Assembly (NCBI GenBank): GCA_010093815.1
Contig: ML996567.1
Strand: one strand, 5' to 3'
Source: Pseudovirgaria hyperparasitica
Lineage: Eukaryota
Length of the DNA: 64,000 nucleotides
Both the position numbers and the translations under genes were made by a program. The notes below the pieces were generated by a model, which saw only the letters and a list, made by a program, of their open reading frames with translations, was not told the origin of the DNA and ran no database searches. This document shows, in pieces, positions 1-64,000 of the stretch (position 1 is the stretch's first letter; each line of letters begins with the position of its first letter).

Positions 1-71
1 CATAACAAGAGCATTCGGGATGGAGGGTTCGGGCTGCAAACATGCAGGTTTGCGGAGTGAGACCGGCGTAC

Positions 72-108
72 CTATGACGGCAATGAATATCTGCCGGGGT
101 CCTGGCAT
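72..108 (-). CDS. HOM6: First exon of probable homoserine dehydrogenase (gene runs off the left edge of the window)
   Basis: ATG at 108 gives MPGPRQIFIAVIG, then a GTACGC donor at 71. This resembles the fungal homoserine dehydrogenase N-terminus leading into the Rossmann GxGxxG motif. Only 12 codons are visible. Confidence 0.45.
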
Positions 109-1333
109 AGTGGTGAGTTTCCTGTCGTTGAGAGACTTTCGATTGGATCTTGAGTGGGTTTGTTGAGTGCAGAGTGCTGGCGTGATGTTTCTTTTATACG
201 CTTGAACAAGAAAGTAGCAAGACCCTGGTTGGCAATGCTTGACCGATGATGAGGAGCAGGGGCAGGTGAGCTTGAAGTGCAATGTGTGGTGTTTTGGGCA
301 GAAAAGATGTGATGATGGGAATGTATGTGGGATAGTGGGGTGGGTCCTGAGCTTGAGCTTGACCCCGCCTGCATCATCATCATGGTCCCCTCGTCCTCGA
401 GAGCTGCCCACGAGCACCAGAATGGAAAAGGATTTCCCATATGACACCTGAGGCGCCGCGGTCGTACGGAAGTCTCCAGCAAACCTCAATCGTCTATCCT
501 TCGCAGTACCTTCCGACCTGTAGTTGATCACCTAGCCCCGTTCTGGCACTATACAAACATCTCTATGACCCTCTCGACAACACCATCACCAGATGGCCAA
601 AAATCCCGCACCATACCTTACTGTGTACTGCTCGATACATAGCCTCGAGCTGTTACAGCGGATACCGCACCGAAGAAGGGCCCTGCGTAACTGCTTACCG
701 TCGCCTTGTCATCCCCCATGTTGACCAAGCACGAAATACACAGTCCCATTGGACAATGACAATTATCAGAGTGAACACCGACACCACGGACCTGCGCCGC
801 CGGGATTCCAGCGGCACAGTATGACCATGTATAAGCTGTGAACAGATCAGCATCAACAGCAAATACACGGCTCTATGTGAGCGAATTTTAAATTGCATGA
901 CCCCCAACAAAGTCTCCCATCTCTCTCTCGCAGTAAGTCTGACCCTTTTGGGAAACCGTCCTCCCAACAACACAAATCATCTAATGGCATTCGACAGAAC
1001 CTCGAATTGATCCGTTCGTATGGTGGCAAGATGTACGTCTTTCCGCTCAACACCCCACGTCTCGGCGTAACAGACCTCTTCGTCCGGCTCTCGCATGCTC
1101 GGTCATTAGTCGGCTGCATATACTCGCCACTCCTGCCCCCGCGAAAGGACATTCGAGGTTCCGCTGGTAGTGTTAGGACGATGAACTTATGGCGTTGGGG
1201 TTCTGCCGGCGGGTTTATGCAACGTGAGACTCTGGAGCATCGAGTATGCCCGAGCGAGAGGACTGCTAGATTGTGAGAGGGACGGTCCAGATAGACGGTA
1301 CATCTAATCCTGTATCAGCATGCATGCATGGCC

Positions 1334-1340
1334 TGAGTCA
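1334..1340. promoter_or_regulatory. Gcn4/CpcA-type element TGAGTCA, ~1.2 kb upstream of the putative HOM6 start
   Basis: Exact TGASTCA heptamer upstream of an amino-acid biosynthesis gene. The distance is long, so it may be chance. Confidence 0.3.
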
Positions 1341-1950
1341 TGTCTCTTGGCCGGAAAATGCTCTAATTATGACACGTGCTCGTGGGACCGAGATGCAGAC
1401 TGCTCGTGTCGGGGCATGGCGATGGTAGCAGGTGACCTATGACTATCTGATTAAGGGGCTATGGGATAAGATTAGCTGTATCGTAGTATTATCAAAAACT
1501 CAAGCTAGGTCTGATGCATGCACGTGTTCCCTTGGCTGTTCCAGAAAGATAATGCATGCGAATGCATACGTGCAGTCTATTCCCATCTATATATTCACCC
1601 GTGAGAGTGCCGGTGTGTATTTATCAGTATCAAGCGCGATTTAGATCTAGATAACCTTCTGAATGCACTCCTTTCTTCACACTTCCTTCCTTTCTACCAA
1701 CTCATGAAAGACCGGTCTTGTGTGATGGATAGATGGACATATCAGCACCCATGCTCCAGTCAACTGGCTGCTGTATAGTGTGACCGTTCATACTAAACAA
1801 CTCAACAAGACGTCCTCATGCTATAGAGAGGGAGATATTTTCCAGGCCGTCTCCCTGGCATACTGAATAGTCCCAACTTATCTGCCAAACCAACTCCCTC
1901 CCTCCCTTCACAAAACAGCGATAGTCCGGACCCCCTTGTAGTCGGCCCAG

Positions 1951-3431
1951 TCAGGAAGGTATAGCCGCCTGACTAGCCTTCAAAGCCCCAATGACCGTCA
2001 ACGCAAACACCGGAGACACGATATACGACGCCTGTACAAGAATTAGGACAGACCAGAACAGTCCAGAAATAGAAAAAAAGGGGGAAATTTTGTCCGTCCA
2101 ATAAGCTTGGTTCAGGGGGGGAGGGGGAAACCCTTCAACAATGCCCTTCAACGTAACAACGAACTACGTACCGTCAACACTCGCGCAATCTTAAACTCGT
2201 CCTGCTCGTCCGCGCCGCTGCTAACCTGCACCATGGTGATCAGTTTCATGGCCGGTGGACCGGCGGGCATGACCATCATGGCGAACCAGAGCATGGGGTC
2301 GGAGCCGAGAAGCTGTGTGCGCGTTGCGAGGATGTAGATTGCGGGGATGGAGAGCGCGGGCCAGGCGAGGAAGCGGATGAGGAGGATGAGGGATGTTGCG
2401 TGCCAGAGGGGTTTTGTTTGCGTTGTTGGTGTTTTTGGCGTTGTTGTTGCTGTGGCTGTGGTTGGGGTCTGGATCGAGTAGTACAGCGACACGCCCGCGA
2501 TGACGAGCGGCAGCGGCACGAATATACGGCCTATGTTCTCCCACGACGCAGTCAGCCAGGAGCGCAGAAAGCCGCCGTCGCTGGGCGCGGCGAAGAAGGC
2601 GGTTTTGAGCGGGGGCGTGAGGCCGATGAGGGTGCCGGCGAGGGCGCCGAGGAGGGGCGCGTTGAGGAAGTCGTAGAGGAAGAGTAGGGTCCATTGGATG
2701 TTTGGGTGGTGTTTGAGCCAGCGTTTGTGTGTCGCTGCTGCTGAGTAGTATGCTTCTGAGGGGTGGTGGAAGAGCAGTGAGGTGGTGGGACATGGATCTC
2801 GCCGGGCTGGAGATTTGCTCAGGAGGCTTGTTCCTTCTGAGGGGTTGTTAGTTGGGAGAGAGGGATATACGGCTTCTTCGTCGTGTGTTTCTTTATCGTC
2901 TGGCTCAGGGGTTGCTTCTGCGCTGACGAGCCGCGGTCCAACTGCAAATGTCAAGCAACTCGACACAGTCGCAAAGACGAGAAAGTATGACTTCGCCCGC
3001 TCAATAGCACGGGTCGTCGTCTCGTCCGTCACCAACAAGCTGCTCAAGATGCCCGTCTCGCTCAAAGACTGCATCAGCAGCAGCGGATAGCTAGTCGTGT
3101 TGTTAAACATGACCGCAACCGTCACCCATTTCGGCAGGCCAAACACCCTACGTGCAGAGACGCCCATGAGGAACGATACAAAGTGACAGAACACTGCCCA
3201 CGCAAGAACTATCCCATACCGACCAACCCTTTCAGCTTCAATTTCCGCACCGAGCTTGGTGATCAGCAAGGCCGGGAGAAACATGCGGACGCATATCTTC
3301 GAGATGGCCTTTGCATTGCCCTGGTCCAGGAGCTTGAATCGAGCAGCGAGCACGCCGTAGGAGATGACCAGTAGCACCGACAGACCAGCCTGGACGGCTA
3401 CCAGAACGGTATGAGCGATGCTAAAGGCCAT
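1951..3431 (-). CDS. Auxin efflux carrier (AEC / Mem_trans) family membrane transporter, 2 exons
   Basis: ATG 3431 (MAFSIAHTVLVAVQ). Motifs MFLPALLITKLG, FNNTTSYPLLL, NAPLLGA, LLIRFLAWP and PAGPPA. Intron 2032-2171; last exon ASYIVSPVFALTV...TGA at 1951. Confidence 0.9.
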
Positions 3432-4231
3432 GGACGAAATAGTGCCTCGTGTTGCTTGCACGAAAGGAAAAAAATCAAAGATACAGCAGAGACACACTCT
3501 CTCACTCTCACTCTCTCAGAAGTTGGCGACATTCTCACAGATAATAAATACACCATCCAGTAAAGCTACAACTACTGCGCTGCAGGTCGTCACACGGATG
3601 ACCTCCTGCAGATCCATATCTGCTCCCGTGCGCAGGCGTCATCCGCCATAGCATCACAAGATCAGGCGAACCATAGAAGCAAGGATTCGCGACCGGCGAT
3701 GAGAAATCGGAGTTGGCGACCGAAGTCGGGTCCTGCTATAATTAGTGCCCTGCGTACACGCGATTCCAGGGTCTGCGAAAAGCTGGTCACGATGCAGGAA
3801 GGACGCTAGTCCCGAAACGTAATGAACCTTGATGTCCAAATATAAAGCGATGCCAAACAAAGCATACATACGAGGTGAAGGCAAGATATAAGCGACGTAC
3901 GAGTTGCGTCGTGTTTATAGTTCTCCATACGACCGTTTCCGTCAAACACGCCACCGTCACGCAACGTCTAGCCACGCTGAATAACGCAAATCCTCCCATT
4001 GGCCAGCACTGTTACGCAAGCTGACGATTAGACGGGCGCTGATTGGTTCCCTAATTCGAGATACTCCGTCATGCTCTGTCGAATGCTTCTATATCAAACA
4101 ATAAATAGCAGTACCTGCCCGCCATCTATTCCTTCTCTCTACCATCTCTCACAAGCCCTCACTTTCAACTACCAAACATCAGAATACCAATCTTCAAATC
4201 ATCCAATCCAACATTTATACTTCAATCCAGC

Positions 4232-4695
4232 ATGTCTGTCCCAACCTCCGCCATCCCAGCTACCTGCTGCGGCCGCAACGGCGACGCCGCCTGCCCATGC
4301 GCCATGGAGGCAACCTGCTCGTGCGGAAAACAGCCTGCGCTCAAATGTACCTGCGAGAAGGCCGCGACCGAGAACACCCTGTCCGGCGCGAAGTGTTCGT
4401 GCAGTACGTCGCTCTCTTCTCCCTGTCTAGAAGGACCCTTAAGGAGTGAGTGCTAACGTTGTAATGTCCAGATCTTCGCCGTCAAGGTGCCTGCACGTGT
4501 GGCCGTGCCGCGACTGAGAACCAGAGTCCTGCTGCGTCTGCGTGCGCGTGTGGCTTGCGTCCTGCGGGTGCGTAGCCTCTGTTCTATCCTATATTTATCT
4601 CTTTGCTAATGTGTATGTGTGTAGATTCGTGTACGTGCGCTGGCGAGGAGACAGGTCTCAGGGCCGAGGAGACGGATTTCACTACTAAGAGATAG
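4232..4695 (+). CDS. Cys-rich metallothionein-like copper-resistance protein (Crd2-type), 3 exons, ~112 aa
   Basis: Repeated CxC motifs (CSCGKQPALKCTCEKA, CSC, CTCGRA, CACG, CTC). Introns 4404-4471 and ~4568-4624 have CTAAY branch sites. Ends ETDFTTKR-TAG. Confidence 0.88.
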
Positions 4696-5097
4696 ATTGC
4701 TCTGTGGTCGGAGATCTCTTTCTATGGGTGTCTACGTTTCGGGTGTTAAACGGGGATCGGTGGGTAACTGATTATTTTATGGCGAATGATGCTAGGGGGT
4801 GGTCGTTGTGGACAAGATGGCATTTATGGAAATTATGAATGTGGTCGTGGTCGTGGCCGTGGCCTCAATATCGGATGGGATTAGACTTTAGATGGCGCTG
4901 AAGGGGGTGCCCTGGTGTACCATAGCCAAGATGTATCATATGACGACTATCATTGACACTAATTTCGAGGCAGCATTGTGGCCTAGCTGTGTTGACACGT
5001 CTCGCATTTACGAAGCCTCATGGATCGCTCCTTTGTAATGATTGTTCTGAACGCAAAAATACTCACCATCACATTCAGCAGCAACATCTAGGAAGTG

Positions 5098-7023
5098 TCA
5101 TGCGCGATTCCGCGAATCTTTTCCATAAAAATACACATTCCTCCTCTCCGTATACGTCATATCCGTCTTCAAAAACCGATATTCCACCCGACTCTCCGCA
5201 ATAAACACTTTCTATATCAATGCAATTAGCCAAATGACGCCGTCAAGAAATCACGACACGCCAGCTTACCGTATGCACATTCAGCACGTGCCGTTCCTGC
5301 GGCACCTCCTCTTTGCAGCTCACCCCCATCCGACACCCCTCAAGTCCGTTATCCAGGATATCCTGGCATAAGTCGTAGTCTTCCGGCAGTCCTTCCTCGA
5401 ACTTGATGATCTCGGCTGCCACGCGAGCCTCGCCGAAGGAGTCCCACACTCCGTCGCGTACTCGCCGTTGGAGCAGATATCTGATTCCGCGACGGCGGTG
5501 GTACGGATCGCGCATACGATGCGTGCAATGGAAAACGGCCGCCTGGAGACTGATGCTCGGGATCGGGATGAAGCTGACCGCCGCAGTGTTGTACCGCGGG
5601 AGTGCATCGGCAGGAGTATGATCCGTGTTGCCCGGAAGTGTCTCGATGAGGTCCAAGGCAGTCTTGAGCAGGTCGAAGGAGGAGTCCCAGCAGTCGATGA
5701 AGCGGGTGTGTTCGAAGAACCAGGACTTGATGATGCTCTGTGTTGTCAGGCCCCAGATCGCGACCCGTGTGATGGCGGAGATGGTGGTGGGGTCGACGGA
5801 GGGATTGGAGAGGAGGGTGTAGCGGAGGTTGGTAAAGGAACGCATCCATTGCTCGATGGCGGTCATGCAGTGGACTTCAAGGGTGGAGAAGACGCCTTCG
5901 GGGCGGATCTTGTCCACGGAGGGGGTGCGCATGTCTCGGTCTTCGAGGTAGGCTGCGTAGCACATTTGCCGGAAGATCAGGGTGAGGGTATTGCGTGCTT
6001 GTGTTAGGGAGGAGAAGACGGGTGGGATGGAAAGGAGTAAGGGGCCGCTGAATGATTCGAAGTTGTACTCGCAACTCTCGTCGGAAAAAGTCATTGCTTG
6101 AAGGTCAAGCAACGAGAATAGATTGGCAAGCTCCGATTCTTCGGCGTCATCCGTCGAGAAGGCATCTATACTTGCCTTTTTGTCTGGGTGTGCTTTAAGA
6201 ATGCGATTTTCAGACAATATGCGCAGGCCATTCTTTAGATGCATGGCCGAAAGATTGTAGTTACCCACCAGATTCTCATAGCATACGAAAATGATACACG
6301 CGACAAGAACTCTCTCAAGATGCTCACGATCCTTCGACCTGCGTGACAGAAGAGCGTTCGAGCTCTTGATTGCTTGTGCGTACTGCGCCAGGGCAAAAGC
6401 ACCTTTCTCACCCCGAGGCAGTCCCAGCTTGCCATTCCAGTGTTCATGCAAAGAACTCAATGCCAGGATGCCATACCTGATGGACGGTTCATCATGACAC
6501 ATCTGAAGAACACGCCGTTTCCAGAAATCAGTATCGAAGTGACCCAGGGCATTCTGTAGGGTGTATTCTCGAAAGAACTCAAAAGACCGGGCTTCAGCGT
6601 CGTTGCGGAAAGGAGATAAAGAAGGACTTCGAGACACAGGAAGAAGGGGATTGGACTTCCTACCACGGCTATCGGTCCGGAACGAAGCAGTTGTCGAATT
6701 TGGTCGTTGTGGAATTACCAAGAAGGAGGAGTTTCGCTGAGTTGCAGCGGCTGCGGCGGGCGAAAGCTGAGCAATGTCGTAACCAGCACATGTTCGTCCG
6801 GAGCTCCAGCAGCGATTGCACGAAGGTTTGCCTTCGTCACACTTAACTCTTCTAGCTCTGTAAATATGTTAGTATCAATTCCTCTACTCGCCCCAAGTGA
6901 TTGATCAGTTGTTATCTGGCATACTCACCGGCAGGTTTTACACCCTGTCCTAACGCGAAACTTGAATTGCTTCTCTATTGCACGCAGCTGCGCATCTGAA
7001 GTCATCATCGTTTGCATGGACAT
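5098..7023 (-). CDS. Zn(II)2Cys6 transcription factor with fungal-specific TF domain, 3 exons
   Basis: The spliced N-terminus gives RVRTGCKTCR|ARRVKCDEGKPSCNRCWSSGRTCAGY, in frame with ORF 5243-6721 (RSFEFF, EPSIRYGILALSSLHE, ALAQY..AI, HLKNGLRIL). 3' intron near 5212-5269; stop at 5098. Confidence 0.88.
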
Positions 7024-8288
7024 GTTCTGTATGTATAGTACGCCTCCCTCAGTGATAGAGTCCAGAATATCAACAAGCGAGTCCCCACTTGTCAGCTGTC
7101 AGGTCTCTAATAATGACCCTGTGAGACAACAAGCTCCGCGTCAGAATGAGCCTTGCACAATTACTCTCAGCAGTTTGATAATGAAATCATGGCTGCCTCC
7201 AAAACGAAAAACCCGAATGCTTCTAGACTAATTACCTAGCGAGACAGAAGAGGCCGAACAGACCTAGAGGGACGAATAGCTAGACCCAATCGGAACCTGC
7301 CCGTCCAACCAGGATGCCTAAAAGTAAGTACTGTACATATGTGACTACACGTGACTTGAATTGGTTTTTGGTGCACTATCATTTGATTATCGTTGACCCA
7401 TGTTACTTCATGTTTTGTTTAGAGCATATAGGCTCATGAGTCAGCCCAAGACCTACAGCCTCGAAAAATGGTACATCACGACAATATCGGCTGTTTGCAA
7501 GTGGGTAACGACGGTTGGAACGAATGGCTGCGCATCTGGCTCCCGATTCTTTCTAATTCTACATTTGCGTGCATGGCAATCTTCGAACTTGTCTAGCCTA
7601 TGGCGATCTCTGCTTGTCGGATATCATACGCCCATGATCGTAATCGTATATTGGGCAAAATGACCACCGAGAAGCTTTCAGCTGAGACATCCTCGGAGCG
7701 TATACCTTCGCGAAGCATATCACATTTGATACTATTGCTTTTTTGGAACCGCTATCGACATTTGTATACCGCATAGTGGGTCTGTTCAGGTGTATATATG
7801 TTGCGCCTGGTAGTTACACATATAGGCCGATAGATACAATTTGGCCCGGAGCCAAAGACGAGCGACAGGTATTATTGAAAATAGACAAAAGGTTTTGCAG
7901 GTATGCTAGGAAGCTGCACACCAACGGCTCAGCATGTGACGTGTGAATAGAGACCAAAATGGGAGATATGAGAGCGTGTCTGTCATAAGCAGACATTCGG
8001 CGGCCGAAAAGAGTTTAGAGCAGTACTGATGCCGAATATACAATGGGTGTCCTGCAGGTCTGCGTTTCACCGCAGAATAAACCCATGAGAGCGAACCTAG
8101 AAACGGAACTAGTGCACACAGTCTCACAAAAATAGATATTTTTGCGGAATCATTTTGCAATGACACAAACCGCCAAAAAGTGATGTGTTTCCAAGACGTG
8201 CCTCGACGCCATAGCAGCCTCTGCCTAAAGGACAGCGAAGATGCTTGGAACAATGAACCTCCTACTAGATGTGATATGCCATTCGAGG

Positions 8289-8942
8289 CTATTTGATGTT
8301 GTTGAACAAGTCATCAGCACCCAAGTCACCGCCATCTAATTTCCCCAGCTCTGGAATGGTCGGCGGCGGCGGACCTCTTGCGATCCTTGGCTGTTTTGCG
8401 TTCTCTTTGTCTTGCGTTATGCTTCCATCGTCAGATGTGAACAGCGAACTCTTTCTTTTACTGAACCAGCCTGTACTTTTCCTCTTGCTTAATATTGGAC
8501 TGTTCGGGGCATTGTAGACCGTAGTGCTAGTTCTGGAATCAATTGTATTTGGCGTTGAAGGACGGTCTCGTAGCGAGTCAGAGGAACCGAGGCTTCGTAG
8601 ACCCAGGAAGCGTCGTACTGAGGATGGCCGCTTTGTGGAAGTTATGGGAGACTTTAAGGGTTCTGTCAAGGTGGAATCCGCCTGCGCGAAGGTGTCTATT
8701 GCCTTTGGTGCCCCGTTCTGCTTTTGGTCTGATAATCCGTTTATAGCTGCGCTCCCAAAGTAGCCATTGCCTGTGAAAGTGCCGGACGGGGTGGTAGGGT
8801 GCGACGAGAGAGGTCCTCTGCCGGGAGTGGGAGGACGAGGCTCATCAGGTGAGTCCTGCGGAGGAGGAATATTTGTGCCATCAGTGAGCGACACGTTGAT
8901 CGGGGAGAGGGTGGGAAGCTGGAATTTCCCGTTCTTCGACAT
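8289..8942 (-). CDS. Conserved fungal hypothetical protein, S/P-rich, probably disordered
   Basis: Single ORF from ATG 8942 (MSKNGKFQLPTLSPINVSLTDGTNIPPP) to GGDLGADDLFNNIK. Coding-like composition. Confidence 0.75.
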   Translation of the reverse strand: MSKNGKFQLPTLSPINVSLTDGTNIPPPQDSPDEPRPPTPGRGPLSSHPTTPSGTFTGNGYFGSAAINGLSDQKQNGAPKAIDTFAQADSTLTEPLKSPITSTKRPSSVRRFLGLRSLGSSDSLRDRPSTPNTIDSRTSTTVYNAPNSPILSKRKSTGWFSKRKSSLFTSDDGSITQDKENAKQPRIARGPPPPTIPELGKLDGGDLGADDLFNNIK

Positions 8943-9397
8943 CGTGATTGTTGAGGCGTCGGTCGCGTTTGTTATGTGTGTCGGCTCAGGCTCAAGCGTT
9001 GCGCACGCGTTCAGGGGAGATGATGAGCTTGTCAATCACCTGAGGATACCCTGTGGCGTCGCGACGAAGACACAATTGTAGCTTGAACCGAAAGACAGGA
9101 GAAGGTAGTAATTACCGTGCAGGGGCAGGAAAAGACCGTTGCACTGAGGCGACACAGCAAGGATTGCTTGTTTGGGTTGCCGGATGGCTCTCGTGAGTGG
9201 AGACTTCAGCAAGGGAAGGGTTCGGTTTCGGTTCTCCCGTCTCTCCTGCGCCCGAGTGCCCCCGACTGGCGCTCGTGCGCGCTAATTTAGTGCTCCGCCT
9301 GTGTGAAAAGCAAATATCATTCGCATTAATCCTCCGAACAGACGCCACTCCCAACGTCCTTTCTCATATATATACATATATACATATAGAAATTGAC

Positions 9398-10110
9398 ATG
9401 GAGGATGAAGAAAGCTTACGTCATGGAAGCTTCATGCGTGAGGCTCTCAGTATGGTGGGACCTACTTTACTCACTCGATTCCATACCACATTCGCTGACG
9501 CACTGAAAGGCAGAGCTAGCACTCGAAAGCGACGAAACACCTGTGGGATGCGTTTTTGTGCATGATGGTAAAATTATTGGCAAGGGTATGAACGACACCA
9601 ATAGATCTCTCAATGTAGGTGATTGTCGTGATGCTAACGCCCCATGATTATCTCCGCGCTAACATGGCAAAGGGCACGCGACATGCTGAATTTGTTGCTT
9701 TAGCAGAGATCCTGGCTAAGTACCCACTAAGTATATTGAAAGATACAGATCTGTATGTGACCGTCGAGCCTTGTGTTATGTGTGCCTCAGCACTTCGGCA
9801 GTACGGCATTCGGTTCGTCTATTTCGGATGCTGGAATGAAAGATTTGGTGGAACAGGCGGGGTTTTGAATATTCATGATGAGTGAGTATATATGTCTGTA
9901 TGCAACCGTGTCTGAAGTCCCAGATGATAACATTGCGCAAGCCCTTCCGTCGACAAGTCGCTGCCTGTTAGAGGCAACATATTTCGAGAAGAAGCCATCA
10001 TGCTCCTGCGCCGATTCTATGTTCAGGAGAACGAAAAGGCGCCAGCACCTAAGCAAAAGAAAACGCGCGAACTCAAGACGGCGATCACGCCGCTGGAGTT
10101 CAAGAAGTGA
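9398..10110 (+). CDS. TAD2: tRNA-specific adenosine-34 deaminase catalytic subunit, 4 exons
   Basis: FMREALSM|AELALESDETPVGCVFV, HAEF, LYVTVEPCVMCASAL (HxE...PCxxC deaminase motif), NERFGGTG, LLRRFYVQENEKAP. Confidence 0.93.
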
Positions 10111-10184
10111 TTCCGAGACACCCTTTGTATCCAACTGACGAGGTCAACGTATATCCCATTGGTGGCCATCAATATCGACATAGC

Positions 10185-11869
10185 TCAATTCGAGCTATCG
10201 GTACCTGTCTTATCCAACACGTGGCTAAGAAGCTTGCTCAATGAATCCGAGCACCGCTTCTTATCGCGTATGTGTGCGAGAAGTGGCATGTCCGCCTTGA
10301 TCTCATCGACGACTTCTTCTAGGCACCCCTCTAGTACCTTTCGCATTCCCTTGTCCGCCTCCATCGATTGATCGTGCAATGGGTCTTTGAAGAATGTTCC
10401 CAATGATCGAGCGAGAGTGGCGTATGGGATCGGTCGCAGTGCCTCAATTTTTAGTTTCACATGCTCCATAATATTGGCTAATGCTCTATGCGACGCAATT
10501 CTCCAGACATACGTGCACTCAGTAAGAGCAAGTCGCTTTTCTTTGTCGGAGAGCGCTGCCTTCGGGCAGAGTGTCTGGGTCTTCCAGTCGACTAGATGAG
10601 GTGCAAAGTCCCCCTCTGTGACGATATCGTGAATGAGAGAAAAGTGTCTTGGGTCAATGGCACTCCAAGTTGCGGACTTGATGACATAACCTCGTTCTGG
10701 GTCCTTCGTTTTGGTATTACTGAGACCCCATGATTCAACTACTTTGGCATCAAACACGAAGTCCTTACTTGGGACTTGCTGACCACTGGACGTCAGACCG
10801 CCACCGATCATCAAAGTTACTTTTCGATTGTTGAGTCTACGTCATGTTAGTATATGTTTGTCACGGAAAGTTTGAAGATTTTACACTCGTCTCCATTTGG
10901 CTGCAATCTTCGCCTGTGTGAAAGGATCACTGACGTTCGGCGGAGGAGACTGGCTGACCGGGCGGTCTTCCTCATCCTCCTCATTCTCGGTTTCGTCGCT
11001 ACTTACTTCGACCGACGACAGCTCTTCAATATCATCGTATGCGATCCTAGCTTGGTTCTGGGAATCGGTGAGCCTAGAGTGAGCTTCAGAAGGTAACGCC
11101 ACCCTTGGGTCATAGATTGTCATTTGGCCATGCTCTAGAGGAACTCTAATGAGAGCGTTCAAATGGTGGTCAGACTTTGCTCCAACATCGAAAACGTCCT
11201 TACAGGTCTTCTTTGCTACTGGGGCTGACATTTCGACCTTACTTTTCCGCTTAGCATCACCACAAGTCAGAGCCTTCGGCAGTTCAACTGATGCTCGTAG
11301 ACCGAAACGGGAAGTCAGATCAGTGGTCGTCACGGCCTTTGAGAATCGTGTGGGACATGGCAACGACTCATTACTATTGAACCTAACCCCGTCCTTGGCC
11401 ACTGACTGAGGGTGATCCGGTTCCAGCTTTCTGACCTCAACAATCATGCAGTCGTCCTCGGCTGGCTCTTTTATAGCCATCACCGCTTCCCAGTACTTCA
11501 AATCAGGATAACCACCGTTGGTCGTCTGTACCATATTGTGTGCATGAGCATTCTCCAAGAGCTTTTGCACAGGTGGATAGTCGTAGGGGCTCAAGTCTCT
11601 TGGCTTCACCCATATTCTATGACTATCATCAGTGTCGAAGATATGTTGATGTCCAAGAGACTTATTTACCTTTGTATGTTCCTCTTGGCTAGCCGCAAGA
11701 CTGCAATTGAGTCATGCTCTGGTCTTTGTTGTTCGCCAGTCATCTTCTCCGAAGTTGATACTATTACTGGCCAGGCTGGAACTTCGCCTGTCCACAGATA
11801 ATATTTTCCTAGAGAGATCTCTACGGTATGCATTGGCTCCGCCAATAGGTGAGGTACATGGTCTTCCAT
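10185..11869 (-). CDS. Lineage-specific hypothetical protein, 3 exons, C-terminal part resembles a divergent BTB/POZ-type region
   Basis: ORFs 11666-11869, 10881-11609 and 10185-10814 can be joined by short GT-AG introns. The C-terminal IDPRHFSLIHDIVTEGDF...YVWRIA...IMEHVKLKI pattern is reminiscent of fungal BTB-like proteins. Confidence 0.6.
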
Positions 11870-12679
11870 AGAGCGAGCTGTTAGGCAGATAGACTTGTTG
11901 TGGGTTTATTGCATTCCGATCTATTTGTGCGGATTGTGAAGGTGGTAAAAATTATTGATGAGATCTGACCTTGTGTTGATGCTAAAGTGAATCAATCGGT
12001 GTGGTTTATATAAATTTAAGTGAAATCGAATGCTCAAAGTCAATTTTAGTGATGATACCCGAGCTCACACGCATAACGTGAAGTGGAGAGTGTATCTAAT
12101 GAAGTGTTGAGCAGCTGTAGCTTTTCTCTCACAAAGCTTACACATAGCCCCTGCAGAACTGAAGTACTTCAGAGCTGCTGCTTAAGTCGACAGTATTCTT
12201 CTCTGATATCTTCTCTACAACATGATCTCAGGTATTAGTACCAAATGCAACAGTCGTCTTCATCTTCACAGCTGTCTTGGCCATAACACACGTAACCATT
12301 ACCGGCTGATGAAGACATGTCAAATAGCTCCGTTCAGCCTGTATACCGTGATACGACGTGTTAATAGACTTGTCGAAGACATGCATGTAATAAAATCAAC
12401 AGTGGTGGTTTCTAGCAGGAGAGCTCATTCAAGATCCTGAGCTTGGATCCAAGTGGGGCCATAGAGCATGAATGCAGCCAATCATAATCTATAAAGCTAC
12501 CTCGACATCTGTCCTTCCAAAAAGACCACTGCGCATCAATATACATCTCGACACCTCAATTAGCACCACTCCAGAGTGAGCCTCGCCCTAGGTGCCTACA
12601 CGCCCTTTCTATCAGTCCTCGCCTCCTTTCTGGGCCCACGACGAGCAATAACATCCCTCCGGCTTCTGCGCGTGTCAAA

Positions 12680-13265
12680 ATGCTAAATCTCTCCTCCCTC
12701 CAACCACGGCAACTCGCCGCACAAGTCCTCAACTTTGCCCTCGTCCTCTCGACCGCATTCATGCTCTGGAAAGGGCTCAGTGTAGCAGCAGACTCACCTT
12801 CCCCGATCGTCGTCGTATTATCTGGTAGCATGGAGCCTGCATTCCAGCGCGGCGACTTACTATTTCTGTGGAACCGCGGCGTGGACACACAAGTTGGCGA
12901 GATCGTGGTATATAATGTCAAGGGAAAGGATATTCCTATTGTGCATCGGGTGGTGAGAAGGTTTGGTGGCGGGTGAGTTGCACTCTATGAGATAGAGAGG
13001 GAGAGCGATACAAGAAGAGAAGCTGACTTTGGACAGAGAGGAACCGTTACAATTACTTACAAAGGGAGACAACAATATGGCAGATGACGTAGAGTTATAT
13101 GCGAAGGGTCAGAGCTTGTTGAACCGGGAAGAGGATGTGATTGGGAGTGTAGTGGGCTTCATACCGTTTGTGGGATATGTGACGATATTGCTAAGTGAAT
13201 ACCCGTGGCTGAAGTCTGTGATGCTGGGGATCATGGGATTGACTGTCGTACTGCAGAGAGAATGA
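12680..13265 (+). CDS. SEC11: Signal peptidase complex catalytic subunit, 2 exons
   Basis: [51 protein letters not shown]. Confidence 0.97.
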
Positions 13266-13559
13266 CGAGTTGAAGAAACAGGATTCATTGCAGGCGTCAT
13301 AATTTAGGGAAAGCAGGTCATGTCGAATCGTCGTCGTTGGAACGGAGGCTCATATTGCTGGGATGAAACCCTATTGGAGGCTGATCATGTATGACTTGTA
13401 TTCTCATGAACATAACCAGTTCCGCCATAGTATTGCTTAATCCCCCTTTATCTACGACGTTGAGATCAACCATTATATTCAGCGCCCAGATTCAAAACAT
13501 AGTTATCGGGAGATGCTCTATGATTGTGCGTACATGGTAAAAGTCAAAATGATTAGGTA

Positions 13560-13653
13560 TGCGTCCGCCGAGATTCGAACTCGGGTACCCGCCTGGTCCG
13601 ATGTCCTTAGGGACATTGGGAAGGCGATATCCTAACCACTGGACTACGAACGC
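13560..13653 (-). tRNA. tRNA-Gly(CCC) with ~22-nt canonical intron
   Basis: Reverse complement folds as acceptor GCGTTCG/CGGACGC-A, D arm GTCC-AGTGGTTA-GGAT, anticodon stem TCGCC/GGCGG with TT-CCC-A, intron ATGTCCCTAAGGACATCGGACC, T arm CCGAG-TTCGAAT-CTCGG. Confidence 0.93.
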
Positions 13654-14264
13654 GACTGAGGAAGAAGGAAGGCAAACGCGGCTCTTAGCCGCTTGGTCGA
13701 TCCATGCACGTAGCCGAAGCAGTGGTGAGGTTGAGTTCAACATATAGATGTCTAGGTAGTGGTGAAGCTTGGAACCATGTGACTGTTCTGTCTGGAAGCA
13801 GTGACGTGGAGGTGACCGACCACGCGACGGCAGGATGTTCGCAGTTACAGTCACGAGCGTGTGGCATCTTGAGGTCACCGAGAGCCATCTCAGATGATTA
13901 AAGAAGCAACATTCCGTATTGAACCACCCAGCCTAGTTTACAGAAGAAACCCACCTATAAGAAACCATATAAACGGCTATTTCCGCCAGCTCATGAGTCG
14001 CAGACTGCCTGGTTGATATAGAGGGGCTGAGAAGCGCAGCGCCCCAGAATACGACGACCGTGCATCATTAAATACATGTTTGATGAGCCCGATCAGAGGA
14101 AACCTCTGTTGGCAACAAAGCGATCTACATCTCCCGAAATGAGAAATATAGAAATCGCCATGTACCCAAGCTGCGTCCGCTGATTGCACACCCCTCGAAA
14201 GACAATAACACCACGAACCTTCCAGGCCAGATGGTCATCATTGTTTGGAATTCATGATTATGCT

Positions 14265-14729
14265 CTATTCAGAGCCCTCATCATCATCATCGCCTCCCTG
14301 TAGATATGTTAGAACTGTCAAAAAGCGGGAGAAGATATTCTTACGGCAGCATAGGCAGCCTTCTCCTCCTCGTACCGCTTCTTATCAGCGGCAGCTTTGG
14401 CTTCATAGGGGGCGCGCCCCTTATCATTGAGAGCCTTCCACTTCTCTCCAAGGAGCTTGCCAACCTCACCTAAAAATTATCAGCAGGGGTGCGCAATGAT
14501 TGTCTTGGTTTACCAACCAAACTTGATGCCCGGGTTATCCTCACGGACTTTATCACGTTGGTCATTTGCGAAGAACATGTACGCGGACAGACCACGCTTT
14601 GGGGCGTTCGGGTCTGTTCAGATTAGCGCACAGCTTGGCATGTTGGTGACGACGAGATGAATTACCCTTCTTCTTTTTGCCGCCTTCGGCCTTGGACTTG
14701 GTCTTGCGGGTTGCTGCAGCCTTAGGCAT
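14265..14729 (-). CDS. NHP6: Non-histone chromosomal HMG-box protein, 4 coding exons
   Basis: [11 protein letters not shown]...[50 protein letters not shown]...[27 protein letters not shown]. Confidence 0.96.
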
Positions 14730-16472
14730 GGTGATCTGATTTACTACTTGTGGAAAACATATCAGCGGAAGCTCGTCAGGTGCCCGTGTATGAAGCCAGA
14801 GAGCAAAACACGTGAGTCTGAGGGGAGAAATGATCCGTGTTGAACAGGCTCGATGTTGAGCACTCTGTGACCATTTCGAGATTACGTGCATACAGCGCTG
14901 GGATTGTTTTGATAAAGTGCGCGGATGCTGCATCGAGCGAGTCGCGGTCGAATCGCGCGTTTGACGCGACTAAAGAAGGAGAATCAATCAAACAGAAAGG
15001 TACTTACAAATTTAGGGTGGAGTCGTTGAAGAGATTCGAGGATCAAGACGCGTCTGTGGTTGTGGTGTTAGTAGGGAGCGCATGTCAACAAGCGACGACG
15101 ACGATGATGCAAGTCGCGATTCAATTGAAGTTGAGCAAAACATGACGAGAAGAAGCATAGAACAAGTCGAGAGACGCGAGATTAGGCTGGAATCGAGCAG
15201 AAAAAATGGTTGTGGATTATGCGCGACCATTTCGATGCTTGCGAGCCCATATAAAATGTATGGTGAAGGGGGACTTACATTTTGCTGGAGAGGCAGTTTG
15301 CTGTAGAGAGACGTTGTATGGGAGAGTTTGGGTGAGAGAGACTGTATGAGAGAGTGCGCGGGCGGACAGCAGTACTGGAAATTGAATAGGCCGGCACTGG
15401 GCAGGGACCATCAAAGCAATGAGGGGTCCATGAGCTAGCCTCTTTAGGTATAGACCCTGGGCCTCACCTACAAATCGTCCGCCGCGCTGCCCGCCCGTTG
15501 CTATAGCCCAAACCATCCCCAGTTCGTTTTGAGTGAAGTGATCCAAGGTGCTGTTCACTCACTATATTCATTGTTACCTTGAGCCATGTTATACCGACCT
15601 TCGATTTTGTGCGCATGCTGCACTTTCATTGCGGATAGCGCTATGGATTGGGCTTACAGTAGAGAAGTGACAACTGACAAAACAGGGCGTCGAGCTGCCT
15701 GCAACCGCTTGCGCTGGATGGGCAGGACAATCAGACTGGTCCGTCCACGGGACCTATCCTAGGACCTAAGCCCCTTCATAGCACGTGATGCGAGAAGCTC
15801 TACCTAACTAGATTAAAAGGGCGCGAGAAACATACTGAAAACCCCTCGTCAAATGATAACACCTAAAGCTTGTGCGTATTAGAGCTCGCGAAAGTGAGTC
15901 TGCCTTATGCATGAACAGGGTTGGATCACGTGAGTGAAAGGCCCTGTGTGGAGTTTCGCCAACCACCATCGAATCTAGTTCCCTGTGCCACAGTACGTCC
16001 GAAAAAGTCGCGGTGAGGACCCGTCACCTTACTAAATAAACTCTTCACTACGTGCTGGAACTTTGCAGCATTGGTGAAGGGCGAGAGATTGATATAACGA
16101 TATGTTTGTAGTAATCACAAATACTCTTTACTTGATGTTCACAAGGAGCACTCGATCTTTTTAGGCTTTCTGGTAAATTATTTCAAGCGTATTCTTTGGA
16201 TCCAACCGCCTTTATCTAAGCAATCGGCTGACTTGCAGGTTGCAGCAAAATGCCCAAAATATACTTTATCCGACGAGACGTCAATAGGTGACTGTGAGAT
16301 CATTTCGTAAGTCTCGGAATGCTCGAAAACGCCAGGCTCTAATCGGAGTGACAATATGCATCCACGATACAGTAGCGAGGCGCGACGTTGTGTTCATCGT
16401 TGAGATTGGGCTCGATCCCCGTGAGGCCACAGAGCGTAACTTTTTGGTTGACGGAATGAGGCATGATATCCG

Positions 16473-17326
16473 TCACCCAAGTTCCCCTTCATCATCAAGT
16501 ACAAGAGCTGTCATGGCCTCACTATCTGCCCAGTTGATACCACTACCAACTATCATTGCCGCTACAACACTCTTCATCACACGCCAACGCTTACGCGCAG
16601 AGAGTAATTCTGCTTGTGCCTCCATAGCTTGTTTTCGAAGACCTGCGTCTTGAATCTCGTCAGGGACCTGGGCTTTGAGATCATTGGCAAGGCCCAGCAG
16701 TTCTTGGGCGATCGTTCGGTTTTCCTGCATAAGAAAGGCGTAATCCCGCTCGGCAGAAGCCACATATGATGTCGTTAACACTGTTTGTGAAGCGAGCGAA
16801 CCGTGAATCATGGACAAGATATCCCTCTCATTGATCACAGGGAACAACCTCCTATATAGGTGTTAGTATGGCGTTCATTGCGCATGGATCACTTTCACCT
16901 TTCTACAGTAGAAGTATTGGGTCCGCCATGTACTGCTTTGATAACCGGGTCTGTCACGAGAACACTATGAACAATCTTGTTGCGCAGTAGATATCTTGAG
17001 CGCGCCGCGAGAGCCTCGCGTTCGACGGAGATCAGGCGTTGCTCTAAGACATCATCTGACACATTTGAAGGCTCTGGTATCTGTCCTAATAAACCAACGT
17101 GAGCATTTAGTGGAGAAGGTGAGGCAGATTGGAACGCACCTGACAGTCGCATCTCAAGCAGAGCGGACTCTATTCGCAACTCTTCTGTTTGATCCCATAG
17201 GCTGAGTGCCTGTCTTTCGCGCTCCGATAGCACAAGCGCATCGTTGTTAGGCGTTTGTGTGAGATCTTTGTAGGACCTTGACTCATCGGAGAAGCCGTTA
17301 TGAGAGGGCAATTTGGGTTCATCCAT
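16473..17326 (-). CDS. Centromere protein H (CENP-H / Fta3-like) kinetochore protein, ~3 exons
   Basis: Coiled-coil protein with VLVTDPVIKAVHGG, INERDILSM and the CENP-H-like C-terminus RWRVMKSVVAAMIVGSGINWA...LVL. Confidence 0.8.
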
Positions 17327-17569
17327 TTCTCAACTCCAAATATTCTCTGACATTCTCTCAAATTCTTGTTGTACATCTCATATACGCGTCTTCAAGCTTT
17401 ACGATAAAGCTGTAGGACCCTGGCCATGGAACGGCGGCCGCCTTGGCACCGTCCACTAGAACCCAGTTCCATCATCGCGGGCAGCTCCACATCTTCAAGA
17501 TCTCGCATCACACAGGACTCACGTTCTCTTTGGGGACATGCGACACAGCCCCAGAGAGCGGAGCTGGGG

Positions 17570-20500
17570 ATGTCGCTACAGGTCTACGTAACTCATACAG
17601 GCCAACGGCTCGACGCCGATCCTGTATCTTTCAACTCGCTTGAAGCCTTGACTGCATGGTTATCGCAGCGTACTGCGATACCAAAACAGAATCTCCTCCT
17701 CCTCACGACTCGCGCAAAACAAGTAAAGCTACAAGCGCTTCTTACAGAAGTAAGCGAGTGTTTCATTATCACTGATCAAAGCTAACAGTGCGGACAGAAG
17801 GAGATATTTGCGTTCGATCGCTCTCTCTTCTCAGACAGCCAACCAATCCCAAGCCCTGCTCTCGTACCCGATCTCTTTGAACCGGATGAAGCTCCATCTG
17901 ATATATCAAACCATACGGATCTCAAATCATGGCAGAATTTGTTCAAAACACGGAAGGACTGGGCGGTAAATTTGCTAGAGGCAAATCGGACCATGGTCAA
18001 GGATGCAAATAAGTTCTCCGCGGAACTTGCGATCGTCAAAAGGGGTGTACAGCTGGCCACTGGGAACCGCGACTCCCGCATAAAAAGGCTTGAGGCTCAG
18101 TTTGCTGAGGCTCGTGCTTGGTTCGAGGATGTTACTAAAGAGCAAGAGGAAAACCTTCGGAATCTGGAGAGGGACCTGTCTCAGCTCAAAATTATTCCTG
18201 CCAAAAGAGAATTCAAGCGTTTCATATCTCTTGGAGCCACCGATCGTCTGCAGGACCACACTGACTCGTATGTCAACCAAGGGAATCTCACGGACTTCGT
18301 CGACATCTCAGCGGTCAGGAACTCCGCCGCCTTGAGCCAGAATGTCTCAACTAGTTTCAAGAAGCGGGTAGAAGGAATATCAGGGGCTGTTGAAAAAATA
18401 TCGGCTGATTACAGTAGTCTCATAAGTGCCTTATCCCAAGGCCAAAGTCAGTCATCCACTGATGAGCAAGAGCCTTCTCGCCTATTCCAGGAGATTGAGA
18501 CCATAGTCAAGAAGGTTGTGTCAGATTATGAACACGTCCTTGGGATCTCGATCATTAAATCTACTGTGACACAGGTGTCCAAGATGGCCCTTCTACATAC
18601 TCGCAACTATCTCCCCGGTATTCACGAATGCACGATCGAAATGAGCAATCATTTAATACGAGCAATAGAACACAAAAATGCTGCTGTCCAGAGTGGTGTA
18701 GAGAGTATGCGAAGTATAGCCACGATTGATTCCTTGATTATCAAGGTTGAAGAAGATCTAAAGTCACTTGAGATCCCGGCGGAAGGGCGTGACGCTCTCG
18801 AATCATTAGCGATCGTCTCGAAGCTACCGTATGTATACGGATCGCTACAGCTGGAAGCAATACGTAGACACGACTGGTCCGACAAGATGAAACACGATTC
18901 TTCGGTCCTCGCAGAGGAGATGGCGGGCTATCAAGAGGAAGAGGAGCGTCGCAGGAGGAAGTGGCTCAAGACCATCAGTGATTTCATAAACGTTGAAGCT
19001 TTCCAAGATAAAGCCCCCGGGTTTGAAGTCAATATTCGTGGACGAGAACAAACTTGGCCATCTGTAACTCATGAAGCTTTCCGATCCTACATCGATCTAT
19101 TGATGGGCACGAAGGGCCAAGAATCGACCATCCAAGCACTGAGCCAGGCCTTCAAGGAGATAGACCGACCTACCAAGCAGCAGATGAAGCGAGCCAAGGG
19201 TGTAAAATCTGGCAGTGTGCATGAAGCTTCCATCGGTAAAGGATCGTTGATGCTTCGTGGAGATGACGAAATACGCGTCCTTCGAGAGAGTAATTCGAAA
19301 CTCGAGGAAGAGCTGAAGGGATCAAGGAGTCGAATTCGCAAGCTGGAGGGCTTGGTACATCAACAGAATCACACACCTCGCCTCTCTCTGGGCAGTGCAT
19401 TCCATCCAACTCCAAGTCCGGACTTGTCAACGCCTGATGCAAACATAGGTGTGTCACTAAGGTTGCAGGACAATCTGTCTCGACGCTCATCAATGTCTTC
19501 TCGACGACCTTCAACACAACGTGGAGGTGAAGAGAAGGCCCTTCAGCGTCGTCTATTGCAGCTAGAAGGTGAGCTTGCTTTAGAAAAAGATACTCGCATC
19601 TCTCTAGAAAATGACATAGCCGCGAAAGAACTCTCTGCGAAAAATTTACAACAACAGCTTGCAGAAGCTAACTCCCTCAAGCACGATATCATGGAGAACA
19701 TGGAAGATCAACAGAAGGACTTTTCCAACGAGCGTCGATCCTTGGAAGGAGAGATATCGAGGCAAAAGTTCAAGATCGAGGAGCTTGAAGATGAGTTGGA
19801 CCGGATCCTTGGCAGTCGTGACAACGAACAACACGGCAACGAGACTCGAATGCAAAGGCTCATGGAACAACTCGAACATGCGCGGAAAGAAGCTGCGAAC
19901 GATGCTCGACACTCACAAGATCAAGTGCGTCAACTCGAGCAGGACATTGCGAAACGGGACGAAGCGGAGGCAGGACTCAAAGAGATCCTTTGTAGCGTGT
20001 ACAAGCATCTAGCACCGGATGGATACCCCCCCTTCGAGCTCACGATCATCGTTGAACATCTTGAGAGTGTAGCGCAAAGGACAATCGATCATGTCAGGGA
20101 CTTGGAGTCGGCTGTCCAGACCGCGAAGTCTGAGGCGATGGCGTTGCGGTCTGATAACAGCACACGTGAAGCTGATCTAGCGGCAAAAACCCAAGAGCAT
20201 GACAGCGCAGTCCGTAAATTTGAATACCAGTTAAGCTTGAAGGAGGCACAGATTAAATCTCTCGAGTCCGAACTCGAAGGGGAAGGTCGACAGCTCCATG
20301 AGCTAAGGTCTAAATTCGAAGACAGGGAAACAGGCTCTGAAGTGCTTCGGAAGCGTGTAGAGGAAGAAGAGACTAAAGTGCAGAAGATAACAACCGAACT
20401 TACTGAGGCAAGGTCGCATATCAACAGCCTTGATGTCGAGCTACTTTCTATGCAAAAGAAGAACAACGAGTTACGAAAAATCTCGGAGAACGACTCGAGC

Positions 20501-21667
20501 ACGCTCCAAGAACGATCACTACATGTGAAGTATCTCATACAGCGGATCTTTGCACGAAATGAGCGCCTCCTTCGTCTTCTCGAGACCCTCGGATATGCAA
20601 TCAGCTACCCCGAGGAAAGAATGGTCGTCCAACGAATCTCCAAAACAGGTAATAGCACCGTCCTACCTGATCCAAATGCAAGCTTAACATCATCTCCACC
20701 AACCGGCGCAACAGCCTCTCAACATCTGACATACACTCCCACCGACTCTACATTGCTCAAATGGCTCGAAAGCGAACCACCCCCTATAGAAGGTGCTAAC
20801 TACGCCGACCTCCTCGCTTCTATCAATCGCTTCAGCTTGGATACCTTCCACGACGCCGTCCTCAAGCGCATGAAAGACTTTGAGCACACCGCCCGCAAAT
20901 GGCAAAAGGAAGCCCGTGCCTATCGCGACAAAGCCCACCGCGCTGCCTCCGACGCCCACGACAAAATCGCTTTCCGCTCCTTCAAGGATGGTGATCTTGC
21001 GCTTTTCCTGCCCACCCGCGACCAGGCAAATCGACCTTGGGCCGCATTCAATGTCGGTGCCCCCCACTACTTTCTTCGCGAGCATGACAATCATCGCCTT
21101 CGTAATCGCGAATGGCTTGTTGCACGCATATCGAAGATCGAGGAGCGCGTCGTTGATCTCAGCAAAACGCTCAACTCGGCATCTATGCGCGGCGCCGACG
21201 GACTCAGTATGGACGAACGCTCGACGGGTGGAGCGAGCTACGAAGACGATAATCCATTCGAGCTCTCCGACGGTCTGCGTTGGAACTTTGTCGAGGCGGC
21301 TGAGGAAAAAAGCGGCGCGCCCAGCACGCCGGGCCTAGGGAAGAGCACTGTCGCGTCAGCGCACGTCGATGCAAAAGGCAGTATTCGCGTTAAGAGCAAG
21401 ACCGGCAGTGGGAACGACGCAAGTCGCACACTGAACAAGAGTCTTGATTCTCGCCGTAGTAGTGCGAATTCATCGCGCAAGAGTATCGTCGGTGTGAGCG
21501 CGCTCAAAGGGAGGACTTCGACAGAAGGATTAGCGACGGGGAATCCGGTCGCCGGCGGAAGTGGACTCGGACGAACCGGACAGGAGGGAGCGACCGCGGA
21601 GCGAGATGCGAATCTTAATACGATTGTGACTGACGAGGTGCGAAAAGATTTACTTTGGGGTCCCTGA
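17570..21667 (+). CDS. ATG11: Autophagy-related protein 11 (selective autophagy scaffold), 2 exons
   Basis: ATG 17570 MSLQVYVTHTGQRL, intron ~17750-17799, long coiled coil, C-terminal claw domain KIAFRSFKDGDLALFLPTR, WAAFNVGAPHYFL, NPFELSDGLRW. Confidence 0.95.
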
Positions 21668-23363
21668 CAGTCGATTTGTTCTATCACAACAGCCTCATCG
21701 CGTTCTATACCTTTATCGTTTTTGTCTGTGTGTATTTGAATGAGCCACAAACCTTTGTATATCGACGCCATTGAATCGAGTTGTCTTCCTCACAATCTGT
21801 CGCCGTGAGGCTCGTTTTTCTGACGCTTCTCTGCGTATTTCGCACACTAACATGTTGAACCATAGAATCCGATCTTCTCGCCAACGATCCCACCTCCCCC
21901 CGCTTCTAGACCTCCATCCCCCCCGAATTTCACCACGCCCGTTCCAGTGCAAGCAACCACTGCATCACCCTCCAAACCACCTACCAGAACACCCTCTGCA
22001 TCACCGCCGAAAACACCAGCAGGCCCACATGCGGGATCACCGAGTAAACAGCGCCCCCAAGCGACTAAAAGCCTATGGGATTCGTTGTTCCAGTTAGACA
22101 TCAGTGTCGAGAAGGGACGCAGTCCAGGGCGGAAATAAGGCATCAGATCGCCTACGTACGCAGTGAAGATAACCACAGAGGGCATGAATGGATGCGAGTT
22201 GCTCATGATACTTCTGTGGGAAAACTTGCATAGCCACGGAATATATACACTTGCTCGGCGAATATGCGCAGTGAGGATGTCATAGTGAGGATACATAGTA
22301 GTCAGTTCTTCAAACATACCCATTAATTCAGCGGTTCCAGTCAATTTCGCTAATCTTGTCGCATTTTAAGCCAAAGTAAAGTGACCTGAGTGATTTCGAA
22401 AGTCGACTTTCAATAATTATGAAATCTATTCGGGTTGGTCGAACTAGCCTGGACAGCGTGTATCTCTTCGTCGAAGTTCATAAGATGATTTTGGCATTTC
22501 TTTGTTATATTCATGATTCGCCTTACAGCACTCTTTGGATAGATTTCGGGTAAGAGCGGAGGAGTTGTCAGAAACCAAGATCCATATATATCTGAATCTC
22601 GACTTTGGAGGCGAAAACAAGTGTTAAGGTCGCGAAGTTCGCCCCTGTGATACCAGACTTTGCTCGCCAAGGTAATATATTCTGAAGTTGATGAATGAAT
22701 ACCTCAGCGCTGCGTGGCTGGAAATGGACTGGGTGTGCGAGGCTGTATGTCGAAGTATCTGGTCGATGAATCGTCGGAGTCCATGACATAGTTTAGAACA
22801 AAGATGCATTCACCTGAGTGTACAGCGAATTGTTCGTTGGAAGTAAACAAAGATATAATTATATGGAGCGCGTACGATAAGCAGACGTGGGGGGCTTGGC
22901 ACTGTAAACAGACTAGCGTGAGCGAGGTTGAGTTCACGAGGAGCTTCCACCACCACCCACTCGTCACGGTCACAAAACTCCCTGTCCTGGACTACTTGCA
23001 CCGTTCACCCTGTTCACGCGCAGACTTGTCTTACATGCTCAAGCTCTCTCAACCTTCACTTGAAATGCTCTACTATTCACGATCAGCATCGACGTGAAGT
23101 AACGCGTCCGTTGTCCTTCTGCCTTGATCAATCACTGAGCCACAGTCCCACTTCTCGCTCTCCACCTCAGCTGGGAAGCTCTCGATCGTCGGCATAAAAT
23201 CAACACACCGGCCGAGGTCGTTGAAGTAACATTTTTAAGTCTTGGATGAAGACTTATATTTCTATCACACTCACCTGGACCCGTAGGAATTAGGCGAATT
23301 CGCTTCTACCTTCCGCCTTTCGCCGTTCGCCCACCAGTTTAGACCTCCCCCACTACGATCGCA

Positions 23364-25247
23364 ATGCCGTGCTTCCAAGGGTTGGCCGTGAGCATTCATA
23401 CACCGGATGGACCTCTGTCAGAATATTCGATTCAGAGGCAGAATAGATTCTCCCGCATCACGTCGTATATACCTGTTCCTCCCGCTAAGATCCCACCCGG
23501 GTCGAACAAACCAGAGCAGTCGACATTTGCGATCTCGATCACGCTCCTCACACCAGGTCTCAATGTTCCATACTCGGCACCGAAGGCTACAGCCGACGAT
23601 CCTTATCCGCGCCCCAGAATTGTGGGTAGTTTACCTGGATTTGGAAAGGATCGCGGCAAATATGGTCCTGTAATAGGTCCTTACACTCCTCTGACACAGT
23701 CGCCCAACGAGACTATTGCGGCCTACATATATTTTGACGGAAGGGCAAAAGAAGAGGTCGCAACTTTACTACGGCGCGGCGAAGAGACCTGGGTCAATTC
23801 AAGATGGGTGAGCGTACCAGACTCGGAGGGCGGAGGCCTGGCAGAACGAGAATTCTTGTTTCGGGAAGTAGGCTTAGAACGCTGGCTGAACGGGCTTGAC
23901 CTCGAAGGCAAGGATATTGCCGCACGTATAGAGCGCAGGAAGCAACGACTGGAGAAGAAGCGCCTGAAGAAGGACGCTGCAGCTTCAGACGACGAGGTTG
24001 ATGTAAAAGGGAAGAAACCCCTCCAAAAAAATGGCGTACTGCGCTATGGAGACAACAAAGATGCACCGGTAGAAAGTCTTTCTGGTGACGAAGGCCTATT
24101 AACCAGCGATTCGGATTCAGAAGACGAACCGCCCGAGCCCGAAGCAGCCGGGCAAATCAAGGTGGCTCTATTCAGAGTGCTAGCTTCGGGTGAAATCAAA
24201 CGAGGAGAGTACTCTCCCCAATTCGACGCTCATGACGACGATGAGAACGCGGGTCAAAACGGCAATAGTGGAGGCGATGCCGATGTCGATCACACGACAA
24301 GCTTTGCAAAACCAAAGACTTTGGACCCTAAGTCGATCAGCACGCAGACCGTGACTGGTATCGACCCGCCAGATAAGCCATATGCAGTATTCACCTTCTT
24401 GTATAGGGGCGAGAGTGAGTCTTGAACATTTTTGGGCTTCAATATCAGCTGATTTTGTGTGCAGAACAACTCCGCAAGATGGGCATCCTCGCTACTGATG
24501 AGAAGAAAGCACCTGTACCGTTGAAGCGCCGGTCTACTGGTATTGACCTTGGTAACCTGAAACCTCTCACCAGCACTGGTACAAAAGGATTTGCAGGTTA
24601 TCGTGACGGAGCAGCAACGTCGCCCACGAAAGGTTTCCCTAGGAAGGGCAAGAAAAAGGACGACGAGGATGCTATGGATAGCGACGCAGATGATGAAGAT
24701 GATAGGAGGAACGAAGAAGACTACGAAGACATTACGGAAGAGAAAGGTCTATTATCACCAGATGACGCTCTCAAGCAGGGCGAACTTGCGGAAGGTGTAC
24801 GAAAGATTAAGGTAGTCGACCGAGAGACCCGATCGCATGACAATCGCTAATACAGAGCAGCTAAAACGTCAACACTCTGCCGAACCAGTCGCACAGCCGC
24901 CACCACCACCACCTCCTCCAACCGCAAATATGGCCACCCAACCAGAACCAGCTCGAAAGGGATCATTGTCACCAAAGTCTACATCTGTTCCAGCACCTAC
25001 AAGCACGACAACGTCATCGTCAGCGCCAAACTCAGGGGCACCTACGCCATCTCTACCACCCAGCGACGTACCACCAGAGGCCCTCGTCGGATCGCCATTC
25101 AAAAAACAGAGAGCTAGCTTACCGGGATTTGAAGAGAGTGTCCGGAAGAGTCTGTTCAGCAAGTTCGAGAATAAAGAGCCCACTGCAAAAGGCGTAACAG
25201 GAAAACCGCGGGACGATGGCGACATGGACGAAGACGAAGAGCTTTGA
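23364..25247 (+). CDS. Conserved filamentous-ascomycete hypothetical protein, 3 coding exons
   Basis: ORFs 23364-24425, 24422-24850 and 24837-25247 joined by introns near 24414-24465 and 24812-24860. Conserved-looking blocks IAAYIYFDGR, REFLFREVGLERWL, GQIKVALFRV, AVFTFLYRGE. Confidence 0.85.
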
Positions 25248-25899
25248 GCATGCAACGATTGCACCTCCCGGAAGAAAGGAACACTCCACTTCATTCTACT
25301 TACCGCAGCATCAATACTGAAGTCGCAGGGCAAAGGAATTTTATCGCATTGCTTTCAGGAGGCTTTCTGCGCGCTCGCCATACCACTTGAAACTGAGCTC
25401 GCTTGATACCATAACGCCCTGTAAGGAGCGAAAGCACAACATCACTCTATTTGAATCTAACAGGAAAGCAACGGAGGGGCTTGGATGTTTGACGAATATT
25501 ACTATCTTGTCTACGATACAGACACAGCATGGTGGGTGATGAATAAACGCAAGCTTGGGAACACGATACAAAATCCGCACTGTTATACGCATACGTGTAG
25601 TGACGTTCGGTAGATGTGGCGAGAACAATATATCCTTCGAATCTTGTGAGATAGCTGTTGTGGATGGGTGGGATTTAGTATTCCTACCTATGATGTGACT
25701 ACTTGGATAGATCTTATATCTGGCACTTTACCAAAATTGGTCAGCGGAACAAATTGATGCACCTCTGGCTGCTCCTGCACGCCAAAGAGCCATAGATCGC
25801 CTCGCGATTGTCTATGTACGTCAGTAACCATAGTCTGTATAAACAGACCAAATGAGCAGTTTTCTCTGATCTAGTCCGTTAAGACCTCAGCCTCGTCTC

Positions 25900-27369
25900 T
25901 TAGAGTTTAAAGTCAACATTTGCCCTTTCCCAGCTCTCCTGATCTCTGGGCTTCCTCCCTGCAACCCTATCTGCTAGCGCGCCCTTCTTCTCCCTCGCCC
26001 TCTCTGTGCTTAGTTCGTATAGTGTCGCAAGATTGAAGGTCAGTGTATGAAATGCATGACCCTGGTCCACAAGGTCCTCGAGTACCTCCCGCGCCGCAGA
26101 CATTTGGCCGACATACAAACGGCAAACCGCAAGATTTTGTCCTATCATTGGATCTTTGGAATGTGACTTACGCAGGGCTTGTAGTGTAGACAGCGCTGAA
26201 TCAAAGTCATCGTCGGAGATTTGTAGGAGTGCTGTCAAGTGTGATGGGGGCTGGGAGGCAGGCAGTGTGCGGCGTGCGGCTGCAATATCGCCAACGCGAA
26301 GCCAGAGGAGGGCTTCGTAGGTACGCAATCGGACTGCTTCGGCGTCTTCTGCATCGGTGTAGCCTGGAAGTGAAGCCAGGTGTTCGGCCGCGGCTTCTAG
26401 GTCGCCCATTTCCACGAGGAGATTTGCGGTCAGCACGCCGAGTTCTCTGAGGCGCGCGCTCCATTCTTCAGTCGCTGCGTTGTCATTGTGTGTAGCGGAT
26501 GCGCGTGCGATTTCGGAGCGTGCCTCGCGGGCCAGCTCGTAGTATCCCATGATGCCTTTGCGCCATTCCGAGTATCCGAGGGCAGTGAGTCGGATGCATA
26601 GGACGCGGAGGGACCATGGGACGTAATGAGTGCCCGACACGGGGTGGCGGTAGAAGGATGAGGTGAGGTCACCCAGGGCTTTTGACTCGGTTGCGGCGAG
26701 GTCGTGATGAGAGAGAAGTGTGAGGCAAGCGAGGCGGGTGTGGAAAAGATTCAGGATGGTTGTGACGGAAGTAGGATCGCGAATGGCGCATAGTTCGCGG
26801 GCGCAATGGAGAGCTGCGAGGCGGTATTGGCCTCGGGAGAGGAGGGTTGTGAGGGAATCGTTGATATCGGAGGCATTCAGGGAGTTGAGGAAAGGTTGTG
26901 GGACTGCGGAGGTGGGGAGCGGATGGTATATTGAAGGATCGAGGAGGAAGGAGAGGTCTTTAGAGGGGACATCGTCGAGGGCAGAGGTCGGAGTGGTCGA
27001 GTCTTGTGCTGGTGAAGCTATCTGACTTCGAGATATTGGCTCGGGCTGTGAGAAGCGGGGAGCGGAGGTGTCTATGGTCGAGCCGGCCAGCGGACTAGAT
27101 CAACAGTCAGTCAGTCAGTCATCATAGAGCTGAGTTGACGGGATATCAAATAATGCATACTCGTCTGTGTCTGCATCAAGTGGTCCTAGAGTGGTCCTTC
27201 GCGGCATGGCCACTAGTAGATCAGGTCAATGAACGGCAACTCAAGGTTGTGCAAGGCAGGGCAGTAAGTCTGAAGGAGTAGGTAAAAGACTCCTCCTGAC
27301 AGATTAGAACATACCTCTCCTGCGCTCATCGTGGGAAGGATTGTGTCCATGGCCTCTGTCAGTACTCAT
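25900..27369 (-). CDS. TPR protein, TRAPPC12/TTC15-like trafficking protein particle subunit, 3 exons
   Basis: KDLSFLLDPSIYHPL, HYVPWSLRVL, QNLAVCRLYVG, FNLATLYELSTE, C-terminal DFKL. Two short 5' exons from ATG 27369. Confidence 0.8.
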
Positions 27370-27719
27370 GGCTTGGTGCTGATGCGGAGAAGCAGATGTG
27401 AGGTGTACATAATACGGAGATGAGAGCGCTGGCAAGTCTTGGTATTAGTTGGCGAATCAGACATTGCATCACCTTCCCCAGACTCTGCCTAGTGCTTCGC
27501 CATCTAATACCTATGATGCTGGGCGATGCTGCAGCCGATGTCGCTGAACAGCTTCAAGCGGCGGGGTGTCAGAAGCAAATCTCGGTCTTTGATTGGCCAC
27601 TCAGACACTAGCCTCACGCCGCTTTTGCTAGAGACCGCTCAGACCAATTCTACTTTCTCTTCCACATGTTTTTGTCGGCACGGGGAGGCCAAGTGAGAGG
27701 CAATCCAGATTCTTAACTT

Positions 27720-27726
27720 TGACTCA
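27720..27726 (+). promoter_or_regulatory. Gcn4/CpcA (cross-pathway control) element TGACTCA in the ILV2 promoter
   Basis: Exact consensus ~270 nt upstream of the acetolactate synthase ATG. ILV2 is an established general-control target. Confidence 0.6.
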
Positions 27727-27994
27727 CCTCCAATTCGTCGTGACTACATCTGTCAGCCCCTCTCCACTCTCCTCTCACCCGTATCCTCCTTCAAGCCTTT
27801 GTCGACACTCAAAGACAATTATACGTTTGCATAATTCGACTTGGGTTCCTCTCATTCATCAGCTTCCGAGGTTTTCGTCACTAGTCTAACCCTCGTCTTC
27901 GCTGCAGTCTTTGCAGAACGGACCGCCCAGAGCTTGCGGCAAATCCTACATCGCACCCTACGAGTACGATCAAATCGTAAGCCCTTTCTGCGCC

Positions 27995-30187
27995 ATGTAC
28001 TCCAAAGCAACCTCGAAGGCAATTGTGCCTTCGTTGGCTCGTGCCCGCGCTTTCTCCTCTTCCGCCTCTCGTCCTGCTGTTTCGCCATACTCCAGAAAAA
28101 CACAAACAGCCACATCGACTCTGTCCAATGAGACCACGAAGCGTACTCAGAGTACTCAGGCCCAACCGGCGCCCTCGAGAGCACGACCAAGTCCCGCGTT
28201 CAACCGCGAAGATTCCGGTATCAGAGGTGTGCAACCGCTTAAGCCGTACCGGCAGCCAGAGATGGATCATTCTTTCGTAGGAATGACTGGTGGTGAGATT
28301 GTACATGAGATGATGCGTCGACATGACGTGAAACATGTCTGTGAGTAAATTGACAGGCACCATCTTGGCTACGATTGCTAATCGCATCACTCAGTTGGTT
28401 ACCCTGGAGGAGCCATCCTACCTGTGTTTGATGCTATTTACAATTCAGAACATTTCGATTTCATTCTTCCGAGACACGAACAAGGGGCTGGGCACATGGC
28501 GGAAGGTTATGCACGTGCATCTGGAAAGCCCGGTGTTGTTCTCGTAACATCTGGTCCCGGTGCTACGAATACTGTTACGCCAATGATGGATGCTCTCATG
28601 GACGGAACACCGATGGTCGTTCTTACCGGACAGGTCGTCACCGCGGCCATCGGATCGGATGCTTTCCAGGAAGCTGATATGATTGGTATCTCAAGAGCTT
28701 GTACGAAGTGGAACGTTCTGGTAAAGAACATTGCTGAGCTGCCACGGAGAATCAACGAAGCTTTCGAAATCGCAACCAGTGGTCGGCCCGGGCCCGTTCT
28801 TGTCGACCTTCCGAAGGATGTTACTGGAGGTACCTTGAACAGGCCAATACCCATGACCAGCAGTCTTCCAACGCATCCCAGTGCTGCCACCACAGCTGCC
28901 CGCGAGCTGGGCAAGAACCAGCTTGACGGTGCCATTAGGCGGTCGGCCAATCTTTTGAATATTGCCAAGAAGCCCGTCATCTACGCTGGCCAGGGTATTG
29001 TTCAGGCTGCTGGCGGTCCAGAGCTCTTGAAAGAGCTTTCAGACAAAGCCCAAATACCAGTGACCACCACTCTTCAAGGTCTTGGAGGCTTCAACGAGAA
29101 TGATGAGAAGTCACTGCATATGCTCGGAATGCACGGCTCGGCGTACGCCAACATGGCTATGCAGGAAGCCGATCTGATTATCGCTCTCGGTGCACGTTTT
29201 GACGACCGCATTACGGGAAGCATCGCGAAGTTCGCTCCACAGGCGCGCGCTGCTGCTGCAGAAGGCCGCGGTGGCATCATACACTTTGAGATCATGCCAA
29301 AGAACATAAATAAGGTCGTACAAGCTACCCAAGCTGTCGAGGGAGATGTCGCGACTAACCTTGCTTCAATGCTGCCATACGTCAACGAAGTGAAAGAACG
29401 CCCGGAATGGTTCGGTCAGATCAAAGCCTGGAAAGAACGCTTTCCTTGGGCATACGAGAAGGAGGGTGAGAATGGTCTTATTAAGCCACAAACTGTAATG
29501 GTCAAGCTGTCTGAATTGACAGACCCGATCAAAGACAAAACTCTCATCGCAACTGGTGTTGGACAGCACCAGATGTGGGTGGCACAACACTTCCGATGGA
29601 CACATCCGCGAAGCATGATCACGTCTGGTGGAGCAGGTACTATGGGCTTCGGTCTCCCTGCTGCTATTGGTGCGAAGGTCGCACGTCCGGAGTGCCTGGT
29701 GGTTGACGTCGATGGCGATGCATCATTTAGCATGACACTCACAGAACTGAGCACGGCGGCAGAGTTCAACGTTGGCGTCAAGGTGATCATTCTCAACAAC
29801 GAAGAGCAGGGTATGGTCACTCAATGGCAGTCTCTCTTCTTCAAGGATCGTTTCTCGCATACCCATCAACGGAATGCCGATTTTGTCAAGCTGGGCGAAG
29901 CGATGGGCGTGAAAGCAGACCGATGTATCAAGCCAGCGGATCTAGAGGCGAAACTGAAGTGGCTGCTGTTTGAGAGCGGCGAAGGACCGGCTATCCTCGA
30001 GATTGTAACAGATCAGAAGGTACCCGTGTTGCCAATGGTACCAGCAGGTAGCGGGTTGCACGAATTCTTGGTTTATGATGAAGGTATGGTTCATATCGTT
30101 CATGCCGATCACTAGATCAAATGCTAACAGTTCACAGTGAAAGAGAAGGAACGCCGCAAGCAAACGAGAGAACGCTCCGGTCGCTAA
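27995..30187 (+). CDS. ILV2: Acetolactate synthase catalytic subunit, mitochondrial, 3 exons
   Basis: Mitochondrial presequence, GYPGGAILPVFDAIY, PRHEQGAGHMAEGYARASG, TSGPGATN, TGVGQHQMW, TPP motif DGDASF...LNN. Confidence 0.98.
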
Positions 30188-30626
30188 AATTCCCTAGCCA
30201 TCATCATTTCCTTTGATACCATTGTACATATGTTTTGTTCGCATCATGGCTCAGTTACCTGCATATGAGCCCCTGGCGTTTTCTACTTCCTTGGGGATTT
30301 AAAAGTTTCGTCTTATCGAAAGGAAGGCCCTCCGTGTCTAAATTGGAGAATTGATGAGGTGTGCAGATATATAACAGACCATGGTATACGTCAACAGAGC
30401 AGATACAAATAGCCTGGAAATACCTTCAATATGCTTTGCGATTTAAATACGTGTTGATGGCATGGAGCGGGGTCAGAGCATCGAATTTCCATTTCGGTGC
30501 AATAGGTCCCGAAAGCTCACATGCTTGGTTGGATATAAACAACTGAGGTCCACACGTCAGTTGAACACGCTCATCATCGCTCTTCCAACACCTGAAGCCA
30601 CTACACAAACGCCAAAGTCAAGCATC

Positions 30627-30980
30627 ATGACGACTCCGCAGACCAAACGCATCGGACAATACGTACACCTCAAGCCCGACTCGCTGAAAGCCTACAAGGC
30701 CTGTCACGCCGCGGTCTGGCCCGCCGTCCTTGCGCAGATCCACGCCTGCAACATCCACGACTACTCCATATACTACGACTCCAAGACGAACATCTTGTTC
30801 GCGGCTTTCAAGTGGACAGGCACGGACTGGGACGCAGACATGAAGGCCATGGCGGAGAACAAAACGGTACAGGAGTGGTGGGAGATGACGGATGCGATGC
30901 AGGTTAGCCCGACAGGAGCGCGGAGTAGCGTGGAGGGGGGATGGTGGAGAGAGTTGGAGGAGGTGTTCTATTTTGCTTGA
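30627..30980 (+). CDS. L-rhamnose mutarotase-like protein (DUF718 family)
   Basis: RIGQYVHLKP..YKACHAAVWPAVL..IHDYSIY..WWEMTDAMQ..WWRELEEVFY. Confidence 0.9.
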   Translation: MTTPQTKRIGQYVHLKPDSLKAYKACHAAVWPAVLAQIHACNIHDYSIYYDSKTNILFAAFKWTGTDWDADMKAMAENKTVQEWWEMTDAMQVSPTGARSSVEGGWWRELEEVFYFA

Positions 30981-32080
30981 AAGGCTGGAGGGATGGAAGG
31001 ACCTCGGGGAGGTCAGGATGGGTGACGCAATAGGCTGTGGGTATCCATGCCTGGTATATATATATATTTATGGAGTGCCGGGATGTGGTATTGAGTGTGT
31101 GTCACCAGAACCAGGTGGCAAGTTGCAATCCTTGCTTATCGTCACAGTACTGTACGTATATGAGACAATTTCCGTCAGAGTCTCATGGACAGAGGAAGAG
31201 AATAAGCGGTGCTCATTGATTGCGGCAGTGAGCATCAAACTCTTCATTGGGTCTCTACAAAGTGAGCACCACTATGTAGACGCTGGCTATTCTTGGACGA
31301 CACTGCTGTCGGGTGCGGCCTATTAGACTATACATCCCGTCATATGCCAAGGTTGGTAACTAAGGTACTAGGTACTATGTAATTAAGCCAGGCGGCTCCA
31401 GGCACCCCCGGCCAGGCAAATTGCAGCGAGCAGCAGCCGAGCACGAGCAGTCGGTAGTAGCTGTGTAGGCACGCACTAGGCAGTATTACACAGTATGTAG
31501 ACCAAGTGTGCTGGTACCCGCTGTCTTTTGCCCGCTGGCGCCTGTTGAGCCGACACACCAGGGGTCTTTTTCAAACGGCGCCGCCGATCCAATTGGCGAC
31601 ACGCGGTCCCCTGCACGCGCCAAACCACCATGAAAACACAAAGTCGTTCGATTACTGGCTGGAAATCCTGTTGAAGGTTTTTTTTTGGTCGTCATGCCAG
31701 CTACAACAGTATTAGCTATGCACTCTGCTGGCTCTTGCTGGTCCTTTGCCGATCACCCCGATAAGATTCTGGAACATCGAAGACTCATCCATCATAACAT
31801 GCCTCTCATTCATTCATTGCGAGCTTCTCTTGTCTTCTGCCATTCACGAAACACGCCCTGACTTCTTCTCTTTCTTCGCTTTTCCACCACTCCTCTCTAT
31901 TCACACATTCTCGATTTGTTTCATTGTGTTTTTTGTTCACTCGGCTTGGTTCCCTCATCCCTACGACTTGCTCTCCCTGCAATCGTACCATGTTCTACTA
32001 GTTTCTTTGCTCCATTCTGAGACAGCACCACATTCTCCGACGGCATCACAACGAACGCCCACTCGCATACGTCCGCTGCA

Positions 32081-35000
32081 ATGTCCCGAGTTCGAGCTGT
32101 GCTTGAAGCGCGTGAGACGTCTACAACAGATGAGTTCCTGTCTCTCATCGCAAATCCCTTTAATAGTGAGGTCGGCTACACCTGCTCTGCCAACTAAGAC
32201 GGTCACTAACGTGCTTGCCATAACAGCTTCAACAAGATGCTCTCCTCGTATCTCTTGCCACCTCTTTGGGTGTTACCGTCGCCATCGCACTCCTCTTCTG
32301 CTTCATACGACCCTACAACACCGTTGTGTATGCTCCAAAGCTCAAGCATGCGGATGCAAAACATGCACCCCCCGTACTGGGAAAAGGACCCTTCGCCTGG
32401 ATCAAACCAGTCTGGAAAACAACAGAGGAGGAGCTAATAGAGAAGATTGGCTTTGATGCTACGCTATTTCTACGGTTTACAAGAATGTGTCGGAACATGT
32501 TCATCGTTCTGACGATTATTGGCTGTGCCATAATCATTCCAGTCAACGTCGTGGGTGGGAAGCAGACTGCAGATGCGTTCAGCTCGCAGATCTCGACAAT
32601 ATATCGCCTGACGCCACAGTACATGTTTGGGGCTCCGTTCTGGGGCTTTGTGGCTATTGGATATTGCCTGACTGCAATAGTCTGCCCATTCTTATGGTGG
32701 AACTATCGTGCTGTTGCGCGCCTGCGACGAAAGTATTTTGACAGTCCAGAGTACCAGAACAGTTTGCACTCTAGGACGATTCTTGTCACCGATATTCCCC
32801 AGAGCCTGCGCAATGACGATGGTGTAATCAGTCTTGTTGATTCGGTCAAAGCCACGTCGAGCTTACCCCGGACTACCATTGCAAGAAACGTAAAGGAAAT
32901 CCCAGAGAAGTTGGAGGAGCACGAGAAAGCTGTCCGGCAATTGGAGAAAGTTTTGGCAAAGTATCTCGTGGATCCCGACCGCCTCCCGGCCACCCGACCA
33001 CTATGCAAACCCTCTAAGAAGGACAAATCACATCCTCCTAATCAGAAAGTCGACGCAATAGAATACCTCACAAATCGTATCGAAAGTCTGGAAGGCGAGA
33101 TCCGGATGCAAAGAGAGTCCGTCGATAACCGTAATCCAATGTCGTACGGATTCGCGAGCTACAAAACCATTGACGAAGCCCATGTCCTTGCTCATGCCGC
33201 AAAAGGAAAGAAGCCAAAGGGAGCAAGACTGCGACTGTCACCTAAACCATCAGATCTCCTATGGAAAAACTTGGGCATGGGCCCTTCTCTTCGACGTTAT
33301 CGCAGAATCATCAACAATCTATGGGTCGCACTTCTCACTATTGCCTGGATAGTCCCTAATGCTCTGATCGCCGTGTTCTTGACTGATCTAAGCAAGCTTG
33401 GCCGAGTCTGGCCAGCGTTCCAAACAGAGCTCGAAGCTCATCAGAACGGATGGGCCGCCGTACAGGGTGTGGCAGCTCCTGCGCTGACCTCCCTATTCTA
33501 TTTTTTTCTTCCAACAATCTTCAGGAGACTGTCAGCTCGCGCTGGTGATGTCTCGAAAACCTCTCGTGAGCGTCATGTCATTCACAAGTTGTACGCCTTC
33601 TTCGTCTTCAACAACCTCATCGTCTTCTCATTTTTCTCGTCTGTCTGGGGCCTCGTCACTTTTCTCATCAACAAGAGGAAGAAGGAGCACATGTCTTGGA
33701 GTCAAGCTCTTGATGAGGCTGAGCCCTTGAGGAAGATTATGGACACATTCTCCACCGTCAGTCCATTTTGGGTGAACTGGCTGCTGCAGCGCAACCTTGG
33801 AGCCGCTATCGATTTGTCACAGATCGTCAACCTGGCTTGGGGATCACTCCTACGGAAATTTACACACCCCACGCCACGAGAACTCATTGAATCAACTGCT
33901 CCTCCTCCATTCGACTACGCTTCGTACTACAACTATTTCCTCTTTTACACGACAGTCGCTCTGTGTTTCGCGGCATTTCAGCCAATTGTTCTACCAGTCA
34001 CCTGTCTCTATTTCACTATTGACTTTGTGCTGAAGAAATACCTCTTGATGTACGTTTTCGTCACTAAAACCGAATCCGGGGGACAATACTGGCGCATCCT
34101 GTTCAATCGCTTCATATTTGCGCTCCTCCTCGCCAATGTTTTTATTGCCCTCATGGTTGCGGCTAAGGCAGGCGAAACCCTGGTCTGGCAAATGTTGCCC
34201 GCTATGGCACCACTCCCATTCCTGATCATCGGCTTCAAGTTCTATTGTCACTGGGCCTTTGACGATCAAATCTATTGGTACAGCAAAGGCAATAAGAAAG
34301 ACAAAGAATCCGCCGGGCTACCGGACAAGCCGTCCCGCGATCGAGACCGTGTCGCTGTCCGCTTCGGTCACCCAGCGCTATATCGCAAACTCATGAAGCC
34401 GATGGTCCATGAAAAAGCCCGACACATGCTCACACAAATCTATGGTGGCCGCTTGAACTCCGACATCAATGACACAAATATCGGCGGCTATTCGGACAGC
34501 ATGACCATGAACCGCATGTCTGCCGGCCGACCAGGAAAATTGTCTGATCATCATCCCTTTGAGCTTGTCAAAGAGTCTCAGTTGGACTTCGAGCATTTCA
34601 AAGACCGCGCCGAGTTCGCACAAGAACACGGCGGTGAGGGTGAAATGTATGGTCGACCAACTGATATGATCCGGCCTGACACGCCTGGTCGTTTATATTC
34701 TGGTGATTCATCCGCGACACATTCGCGGAACGTTTCGGTCAACTCGCATATGTCTGATAAAACTCATACCCCTGAGCGGGTGTTGACACCGGGCGAGGAG
34801 CAAGGTACGACGTATCCCGCAGGATATCACGTCACGCCCGCACTGAGAGGGGCGAGTCCCGGACCTGGAAAGAGAGGTGCGTGGGAACAAGTCGGATTGC
34901 ACGCGGGACGAAGCACGACGACGTTGAATAGTCAGTACAGTGAGAGCTATGAGGCTCTGAGAGGGGCGGCGCCGATGGGTACGGCGGAGCCACACACTGC

Positions 35001-35085
35001 GGGATCCGGTCAAGGCAGATCGTCACCATACCAGACTCTAGATCATGAAGGCGGATATGACTATTTCAGAGGGAGACATCGATAG
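32081..35085 (+). CDS. OSCA/TMEM63 (RSN1/PHM7/DUF221) calcium-permeable stress-gated channel, 2 exons
   Basis: VYAPKL, GFDATLFLRF, SRTILVTDIP, VDAIEYL, P.PSDLLWKNL, KYLLMYVFVTKTESGG and many TM segments. First exon 32081-32170. Confidence 0.93.
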
Positions 35086-35646
35086 ACATGTAAGTACAAG
35101 ACGGAAAAACGAGGTAAAAGCTGCATTGCGAAGGCGTATTGGGTTTACATGCTACAAGCACTACGGTGAAGAGCACAATCTCCACAACTTTGGATATGAT
35201 ATCAAAAGAATATTCACAAAGCCATAAATACTCGCGAGATTGTATGCAGCTAAACATCAGGTGCACTTACTATGATCACTCGGCTCTTATGTTCCAGATG
35301 AGCCTACGGAGCATTGATCTGGGGACACTTTGCTGCCTGAAATATGCCTGATATGTCCCCAGACTAATGGTCCTCCTCTAGCTCATTATCTTAGCCTGGA
35401 CCCTGGCCGCTGTTACTAATTTAGTCAGCGCGTGGGCACAGAGTTAGAGATGACGCCACGCGTAGATGCTTCCCGAAACCATGTGCGTGAACTGCAATTG
35501 TCAGCGCTTGAGATTAAGATAGGTACTTGTGCTGCGCAACTCTTCAGACCTACCATGATATCCGACACTACGTATGAGACCTCCACCGTAACACCTTACA
35601 AGTCTCCGTCTGCGAGTTTCTCGCCCACAAGTGCGCCACATAGAAC

Positions 35647-37998
35647 ATGACCTCAAGCCCAGGTGTATCCCTGAAGTGGTCCACGAAGTACGTTGTCGAT
35701 TCCAGCACCTCCCGAACTGCGAAGCTACCCGGCGATAAGATTCTCCTTCCTCCATCTGCGCTCGAACAGCTGATCGCAGCAGCTCCTGTTGTATCTTCTG
35801 ACGCCGAGATCCGTACGAACACGACCAACTTCGACCCTTCGAATCCCTACGTGTTTGCGGCCGAAAGATATGCGCGAGCGCCTTACCAAGACCGACAACC
35901 ACAACTACCACATCCGCTCACTTTCAGGCTTGTCAATCCCGATAGTGGGCGTATAATCTATGCGGGCATACGGGAGTTCTCGGCGGAGGAGGAGACAGTA
36001 GTGTTGAGCAAATATCTTCGCGACCGGTTGGGATACTCGGATCCTGCGCACAATGAGGATTCACAGATGACAAATGGGTTCAGTGAGGATGGGGATCATA
36101 CGGCCCACACTGAAACATTAACAGTTTCTGTACAGCAACTTCCGAAAGGAACTTATGTGAAGCTACGACCCCTTGAGGCAGGATACGATGTCGAGGACTG
36201 GAAGGCGCTGCTAGAGCAACATCTCCGATCTAATTTCACTACTTTGACGAACGGTGACGAGTTGGTGGTACCGGTGCCGAATAGCAGGGGTAAGAGTGAA
36301 GAGTTTAGGTTTCTTGTGGATGGGTTTAAGCCGGAGAGCGATGCAATCTGCATAGTTGATACGGACCTGGAGGTGGATATTGAGGCACTGGACGAAGAGC
36401 AGGCTAGAGAGACGTTGAGAAGAATTGCCGCGAAGTTACACAAGGCACCGGGGAGTGCGGATGGTAGTTCGCCTGGTGGAGAATTACCGTTCATGCAGAC
36501 GGTCAGTGGGCAAGTCTTGGAAGGAGAGTACGTTGATTATGATCTGAATTCGTGGGATCGCTCCCAGGGCTTGGAGATCCAGCTCATACCCAATAACGAC
36601 GACGACGAACTTGATCTTTTCGTCAGCCCGTTTTCGACCAGGCAACGAGCCAGACCGAGAGAAGACGAGCATGTTTTTGCAGAGGTTTCCTCAACTTATC
36701 CAAAGATCGTCAGCATTCAACCGACGAATGTGGAGCTGGAAAATGCTGAGTCTCTACGCATCAGCGTATTAGCCTACTCGGCTGGAACGCCAGGTTCTAT
36801 AAATGAGTCGCTCTCGCCAAAAGCATTCACCCTACGAGCCTCTCCTATTGCTAGCGTCCACGATAGCAATAAGACAAATAGCGCACAAGAAGAATCACAA
36901 CACGACCCCAATGATGTTAAATGCGACAACTGCAATCGCTATGTCCCCAAGACTTCTCTCTTCCTCCACCAGAACTTCTGTCTCCGCAACAACATCCTCT
37001 GCCCGCGCGGCTGCGCTCAAGTCTTCCAAAAGCGCTCCCCCGAATACGCCGCTCACTGGCACTGCCCGCACGACTCCAGCTTCGGCAATACCCCCCTAAG
37101 CAAATCAAAGCACGACGCCCTCTACCACACCCCAACAACCTGCCCCTCCTGCTCCCTCCCCTTCACCACCCTCCCCGAACTCGCACACCACCGCGTCACA
37201 GAGTGCCCGGGCAAGCTCATCCTCTGCCAATTCTGCCACCTCGAAGTCCCACAAGAAGGCGACCCCACCCAGCCCCCAGACGCTGAAGTCCTCATCTCCG
37301 GCCTCACCCCGCACGAAGTCGCCGACGGCGCCCGCACAACGGAATGCCATCTCTGCAACAAGATTGTGCGCCTGCGCGACATGGCCACTCACATGCGCCA
37401 CCACGACTTCGAGCGTTCGGCCCGGCCCGTGCCGCGGCTCTGCCGCAATCTGCTCTGCGGCCGCACGCTGGACGGGGTCAACAAAGCCGGCGACACGCGT
37501 GCCGGCACGCGCCAGGGCCAAGGCCCGGGTAATGATATGGGCCTATGCAGTATTTGCTATAGCCCGCTGTACGCGGGACTGCATGATCCCGAGGGCAAGG
37601 CGCTCAGACGACGGGTCGAGAGGCGCTATCTCGGCCAGCTCATGACCGGGTGTGGGAAGGCCTGGTGCGCGAACCAGATGTGTCGGACGGGCAGGAAGAC
37701 GGCGACTGGGGTGGATAAGGCGGTCAGTATGAAGGACGGCGTCCCGCTCGTGAGGCCGTATCTGGAGGGCCTCCTGGTAGGCGCGGGGGAGTGGAGCACG
37801 CCGCTGCATTTCTGCGTTGATGAGGGCAGTCAGAAGAGGAGGGTGATGGCGGAGATGATTGCGGCTGAGCCGGGTGTGGATGCGAAGGCGGGCTATGCGG
37901 AGGAGTGGTGTGTTGCTGCGCTTGAGGCGGAGATGGGCAGTATAGATGGCGCGAGGACGTGGTTGAAGAATTGGGCGCCGAGGAGGGGCGAGCGGTGA
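35647..37998 (+). CDS. UFD1-domain protein with TRAF/C2H2-like zinc fingers and AZUL (E3A N-terminal Zn-binding)-like domain
   Basis: GDKILLPPSALEQL, GIREFSAEE, LPKGTYVKLRP, ALLEQHLRSNFTTLT, IVDTDLEVDI, many CxxC/H motifs, YLGQLMTGCGKAWCANQMC. Confidence 0.9.
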   Translation: MTSSPGVSLKWSTKYVVDSSTSRTAKLPGDKILLPPSALEQLIAAAPVVSSDAEIRTNTTNFDPSNPYVFAAERYARAPYQDRQPQLPHPLTFRLVNPDSGRIIYAGIREFSAEEETVVLSKYLRDRLGYSDPAHNEDSQMTNGFSEDGDHTAHTETLTVSVQQLPKGTYVKLRPLEAGYDVEDWKALLEQHLRSNFTTLTNGDELVVPVPNSRGKSEEFRFLVDGFKPESDAICIVDTDLEVDIEALDEEQARETLRRIAAKLHKAPGSADGSSPGGELPFMQTVSGQVLEGEYVDYDLNSWDRSQGLEIQLIPNNDDDELDLFVSPFSTRQRARPREDEHVFAEVSSTYPKIVSIQPTNVELENAESLRISVLAYSAGTPGSINESLSPKAFTLRASPIASVHDSNKTNSAQEESQHDPNDVKCDNCNRYVPKTSLFLHQNFCLRNNILCPRGCAQVFQKRSPEYAAHWHCPHDSSFGNTPLSKSKHDALYHTPTTCPSCSLPFTTLPELAHHRVTECPGKLILCQFCHLEVPQEGDPTQPPDAEVLISGLTPHEVADGARTTECHLCNKIVRLRDMATHMRHHDFERSARPVPRLCRNLLCGRTLDGVNKAGDTRAGTRQGQGPGNDMGLCSICYSPLYAGLHDPEGKALRRRVERRYLGQLMTGCGKAWCANQMCRTGRKTATGVDKAVSMKDGVPLVRPYLEGLLVGAGEWSTPLHFCVDEGSQKRRVMAEMIAAEPGVDAKAGYAEEWCVAALEAEMGSIDGARTWLKNWAPRRGER

Positions 37999-38547
37999 TT
38001 TATTCTCGGGTGTGAGGGCGGTGGAGGGGAGGGGACGGCGTTGTTGACGGAGCTGGTGTGGTGGTGCATATATGGCTCGAACGACTCGATCTTGTTCTAT
38101 ACATCCTATTTGAGGAGCATATACATAAGGCAGGATTACTATAAATTACGAGCATTCAGAGAAGCATACCCTCTATCTCCTAGTTTATCACGTAGCACTT
38201 TCCATCCATACACGCCGTAGCTCGATTAGGATATCTAGTACGCAATGATATGGACACTACTTATCCATTGATGCTTTTTGAGGTCTAGGCCAGCTTTTTT
38301 CTGGCTCATGCTACATGTTCTGGAGGCTACCTAGTGACGAGTAAATGCATTCATCTTGACGGTCTTCTACATTGGCTACAGGAAACGCCTTATGCAAAGT
38401 AAGTAATTCAAAATGGGATGGTGTATTACTACTATGTCATACCGTGTAATATCAACATACGGCCTAAAGCAAACTTTCAAATTATAATAATAGGAAGGTC
38501 TTATGAGAGTATAAAGAGAAATAGGACAGTGTCAAGTGAGACCACTT

Positions 38548-40794
38548 TCAAGAGGCCTTGAGTTCGGACACAGTGGCTGGAATGCCGGCAAGACCACTAA
38601 CGCTTCTTCGAGAAGCACTGGAGTTGGACATTTGCCGCTGTAAAGACGACGTGGAGAATTCTGATACTGGTGGCGATGAGGGTGGACTGGGTGGGTGATG
38701 GTTCTGGGGCGGTGGCACGAATGAAACCCGAAAGCTCGTCTCTTGGGTCGATTTCGACTCCCGAAGCCTCTGTCTCGATCGGATTGCTTCGAGTTCCTCG
38801 CGTATATCTGATGCCAGCGGCCGTTTTCCGGGATCCTTTGTCAAGATTGCGAGAATGAGATCCTTGCATTCTACAACCCATTGTTGCCTCGGTGCCTCAC
38901 ATCTTGTGGGTAGAAGATTCAACCACTTCACAATTGAAGGCTTGATCTCACCGTAGTTCGACGGGCTTCTGCTGTGGAACGAGGGCCCTTCTGTGTCGTC
39001 ACCTCTCGCGACTTGGCGAAGTTCTTCGATGAGTGCTGGGTCGACGGCGAAAGTGACGACCTCGATAAGGATACAGCCGAGTGACCATATGTCTGCCCTA
39101 CGAGCATGGATTGGATTCTGCCCTTGGGCGCCCAGCCGATCCAGTTCGGGTGCGGTAAAGGTACCTTTCCCGCGTTTGGGTGAAGTCTTGCGTCCAGGAA
39201 TTTGAGTCTGGACAGATAGTGCAGTCCCCGAGTCTAAATATAGCGCTCTGTCGTGCTGGTCTGGGTGACTCATATGTGTTGCCCTCCTAGGCGATCCGGA
39301 GTGCGCAGATACGGGCGAGGGAGTCCTGCTCATTGGACGTCTGAGAGAGTCTGGTTGGCCTTGAAGGTCCTCATTGAGTCTCTCATATGACAGTACACTG
39401 GATCCCGCCTTTGGACTGTCCCGTTTCGGCTTGATACGAGAAATTCCGAAGTCTGTGATTTTCCACTTGCCCACAGGGTAGCGGTGAGTAGGCGTAGGTT
39501 CATCGGGGACGAATACGAGGATATTCTCAGGCGTCAAATCGTTATGTGAGCGACTTAGCATCGCACTATCATAAAGCCCATTGTGTAGAAAGTCGAGTGC
39601 ATCGGCGATGCTTTTGCATTGGTCGATGAGGTCCATCGATCCATAGAGATGAGAGTTGTTCCGTCCAAAAGGCGAACAGCCTCGACGCGTTGTCCTAGAG
39701 TCAGCTGGGCTCTTCGAAAGAAAATAATTCAGATCGAAATCAGCCAGATCGTACAATATTCTGTACCATTTCGTATGGACAGGATGATCCTCTACAAGGA
39801 TGGCAAAATTGACCAAAATGTGGTCATGCTTGCTCAAGCTTCGTCGAAGCTTTTTGAGGTTCTGAATCTCTTCGTAAAGAACGTCTTTGGCCATAATGTT
39901 CTTACACGCCACGGCGTACGGCTACGAAAATAGTCAATAAGAATCTGAAAAGAAGTAGAAAGGTTATAGGAGACCACTAACCTTTCTGGTGAAAGTAACA
40001 AGTGTTCCATCACTGTACTTCAAATGTCCAGCAGCGATCACCTCCTTCGTGACCGAGGCGGTAGCTCCCTCGCCGATTTTTTCACTGGCTTGGGTGAAAG
40101 GTAACGGGCTGCAAAACCCTTGACCAAGATGGATCTCCTCATGAAACCGCGTTATGACCAAAGGACAAAATGCCCACTGGAACTTGTAAAATGGAACTGC
40201 ATGTGCTCTGAGGAAATGAGGTTGGTTTAAAGCCTCTTTGTTAAATGGCAAATACTCATCCGACCGCTGCATGTTCTCGTTAAAGACTCGCGGTAGGCTG
40301 TCCCAATCTGAGTATTTGCAGAGGGTAAGTATCATCAAAATCTTCAGGTACGGGGTGATATAATTGACGGAAGCACAGAAATGAATATACCATCTTTGAC
40401 CTGCGTAGAAATGCTTGTGCTTTCGCCAGAAGGATTGGACCTCGCTATCGGGAAATATTTCTCCCCTATCAAACCTTTCGTTTAGTTCGTCGTGGATGTC
40501 CTGATACTTTTCAGCCCATCTGACCGGGTCTATCTGAGGTACAGGACTGTAAGGCTCCGGATTGGTCTGCTGGGCTGGTAGGTCACTTTTATGCGCTGTG
40601 ACTAATGTCGTTGGTGTCGCCGGTTGTGGTGTCGCATCTACTTGCGATATGAATGTGTTCCGATTCTCATAGCGATTACTGTTAGAGGTGGTAGGCTGCG
40701 CCGTGAGAATCAACTCGTGTTTGCGCCTGGTATCTTGTCGCGCTCTGATTCTCCGCTTCCACCACCGCTGAACAGATATGGGGAAGGATTTCAT
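38548..40794 (-). CDS. Divergent fungal Ser/Thr protein kinase-like protein (possibly decaying), 2 exons
   Basis: IGEGATASV (Gly loop), intron 39922-39981, AVACK, SHNDLTPENIL, WKITDFGISR, GTFTAPE, ADIWSLGCI, DPGKRP. Start and true C-terminus are uncertain. Confidence 0.85.
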
Positions 40795-41111
40795 GTCGTG
40801 GAGCTCCGTTCATTCGGGGAGATGATAGACTCGTCTGCAGTCTGCGACTGAAAATTCACTAGAAAGGTCATGAACTTTGCACGATATGCAAAACTTATGT
40901 AGCATGTGTGAGTACAGAGAAGTAGTAAGTTGCCACAAGGCTGTGCTGTAGGCTTATATCAACCTCCTCGAAGCCCCAAGGCGTGTCACAGGAAGCGCAC
41001 ATTTCCAGGTAACTGTGACCGGTCAGAGGCTTATCAATGATTTCACTTCGACGCTTGTGCTTGCAGGGGAGGGGGGGTACGCAGGATCTCAGCCTGCTTA
41101 CTTTTGGTGCA

Positions 41112-41456
41112 ATGCCAAACCAATATCACCATGTTATAACGTCTGGTAGCGCAATATATATCTACGAAGAAGACCTTCAGGCTTTTTTTCAAGTACTTCC
41201 GAGCCTAGGGGCACGAAGCGCTTTCATATTGTTGTAGGTACGTGCCAGCGAGGGTATATTTTGTACTGACATTGTCAGATGAGACGCGACTGTTGGATTT
41301 TCTGCGCCCGAGAGGAAATCCAACATGTTGTCTTGCATATGCAAACCCGTTTACATTTTGGACCTAGGAGGCATTTGAGTGAGTGTCCGACTCGTGATGG
41401 AGTTGAGAAACTGAACGTATAGCGAAATTTCAAAGAGAGCTCCAGCTACTGGCTAG
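41112..41456 (+). pseudogene. Spliced micro-gene (~70 aa) with an in-frame TAG at the end of exon 1
   Basis: MPNQYHHVITSGSAIYIYEEDLQAFFQVLPSLGARSAFILL* is followed at once by a GTACGT donor, TACTGAC branch and CAG acceptor (41238-41278), then MRRDCWIFCAREEIQH. A further GTGAGT..TAG intron lies at 41379-41422. Confidence 0.5.
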
Positions 41457-41873
41457 TATGTTGACTGAGCGCATCCTCAGAGTCGAGACTTGTGCAGCTG
41501 GCTGAGTTGGACTTGATGGCCTGGTAACAGAGTATGGGGTCGAGTGGTTCACGGAAAGTGGTAGAGCCAATCAAATGAAATCTTTCGAAGCAGCGTGTCC
41601 TAAGCTCGTGGAATGCTTATATACCCCCCTTTTTTCCAATTAGATAGTAATTGCAGCAGCCTGCTGGGGGCGGTTTGCCACCAATGTACGATAAGCTACA
41701 GCCAGAAAGAAGCAACCCACAAAAGATCGTGCTAGACGCAGCGAGCTCTCTGACCGCTAAACAGGCTGCGAGGTGATACCGATGACCAGGATTTGACGGC
41801 CACGTTGTAATGATATTGAAGATTTCTCCTGGACCTGGACACACTCTTCAGTTACAGAACAGCATTCTCAGTT

Positions 41874-43439
41874 ATGACAGTGACGCAAGCGCAAATCGAC
41901 GTGCCAAGACAACCCTTCAACATTGAAAGCAATGTCCTCTTTCAATAACTCGAGGCTGATACAGGGAAAGTGTTCGAATCATCAGGAGCACTTCACATAT
42001 CCGTGTTGTACATCAAAGGTCAGTTAGTCGGTGCTCACTCGATCAACATGCTGACGTTGTGAAATGCATAGATAGTGGCGAACACAGCCATAGTTGCATA
42101 GTGGACGAGGTTCCAGAGGACGTAATTCAGCAACTTCGTGAAGTGGGTAGCTATGTCCTCCAAACTATGTATGTACGCAGGCTAAGAGGCGTACCACTGA
42201 GCTGGCTCTGCAGCTCGGTTTTCTAAAAGTTCTCACAGAGTCGCATACAATGCACAAAGAGCACAATGATCGCTATGCTCAATGAGAGTTCGATATTCTT
42301 TCGACGTTCCTTGAAGTTCTGTTATGATTTGAGAATCGTCTACGGGTCTTCGGAAGCTCATCAAGCACTGTGCACTGGCATCAAGAAAATAGCAGCGCCT
42401 TCGGTTTGTGGGAAATCCGGGTAGGTTGTTATGAATGCTGAATAATGTATAGATAATAGCTACCAATTCGTGTATGTAGAACGTAGCGGAGACAGACGGG
42501 AGTATTCCACAGCCATCGGAGCGGAAAAGACTCGTTCCTAATGCTTCATCCTCGAAATGCACCGGCAGCTCACAAATGGCTCGAAAGATACTGTGCAGAT
42601 ACTGCAAGCAGCCGCGCTCTTCAGTCGCCTCCTATGAACGTTCATCGAGTCCTGCTATCTTCATTTTTGCATCTGTGGCGAGATCAGATTGAAGCCTTCA
42701 GTTTTGGTATAGCAACAACGGTAATACTCGCTCTGCTTTGCAGTGATAATCACTCAATGTCGATGTAGACACTTTCGAGGCCGAGCACCTCCAGGATATG
42801 CGGCGTTTGGAAGATAAAATCGGCTGCAGAACGATGAAATGCTTGAAAAGTACCAGGACTCTCATTGCCACGCTTTTAACTATATGCGATGGACTTCATA
42901 GTCGGAATACAAATTTTTTCAAGATGACGTCGAGAGCGAAATGGAGGTTGGGCAACCTCAGCCAATAGGTGGAGGAGGACATCAGCTCTGCAGAGATCCT
43001 GGAAAGGAGAGTGCAAGCGACCTTTGGGCTGGTGAATGACCAAAGGGACGTGTAGGATCAATCGTCCAACTGACTATGTCTTGTGTCCAGCTCGCAGACC
43101 TCCTCGATCATCGAAGTCAGGTAGCATCGTCTGACATGAACAAGTCCATGTACAGTCTCACGCGCAAAAGTGTTGATGATAGCGCTACGGTGCGTGTGAT
43201 TACGGTATTCACGCTGATCTATCTTCCAGCTTCATTCATAGCAACGGTGCTTGAGACGAATCTCTTCAAATTCCAGGATGATAGTGAAGCACTTCGGATC
43301 CCTCCCCAACTCTGGATTTACGTTGCGGTGGCGTTGCCGTTGACATTTCTGACTGTGGGGCTGGTGGGTTTTCAAGACGAGGCATGACAACAAAGGTCAA
43401 GACGAGGAGACAATTCAGCGGCATCTTTCATGTGCATAG
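41874..43439 (+). pseudogene. Fungal CorA-like (two C-terminal TM) membrane protein pseudogene, ~6 exons
   Basis: C-terminal DSATVRVITVFTLIYLPASFIATVLETNLFKF...LWIYVAVALPLTFLT, upstream YQFVYVER/RQTGVFHS, MNVHRVLL..WRDQI. In-frame stops at 41946, 42224, 42325 and 42966; apparent frameshifts near 42285, 42490 and 43360. Confidence 0.8.
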
Positions 43440-43893
43440 ATTGATTTAGGTGTGTAGGCCGCTATTTTGGGGATAATAGGCCTGGGTCAGCGATAATGAG
43501 ACAACCTATCAAACCTTCGTGTAAGCGTGTATTGGCTGAATACTTTTTAGATTTGGTGATGACCGAGACGCGGCAGCACGCTGAGGATAGTGCTACGATA
43601 TGGTGACTGACTATCGGACAACTACTAATAGGTAGAGGCTTTGATTGTCCGGAATGGAAAGAGATGCTGGGTGCATTACCTAGAAAATCGTTGGGATCAG
43701 TGCATTTGGTCCGTGCAATCATCGGAGACCCTTGATGTTGAGGGCGATCTTTACTGGTTATGGCGAACCGGTGGTGGCATCCGTCATCGAGGGTCCGATA
43801 ATTGCCCCTCAGTTTGCGTCTACAAATAAATTTGATTTCCATCGAGGACAACACAGACCTTTGCTATCACTTCACGATTTACACACAACCATA

Positions 43894-45755
<1,862 letters not shown>

Positions 45756-46980
45756 AGGTTACGTCTAGAATCGTGTTCTCGAGTGCTAGCGTGTTTCTAC
45801 CGTTTTTGCACTTTAGCGGGGACAAAGGCTGATAGACATCTTATGATATTACGATATGTAATTAGTCCTTTACAAAAACTATAATAGGAAGAAATATTCC
45901 CTTCGTTCTTCGATACGTTCGTAGGGTTGAATAATGCCTACAAACCCCTATATCAATTGATCCCTTATGGGCCATAAAAGTTCATAAAGAAAGACTTATA
46001 TACACATTTATTTTTATTACTATATCCTGTAATATAGTCACGTCGTACATGTTGTCCACCGTATATACTTTTAATTGACGCTATCTGTATATCAACGTAC
46101 CATAAATCTGAGCCAAGCCTTGTCAGGCTCAAAAGTTTACACTTCACGCTTTGATATGTAGATAATGCGGCAAAAATTGAGTAATTGGTTTGACTTCGAC
46201 TAGTGCGTGCCTAAGACAGACTTAAATGTCACGAGTTTGATCTTTCAAACAGTATCGGTGAGAGGCTCAATGCCAAGGCTCATGCAGAAAGTTTCAGATC
46301 CCGGATGTCCTACACCCGCGAGCAACACGCCCCCACCAAAGACTTGATAGACCTCTGCAACATTCTACCACGTGTCACAGATTCAAGATATCAGCCAAGT
46401 GGAACGCTCATGTGACGGCCCCTGTTAGGCCGTCATGACCTTGCCATGTGGATGAGGCCTTGCAACGTCATGTAAGTGCTCCGTGCACTACTGATCCGAT
46501 CTGTGAGTTGCGACGGCTTGGATAATCGCCACGATATCAACCACAACTTCTCTGTCATCGGCATTCCTCTTCCAGCGCCTAATTGATCACAGACAGTGGG
46601 ACTTCTGCTTGGCATTAAAGCAACCTCGAACTGTGACACTTAGAGCCCCAGATCCAAAGCCCAACTGCTTCTATGAACGAAACTCCAATGTCAGTAATAC
46701 CCTATTATTGGTCATTGTACGGTGCACATCAATTGTTGCTACCAGGATACAGGTCGATCCTTAGACGCTTTGGCATCAGTCAATTCTGTATATAAAGTTC
46801 ATCATCGCCAGGATAAAATGTAGAACTCACCTTCATTTGCATCTTCTACAGATCTCTACAGTGCTGAGCACTCTTTCTTTCGCATACATTCTTTGATTCA
46901 CCAGAGCTGTGCTCATTTCACTCACTCGATTTACTCTGTCCCATCATTACAAGATCCTCAATCTACATATAACTATCACT

Positions 46981-48030
46981 ATGAAGATCACATACGTTCT
47001 TGCCACTATCATCCTGGCGGTCTCTGCACTGCCAACCAACCCAGCCCCAGCCCCAGCTGATGTCAATGTCAAAGCACCCGCCCCAGGAGAAGCACGTCCC
47101 AACTCTGACGCCCCTAAAGTCGTCAATGACCCAGTGGAAGCCAAGATGGCGGAGATGAAGGCCGAAGATGCCAAAGTCGAAACGAAGCCAGAGAAAGATG
47201 TGGCGGACAAGGGCGCCGAAGCTGAGGCTGAAGCCAAGATGGCGGAGATGAAGGCCGAAGATGCCAAAGTCGAAACGAAGCCAGAGAAAGATGTGGCGGA
47301 CAAGGGCGCCGAAGCTGAGGCTGAAGCCAAGATGGCGGAGATGAAGGCCGAAGATGCCAAAGTCGAAACGAAGCCAGAGAAAGATGTGGCGGACAAGGGC
47401 GCCGAAGCTGAGGCTGAAGCCAAGATGGCGGAGATGAAGGCCGAAGATGCCAAAGTCGAAACGAAGCCCGAGAAAGATGTAGCGGACAAGGGCGCCGAAG
47501 CTGAGGCTAAGATGGAGGCCAAGATGGAGGAAAAGATGGAGGCCGAGATGCCGAAGCCAGCACCACCGGCGGAGAAGGGAGAGGAAGAAAAAGCTGTTGC
47601 GGACCCTGCTGCGACTGAGCAGGCTGATAAGAAGGCTGACCAGATGACCGCTGAGGATGCTGCCGAGAATGGTGACGCGAAGGAGGAGAAGAACGTTGAC
47701 AACCCGGCTGCCACCCCGCCAGCAGCCAACGAGACAGTTGTTCAACCACCGGCGGCCGGAAACGCCACGATCATGTGCGCCCCCGGTGCTGGAAATGCCA
47801 CTGGGGCAGCCAATTCCACTGGTGCCGCCAATGCGACCGCCCCTGCACCCGTAGCCCCGAACGCGACAGCACAAGCTCCTCCTGCGGAAGCAGAGGAAAC
47901 AGAAGTCGCCAAAGAGGGGCAACAGAAGGGTGGCATGACGAAGTTGGTCAAAAAATTGTTCGGTAGGGATAGCAAGCCAAAGGAGGTCCGAAACTTCCAT
48001 TTCGAGGCGCGTGAATACGCTCTTTTGTAA
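46981..48030 (+). CDS. Secreted A/E/K/P-rich repeat protein
   Basis: Signal peptide MKITYVLATIILAVSA-LP, four 31-aa repeats, cluster of N-x-T/S sequons, TATA-like TATATAAAG at ~46788. Confidence 0.85.
   Translation: MKITYVLATIILAVSALPTNPAPAPADVNVKAPAPGEARPNSDAPKVVNDPVEAKMAEMKAEDAKVETKPEKDVADKGAEAEAEAKMAEMKAEDAKVETKPEKDVADKGAEAEAEAKMAEMKAEDAKVETKPEKDVADKGAEAEAEAKMAEMKAEDAKVETKPEKDVADKGAEAEAKMEAKMEEKMEAEMPKPAPPAEKGEEEKAVADPAATEQADKKADQMTAEDAAENGDAKEEKNVDNPAATPPAANETVVQPPAAGNATIMCAPGAGNATGAANSTGAANATAPAPVAPNATAQAPPAEAEETEVAKEGQQKGGMTKLVKKLFGRDSKPKEVRNFHFEAREYALL
47137..47508 (+). repeat. Coding minisatellite, 4 x 93 nt (EAKMAEMKAEDAKVETKPEKDVADKGAEAEA)
   Basis: Units start at 47137, 47230, 47323 and 47416. 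The first three look identical; the fourth has synonymous changes and a diverged end. Confidence 0.95.
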
Positions 48031-49841
48031 GCCTAGCGATATCGCCATTTTATGATGAGTTATCCTCTGTCTGGCTGGGTTACTCTTGGCGACTTAGGAT
48101 TTCTTGTGTCTATGTCATGCTAGAGCAGTGGCTAGAGTGAGGATTGTCTCGAAGGAAAATCCCTTACAGTCTGGCAGTAGACTATGTTGGAATAGATGGT
48201 CTATGGGATTTTCCATGTATTCAGTTAAGGCTTCTCTGCGTTTCTAGCACAGCTACGAAGTAGAGGCTCGAAAGAGGTGGCACGCTATGGATGTGATAAA
48301 GCCATATAGCACTAAGAAGAGATAAGAAATACCCAAATCTTGGTTCTCCTCGATCAAGACAGATCAGATATCTGTAGAAGGAGCTATGTATTACACCTGT
48401 GAATATCTGACCCAATTGTTGTTGTTTAGTCCACGGTAGGCCTAAGATTGACAGACGCCGTAACTTATCTGTCGTCATAGAGATCTTCGTAGAATATCTC
48501 ACAAGTTGAAAGTCGATCTATCAAATGACGCATACTTATGTTTAGGCTTGCTATTTCAGGGGAACAAGTTTCAGGGATACTCTATAAGTGGCAAAGAAAA
48601 GAAAGCGCAGGACTAGTCCCTCTATCGGCCCTGGCGTATCTCCTAAGAGACTTATTTGGCTCAAGCACATCGGCTCGACGGGGACGAACAACAATGCTGA
48701 GCATCTGCCATGGACGCCAGTCTGAATGTCACCGGCATTCAACTGCGATGTATACAAACATGTAATCATGTAGCCATAATATAGGTTCACACTTTTCTGA
48801 AGTCTTGCTTATGTAAAACTACCCAAATTGTGAAAAAGCGTGAGAGTAATCGCTGTTAGAAGCTGACGCTGGTTGCACACTATATGTTCTCGTTACAATG
48901 GCAGCTGTTCATAGAAAGTACAGTTTTCGCGGTCTGGTCTTTGGTATGAATGATGCCAAGAGCTCCTTCCTGTCGCCCGCACAGTTGCTGTATCGAGGCT
49001 GAGCAAATCCTAAGGACTACGGTACTGTATCGAAGTTCATAAAGAGGCCTCCCCGCTGCTAGAAGACCTCCCCATTGATAAGGAGGTTCTTCAATGACCA
49101 AGACACACTATCCGATATCCATGACCAGAGGATAACACATACAGCCAACCACATTACATCTAGGGATCGCCGAGCACGGCGATTGTTTACATACTATACG
49201 AATGCAGCGTGACAGTCGTTCTTCGGCCAGTCAGCAAGAAAGCGGAAGTAGAACAGAAGCTACTTAGTACTGTAATACTCAGTGTTTCGTTCAGAGCGAA
49301 GAGTCTTGCTAAGATCTGTGAGGCACTAAAGTCGGCGAACGGAGTGCAAACGCGTGATGTTAGATCAACATCTATTAACTTCGTTCACTACTTGGTAGTA
49401 TCCTACATTATATGCACCCAGCCGCGTTACCGCGGCTACCCGGTCCCCAAGAATATGCTACATTCAACATCAAAATCCGTAACGCCATCGCTTTTGAGCA
49501 ATTGAAAGCCCTCCCAGTCATGCACCTGCCAGACCGTCACACCTGTGATGTTGAGAAGATAAGGGTAGATTTTCATCTCGTGTCTCTCTACACTTTTACC
49601 GAACCCGGTTCCTCTAGAGACAATCGTGCTCGCTCAAGGTACTAAAGTAATGTGTGGGAATAGGAACAGGAGAAGTGGAAGTATTTTTAGGAATAAGATT
49701 GCCGATGGCAGATCGCCGGAAACAATGTGTGAAGTGGACGAGGTGTCCAGCAATATTGTCTGTTGATGACAAAGTTGTCGTTTTCTCGACTACGGCGATC
49801 ATAGGTTGTAGCGACTAAAGTCCATCACCTTTCTGTAGGGG

Positions 49842-52800
49842 TTAGGAAAGGCTGCGAGGGTTTTGCTGAATATGTTGGAATAAAGCATGGAAAAGTCGTT
49901 CAACCTGAGATTGCGTTAGCAGGATACCTTTGCCATCAGAAGAGCATCGATGCTCACCTCTGGTGTCGCCTTAATAAACGGCAGGTTCCAGAAGGCTTGT
50001 TTGTGCGTTTCCATGATTTCCAGGAGGGTGATGATAAGACCCCATGGATGCGGTCTATGAACAATGAGTCGCTCGAGAAGGATTCTGGAAATGATCTGCT
50101 GTACTTCCAGTGCTTTGGAATCTGTCGAACCGAACAGGTGTAGGATCATGTAACTATAGTAACAGGTATGACTATTGGGCCACCTAAGCTGATTGGCCAG
50201 AGCACCTAACAGATAATAGGTAGCTTCTGGTCGCAGATTCTTCGAAAGTGCCTCCAGAAGCCGTACTGAGCCTGATGCCGGGTTGAACGACGGTGAATTG
50301 TTCTCCGTTGAAGAAGCCACATAGATAACGATGGCATTCAACAACTGATCGTTGACTGTCACAGGAATACTAGAGAGTCCAGTTTCGAGTTTTGTATGAG
50401 TATTGATAGCCTGAGAAATCTTCTCGTAGTCCTCAGAAGTTTGATCTGGGTCATGGATCATATTGTCAAGAGCGTCTTTGATCCCAGAGCGGAGTATGTA
50501 CCCATCAATATCAGCCCTAATGACAGGCGCCTTACGTACCTCTTCCAGTCTATCGATCTTCAGACCGGCCATGAAGGGATCTGGCAGTTCTGGGAATGAA
50601 GATGGATATGCACTCAAGACTAGATTTCTGAGTTGTGTGCAGTGAGCCGGTATAGCATTGCACAGGCGGAAGTGGTTTTCCGCTAGGAACTCTGGGAAGT
50701 CGTGATGGATGACGAGTAGTAGTCTGAGTACAGCGCGATAGAGCGTCTGCGCGGCAAGGGAAACGTCGTTGGACTTTACCAACTCACCAGTGAAAGCCAA
50801 TGCGGTCTCAATCAAGCGAGTATACATCTCCCAGCACTCGTCGTCGCCATTTTTTACGAAGGTTTCAAGAATAATCCGATGTGCGATGAGCGCGAGCCAG
50901 CCGAAGGCGAAGCAGGGAAAATATACTGGTTGCATGGCGAGAAAGGCCTTGCCCATGACAATATACATCTGCTTTTCAAGTCCAATGAAGCTATGCTTCG
51001 AAGCCTGAAGCTCGCAGATGATCGATGCGAACAACCGGAAGAAGACTTTCTGATTGAAACCTTCACCCTTTGTGTGATGATGTTGACACAAGAGGAGGAC
51101 AACAACTGAGAGAAGTCTTTCGAAATGTTTTGGCTTCGACTCTTTGACAGCGCCATCAACGGGACCCAGTTGAGCTACAAGTGCGACAATGAGGCGAGCC
51201 AGGGCGTCCACATTGACATAAGCAGTGTCAAGACTTCCACCATACAGTATCCGCTCTTCAACTTCATAAGACTCAATGGATATCGCGATGCAGGTTCGGA
51301 GAAAGAGGGCGGTAGCTTCCTTATCTCCAGTAATTCCCAAGGTGCGTAGTTGGCTGATGAAAGAGGATAAAGTATTTTCAGAGACACCCTGTCGCTGTAG
51401 TTGTCCCCATTCGATAAAAGCGTACTCCATAGTATACTCCTTGCTTTGATGTGCGTTCATGAGGGCTTCTTCGGGCTTCGCCGGTGCATTAAGCTTCGAC
51501 AGAACCGTCTTGACGCGCGTGAAGTCAGGGAATTCGGTGAGCCAATCGCTGAGAGCCTCGAAAGTGACGGCAAAGTCCGATCGCATGACGATAGGTACTT
51601 CGCCACTAATCATTTCATCCATCAAGTCCGATAGGAATTCTATAGCGATCTCCCTCCGAGACATCAGAGCCCTGGCAATTGCAACGTCAACCTTGTGGAT
51701 GTCAAGAAGTCGCTCCTTGAGGAGGCATAGAGCTGCAAAGGCGTTGAACACACGGTCCTCCTCTAAAGGATCCAGCCAAATGATAACCTGTCGGGCTGTT
51801 GCCACCGTTGATTGGCACAATCGAGAAAGCAACATCACAAAGACTTCAACCTCAAGTCGACTGCTTTTGTCAGAATATATGAAGTTCGTGGCCTTGCTGG
51901 CAGCAGTCAAGCATAGCATATCTTTATGAGTGCCGGCGTTGTCTACAAGTGCAAGTATTTGATCGTAGAATCGACTGATCGGCGACGTCTGAGATAGGTC
52001 TTCTATGCGGGTCTCGTTAGCATCGCATACCGCACGCTGCAGATCTGTCATGAGCTCCAGTAATCGATCACTAGCAGCATTGTGGTCTAGGAAGCCGTTC
52101 ATGTGTTGGTTTATTTGCTGCTGGGGAGGCAGCGATTGCAATCTTGGCGGCGGCTGAATGTTCTGGCGCGGCGCGGCTGGAGCCTCGGCTGGGTTTGGAA
52201 GGGTTGAAACTGTAGGGAATGGTTCCTGAAGCACATCTGGTACCTGTCGACTGCTATCTTGGGAAGCTGTATTGGCGTGAGCGATAGCAGGCCGAACTTG
52301 GCGTCCGAATTCTTCATATATTGCCTGTTGATCTTGATTGAGGCCACCGGGGCTCTGTTTGTAAGGTTCAGGAATGTAGAAGGCCCATTGACTGATACTT
52401 GGGTCTTTGAAGGGCTCGTTTGAACGACTTTGTCGATACATGCGACGAGAACGAACCAATTCTTCTATTTGGAGGTCGATTTCTGCCAAAGACTTCATCT
52501 CCGCAGCCTGTTCCACCGTGTTACACACCAAATCTAGGTTGTCATTAACAAACATCATGATTAATCCTTCAGGGAGAGCCTGATTAGGTGTATCACGAGC
52601 GAGGACTCGGATGTTGTTCATGATGCTCATTCTGAGGGGCTCTTTACAGGTAACGAGTGCCAAGCTTCCAGAGAGAGACTTGACTACGTTATGGGCGGCG
52701 CCTCGCAATTTCTCTTCGTCGGGTTCAAGCGCGAAGTCCTTAGCCACAAGCTGCTGTGTCGATATCGCGGCAATTGTGACTGAGCGCTCTACAACCGGGG

Positions 52801-55800
52801 CAATGATCTCAGCCACCGCCTGTTGGGCTGCATTTAGTAGGATATTATTCATCCTTGGGTCATTCCCCGGTGGGTACGAGAGCATGTCTCTGAGATCTGG
52901 CAATGTAGCCGCAATTGCGGCAGGCGAGAATCTGCCACTAGGGCCTCGGTTCCTATTCAGACCCATAAGAGAAAGCTCGCTGAACCCTTCCATACCTTCT
53001 GGAAGTAGCGACGACATGTCGAATTCTTCCTGTGGTGGTCTGGCACGAATGCAAGTAGATGGCTCGATGTTTTTATGGTTCAACTTGAGATCTTGGCACA
53101 GCACCTCAATCTCGAATTTGAGATTTAATTTAAGCTCGGTGAACTGATAGAGCTCCAACAGTAGGCCAATGATTTCCATGAGCCACGGGTTTGGGGGCCG
53201 GAAAACTGTCGAACTGGCTGCCTTGACAAGCACTTTACAGGTGAATGGGATGACAATCACCAGTCTCTGCGTATCATGACCTTGGATGAGAAGGTCTTTG
53301 AATGATATATTTTTGAAGAGGATTGGCTTATCACGCGCAATCGTCAATGATCCGAGCCACCCACCGAGGTTCTTCAGATGAGTGCGTTCGGTGGAGTTAC
53401 TTACGGTCGATTCGCAATTCAGCATTCGAATGACCGATACATAGGTCTCGCGTAGAACCTCTGCCCATAGTGTTTTGTCGTCGAGAAGCTGGAGCATGTC
53501 GAGATAGAGGTTTTGAAAATTTGGTTGCATTTTGGCGCGTTCCTCGACAAGATAGTTTGCAAACCATTGGTGGTGCTTCTTCTCCAGGACTTCTTTCAGA
53601 TCTTTGAGCTTGTCTTTAAGGTTGCGTTCGGAGACATTGTTCAGGACGAAGAGTACCTTGTCGGATACATCTTCGTCTGGCTCCTCATAAACATCATCTT
53701 GTTGCTGCTCCCCAACATGGAGGCATGTGAAATTCGGGACCGCAGGTTCTGCAGCCAGAAAATCCTCGACACTGGTTCCGTTTGGCATCCCGACGCCGTT
53801 CGGCGCCTCCCCATTGATATCGGAATGCTGCCCACCAACGATGTCTTGTGCTTTGAGAAAAACCTCAGTTCCCACAAGACCTGGCACCCTCAGTAGCCTA
53901 TCGCAGAAGCTAGGCCACTCCTGCAGGCGATCAGAGAAATGTAGAAGTGCCTGGAGACCAAATTTGTACATAGACTCGTCGGGCTGAGATTCCTGGACAG
54001 CTTCCAGAACCATTGCTAGGCCAGCCTGGAGAGCAATTCTCGAGAGTAAGCGATAATTGATTATCCCCCCGAAAAGTACCGCAGTCGTAGCTAGGGCGTC
54101 AAGAGGATATTCTCCGAAGCAGTTATATTCGTCAAAGAGCCCGTGGATCATACACGCAAAGAGGTCCTGATCGGCTGGATCTTCTGATGTCTTGTACTTC
54201 CGAAGGGCATCGACGATGTCCCGTACATCAGACTCTTTAGCATACATCGTTCGATAATGTTCCTGCATCTTTTCATCAGCGTCAGCCGAGACTGAATTGC
54301 CGTCTTTGCCATTCTGATCTATGATGCCATCGAAACCTTCGCCGTAGTTGATCAATCGTGGGTACGATTGAATACAAGCCCTTTGGAGGGTTACAAGATC
54401 CTCATCAGGCACCTGGTTCTCCATGATTGATAACAGGTATTGAACTGTTTTCACAGCCAGGGGTACGGTCGTAGGTGGGACTTTCTCTCGTTGAGAATGA
54501 AGCTCATTTTCTGCTTTCGCGTGGAGGAAGTTACCTAAAGCCTTTGGAAACATTTGGGGCATGTTGATAAACATCTCCTGAGCCCAAGGGTTAATATCGT
54601 GAATATCGCGTGCGTGTACTTGTGCGGCGAGATCTAGACTCAATTCATTGCATGCCTGAATCAAAGCGGGAATCCATCCATGTTCGTGTGCATGCTCCAA
54701 AATTACTATAAGCAGCATATGGTTCGAGGTGTACGCATCGATGAGCCGGCCTGCGATCCAGCTGTAATCTTGCTTCCAGAGACCGTGCATGACGAATTGA
54801 TAGTGTGGTAGTGACTTGATGAGAAATGGATGAAAAAGCTGTCTAAGTGCCTGGTCCTGCAGGCCACCCCAAGGCTTTGGGACTGCTGCAGCGGATATGA
54901 GGAATATATCGGTATTCGCGTTGATGACCGTTTCGGGGATACCTAAACTCTGGGCATGGTTGTATGCTTCTGGTGATCGGAAAATCGTGGTAAAAAGAGC
55001 ACTGGTTGCGTCCAGAGATGCCATTGGATGATGCATAGACTTGTCGGCGAAACCTTTCACTTCGTCAGAAGCATCCTCGAACATTTCGCGGCTGTAAGCT
55101 TTGCGCAGACGGGGTATCTCCTCAGCGTCAAGGTCTTCGGTTGAGCATGATAGAAAAGCTACAACGAAGGAGAGCTGGGTCTCAGAGTATTTCCAGGCCC
55201 CACCCCACATGAGTTGGATGTCGAAATTTTCGTAGTCTTGTGCGAGCGGAAGCAGGGCTCGGTAAAGAGACAGAAATTGTTGTTTCGTGACTCGTAGCGT
55301 CTCTCGATCTAGTGAATGAACAATGTCTTGCCAATCTAGACGTTGGCCCGCCCGATGCTCCCGCAAGGCAGCGACAAAATTCGTCGCGTTGAAGGGCTGC
55401 GATCCCTGGCAGATGACCATATAGAGTAAGGCTGAAGTCACTTGTGTGTAACTGATGTTGCGCACTTCCACAGTAGAAAGCGTTTCCTTGCAGCTGTCCA
55501 ATGTCGCTGTAGCCTGTGGACCTGCGCGATGGAAAGTCCTCACAATATGGTTCTCTGGCCCCATAAGCTCCACCATGTACAGTGCGGAGCCTATTTCAGC
55601 AGGCGGCGAAAGATGCAGTGCTCTGAACCGAGCAACAAGTGCGTTCCTCAGATCGTATTTGCTCTCATCGTTCCAATTACGAGGTGGGTATTGAGCGAGT
55701 CTTTCTATTACGGATGCGAGGAAAGCAGTCGACAATTCGTCTGCAGGCTGCGAAATTGCGTGAAGGAAGTTCGTGTAGTTGTTCGTGAGGATCGCGTCCG

Positions 55801-56820
55801 CTGTTTCATATAAGCTTCAAGTCTATAACACATTGCCAACGGGACTTTACCTTTCGTCCTCAAGTCTGATTTGCCAGTCGTCTTGAACGCAAGTGCGAGA
55901 GTCGTCTTTGCAACTGGATCTAATTTGAAATGCTCCATAAATGTTGAGAGATCGAAGTTCCTGAATATATCTCCATCCGTAGTGTCCACTGACTCCGCTA
56001 TTCTTTGTGCTTGTTGAGGGTCCTGTAGAATCTTCTGCATCTCTGTCACGAGGAGGTTGTACGTGTTTGGATTTGCGCTCTCTACTGGTCTCCCGTCAAA
56101 TACTTGACCTGCATGGGTGACCAGCAGTCGCTTGAAGTACTTGGAGAATACCTCCATGCCGTTCGAATCCACCAGCTAGTGACAGTGGTCAGTACTTTGT
56201 CCCATTTTACAGAAGAAGATCCAATAGTAACATACTTTGCGAATCTGGTCCGTTTGCGCCTGCGCTTTATCGTCTTTAATTGTGCTCAGTAGCAAGAATA
56301 CTTGAGCGATGACGATCTTAGCTAGAGACTGACCCGGAGGTACGGAAGTGAGATTACTCGCTAGGCTTGGTGATGCCACAGTGCTTGGCTGTGAGAGCGA
56401 TGGGGAAGCTCGTGCAAGTCTTGATCCTCCTCCGCCGCTGCTAGAATTGGCCCCACCAGTTTGCGAAGCGGAAGACAGAGCTGCGGCGGAGGAAGCCGGG
56501 TGTGGGTTATTGGTTGACGCTATGGTTCTTGATCTCGCAGAAGACAGCAGCTGGCCTGGAAGAGGCTGCTGCGATCCTGACTGGTTAGGAGTGAAAGGTG
56601 AAGAGGTTGAAGATGTAGAGGAATTGCGACTGATTGTGTGCCTCGGAGGAGGGAGGCCGGGAAAGGCAGCGTTTGCGGGAGAAAAGTTGGGGCGTGAAGG
56701 GCTGTTCGATGCGGTGTTTGAGCGGTTTGTCGAATTATTTAATGCGGTCGAGATGGGTGTTAAGCCACGACGACTGCTCTGGTGCTGACTGGAGGAGCCC
56801 CAAGAGAATTGCTGGCTCAT
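49842..56820 (-). CDS. NOT1: CCR4-NOT complex scaffold subunit Not1, >=4 exons (an extra first exon from 57085 is possible)
   Basis: IVIAQVFLLL, FACMIHGLFDEY, DKVLFVLNNVS, HLKNLGGWLGSLT, LVTCKEPLR, FPEFLAENHFRLC, LLERLIVHRPHPWGL. Last exon VERLF...TAA at 49842. Confidence 0.96.
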
Positions 56821-57648
56821 TAGACCCGATATCCCATTTGACCCGCAATCAGCGTCAGATGAACGATGAAGACGCGTTGGCGATGGAATAGGTAGGAAAG
56901 CAAGATGCAAATGGAATTAAGCTCGTGATGGGATTGCGATCGTAAGAACAAGAAAGAGAGGTCGACATGCCAAGACTGAAAAAGGGAGCTAGGGCTGGGA
57001 GGCTAAGTTCTCGCAGCAAGATAATAAGTACTTGCGTACTGGTGGCACGACTGGGCTGCGGTAAAGCGCGAGGACTTTGTAGCATCCTCTTGCTACCACT
57101 CAAACGTTATCTACACTCAACTCTATCATCTACACCACAAGCTCTTATATTTGGAAGCTTATGAGTACAAGTAATCAGATGAGCGCTGCTGCTCACATGT
57201 ACCATTGCTAGATACGTAGCAACAAGCCTTGAAGCCTTTCTGAAGAGCACAGCCTTTAGAGCGAATGAACGCGAAGAAACGCGAAGAGCATTCCAACACG
57301 ATTTACCTGGGTGTGTGTCCTGACCAAATAGTATGTACGGTCAAAGTAAATATAATCCTGCTAGCATCATTGATGCATCAGTATCGAATTGTTCAGGAGC
57401 ATGTTCGGTATCCAGCGAAGGCCACCACTTGGGCACCAGATGCGGGGAGTATACTAGGCATATTTCGGTTAGTTTGAGGCCGTTGCTGGCGGCAACCGAA
57501 TCCAAACAACCGCGCTGATCCTTGAACCCCAATCTCGAGGGTTCTATATCACAATATACCAAAACCCTCGATATAGCACTTCGATATCTCTATATTCTTC
57601 TGATTGTGTATACAAATCTCGAAACATCCCCTTGAGAAGCGAGGCAAC

Positions 57649-60600
57649 ATGCCTTCTGCGACGGCCACAGAGCCACCTTCAGTCTCCCTTTCCTGTATTT
57701 ACTAGCTTCCAGATCGGGATATGTTGCAGCATTACTGACCAGCCTCAGTCGCGAACAACTTCTGGGGTAAAGATGACGCCGGCGTTTCCCCTCTACTCGA
57801 GCGTATGCACAATGCGAAAGTTACTGGCGACGAATTAAAGTCCTTTTATGCTGCAAGAGCAGCAATCGAAGACGAATATGCCCGCAAGCTTCTCAATCTG
57901 GCTCGGAAGCCCTTAGGATCCTCGGAAGCCGGTACACTTCGCATGTCACTGGATGTCATTCGTGGTGAGGTCGAGTCGACCGGCAAAGCACACCAAAACA
58001 TCGCCCAGCAAATGAAGACTGAACTGGAAGAGCAACTGGCAGCTTTTGCCGGTGGAATGAAAGAGAGGCGAAAGATTGTTCAGAACGGCATTGAAAAATT
58101 GCTGAAATTGAAGATGCAACAGACGTCGACCGTCAACAAGGTATGATCTGTCCCCATGTGTACAAAGAACAGCTACTGAAAATATCACGTAGGCCCGCGA
58201 CCGTTATGAGCAAGACTGTCTTAAGATAAAGGGTTTCCTCGCACAGGCACACATGGTTATGGGACAAGAAGAGCGTAAAAATAAGGCTAAACTCGAGAAG
58301 ACACAAATTCAGCTATCCACTACAAGCTCAGAGTACGAGGCCGCAGTCAAAGTCCTCGAAGAAACGACAGGTCGATGGAACCGTGATTGGAAGGCTGCTT
58401 GCGATGTAAGAATCGTCTCCAAGGTCCAAGAGCTCCATTAACAACGCCGACAGAAATTCCAGGATCTAGAAGAAGAGAGAGTTGACTTCATGAAAAGCAG
58501 TCTTTGGACTTTCGCAAATATTGCGTCAACTGTCTGTGTCAGCGATGATGCGGTATGTGGGATTTATTGACGTGATCAAGCCTGGCTAACATGAACGTAG
58601 TCGTGTGAAAAGATCCGCTTGTCACTCGAAGACTGCGATGTAGAAAAGGACATCATATCCTTTATCAAGGAAAATGGAACAGGCCAGGAGATTCCGGACC
58701 CACCAAAGTTTATAGACTTCTGCAGGGGCGATGCCAGCGATAACCTTTCAGATGCCGATGACAACAGCTACTCGGTAGCTCAGTTCCAGCGAACGATGAA
58801 TCCAGCCTTCCGAACATCATCCCCTCAGCCTTCCTTACTAGACTCCCACCATGATCCTAACAACGTATTAGCTCGTGAATTTGGACTAAAGGAGGATCAG
58901 CCATCTCCTCGGCTGGACGCAAGCTCAGGTCAAACACCTTTAAACGTATCGCAATCCTCCTATTCTTCACAAATCAGACCTCGTGCGGATTCACGTGCTG
59001 AATCGCTTCACCAGCAGCTCGAACAAGGGCAATTTGGAGAAATTCCAAAAATTCCGTACAATGAACACCCAATGGACGGAATGACTCAATTCTGTCGTTC
59101 CGGTGGCCCTCCTGTCGACCGCTCTCAACCCATTAGTAACCAACAACGGCCACCGTCTCGTGACGACCACAGTGATTACTCGAACCCAGCTTCATACTCG
59201 AGTGCTGACCCTCAAAGTGGAATGCACTCACCCACAAAGCAGATGCAATACAATCCACCTTCGCCAGTGAAGCAAATGTCTGATCCTGTGCCCAATTTAG
59301 AGGAGAAGCAAGTCCAGAAAAAGAAGAGCGGCTTCTTCCAAGGTCATAGCCCATTCCGGAGACGAAGCAAACACGAGAAGGAACAGAATGGCGCTAGCAA
59401 TACTAATAATCGTAACACCTGGTCACCGACAAAAGCTAAAGGACCCTTTGCTAAAGGGATTCATGCGTCTGTCGAGCGTTCTGCCTCTCCTGAGCCAATC
59501 GACCCTCGTGCGAACTTCCAGCTGAATGTTGGCAATAATGTATTTGACGTTGCCTCTCCCGACAAGAAAAAACAGGCACAGCCTAATGATTCAGCACAAG
59601 ATGACCTGGATCCCATTGCTCAAGCTCTAGCAGAACTCAAGGGGGTGGGCAAACAAGGAACGGTTCGTCAATCCGCAGATCGATACGCTGGCTTGCGGAC
59701 ACCCGCACCGCCCGGTAGTCCCAATCCCAGTGCTCCTCCTGCTGGTGCCGTTCCTACTCCGTATGCGAATCAGAATACTCGTGGCACGCCTCCACCATCG
59801 TATAATCCACCTATGAGCCGCCTTGGTGCACCCCAGCCAGCACATACAGCCAAACAAATGCAGCAGACCACAGAGAAGTATGTTAACCAGGCGCGTGGCG
59901 CGTTCAATGGCAATTCTTCGCGCCCAACGACTCGTGGTAGTGGAGGCCATGATGTGATGCGTGCTACCAGCCCTGCTCCGCCGCGAGCTACCAGCCCACG
60001 ACCTGGTATGTACAATGAACAGAACGGGCACATCAACCGGTCCACGTCCCCGAATCCGTATGGTTCGGGTCACGGTCGCCCACGGGCACAGTCGTCGAGC
60101 CCGATAAAGCAGCAAGCACCGAGCTCGTACGGAGGACACTCACGTGGAAATTCGCCCAATGCGCAGCCGGTTCCGCGTGCGGCGTCCCCGAACCCTCAAT
60201 TCAGGCGAGATTCTCATAGCAGACCTCTCAGCCGAGGCGGAGAAGGTATGGCACTGCAGCTAGCACCGGGTCCAAGTGAAACTGGCAGTACTTATGGCGG
60301 CAGTCAACGTAGCCGAGACGGACGACCGATGAGTAGCTACTACGGTAGCAACAGCGGACGTGGTAGTGACCTTGGCACTTATGGTGGGCAGTCTGTGGGA
60401 CAGGTTAGCACGAGGGTCAGAAGTAAGAGTGTAGCAGAAGCCAGACAGTATACTCCCGATGGCCGGGCGATCTTGCACTACGGTAAGTCTCCCTCTATGC
60501 TGCGCTTGTTTGAGGTTTGCTAATCTAGAGACCTAGCACGCGCAATGTACATGTACCAAGCTCAGATTCCAGAAGAGTTGTCTTTTGCAAAGGGGGATGT

Positions 60601-60706
60601 CCTTGCAGTGCTGCGACTCCAAGACGACGGATGGTGGGAGGCCGAGGTTGTAGGAAAGGCCAGCAGGCCGGGACTGGTGCCGAGTAATTATCTACAGAAC
60701 TGCTAG
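57649..60706 (+). CDS. HOF1: F-BAR/SH3 cytokinesis (septation) protein, Hof1/Cdc15/Imp2 family, ~6 exons
   Basis: SFANNFWGKDDAGV..L..RM, RAAIEDEYARKL, FQDLEEERVDF, GTGQEIPDPP; C-terminal SH3 ARAMYMYQAQIPEELSFAKGD...DGWWE...GLVPSNYL. Confidence 0.92.
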
Positions 60707-60960
60707 GGTGAAGCTGACACCCATTACACTGCTGATGCGTCTTGACTGGTATGGTATATGCGATTTTGATGTATATGACGGTAACTGCAGCGTATGTAGC
60801 ACGAAAATTGTGCAGATGCGGCTTTGATTTGGGTTATTTTGATATTGATCGCTCGCTGTCAAGGGTGCACATGGCGTTGAACAAATTCAGGTTCAAGACT
60901 GAGTATATATGCACGAAATAATGCCGTCTCTCTTTTTCACGTTGCGAGCGGACCTGTATG

Positions 60961-60983
60961 TGATGATGATGATGATGATGATG
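60961..60983. repeat. (TGA)n microsatellite, ~8 units
   Basis: tgatgatgatgatgatgatgatg in the region downstream of the F-BAR gene. Confidence 0.9.
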
Positions 60984-62388
60984 GAAATGGTGCTTGTCAT
61001 ATGTGATGCCTCAGGCCGTAACGGGATCGGTGAGCGCTAAGTAACAACCACGATGGAATCAAGAGGCCTGACTAATAATTAATGATTACCTGGCGGAGAG
61101 TTAATAATAGATAAGAGCTAGGAAGGTAAAGCCATGTTGCATATACTACGATTTAGCGAGGTGAGACATGCTGCCATATATGCATGAATGCAGCAGAGAT
61201 GCACACCCGCCTGGCCAATCTTCGGCCTGACGAACCAGTCATGCTGAAACACTGGCCACGATACGACAGCCAGCAGCCGCCACGTTCCTTGGGCTATTCT
61301 AAAGTCTCTGCTGCGCTACTCTATCACTGGCAGGTGAATATGACATCTGTCTGAAACCGATCAACTCGGCCCTGTAATTCTACATCAAACTAACTAGCAG
61401 ACAAGACTGAGTGGTCTGCTTGTCAGCTCACAGCAGCCCACTTAACTCTTTACCTTTGCTCAGCCACGCAGTGGTCGAGTAACAATAACACTGGAGGGAG
61501 CTGGACAACCCTTGAGTATCTAATATCGCTCTGTGCAGCCTTTCCCTTGTAACTTGTTACCCCTTGTCGCTTTCACACTTTGCCTCGAACTTCTCGCCAC
61601 AACACCATCTTGCTTTCTCTCCAGCATTTGAGAGCGCCGAGTGAAGCTGAGCCCGCGCGCAATCAAATTATATCTCACCCGAGCCAGCGACGAACTGGCG
61701 AAAAAGTAGTCTTCACGACGATTCGATAAGAGCTGCGCCACCACCTCTCCTACTCTCTCCCTCTCGGCCATTCTGTCGATTCCTACAGCTTTGCAACACA
61801 TCCTGTCGATCATTACTGCAATCTGAATCGCATTCTCGTTTTGGTTGCCTGATCGGTACCTTACTTGGACTATTCTAGGAACTGATTTCTATTCCTTAAA
61901 GGTAAGAGGCCTTAGGTCCATTTCTGTCCTTCAATCATTTTCGCACCACCGCGGTGCATCTTCAACACCTGTCGTGCGGGATATCACCGCTTTTCCTTCA
62001 CCTAACGTCGTCTTACAGAGGTGTTGTAGCCGCTATCAGTAATATTAATGTGAGCCATATTCTCGTTCGCCTCAACCAGTCATATCTTAGTTCCAAGTTG
62101 GTCAATGCAAGTGGGACACTTCACCATACACGTCGAACTCGACCTTAGATATCCTGCAAAGCAAATATCGATAACTGCCATTCACACATACGACACAAGG
62201 AAGATGTCAGACTGATGAGATGCCCCGGAAAGCCACGTGATAATATTGAACAATATTCAAGATGGGAGAATTTGGCGGCCAAAGCCTTCACTTATCTCGC
62301 GTGATTATATACTTGCGCCATTTGCTAATGCATTGATCTTCTAGGCCCTTCTTTGGTTCACACTGGCCCAGTCGTCCAACTTCCTACT

Positions 62389-63632
62389 ATGAGGAAAACA
62401 CGGATTCCGTATCCACTCTTCCAAAGAGACAAAGATCGCGAAAGACACCAAATCGGGAACCCTACTCTTGTAGAAACCACTTACGACCAGCGGCACCTTA
62501 GAAATGCCACCAACCTACGCGATGCTGGTGCAGTGTCCAAATCTCTGAGACAACGAACCTTTCCACAGCCAAGTGAACATGACGCGTCATATCAGCACGA
62601 GTGAGATATAGCCATCCATGCAGAGACTGGCAGCGCACTAATCTTCACAGTCATTTGAGACTACCACGGACACCTTTTGGCAATGAAGTTCGCATTTCCG
62701 CTGCGCCTACAGATGTATCTGAATACTCTCAAGGACAATCGAACTACGGGTACGACTACTATGATCATCCTACGGCTCAGACCTCACGCGGTGCCGACCA
62801 CTCACCTCAGATATCACCTATATTGGAGCCTACAAACCCTGACGGGCGGAATTCGATGCGAAGTGTGTCGCCTATTCGAGAACCTTTATCAGCAACAATA
62901 TTTCCGCAAACCCCGGAGCAGTTGCAGTCGAAGTGGTCGCCTAACACTGCTTCACCGGAGTCTACCTTCACACATAGATCAACAATGCCGGTACAGTCAA
63001 AGTTTTCACCAGTGTCGACTATATCTCCACAGTCAAAGCGTTCTGGTAGATCCGTTGCCGTACCTGAGTCAAAGTTCTCGGCCCATTCGACCCCGCAATC
63101 TAATTACTCTCCTCAATCAACTTTTGCGCCCGTACCGCGATATACAGGTTTCATTGACAACCGTCGCCCTCGACCATCAAGCCTCGCCGATTCTCTCACC
63201 ACGGTCAACACAAAGAATACGACTGCAACAACCCGTAAACCGGTACCCCACCGTGTTGCTTCTTCGACAGCTGCCTCCATCATGACCAACGCAACCGCGA
63301 AAGCCCTGCCACCACCACCAATGGACCTCGATCCCAAAGATCGCATTGCAAACCTTGAAGCACGCATGGGTGATTTATATGTTCAGAAGAGCAATATCAC
63401 CCGAATCATTGCCGATCTCAAAGAGACGAAACCGCAGAACCCTCTGCTCTCCGATATCGCGAAAAGGAGAGAAGATGAAAGAAGATTGCAGGAATTGGAG
63501 GAGCAGCTGCACAACATCGTAAGCGAGGAACATGAGACGGGGGTCAGTCTGAGTAGGGCGTGGAGAAAACGCGATGAGGAGAACCCGGAGTTTTCGTCGA
63601 GCGTCTTGTGGATTCACAGGGTCACCTCATAA
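62389..63632 (+). CDS. Conserved fungal hypothetical protein, S/P-rich with C-terminal coiled coil, 2 coding exons
   Basis: ATG 62389 (IGNPTLVETT), intron ~62601-62650, then KALPPPP..DRIANLEAR..EEHETGVSLSRAWRKRD..LWIHRVTS. Confidence 0.78.
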
Positions 63633-64000
63633 CGGCATTCGTTGGAGAACATAGGAGCCCTTTAGCATTCGGAGAAATGTACGAACGAGATCGTGCTGGA
63701 TCTAGAAACGAATTTCTTGGGACACTATATAGCATTGGTTCTGACATACCCCCATTTGCGAAGGAGTTTGGCATATGTGTAATGGCTGGTAGCAGTGAAC
63801 CTCGAGAATTTTCCTTATATTAGAAGAGAGTCGGAAATAGCTTCTTGTATCCTTTGCCTCCAAACGAGGTAAACAGGTTCTGCTCCCTGCTTGTGCTTGA
63901 GTTATCGTGACTTCGTATTCAACCCTGCACGTGATCATGGCTAGCCGATGTTGCCGACCTCAAACTTCGATTTTCCCACCAGGTGACTGCTGTTAGACTA

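Follow-up and report, generated by a model that had tools for sequence, protein, structure and literature searches.

A locus in a 64,000-nucleotide stretch of Pseudovirgaria hyperparasitica DNA (contig ML996567.1; hereafter, the window) most probably holds a degenerate version of a two-gene module that is conserved in filamentous ascomycetes and pairs a protein kinase gene with a gene for a CorA-fold channel. No published description of such a module was found. The first gene encodes an intact, spliced Ser/Thr-type protein kinase of 728 amino acids, whose family is defined by a helical N-domain. The second is the remnant of a gene for a protein with the CorA fold and two transmembrane helices, a member of the family that carries PF26616 plus PF01544. 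This gene lies head-to-head with that of the kinase, about 1.1 kb away, and has lost both its reading frame and the glycine of its pore motif (GMN or GTN changed to ETN). An earlier, sequence-only reading of this DNA had proposed a signalling or cell-death module of three genes, including a micro-gene, but, with its pore gene a pseudogene, such a module cannot operate in this genome in the way proposed.

The kinase gene and its setting

The locus is flanked by two conserved housekeeping genes, as had been recognized from the sequence (a UFD1-like gene and a phosphoglucomutase gene), and domains were found in both flanking ORFs. The features of this part of the window are the following:

35644-37998, plus strand: UFD1-like flank, with UFD1_N1/N2, DUF7590 and XAF1/TRAFD1 zinc fingers
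38548-39921, minus strand: kinase exon 2, with 457 codons and a stop codon; encodes the bulk of the kinase domain and a Ser/Pro-rich tail
39922-39981, minus strand: kinase intron, 60 nt, GTTAGT..TAG, joint 39921>39982
39982-40794, minus strand: kinase exon 1, 271 codons; disordered leader, helical N-domain and start of the kinase N-lobe
44433-45755, plus strand: phosphoglucomutase flank, ORF

The minus-strand kinase gene occupies exactly the interval originally assigned to it (38548-40794) and is intact, with 728 codons and one intron. This intron is skipped in one contig each of the two public runs compared with the window (X1 and X2, which represent one sample, probably of the same strain), and the contigs are unspliced across 38467-39921, which includes exon 2.

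The product of exon 1 matches residues 1-271 of the P. hyperparasitica protein P0028 with 100% identity. A Pfam search of this exon gave no match, and the AF2 model of this part has a pLDDT of 78.1. It encodes the G-loop (IGEGATASV) and, directly before the kinase domain, the family-specific helical N-domain (residues ~90-210, ~120 residues), which is present in 89 representative proteins. Exon 2 matches the Pfam models Pkinase (E 2.7e-12) and PK_Tyr_Ser-Thr (E 4.7e-8), and the motifs VAxK (Lys), HND, DFG and APE align with those of 13 relatives (alignment A2). The catalytic loop reads HNDLTPEN, and the activity of the kinase may be altered, because a Thr (codon 39534-39532) stands in place of the catalytic-loop Lys. 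The window kinase holds 11 of the 24 single-sequence departures at otherwise invariant columns, but since it is the taxonomic outlier among the aligned sequences too, this count is no evidence in either direction. As this kinase is intact and its neighbour is dead, it must have a function for which this neighbour is dispensable, barring an unlinked paralogue; the channel partner would have been lost in this fungus, with the kinase surviving alone.

The kinase and CorA-like pair in other fungi

The suggestion that kinase/small-protein/CorA-like neighbourhoods recur in Pezizomycotina proved correct for the kinase and the CorA-like gene. Both genes were retrieved in eight species, in which adjacency was inferred from the succession of GenBank numbers and locus tags rather than from DNA. 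The two accessions are consecutive in five of the eight, and therefore nothing annotated lies between the genes there:

Plenodomus lindquistii: consecutive accessions (locus tags NX059_009681/2)
Pleomassaria siparia: consecutive accessions
Zopfia rhizophila: consecutive accessions
Lentithecium fluviatile: consecutive accessions
Alternaria rosae: consecutive accessions
Polyplosphaeria fusca: both genes on contigs of equal size
Aspergillus campestris: same contig, four accessions apart (three between)
Cudoniella acicularis: the two genes on different contigs

The five adjacencies, of the Pleosporales type, may represent one inherited synteny block and not five independent cases. In the metagenome locus L002, a CorA-like gene (7180-8719) and a kinase gene (9312-11821) lie on one strand, in tandem, in contrast to the divergent arrangement of the window, and adjacency persists across two classes. 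The Aspergillus udagawae model P0133 combines a CorA-like part, the N-domain, Pkinase and ankyrin repeats in one protein of 1287 aa. This fusion may be an annotation read-through; three other strains of the species have a separate CorA-like protein of 485-486 aa, and none of the 127 kinase-family proteins checked has a CorA-like part.

The CorA-like relatives carry the fungal PF26616 domain ('CorA-like transporter domain') plus PF01544, which exceeds its cut-off in P0044 and P0043. A Foldseek comparison aligned the AF2 model of P0044 (pLDDT 74.5) with Thermotoga maritima CorA over ~400 columns (E 2.3e-10), and the family profile gave E 0.33 against PDB sequences. The intact relatives share the architecture of the Mg2+ channels of the CorA/MIT superfamily (T. 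maritima CorA; PDB 8tmj, 3jcf, 4i0u and 2bbj), with an N-terminal alpha/beta domain, a long stalk helix, two C-terminal TM helices and a G-M-N that ends TM1. They differ from those channels in several ways: the sequences resemble each other only in TM1 and the motif, a fungus-specific domain, PF26616, forms the cytoplasmic part, GTN and GME variants occur, and a dedicated kinase gene is linked to the CorA-like gene, whose copy in the window is a pseudogene with ETN. The separation from ordinary CorA/Mrs2 transporters that had been suspected holds at the sequence level (TIGR00383, 24.9 bits against a cut-off of 200.75). Alr1/Mnr2 (plasma membrane and vacuole) and Mrs2/Lpe10 (mitochondria) are fungal members of the same superfamily with a GMN pore, but the family profile has no match to solved Mrs2 sequences at E<=1, and none of these housekeeping genes is known to adjoin a dedicated kinase.

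The ETN of the window copy was found as first described (GAG ACG AAT, 43253-43261). Among the 51 readable relatives (of 59), all keep the G that is replaced by E in the window and 50 keep the N (GMN in 45, GTN in five and GME in one; the L002 gene has the GME variant), so ETN is a lesion of a dead copy and not a family trait.

Because both genes occur intact and side by side in several other moulds, the kinase and the CorA-like protein probably work together as a pair. In fungi that hold both genes intact, the cytoplasmic domain of the CorA-like pentamer would be the target of the kinase, which would thereby control the opening of the pentamer as a cation pore. Such direct control of the channel by the kinase is proposed tentatively. 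In animals, the channel-kinases TRPM6/TRPM7 couple a divalent-cation channel to its own protein kinase in a single polypeptide. The pairing proposed here would be similar, but the TRP channel fold and the alpha-kinase fold are unrelated, and the fungal genes are neighbours instead of a fusion. In bacterial type III CRISPR systems, CorA-family effectors serve as a CorA-fold output of signalling and not for Mg2+ supply, a role like that proposed here; these effectors are prokaryotic and are activated by a nucleotide second messenger, whereas the fungal pair has a kinase.

By analogy, the conserved pair could also be a regulated-cell-death or defence module instead of an ion-homeostasis device, although this seems rather unlikely. 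A sensor kinase, with ankyrin repeats in Aspergillus, would then open a CorA-fold pore and thereby kill the cell or depolarise it, and the dead copy found here would represent the usual turnover of such loci. In the analogous animal RIPK3-MLKL pair and fungal two- and three-gene death clusters (an NLR with a HeLo/HELL pore-former, or a protease with gasdermin), the gene of a signalling enzyme likewise adjoins that of a membrane-acting protein. As in the fungal clusters, the kinase and CorA-like relatives are fast-evolving and patchy (the kinase family is small, with 89 representatives and 31-40% identity within a class), and the partner has been lost by pseudogenisation in the window. Moreover, C-terminal ankyrin repeats occur in 4 of the 21 long kinase representatives, plus P0034, P0029 and P0133, and the representative P0199 shows a weak NACHT-type match below the cut-off (NPHP3_N, E 7.5e-4). 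However, no HeLo, HELL, gasdermin, HET, NACHT or amyloid motif was detected, and PADLOC CorA models match the fungal CorA-like proteins marginally and in the TM region only (E 0.004-0.005). In addition, the strict pore motif (G[MT]N in 50 of 51) is no less compatible with a selective channel than with a killer pore, and CorA is nowhere mentioned in a 2025 review of fungal cell death.

It is improbable that the two genes are neighbours through inherited synteny only, with no functional link. The five adjacent cases come from related Dothideomycetes, the Cudoniella pair is split between contigs and the window kinase survives without its neighbour, all of which would fit that explanation. Nevertheless, adjacency is also found in A. 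udagawae (Eurotiomycetes, in the fused model), in L002 and in the window, and the orientation varies. Gene order in these fungi scrambles quickly, and chance retention of the adjacency through rearrangements across classes is therefore unlikely.

The decayed CorA-like gene and the adjoining spacer

The gene modelled with several exons at 41874-43439 is homologous to the CorA-like family, but it is a transcribed pseudogene. Its parts, and those of the spacer that separates it from the kinase, are as follows:

40795-41873, both strands spliced: spacer, with the claimed micro-gene and the long, intron-bearing 5' leader of the kinase
41013-41101, minus strand: spacer skip, 89 nt, contig joint
41234-41278, plus strand: spacer skip, 45 nt, GT..AG, contig joint in one run
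~41362-41414, minus strand: spacer skip, weak contig joint
41874-42229, plus strand: pseudogene 5' part; the ORF from ATG 41874 ends at TAA 41946-41948 (24 codons)
42019-42071, plus strand: intron, skipped in contigs
42143-42213, plus strand: intron, skipped in contigs
42230-43031, plus strand: pseudogene body, family profile positions 98-360
42230-42361 and 42458-42502, plus strand: body pieces in frame 2, with TAG 42422-42424 and TAA 42443-42445 between
42490-42702, plus strand: body piece in frame 1, after a frame shift
42765-42917, plus strand: body piece in frame 0, after a second shift, with TGA/TAA 42744-42749 upstream
42972-43031, plus strand: body piece in frame 0, preceded by TAG 42966-42968
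43032-43090, plus strand: predicted intron, 59 nt, GTGAAT..CTGAC..CAG, from homologue alignment
43091-43412, plus strand: pseudogene 3' part; end of the stalk helix, TM1 (VRVITVFTLIYLPASF), ETN and TM2

When six-frame pieces were searched (hmmsearch) with profile A1, built from eight intact relatives, the matches were colinear over 42230-43412 in frames 2, 2, 1, 0, 0, 2 and 0, with in-frame stops between them. The three best body pieces gave E 2.3e-14, 1.5e-6 and 5.4e-4, the 3' piece 43088-43360 gave 138 bits (E 2.8e-42) and the tail piece 43359-43412, in frame 0, gave E 0.19. The alignments obtained by tblastn of eight homologues against the locus contain stops, and the 3' part is 54-57% identical to P0043-P0045. 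Altogether, the homologous region holds at least three frameshifts and at least three in-frame stops. Just past the acceptor of the second 5' intron, the homologous frame is interrupted by a TAA (42224-42226), and a frameshift near 43355-43360 moves the basic tail (WWVFKTRHDNKG...) out of frame. Where the gene originally began is uncertain, because no homology to the poorly conserved N-terminus of the family was detectable in 41874-42229. The predicted 59-nt intron restores the phase between ...ATFGL and LADLLDHRSQ, and it is retained in the contigs, not skipped. These cover 42214-42672 and 42728-43712 with no other letters and no gaps relative to the window, and no long ORF is present in the transcript when the splicing of the contigs is applied.

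That the locus still yields a product is very unlikely. This could be a 103-aa two-TM mini-protein translated from ATG 43076 on unspliced RNA, or a full protein that depends on unusual splicing or on read-through. Stops and frameshifts are absent from the last 91 codons (43088-43360), contigs cover the locus and the retained intron contains ATG 43076. However, ~6-7 lesions in ~1.1 kb would, by estimate, leave 273 nt untouched by chance in about one case in five, and the locus has lost the invariant pore glycine and carries its basic tail in a shifted frame. Furthermore, ATG 43076 lies far 3' of many short ORFs, and the sole extra contig joint in the body (42673-42727), which has CT..AC ends, leaves the frame unrestored.

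The spliced micro-gene of ~70 aa claimed at 41112-41456 stands as far as its 45-nt intron is concerned, but its ORF could not be reproduced. From ATG 41112, the unspliced ORF spans 41112-41237 and the spliced one ends at TGA 41280-41282, giving 41 aa (66 aa from the upstream ATG 41037); none of the second-intron combinations enumerated gave an ORF of at least 55 aa. No relative of the micro-gene was found, and the spacer gave no Rfam family, no match to the CorA-like profile (best E 1.6) and a best Atlas score of 0.85, under the lead level of 0.9. The micro-gene was rejected as a gene of the module, being a short ORF without coding support within a spacer in which both strands are spliced. For this reason, and because the kinase and CorA-like accessions are consecutive in five species, there is no three-gene unit. 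From the original observation, the kinase, the flanks and the CorA-like homology are retained, while the micro-gene and the joint decay of all three genes are not, as only the CorA-like gene is disabled and the kinase shows no decay.

Finally, it is hardly credible that the frameshifts and stops are assembly errors and that an intact three-gene module acts in this genome: only the earlier gene models favour this, the micro-gene model is not reproducible, no public protein of at least 203 aa contains the 3' ORF (best match, 57% identical), and the contigs of the two runs agree with the window at every lesion that they cover.

Gene content of the locus

The interval is flanked, as the sequence-only reading had proposed, by a UFD1-like gene and a phosphoglucomutase (PGM) gene, and the open reading frames are arranged as follows:

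35644-37998 (+), UFD1-like ORF
38548-40794 (-), kinase gene
44433-45755 (+), phosphoglucomutase ORF

The gene labelled UFD1-like is an unusual fusion, in which the N-terminal subdomains of UFD1 and a DUF7590 domain are followed by zinc fingers of the XAF1/TRAFD1 type and an AZUL-like zinc domain; the GC content of its 3' kilobase is 0.64-0.66, against approximately 0.47 in its surroundings. No repeats were found at 38000-44000, an Rfam scan of the same stretch returned no family, and no second copy of the kinase or of the CorA-like gene was detected within the 64-kb window.

Splicing was read from contigs of two public sequencing runs (X1 and X2) placed on 38000-44600. Both runs come from one sample of one study, the kind of run is unrecorded, and neither is listed as RNA. 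The contigs leave out nine stretches bounded by canonical intron ends; as introns would be retained in genomic contigs, these are taken to be transcript assemblies.

Stretches skipped by the contigs of X1 and X2
39922-39981 (-), kinase intron, skipped in X1 and X2
41013-41101 (-), spacer intron of 89 nt, skipped in X2
41234-41278 (+), spacer intron of 45 nt, skipped in one X1 contig
near 41362-41414 (-), weak spacer intron, X1
42019-42071 and 42143-42213 (+), 5' introns of the CorA-like gene
42673-42727, skip of 55 nt with CT..AC ends in the CorA-like body, both runs
43947-44089 and ~44390-44443, PGM introns

The kinase had been placed on the minus strand at 38548-40794, and this was borne out, two open frames (39964-40809 and 38548-39921) being joined by a 60-nt intron (39981-39922, GTTAGT...TAG) into a coding sequence of 728 codons (40794-39982 plus 39921-38548). 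Its first exon is identical in 271 of 271 residues to P0028, the public kinase model of P. hyperparasitica, which is 363 aa long, leaves the 728-codon frame after ...KWYRIL and ends soon afterwards; P0028 is truncated by a spurious splice at that point. The 728-aa model is favoured over the public one on the basis of the contigs, which run continuous and unspliced through 38467-39921, and of the homologues.

The second exon matches Pkinase (E 2.7e-12; 47.1 bits, cut-off 31.7), and an alignment with 13 relatives has revealed that the beta-3 Lys, the alpha-C Glu, HND, the Asn, DFG and APE are all present. The catalytic loop reads HNDLTPEN, with a Thr (codon 39534-39532, minus strand) in the position that is occupied by Lys in 12 of the 13 relatives and by Arg in the other one. 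The Lys of the catalytic loop touches the gamma-phosphate in Ser/Thr kinases, and its replacement by Thr suggests that the window kinase may have a changed catalytic activity. The activation segment also carries an insertion of ~45 residues with respect to the relatives. The window kinase is the odd one out in 11 of 24 columns, a count that was discarded as evidence of relaxed selection, since the other aligned sequences have the species of the window as their outgroup.

One contig with minus-strand introns crosses this part of the spacer, extending from within the kinase gene as far as 41589. The 5' leader of the kinase is thus probably long (~700 nt), contains introns and overlaps transcription of the plus strand, as deduced from unstranded contigs, which can merge the transcripts of both strands.

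A spliced micro-gene of ~70 aa had also been called in this spacer, at 41112-41456. The 45-nt plus-strand skip is indeed seen in one X1 contig, but the ORF of ~70 aa is not found. When the 45 nt are skipped, the frame opened by ATG 41112 runs to ...FILL and is closed by TGA 41280-41282 after 41 aa, and when they are retained an ORF of equal length is closed by TAG 41235-41237; the ORF from the upstream ATG 41037 holds 66 aa. No downstream GT..AG pair of 40-80 nt, taken as a second intron, gave an ORF of at least 55 aa, the best match of the micro-ORF in the ESM Atlas (0.85) fell under the lead level of 0.9, and no relic of a CorA-like N-terminal exon was recognised in the spacer (best E 1.6). 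In five other genomes, nothing is annotated between the kinase and CorA-like genes, to judge from their consecutive accessions, an empty interval that is weak evidence because tiny genes are often missed in annotation.

The CorA-like copy of the window

The gene called CorA-like at 41874-43439 does show homology to this family, but it is not the intact multi-exon gene that had been described, as it is interrupted by frameshifts and in-frame stops. Its 3' ORF (43040-43387) has 10 relatives among 344 candidates, with identities of 45-57%, and no protein model of at least 203 aa in the public annotation contains it. Eight intact relatives, compared with 40801-43900 by tblastn, match colinearly at ~42215-43360, with frame changes and stops within the alignments. 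A profile of eight intact CorA-like relatives was also searched against all six-frame pieces of the locus.

Segments matched by the CorA-like profile (profile positions; window coordinates; frame; E-value)
98-136; 42230-42361; frame 2; 0.094
157-171; 42458-42502; frame 2; 0.31
177-249; 42490-42702; frame 1; 2.3e-14
269-318; 42765-42917; frame 0; 1.5e-6
337-360; 42972-43043; frame 0; 5.4e-4
356-447; 43088-43360; frame 2; 2.8e-42
448-465; 43359-43412; frame 0; 0.19

An intron accounts only for the frame change from 43031 to 43091 (a predicted 59-nt intron, GTGAAT...CTGAC...CAG, at 43032-43090). Frameshifts lie near 42480-42490, 42703-42765 and 43355-43360, and stops are located between homologous segments of the same frame at 42422-42424 (TAG), 42443-42445 (TAA) and 42966-42968 (TAG). 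More stops appear at 41946-41948, 42224-42226 and 42744-42749, where the homology is too weak to fix the frame. Contigs cover 41668-42672 and 42728-43712 with zero differing letters and zero gaps; the stretches 41590-41667 and 42673-42727, which have no contig cover, were left uninterpreted in this comparison. No long ORF exists in any of the three frames of the contig-spliced CorA-like transcript, and its ORF pieces in the window gave no match to CorA (PF01544) or to any other Pfam family at E<=0.01. The frameshifts and stops identify the copy as a pseudogene: at least six disabling lesions have accumulated in ~1.2 kb of this gene, against 728 open codons in the kinase. Nevertheless, this dead channel-like gene still lies under transcript-like contigs, and it matches the profile of relatives bearing the PF26616 domain colinearly at positions 98-447.

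The motif E-T-N, found at 43253-43261 in place of G-M-N at the end of TM1, had been correctly read. It represents damage to this copy and not a feature of the family, given that the glycine is missing in none of the 51 readable relatives. Among 59 relatives, the motif is GMN in 45, GTN in 5 and GME in 1; the other 8 are truncated or mis-spliced models in which it cannot be read. GME is held by P0080, an otherwise intact-looking relative, and also by the metagenome locus L002 (8522-8719). The CorA-like family therefore tolerates changes at the Met and the Asn of the motif, and not at the glycine.

The 42673-42727 skip is a canonical intron on the minus strand only, which suggests that an antisense spliced transcript runs over the 3' half of the pseudogene. 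The contigs with this skip retain the 59-nt plus-strand intron at 43032-43090.

Kinase and CorA-like families and their linkage

A word-indexed search with the kinase recovered at least 42 relatives among 8000 candidates (the best ones 31-37% identical), and those listed are mostly from Dothideomycetes, with some ankyrin-bearing proteins from Aspergillus. The first exon matches no Pfam family. Searched exhaustively with HMMER, it matches 89 representatives at E<=1e-3, of which 32 reach E<=1e-10, and every match falls on residues ~108-263. In 18 of the 21 long representatives scanned, a kinase domain appears immediately after the matched region, indicating that this region is a family-specific N-terminal extension of a kinase (hereafter the N-domain); four of the 21 also hold ankyrin repeats. 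The window kinase conforms to the pattern of the N-domain (W..F..IF...R.D..LPF....L....FL.......F...Q..F.P) and shares with the family the invariant W, L, W, F, F and P columns. Named N-domain kinases come from Dothideomycetes, Eurotiomycetes (Aspergillus), Leotiomycetes and Geoglossomycetes, and the family profile, compared with solved structures, is weakly nearest to TKL-type receptor kinases (activin receptor type-1, E 5.6e-9).

The AF2 model of exon 1 (pLDDT 78.1) is helical over residues 90-210. Foldseek found no PDB structure at E<=0.001 (best E 2.9), a wide comparison with VIA gave nothing at Z>=5, and the best ESM Atlas match of the N-domain was 0.77, under the lead level of 0.9. The top VIA hits (Z 4.0) are SAM domains, over residues 146-211. 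SAM domains make up 10 of the best 50 rows of this comparison, with Z 3.0-4.0 and rmsd ~2.4-2.7 over 60-62 residues. A SAM-like helical sub-domain is possible at residues 146-212 of the modelled exon, where the likeness is too weak to call.

Other features vary within the family. MGxxx[STAGCN] is a myristoylation-like consensus and an MGxCx[ST] start looks like a dual acylation signal; the former was found in 16 and the latter in 10 of the 118 family members that start with Met. An MGxCxS start is borne by many Dothideomycete members, such as P0002, P0005, P0006, P0010 and P0143. Alignment A3 comprises 13 full-length proteins, and a myristoylation/palmitoylation-like start is present in 6 of these, and in one more at an internal Met. 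Such starts fit a membrane-proximal kinase; the window kinase begins MKSFPIS, without an acylation-like start. In P0199 (798 aa, from a metagenome), a distant relative and one of the 21 long representatives scanned, the N-domain kinase is followed by a weak match to NPHP3_N (NACHT-type; E 7.5e-4, below cut-off), and this protein may represent an NLR-like relative, as far as such a match can suggest.

Filamentous fungi encode many CorA-like paralogues besides the housekeeping Mg2+ transporters. PF26616 ("CorA-like transporter domain") is present in nine of the 10 relatives of the 3' ORF, six of which also hold PF01544, and it is annotated in most of the relatives (at least 54 proteins among 7998 candidates) recovered with the profile of eight CorA-like proteins; these assignments were read from precomputed Pfam annotation, and our own Pfam scan of the relatives did not report PF26616. 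With respect to PF01544 (cut-off 27 bits), P0044 (33.7) and P0043 (30.6) pass and P0048 (18.1) does not. The AF2 model of the intact relative P0044 (pLDDT 74.5, from an eight-sequence alignment) matches 71 PDB chains at E<=0.001 and, by Foldseek, full-length Thermotoga maritima CorA over ~400 columns (best E 2.3e-10, 8tmj_B). P0044 is thus predicted to adopt the CorA fold, with a cytoplasmic alpha/beta domain, a long stalk helix and two C-terminal TM helices. The earlier expectation that these proteins do not group with ordinary transporters holds for CorA and Mrs2: P0044 scores 24.9 bits against TIGR00383, the bacterial-type CorA equivalog (cut-off 200.75), and the CorA-like profile reaches solved CorA at no better than E 0.33, in the TM1 motif, and matches no solved Mrs2 sequence at E<=1. 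The CRISPR-type CorA models of PADLOC touch the fungal proteins at E 0.0049 and 0.0039, in the TM region only, and the locus is eukaryotic.

The suggestion that kinase/small-protein/CorA-like neighbourhoods recur in Pezizomycotina is supported for the kinase and the CorA-like gene. By combining CorA-like matches, kinase matches and cluster look-ups, both genes were obtained from at least eight named species, and in five of the eight they hold consecutive accessions.

Kinase and CorA-like genes in the same species
Plenodomus lindquistii: kinase KAI8933032 (NX059_009681), CorA-like KAI8933033 (NX059_009682), consecutive
Pleomassaria siparia: kinase KAF2708727, CorA-like KAF2708726, consecutive
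Zopfia rhizophila: kinase KAF2182450, CorA-like KAF2182449, consecutive
Lentithecium fluviatile: kinase KAF2676497, CorA-like KAF2676498, consecutive
Alternaria rosae: kinase KAH6879292, CorA-like KAH6879291, consecutive
Polyplosphaeria fusca: kinase P0157, CorA-like P0069, contigs of equal size (539,846)
Aspergillus campestris: kinase PKY00579, CorA-like PKY00575, one contig, four numbers apart
Cudoniella acicularis: kinase P0187, CorA-like P0051, different contigs (20,416 and 51,826)

GenBank usually numbers coding sequences along a record, so that consecutive numbers denote neighbours, and the locus tags of Plenodomus agree with adjacency. Three cases are independent of this numbering. In Aspergillus udagawae, P0133 (1287 aa), the model of one strain, combines CorA (353-466) with the N-domain, Pkinase (710-994) and ankyrin repeats, and it clusters at 90% identity with CorA-like proteins of 485-486 aa from three other strains of the species; as it joins CorA-like and kinase parts, both genes must lie in tandem on one strand. 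At L002, one strand carries first a CorA-like gene (7180-8719; P0043 E 3.6e-56; motif GME) and then an N-domain kinase (9312-11821). The third case is the window, in which the pair is head-to-head.

The pair has therefore been kept in at least Dothideomycetes and Eurotiomycetes, with varying orientation. Gene order in fungi scrambles fast, and persistence across classes despite these changes, which would be unlikely for unrelated genes, argues for selection for linkage, in a small census drawn from word-indexed searches in which the five Pleosporales-type adjacencies may count as one event. The CorA-like part was found in none of 127 kinase-family proteins.

The metagenome scan with the kinase profile gave 56 loci, of which only L001 and L002 are close relatives, the other 54 being generic kinases. 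L001 was discarded as uninformative on linkage, since it ends inside the kinase and another gene occupies the 2.6 kb upstream. At L041, a 524-aa protein with a CorA-like C-terminus (7166-8740, minus strand; tblastn E ~1e-6; SIQ replacing GMN) is encoded ~800 bp from, and divergently to, an ordinary HRDLKPLN kinase without N-domain (9536-11761, plus strand). This distant pair raises the possibility that kinases and CorA-like genes are associated in more than a single family.

Possible role of the pair

Intact CorA-like proteins would form pentameric cation pores like CorA, and the neighbouring kinase would control them from the cytoplasmic side, with ion supply, signalling or cell death as the possible output. 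The linkage itself points to a pore that may be controlled by phosphorylation. In the window, an open kinase next to a dead neighbour means that the kinase must have a role independent of this partner, unless it works with a paralogue. A complex prediction for the Plenodomus proteins (kinase 60-590 and CorA-like 1-458), run without controls, scored 0.00 and gives no verdict.

The sequence-only reading had considered the locus a candidate signalling or cell-death module. In its most extended form, which we consider unlikely, this proposal would unite N-domain kinases with PF26616 CorA-fold proteins in an ancient system of two components, a kinase-gated pore devoted to cell death or membrane signalling in filamentous ascomycetes. 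Non-self or stress would be the trigger; the kinase would act as sensor and activator, with ankyrin or other C-terminal extensions or an MGxCxS start depending on the lineage, and the CorA-fold pentamer as executioner. Such a system would match, on the eukaryotic side, the CorA effectors that serve type III CRISPR systems in bacteria, and its function would be analogous to that of RIPK3-MLKL. Pfam scans of the kinase, of its exon 1 and of CorA-like relatives revealed no HeLo/HELL, gasdermin, HET, NACHT or amyloid motif. Under the same proposal, the loss of the pore gene next to a kinase that is still intact would represent a module being dismantled in P. hyperparasitica, which is described as a mycoparasite of rust sori (PMC3317363).

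No description of a kinase/CorA-like gene pair in fungi was found in the accessible portions of the literature searched, nor any work joining "CorA-like" with "Pezizomycotina". A 2025 review of fungal regulated cell death includes, in its accessible part, two- and three-gene clusters and kinase-containing proteins, with no CorA-fold partner (PMC12881547). The pair thus appears to be undescribed, the kinds to which it would belong (CorA-superfamily channels, and clustered modules of signalling plus membrane proteins) are already known, and the window copy is broken.

A dedicated kinase beside one CorA-like subfamily in at least two classes, despite inversions, provides a first concrete handle on the role of these proteins, and the pairs of Plenodomus (NX059_009681/2) and A. 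udagawae can be named for testing. If they form a death or defence module, it would introduce a new executioner fold into fungal immunity, in parallel to the bacterial CorA effectors; if they form a regulated cation channel, it would be a new mode of CorA control. As regards the annotation of this genome, the CorA-like gene becomes a pseudogene, the 363-aa kinase model is replaced by one of 728 aa, and the micro-gene is not to be called.
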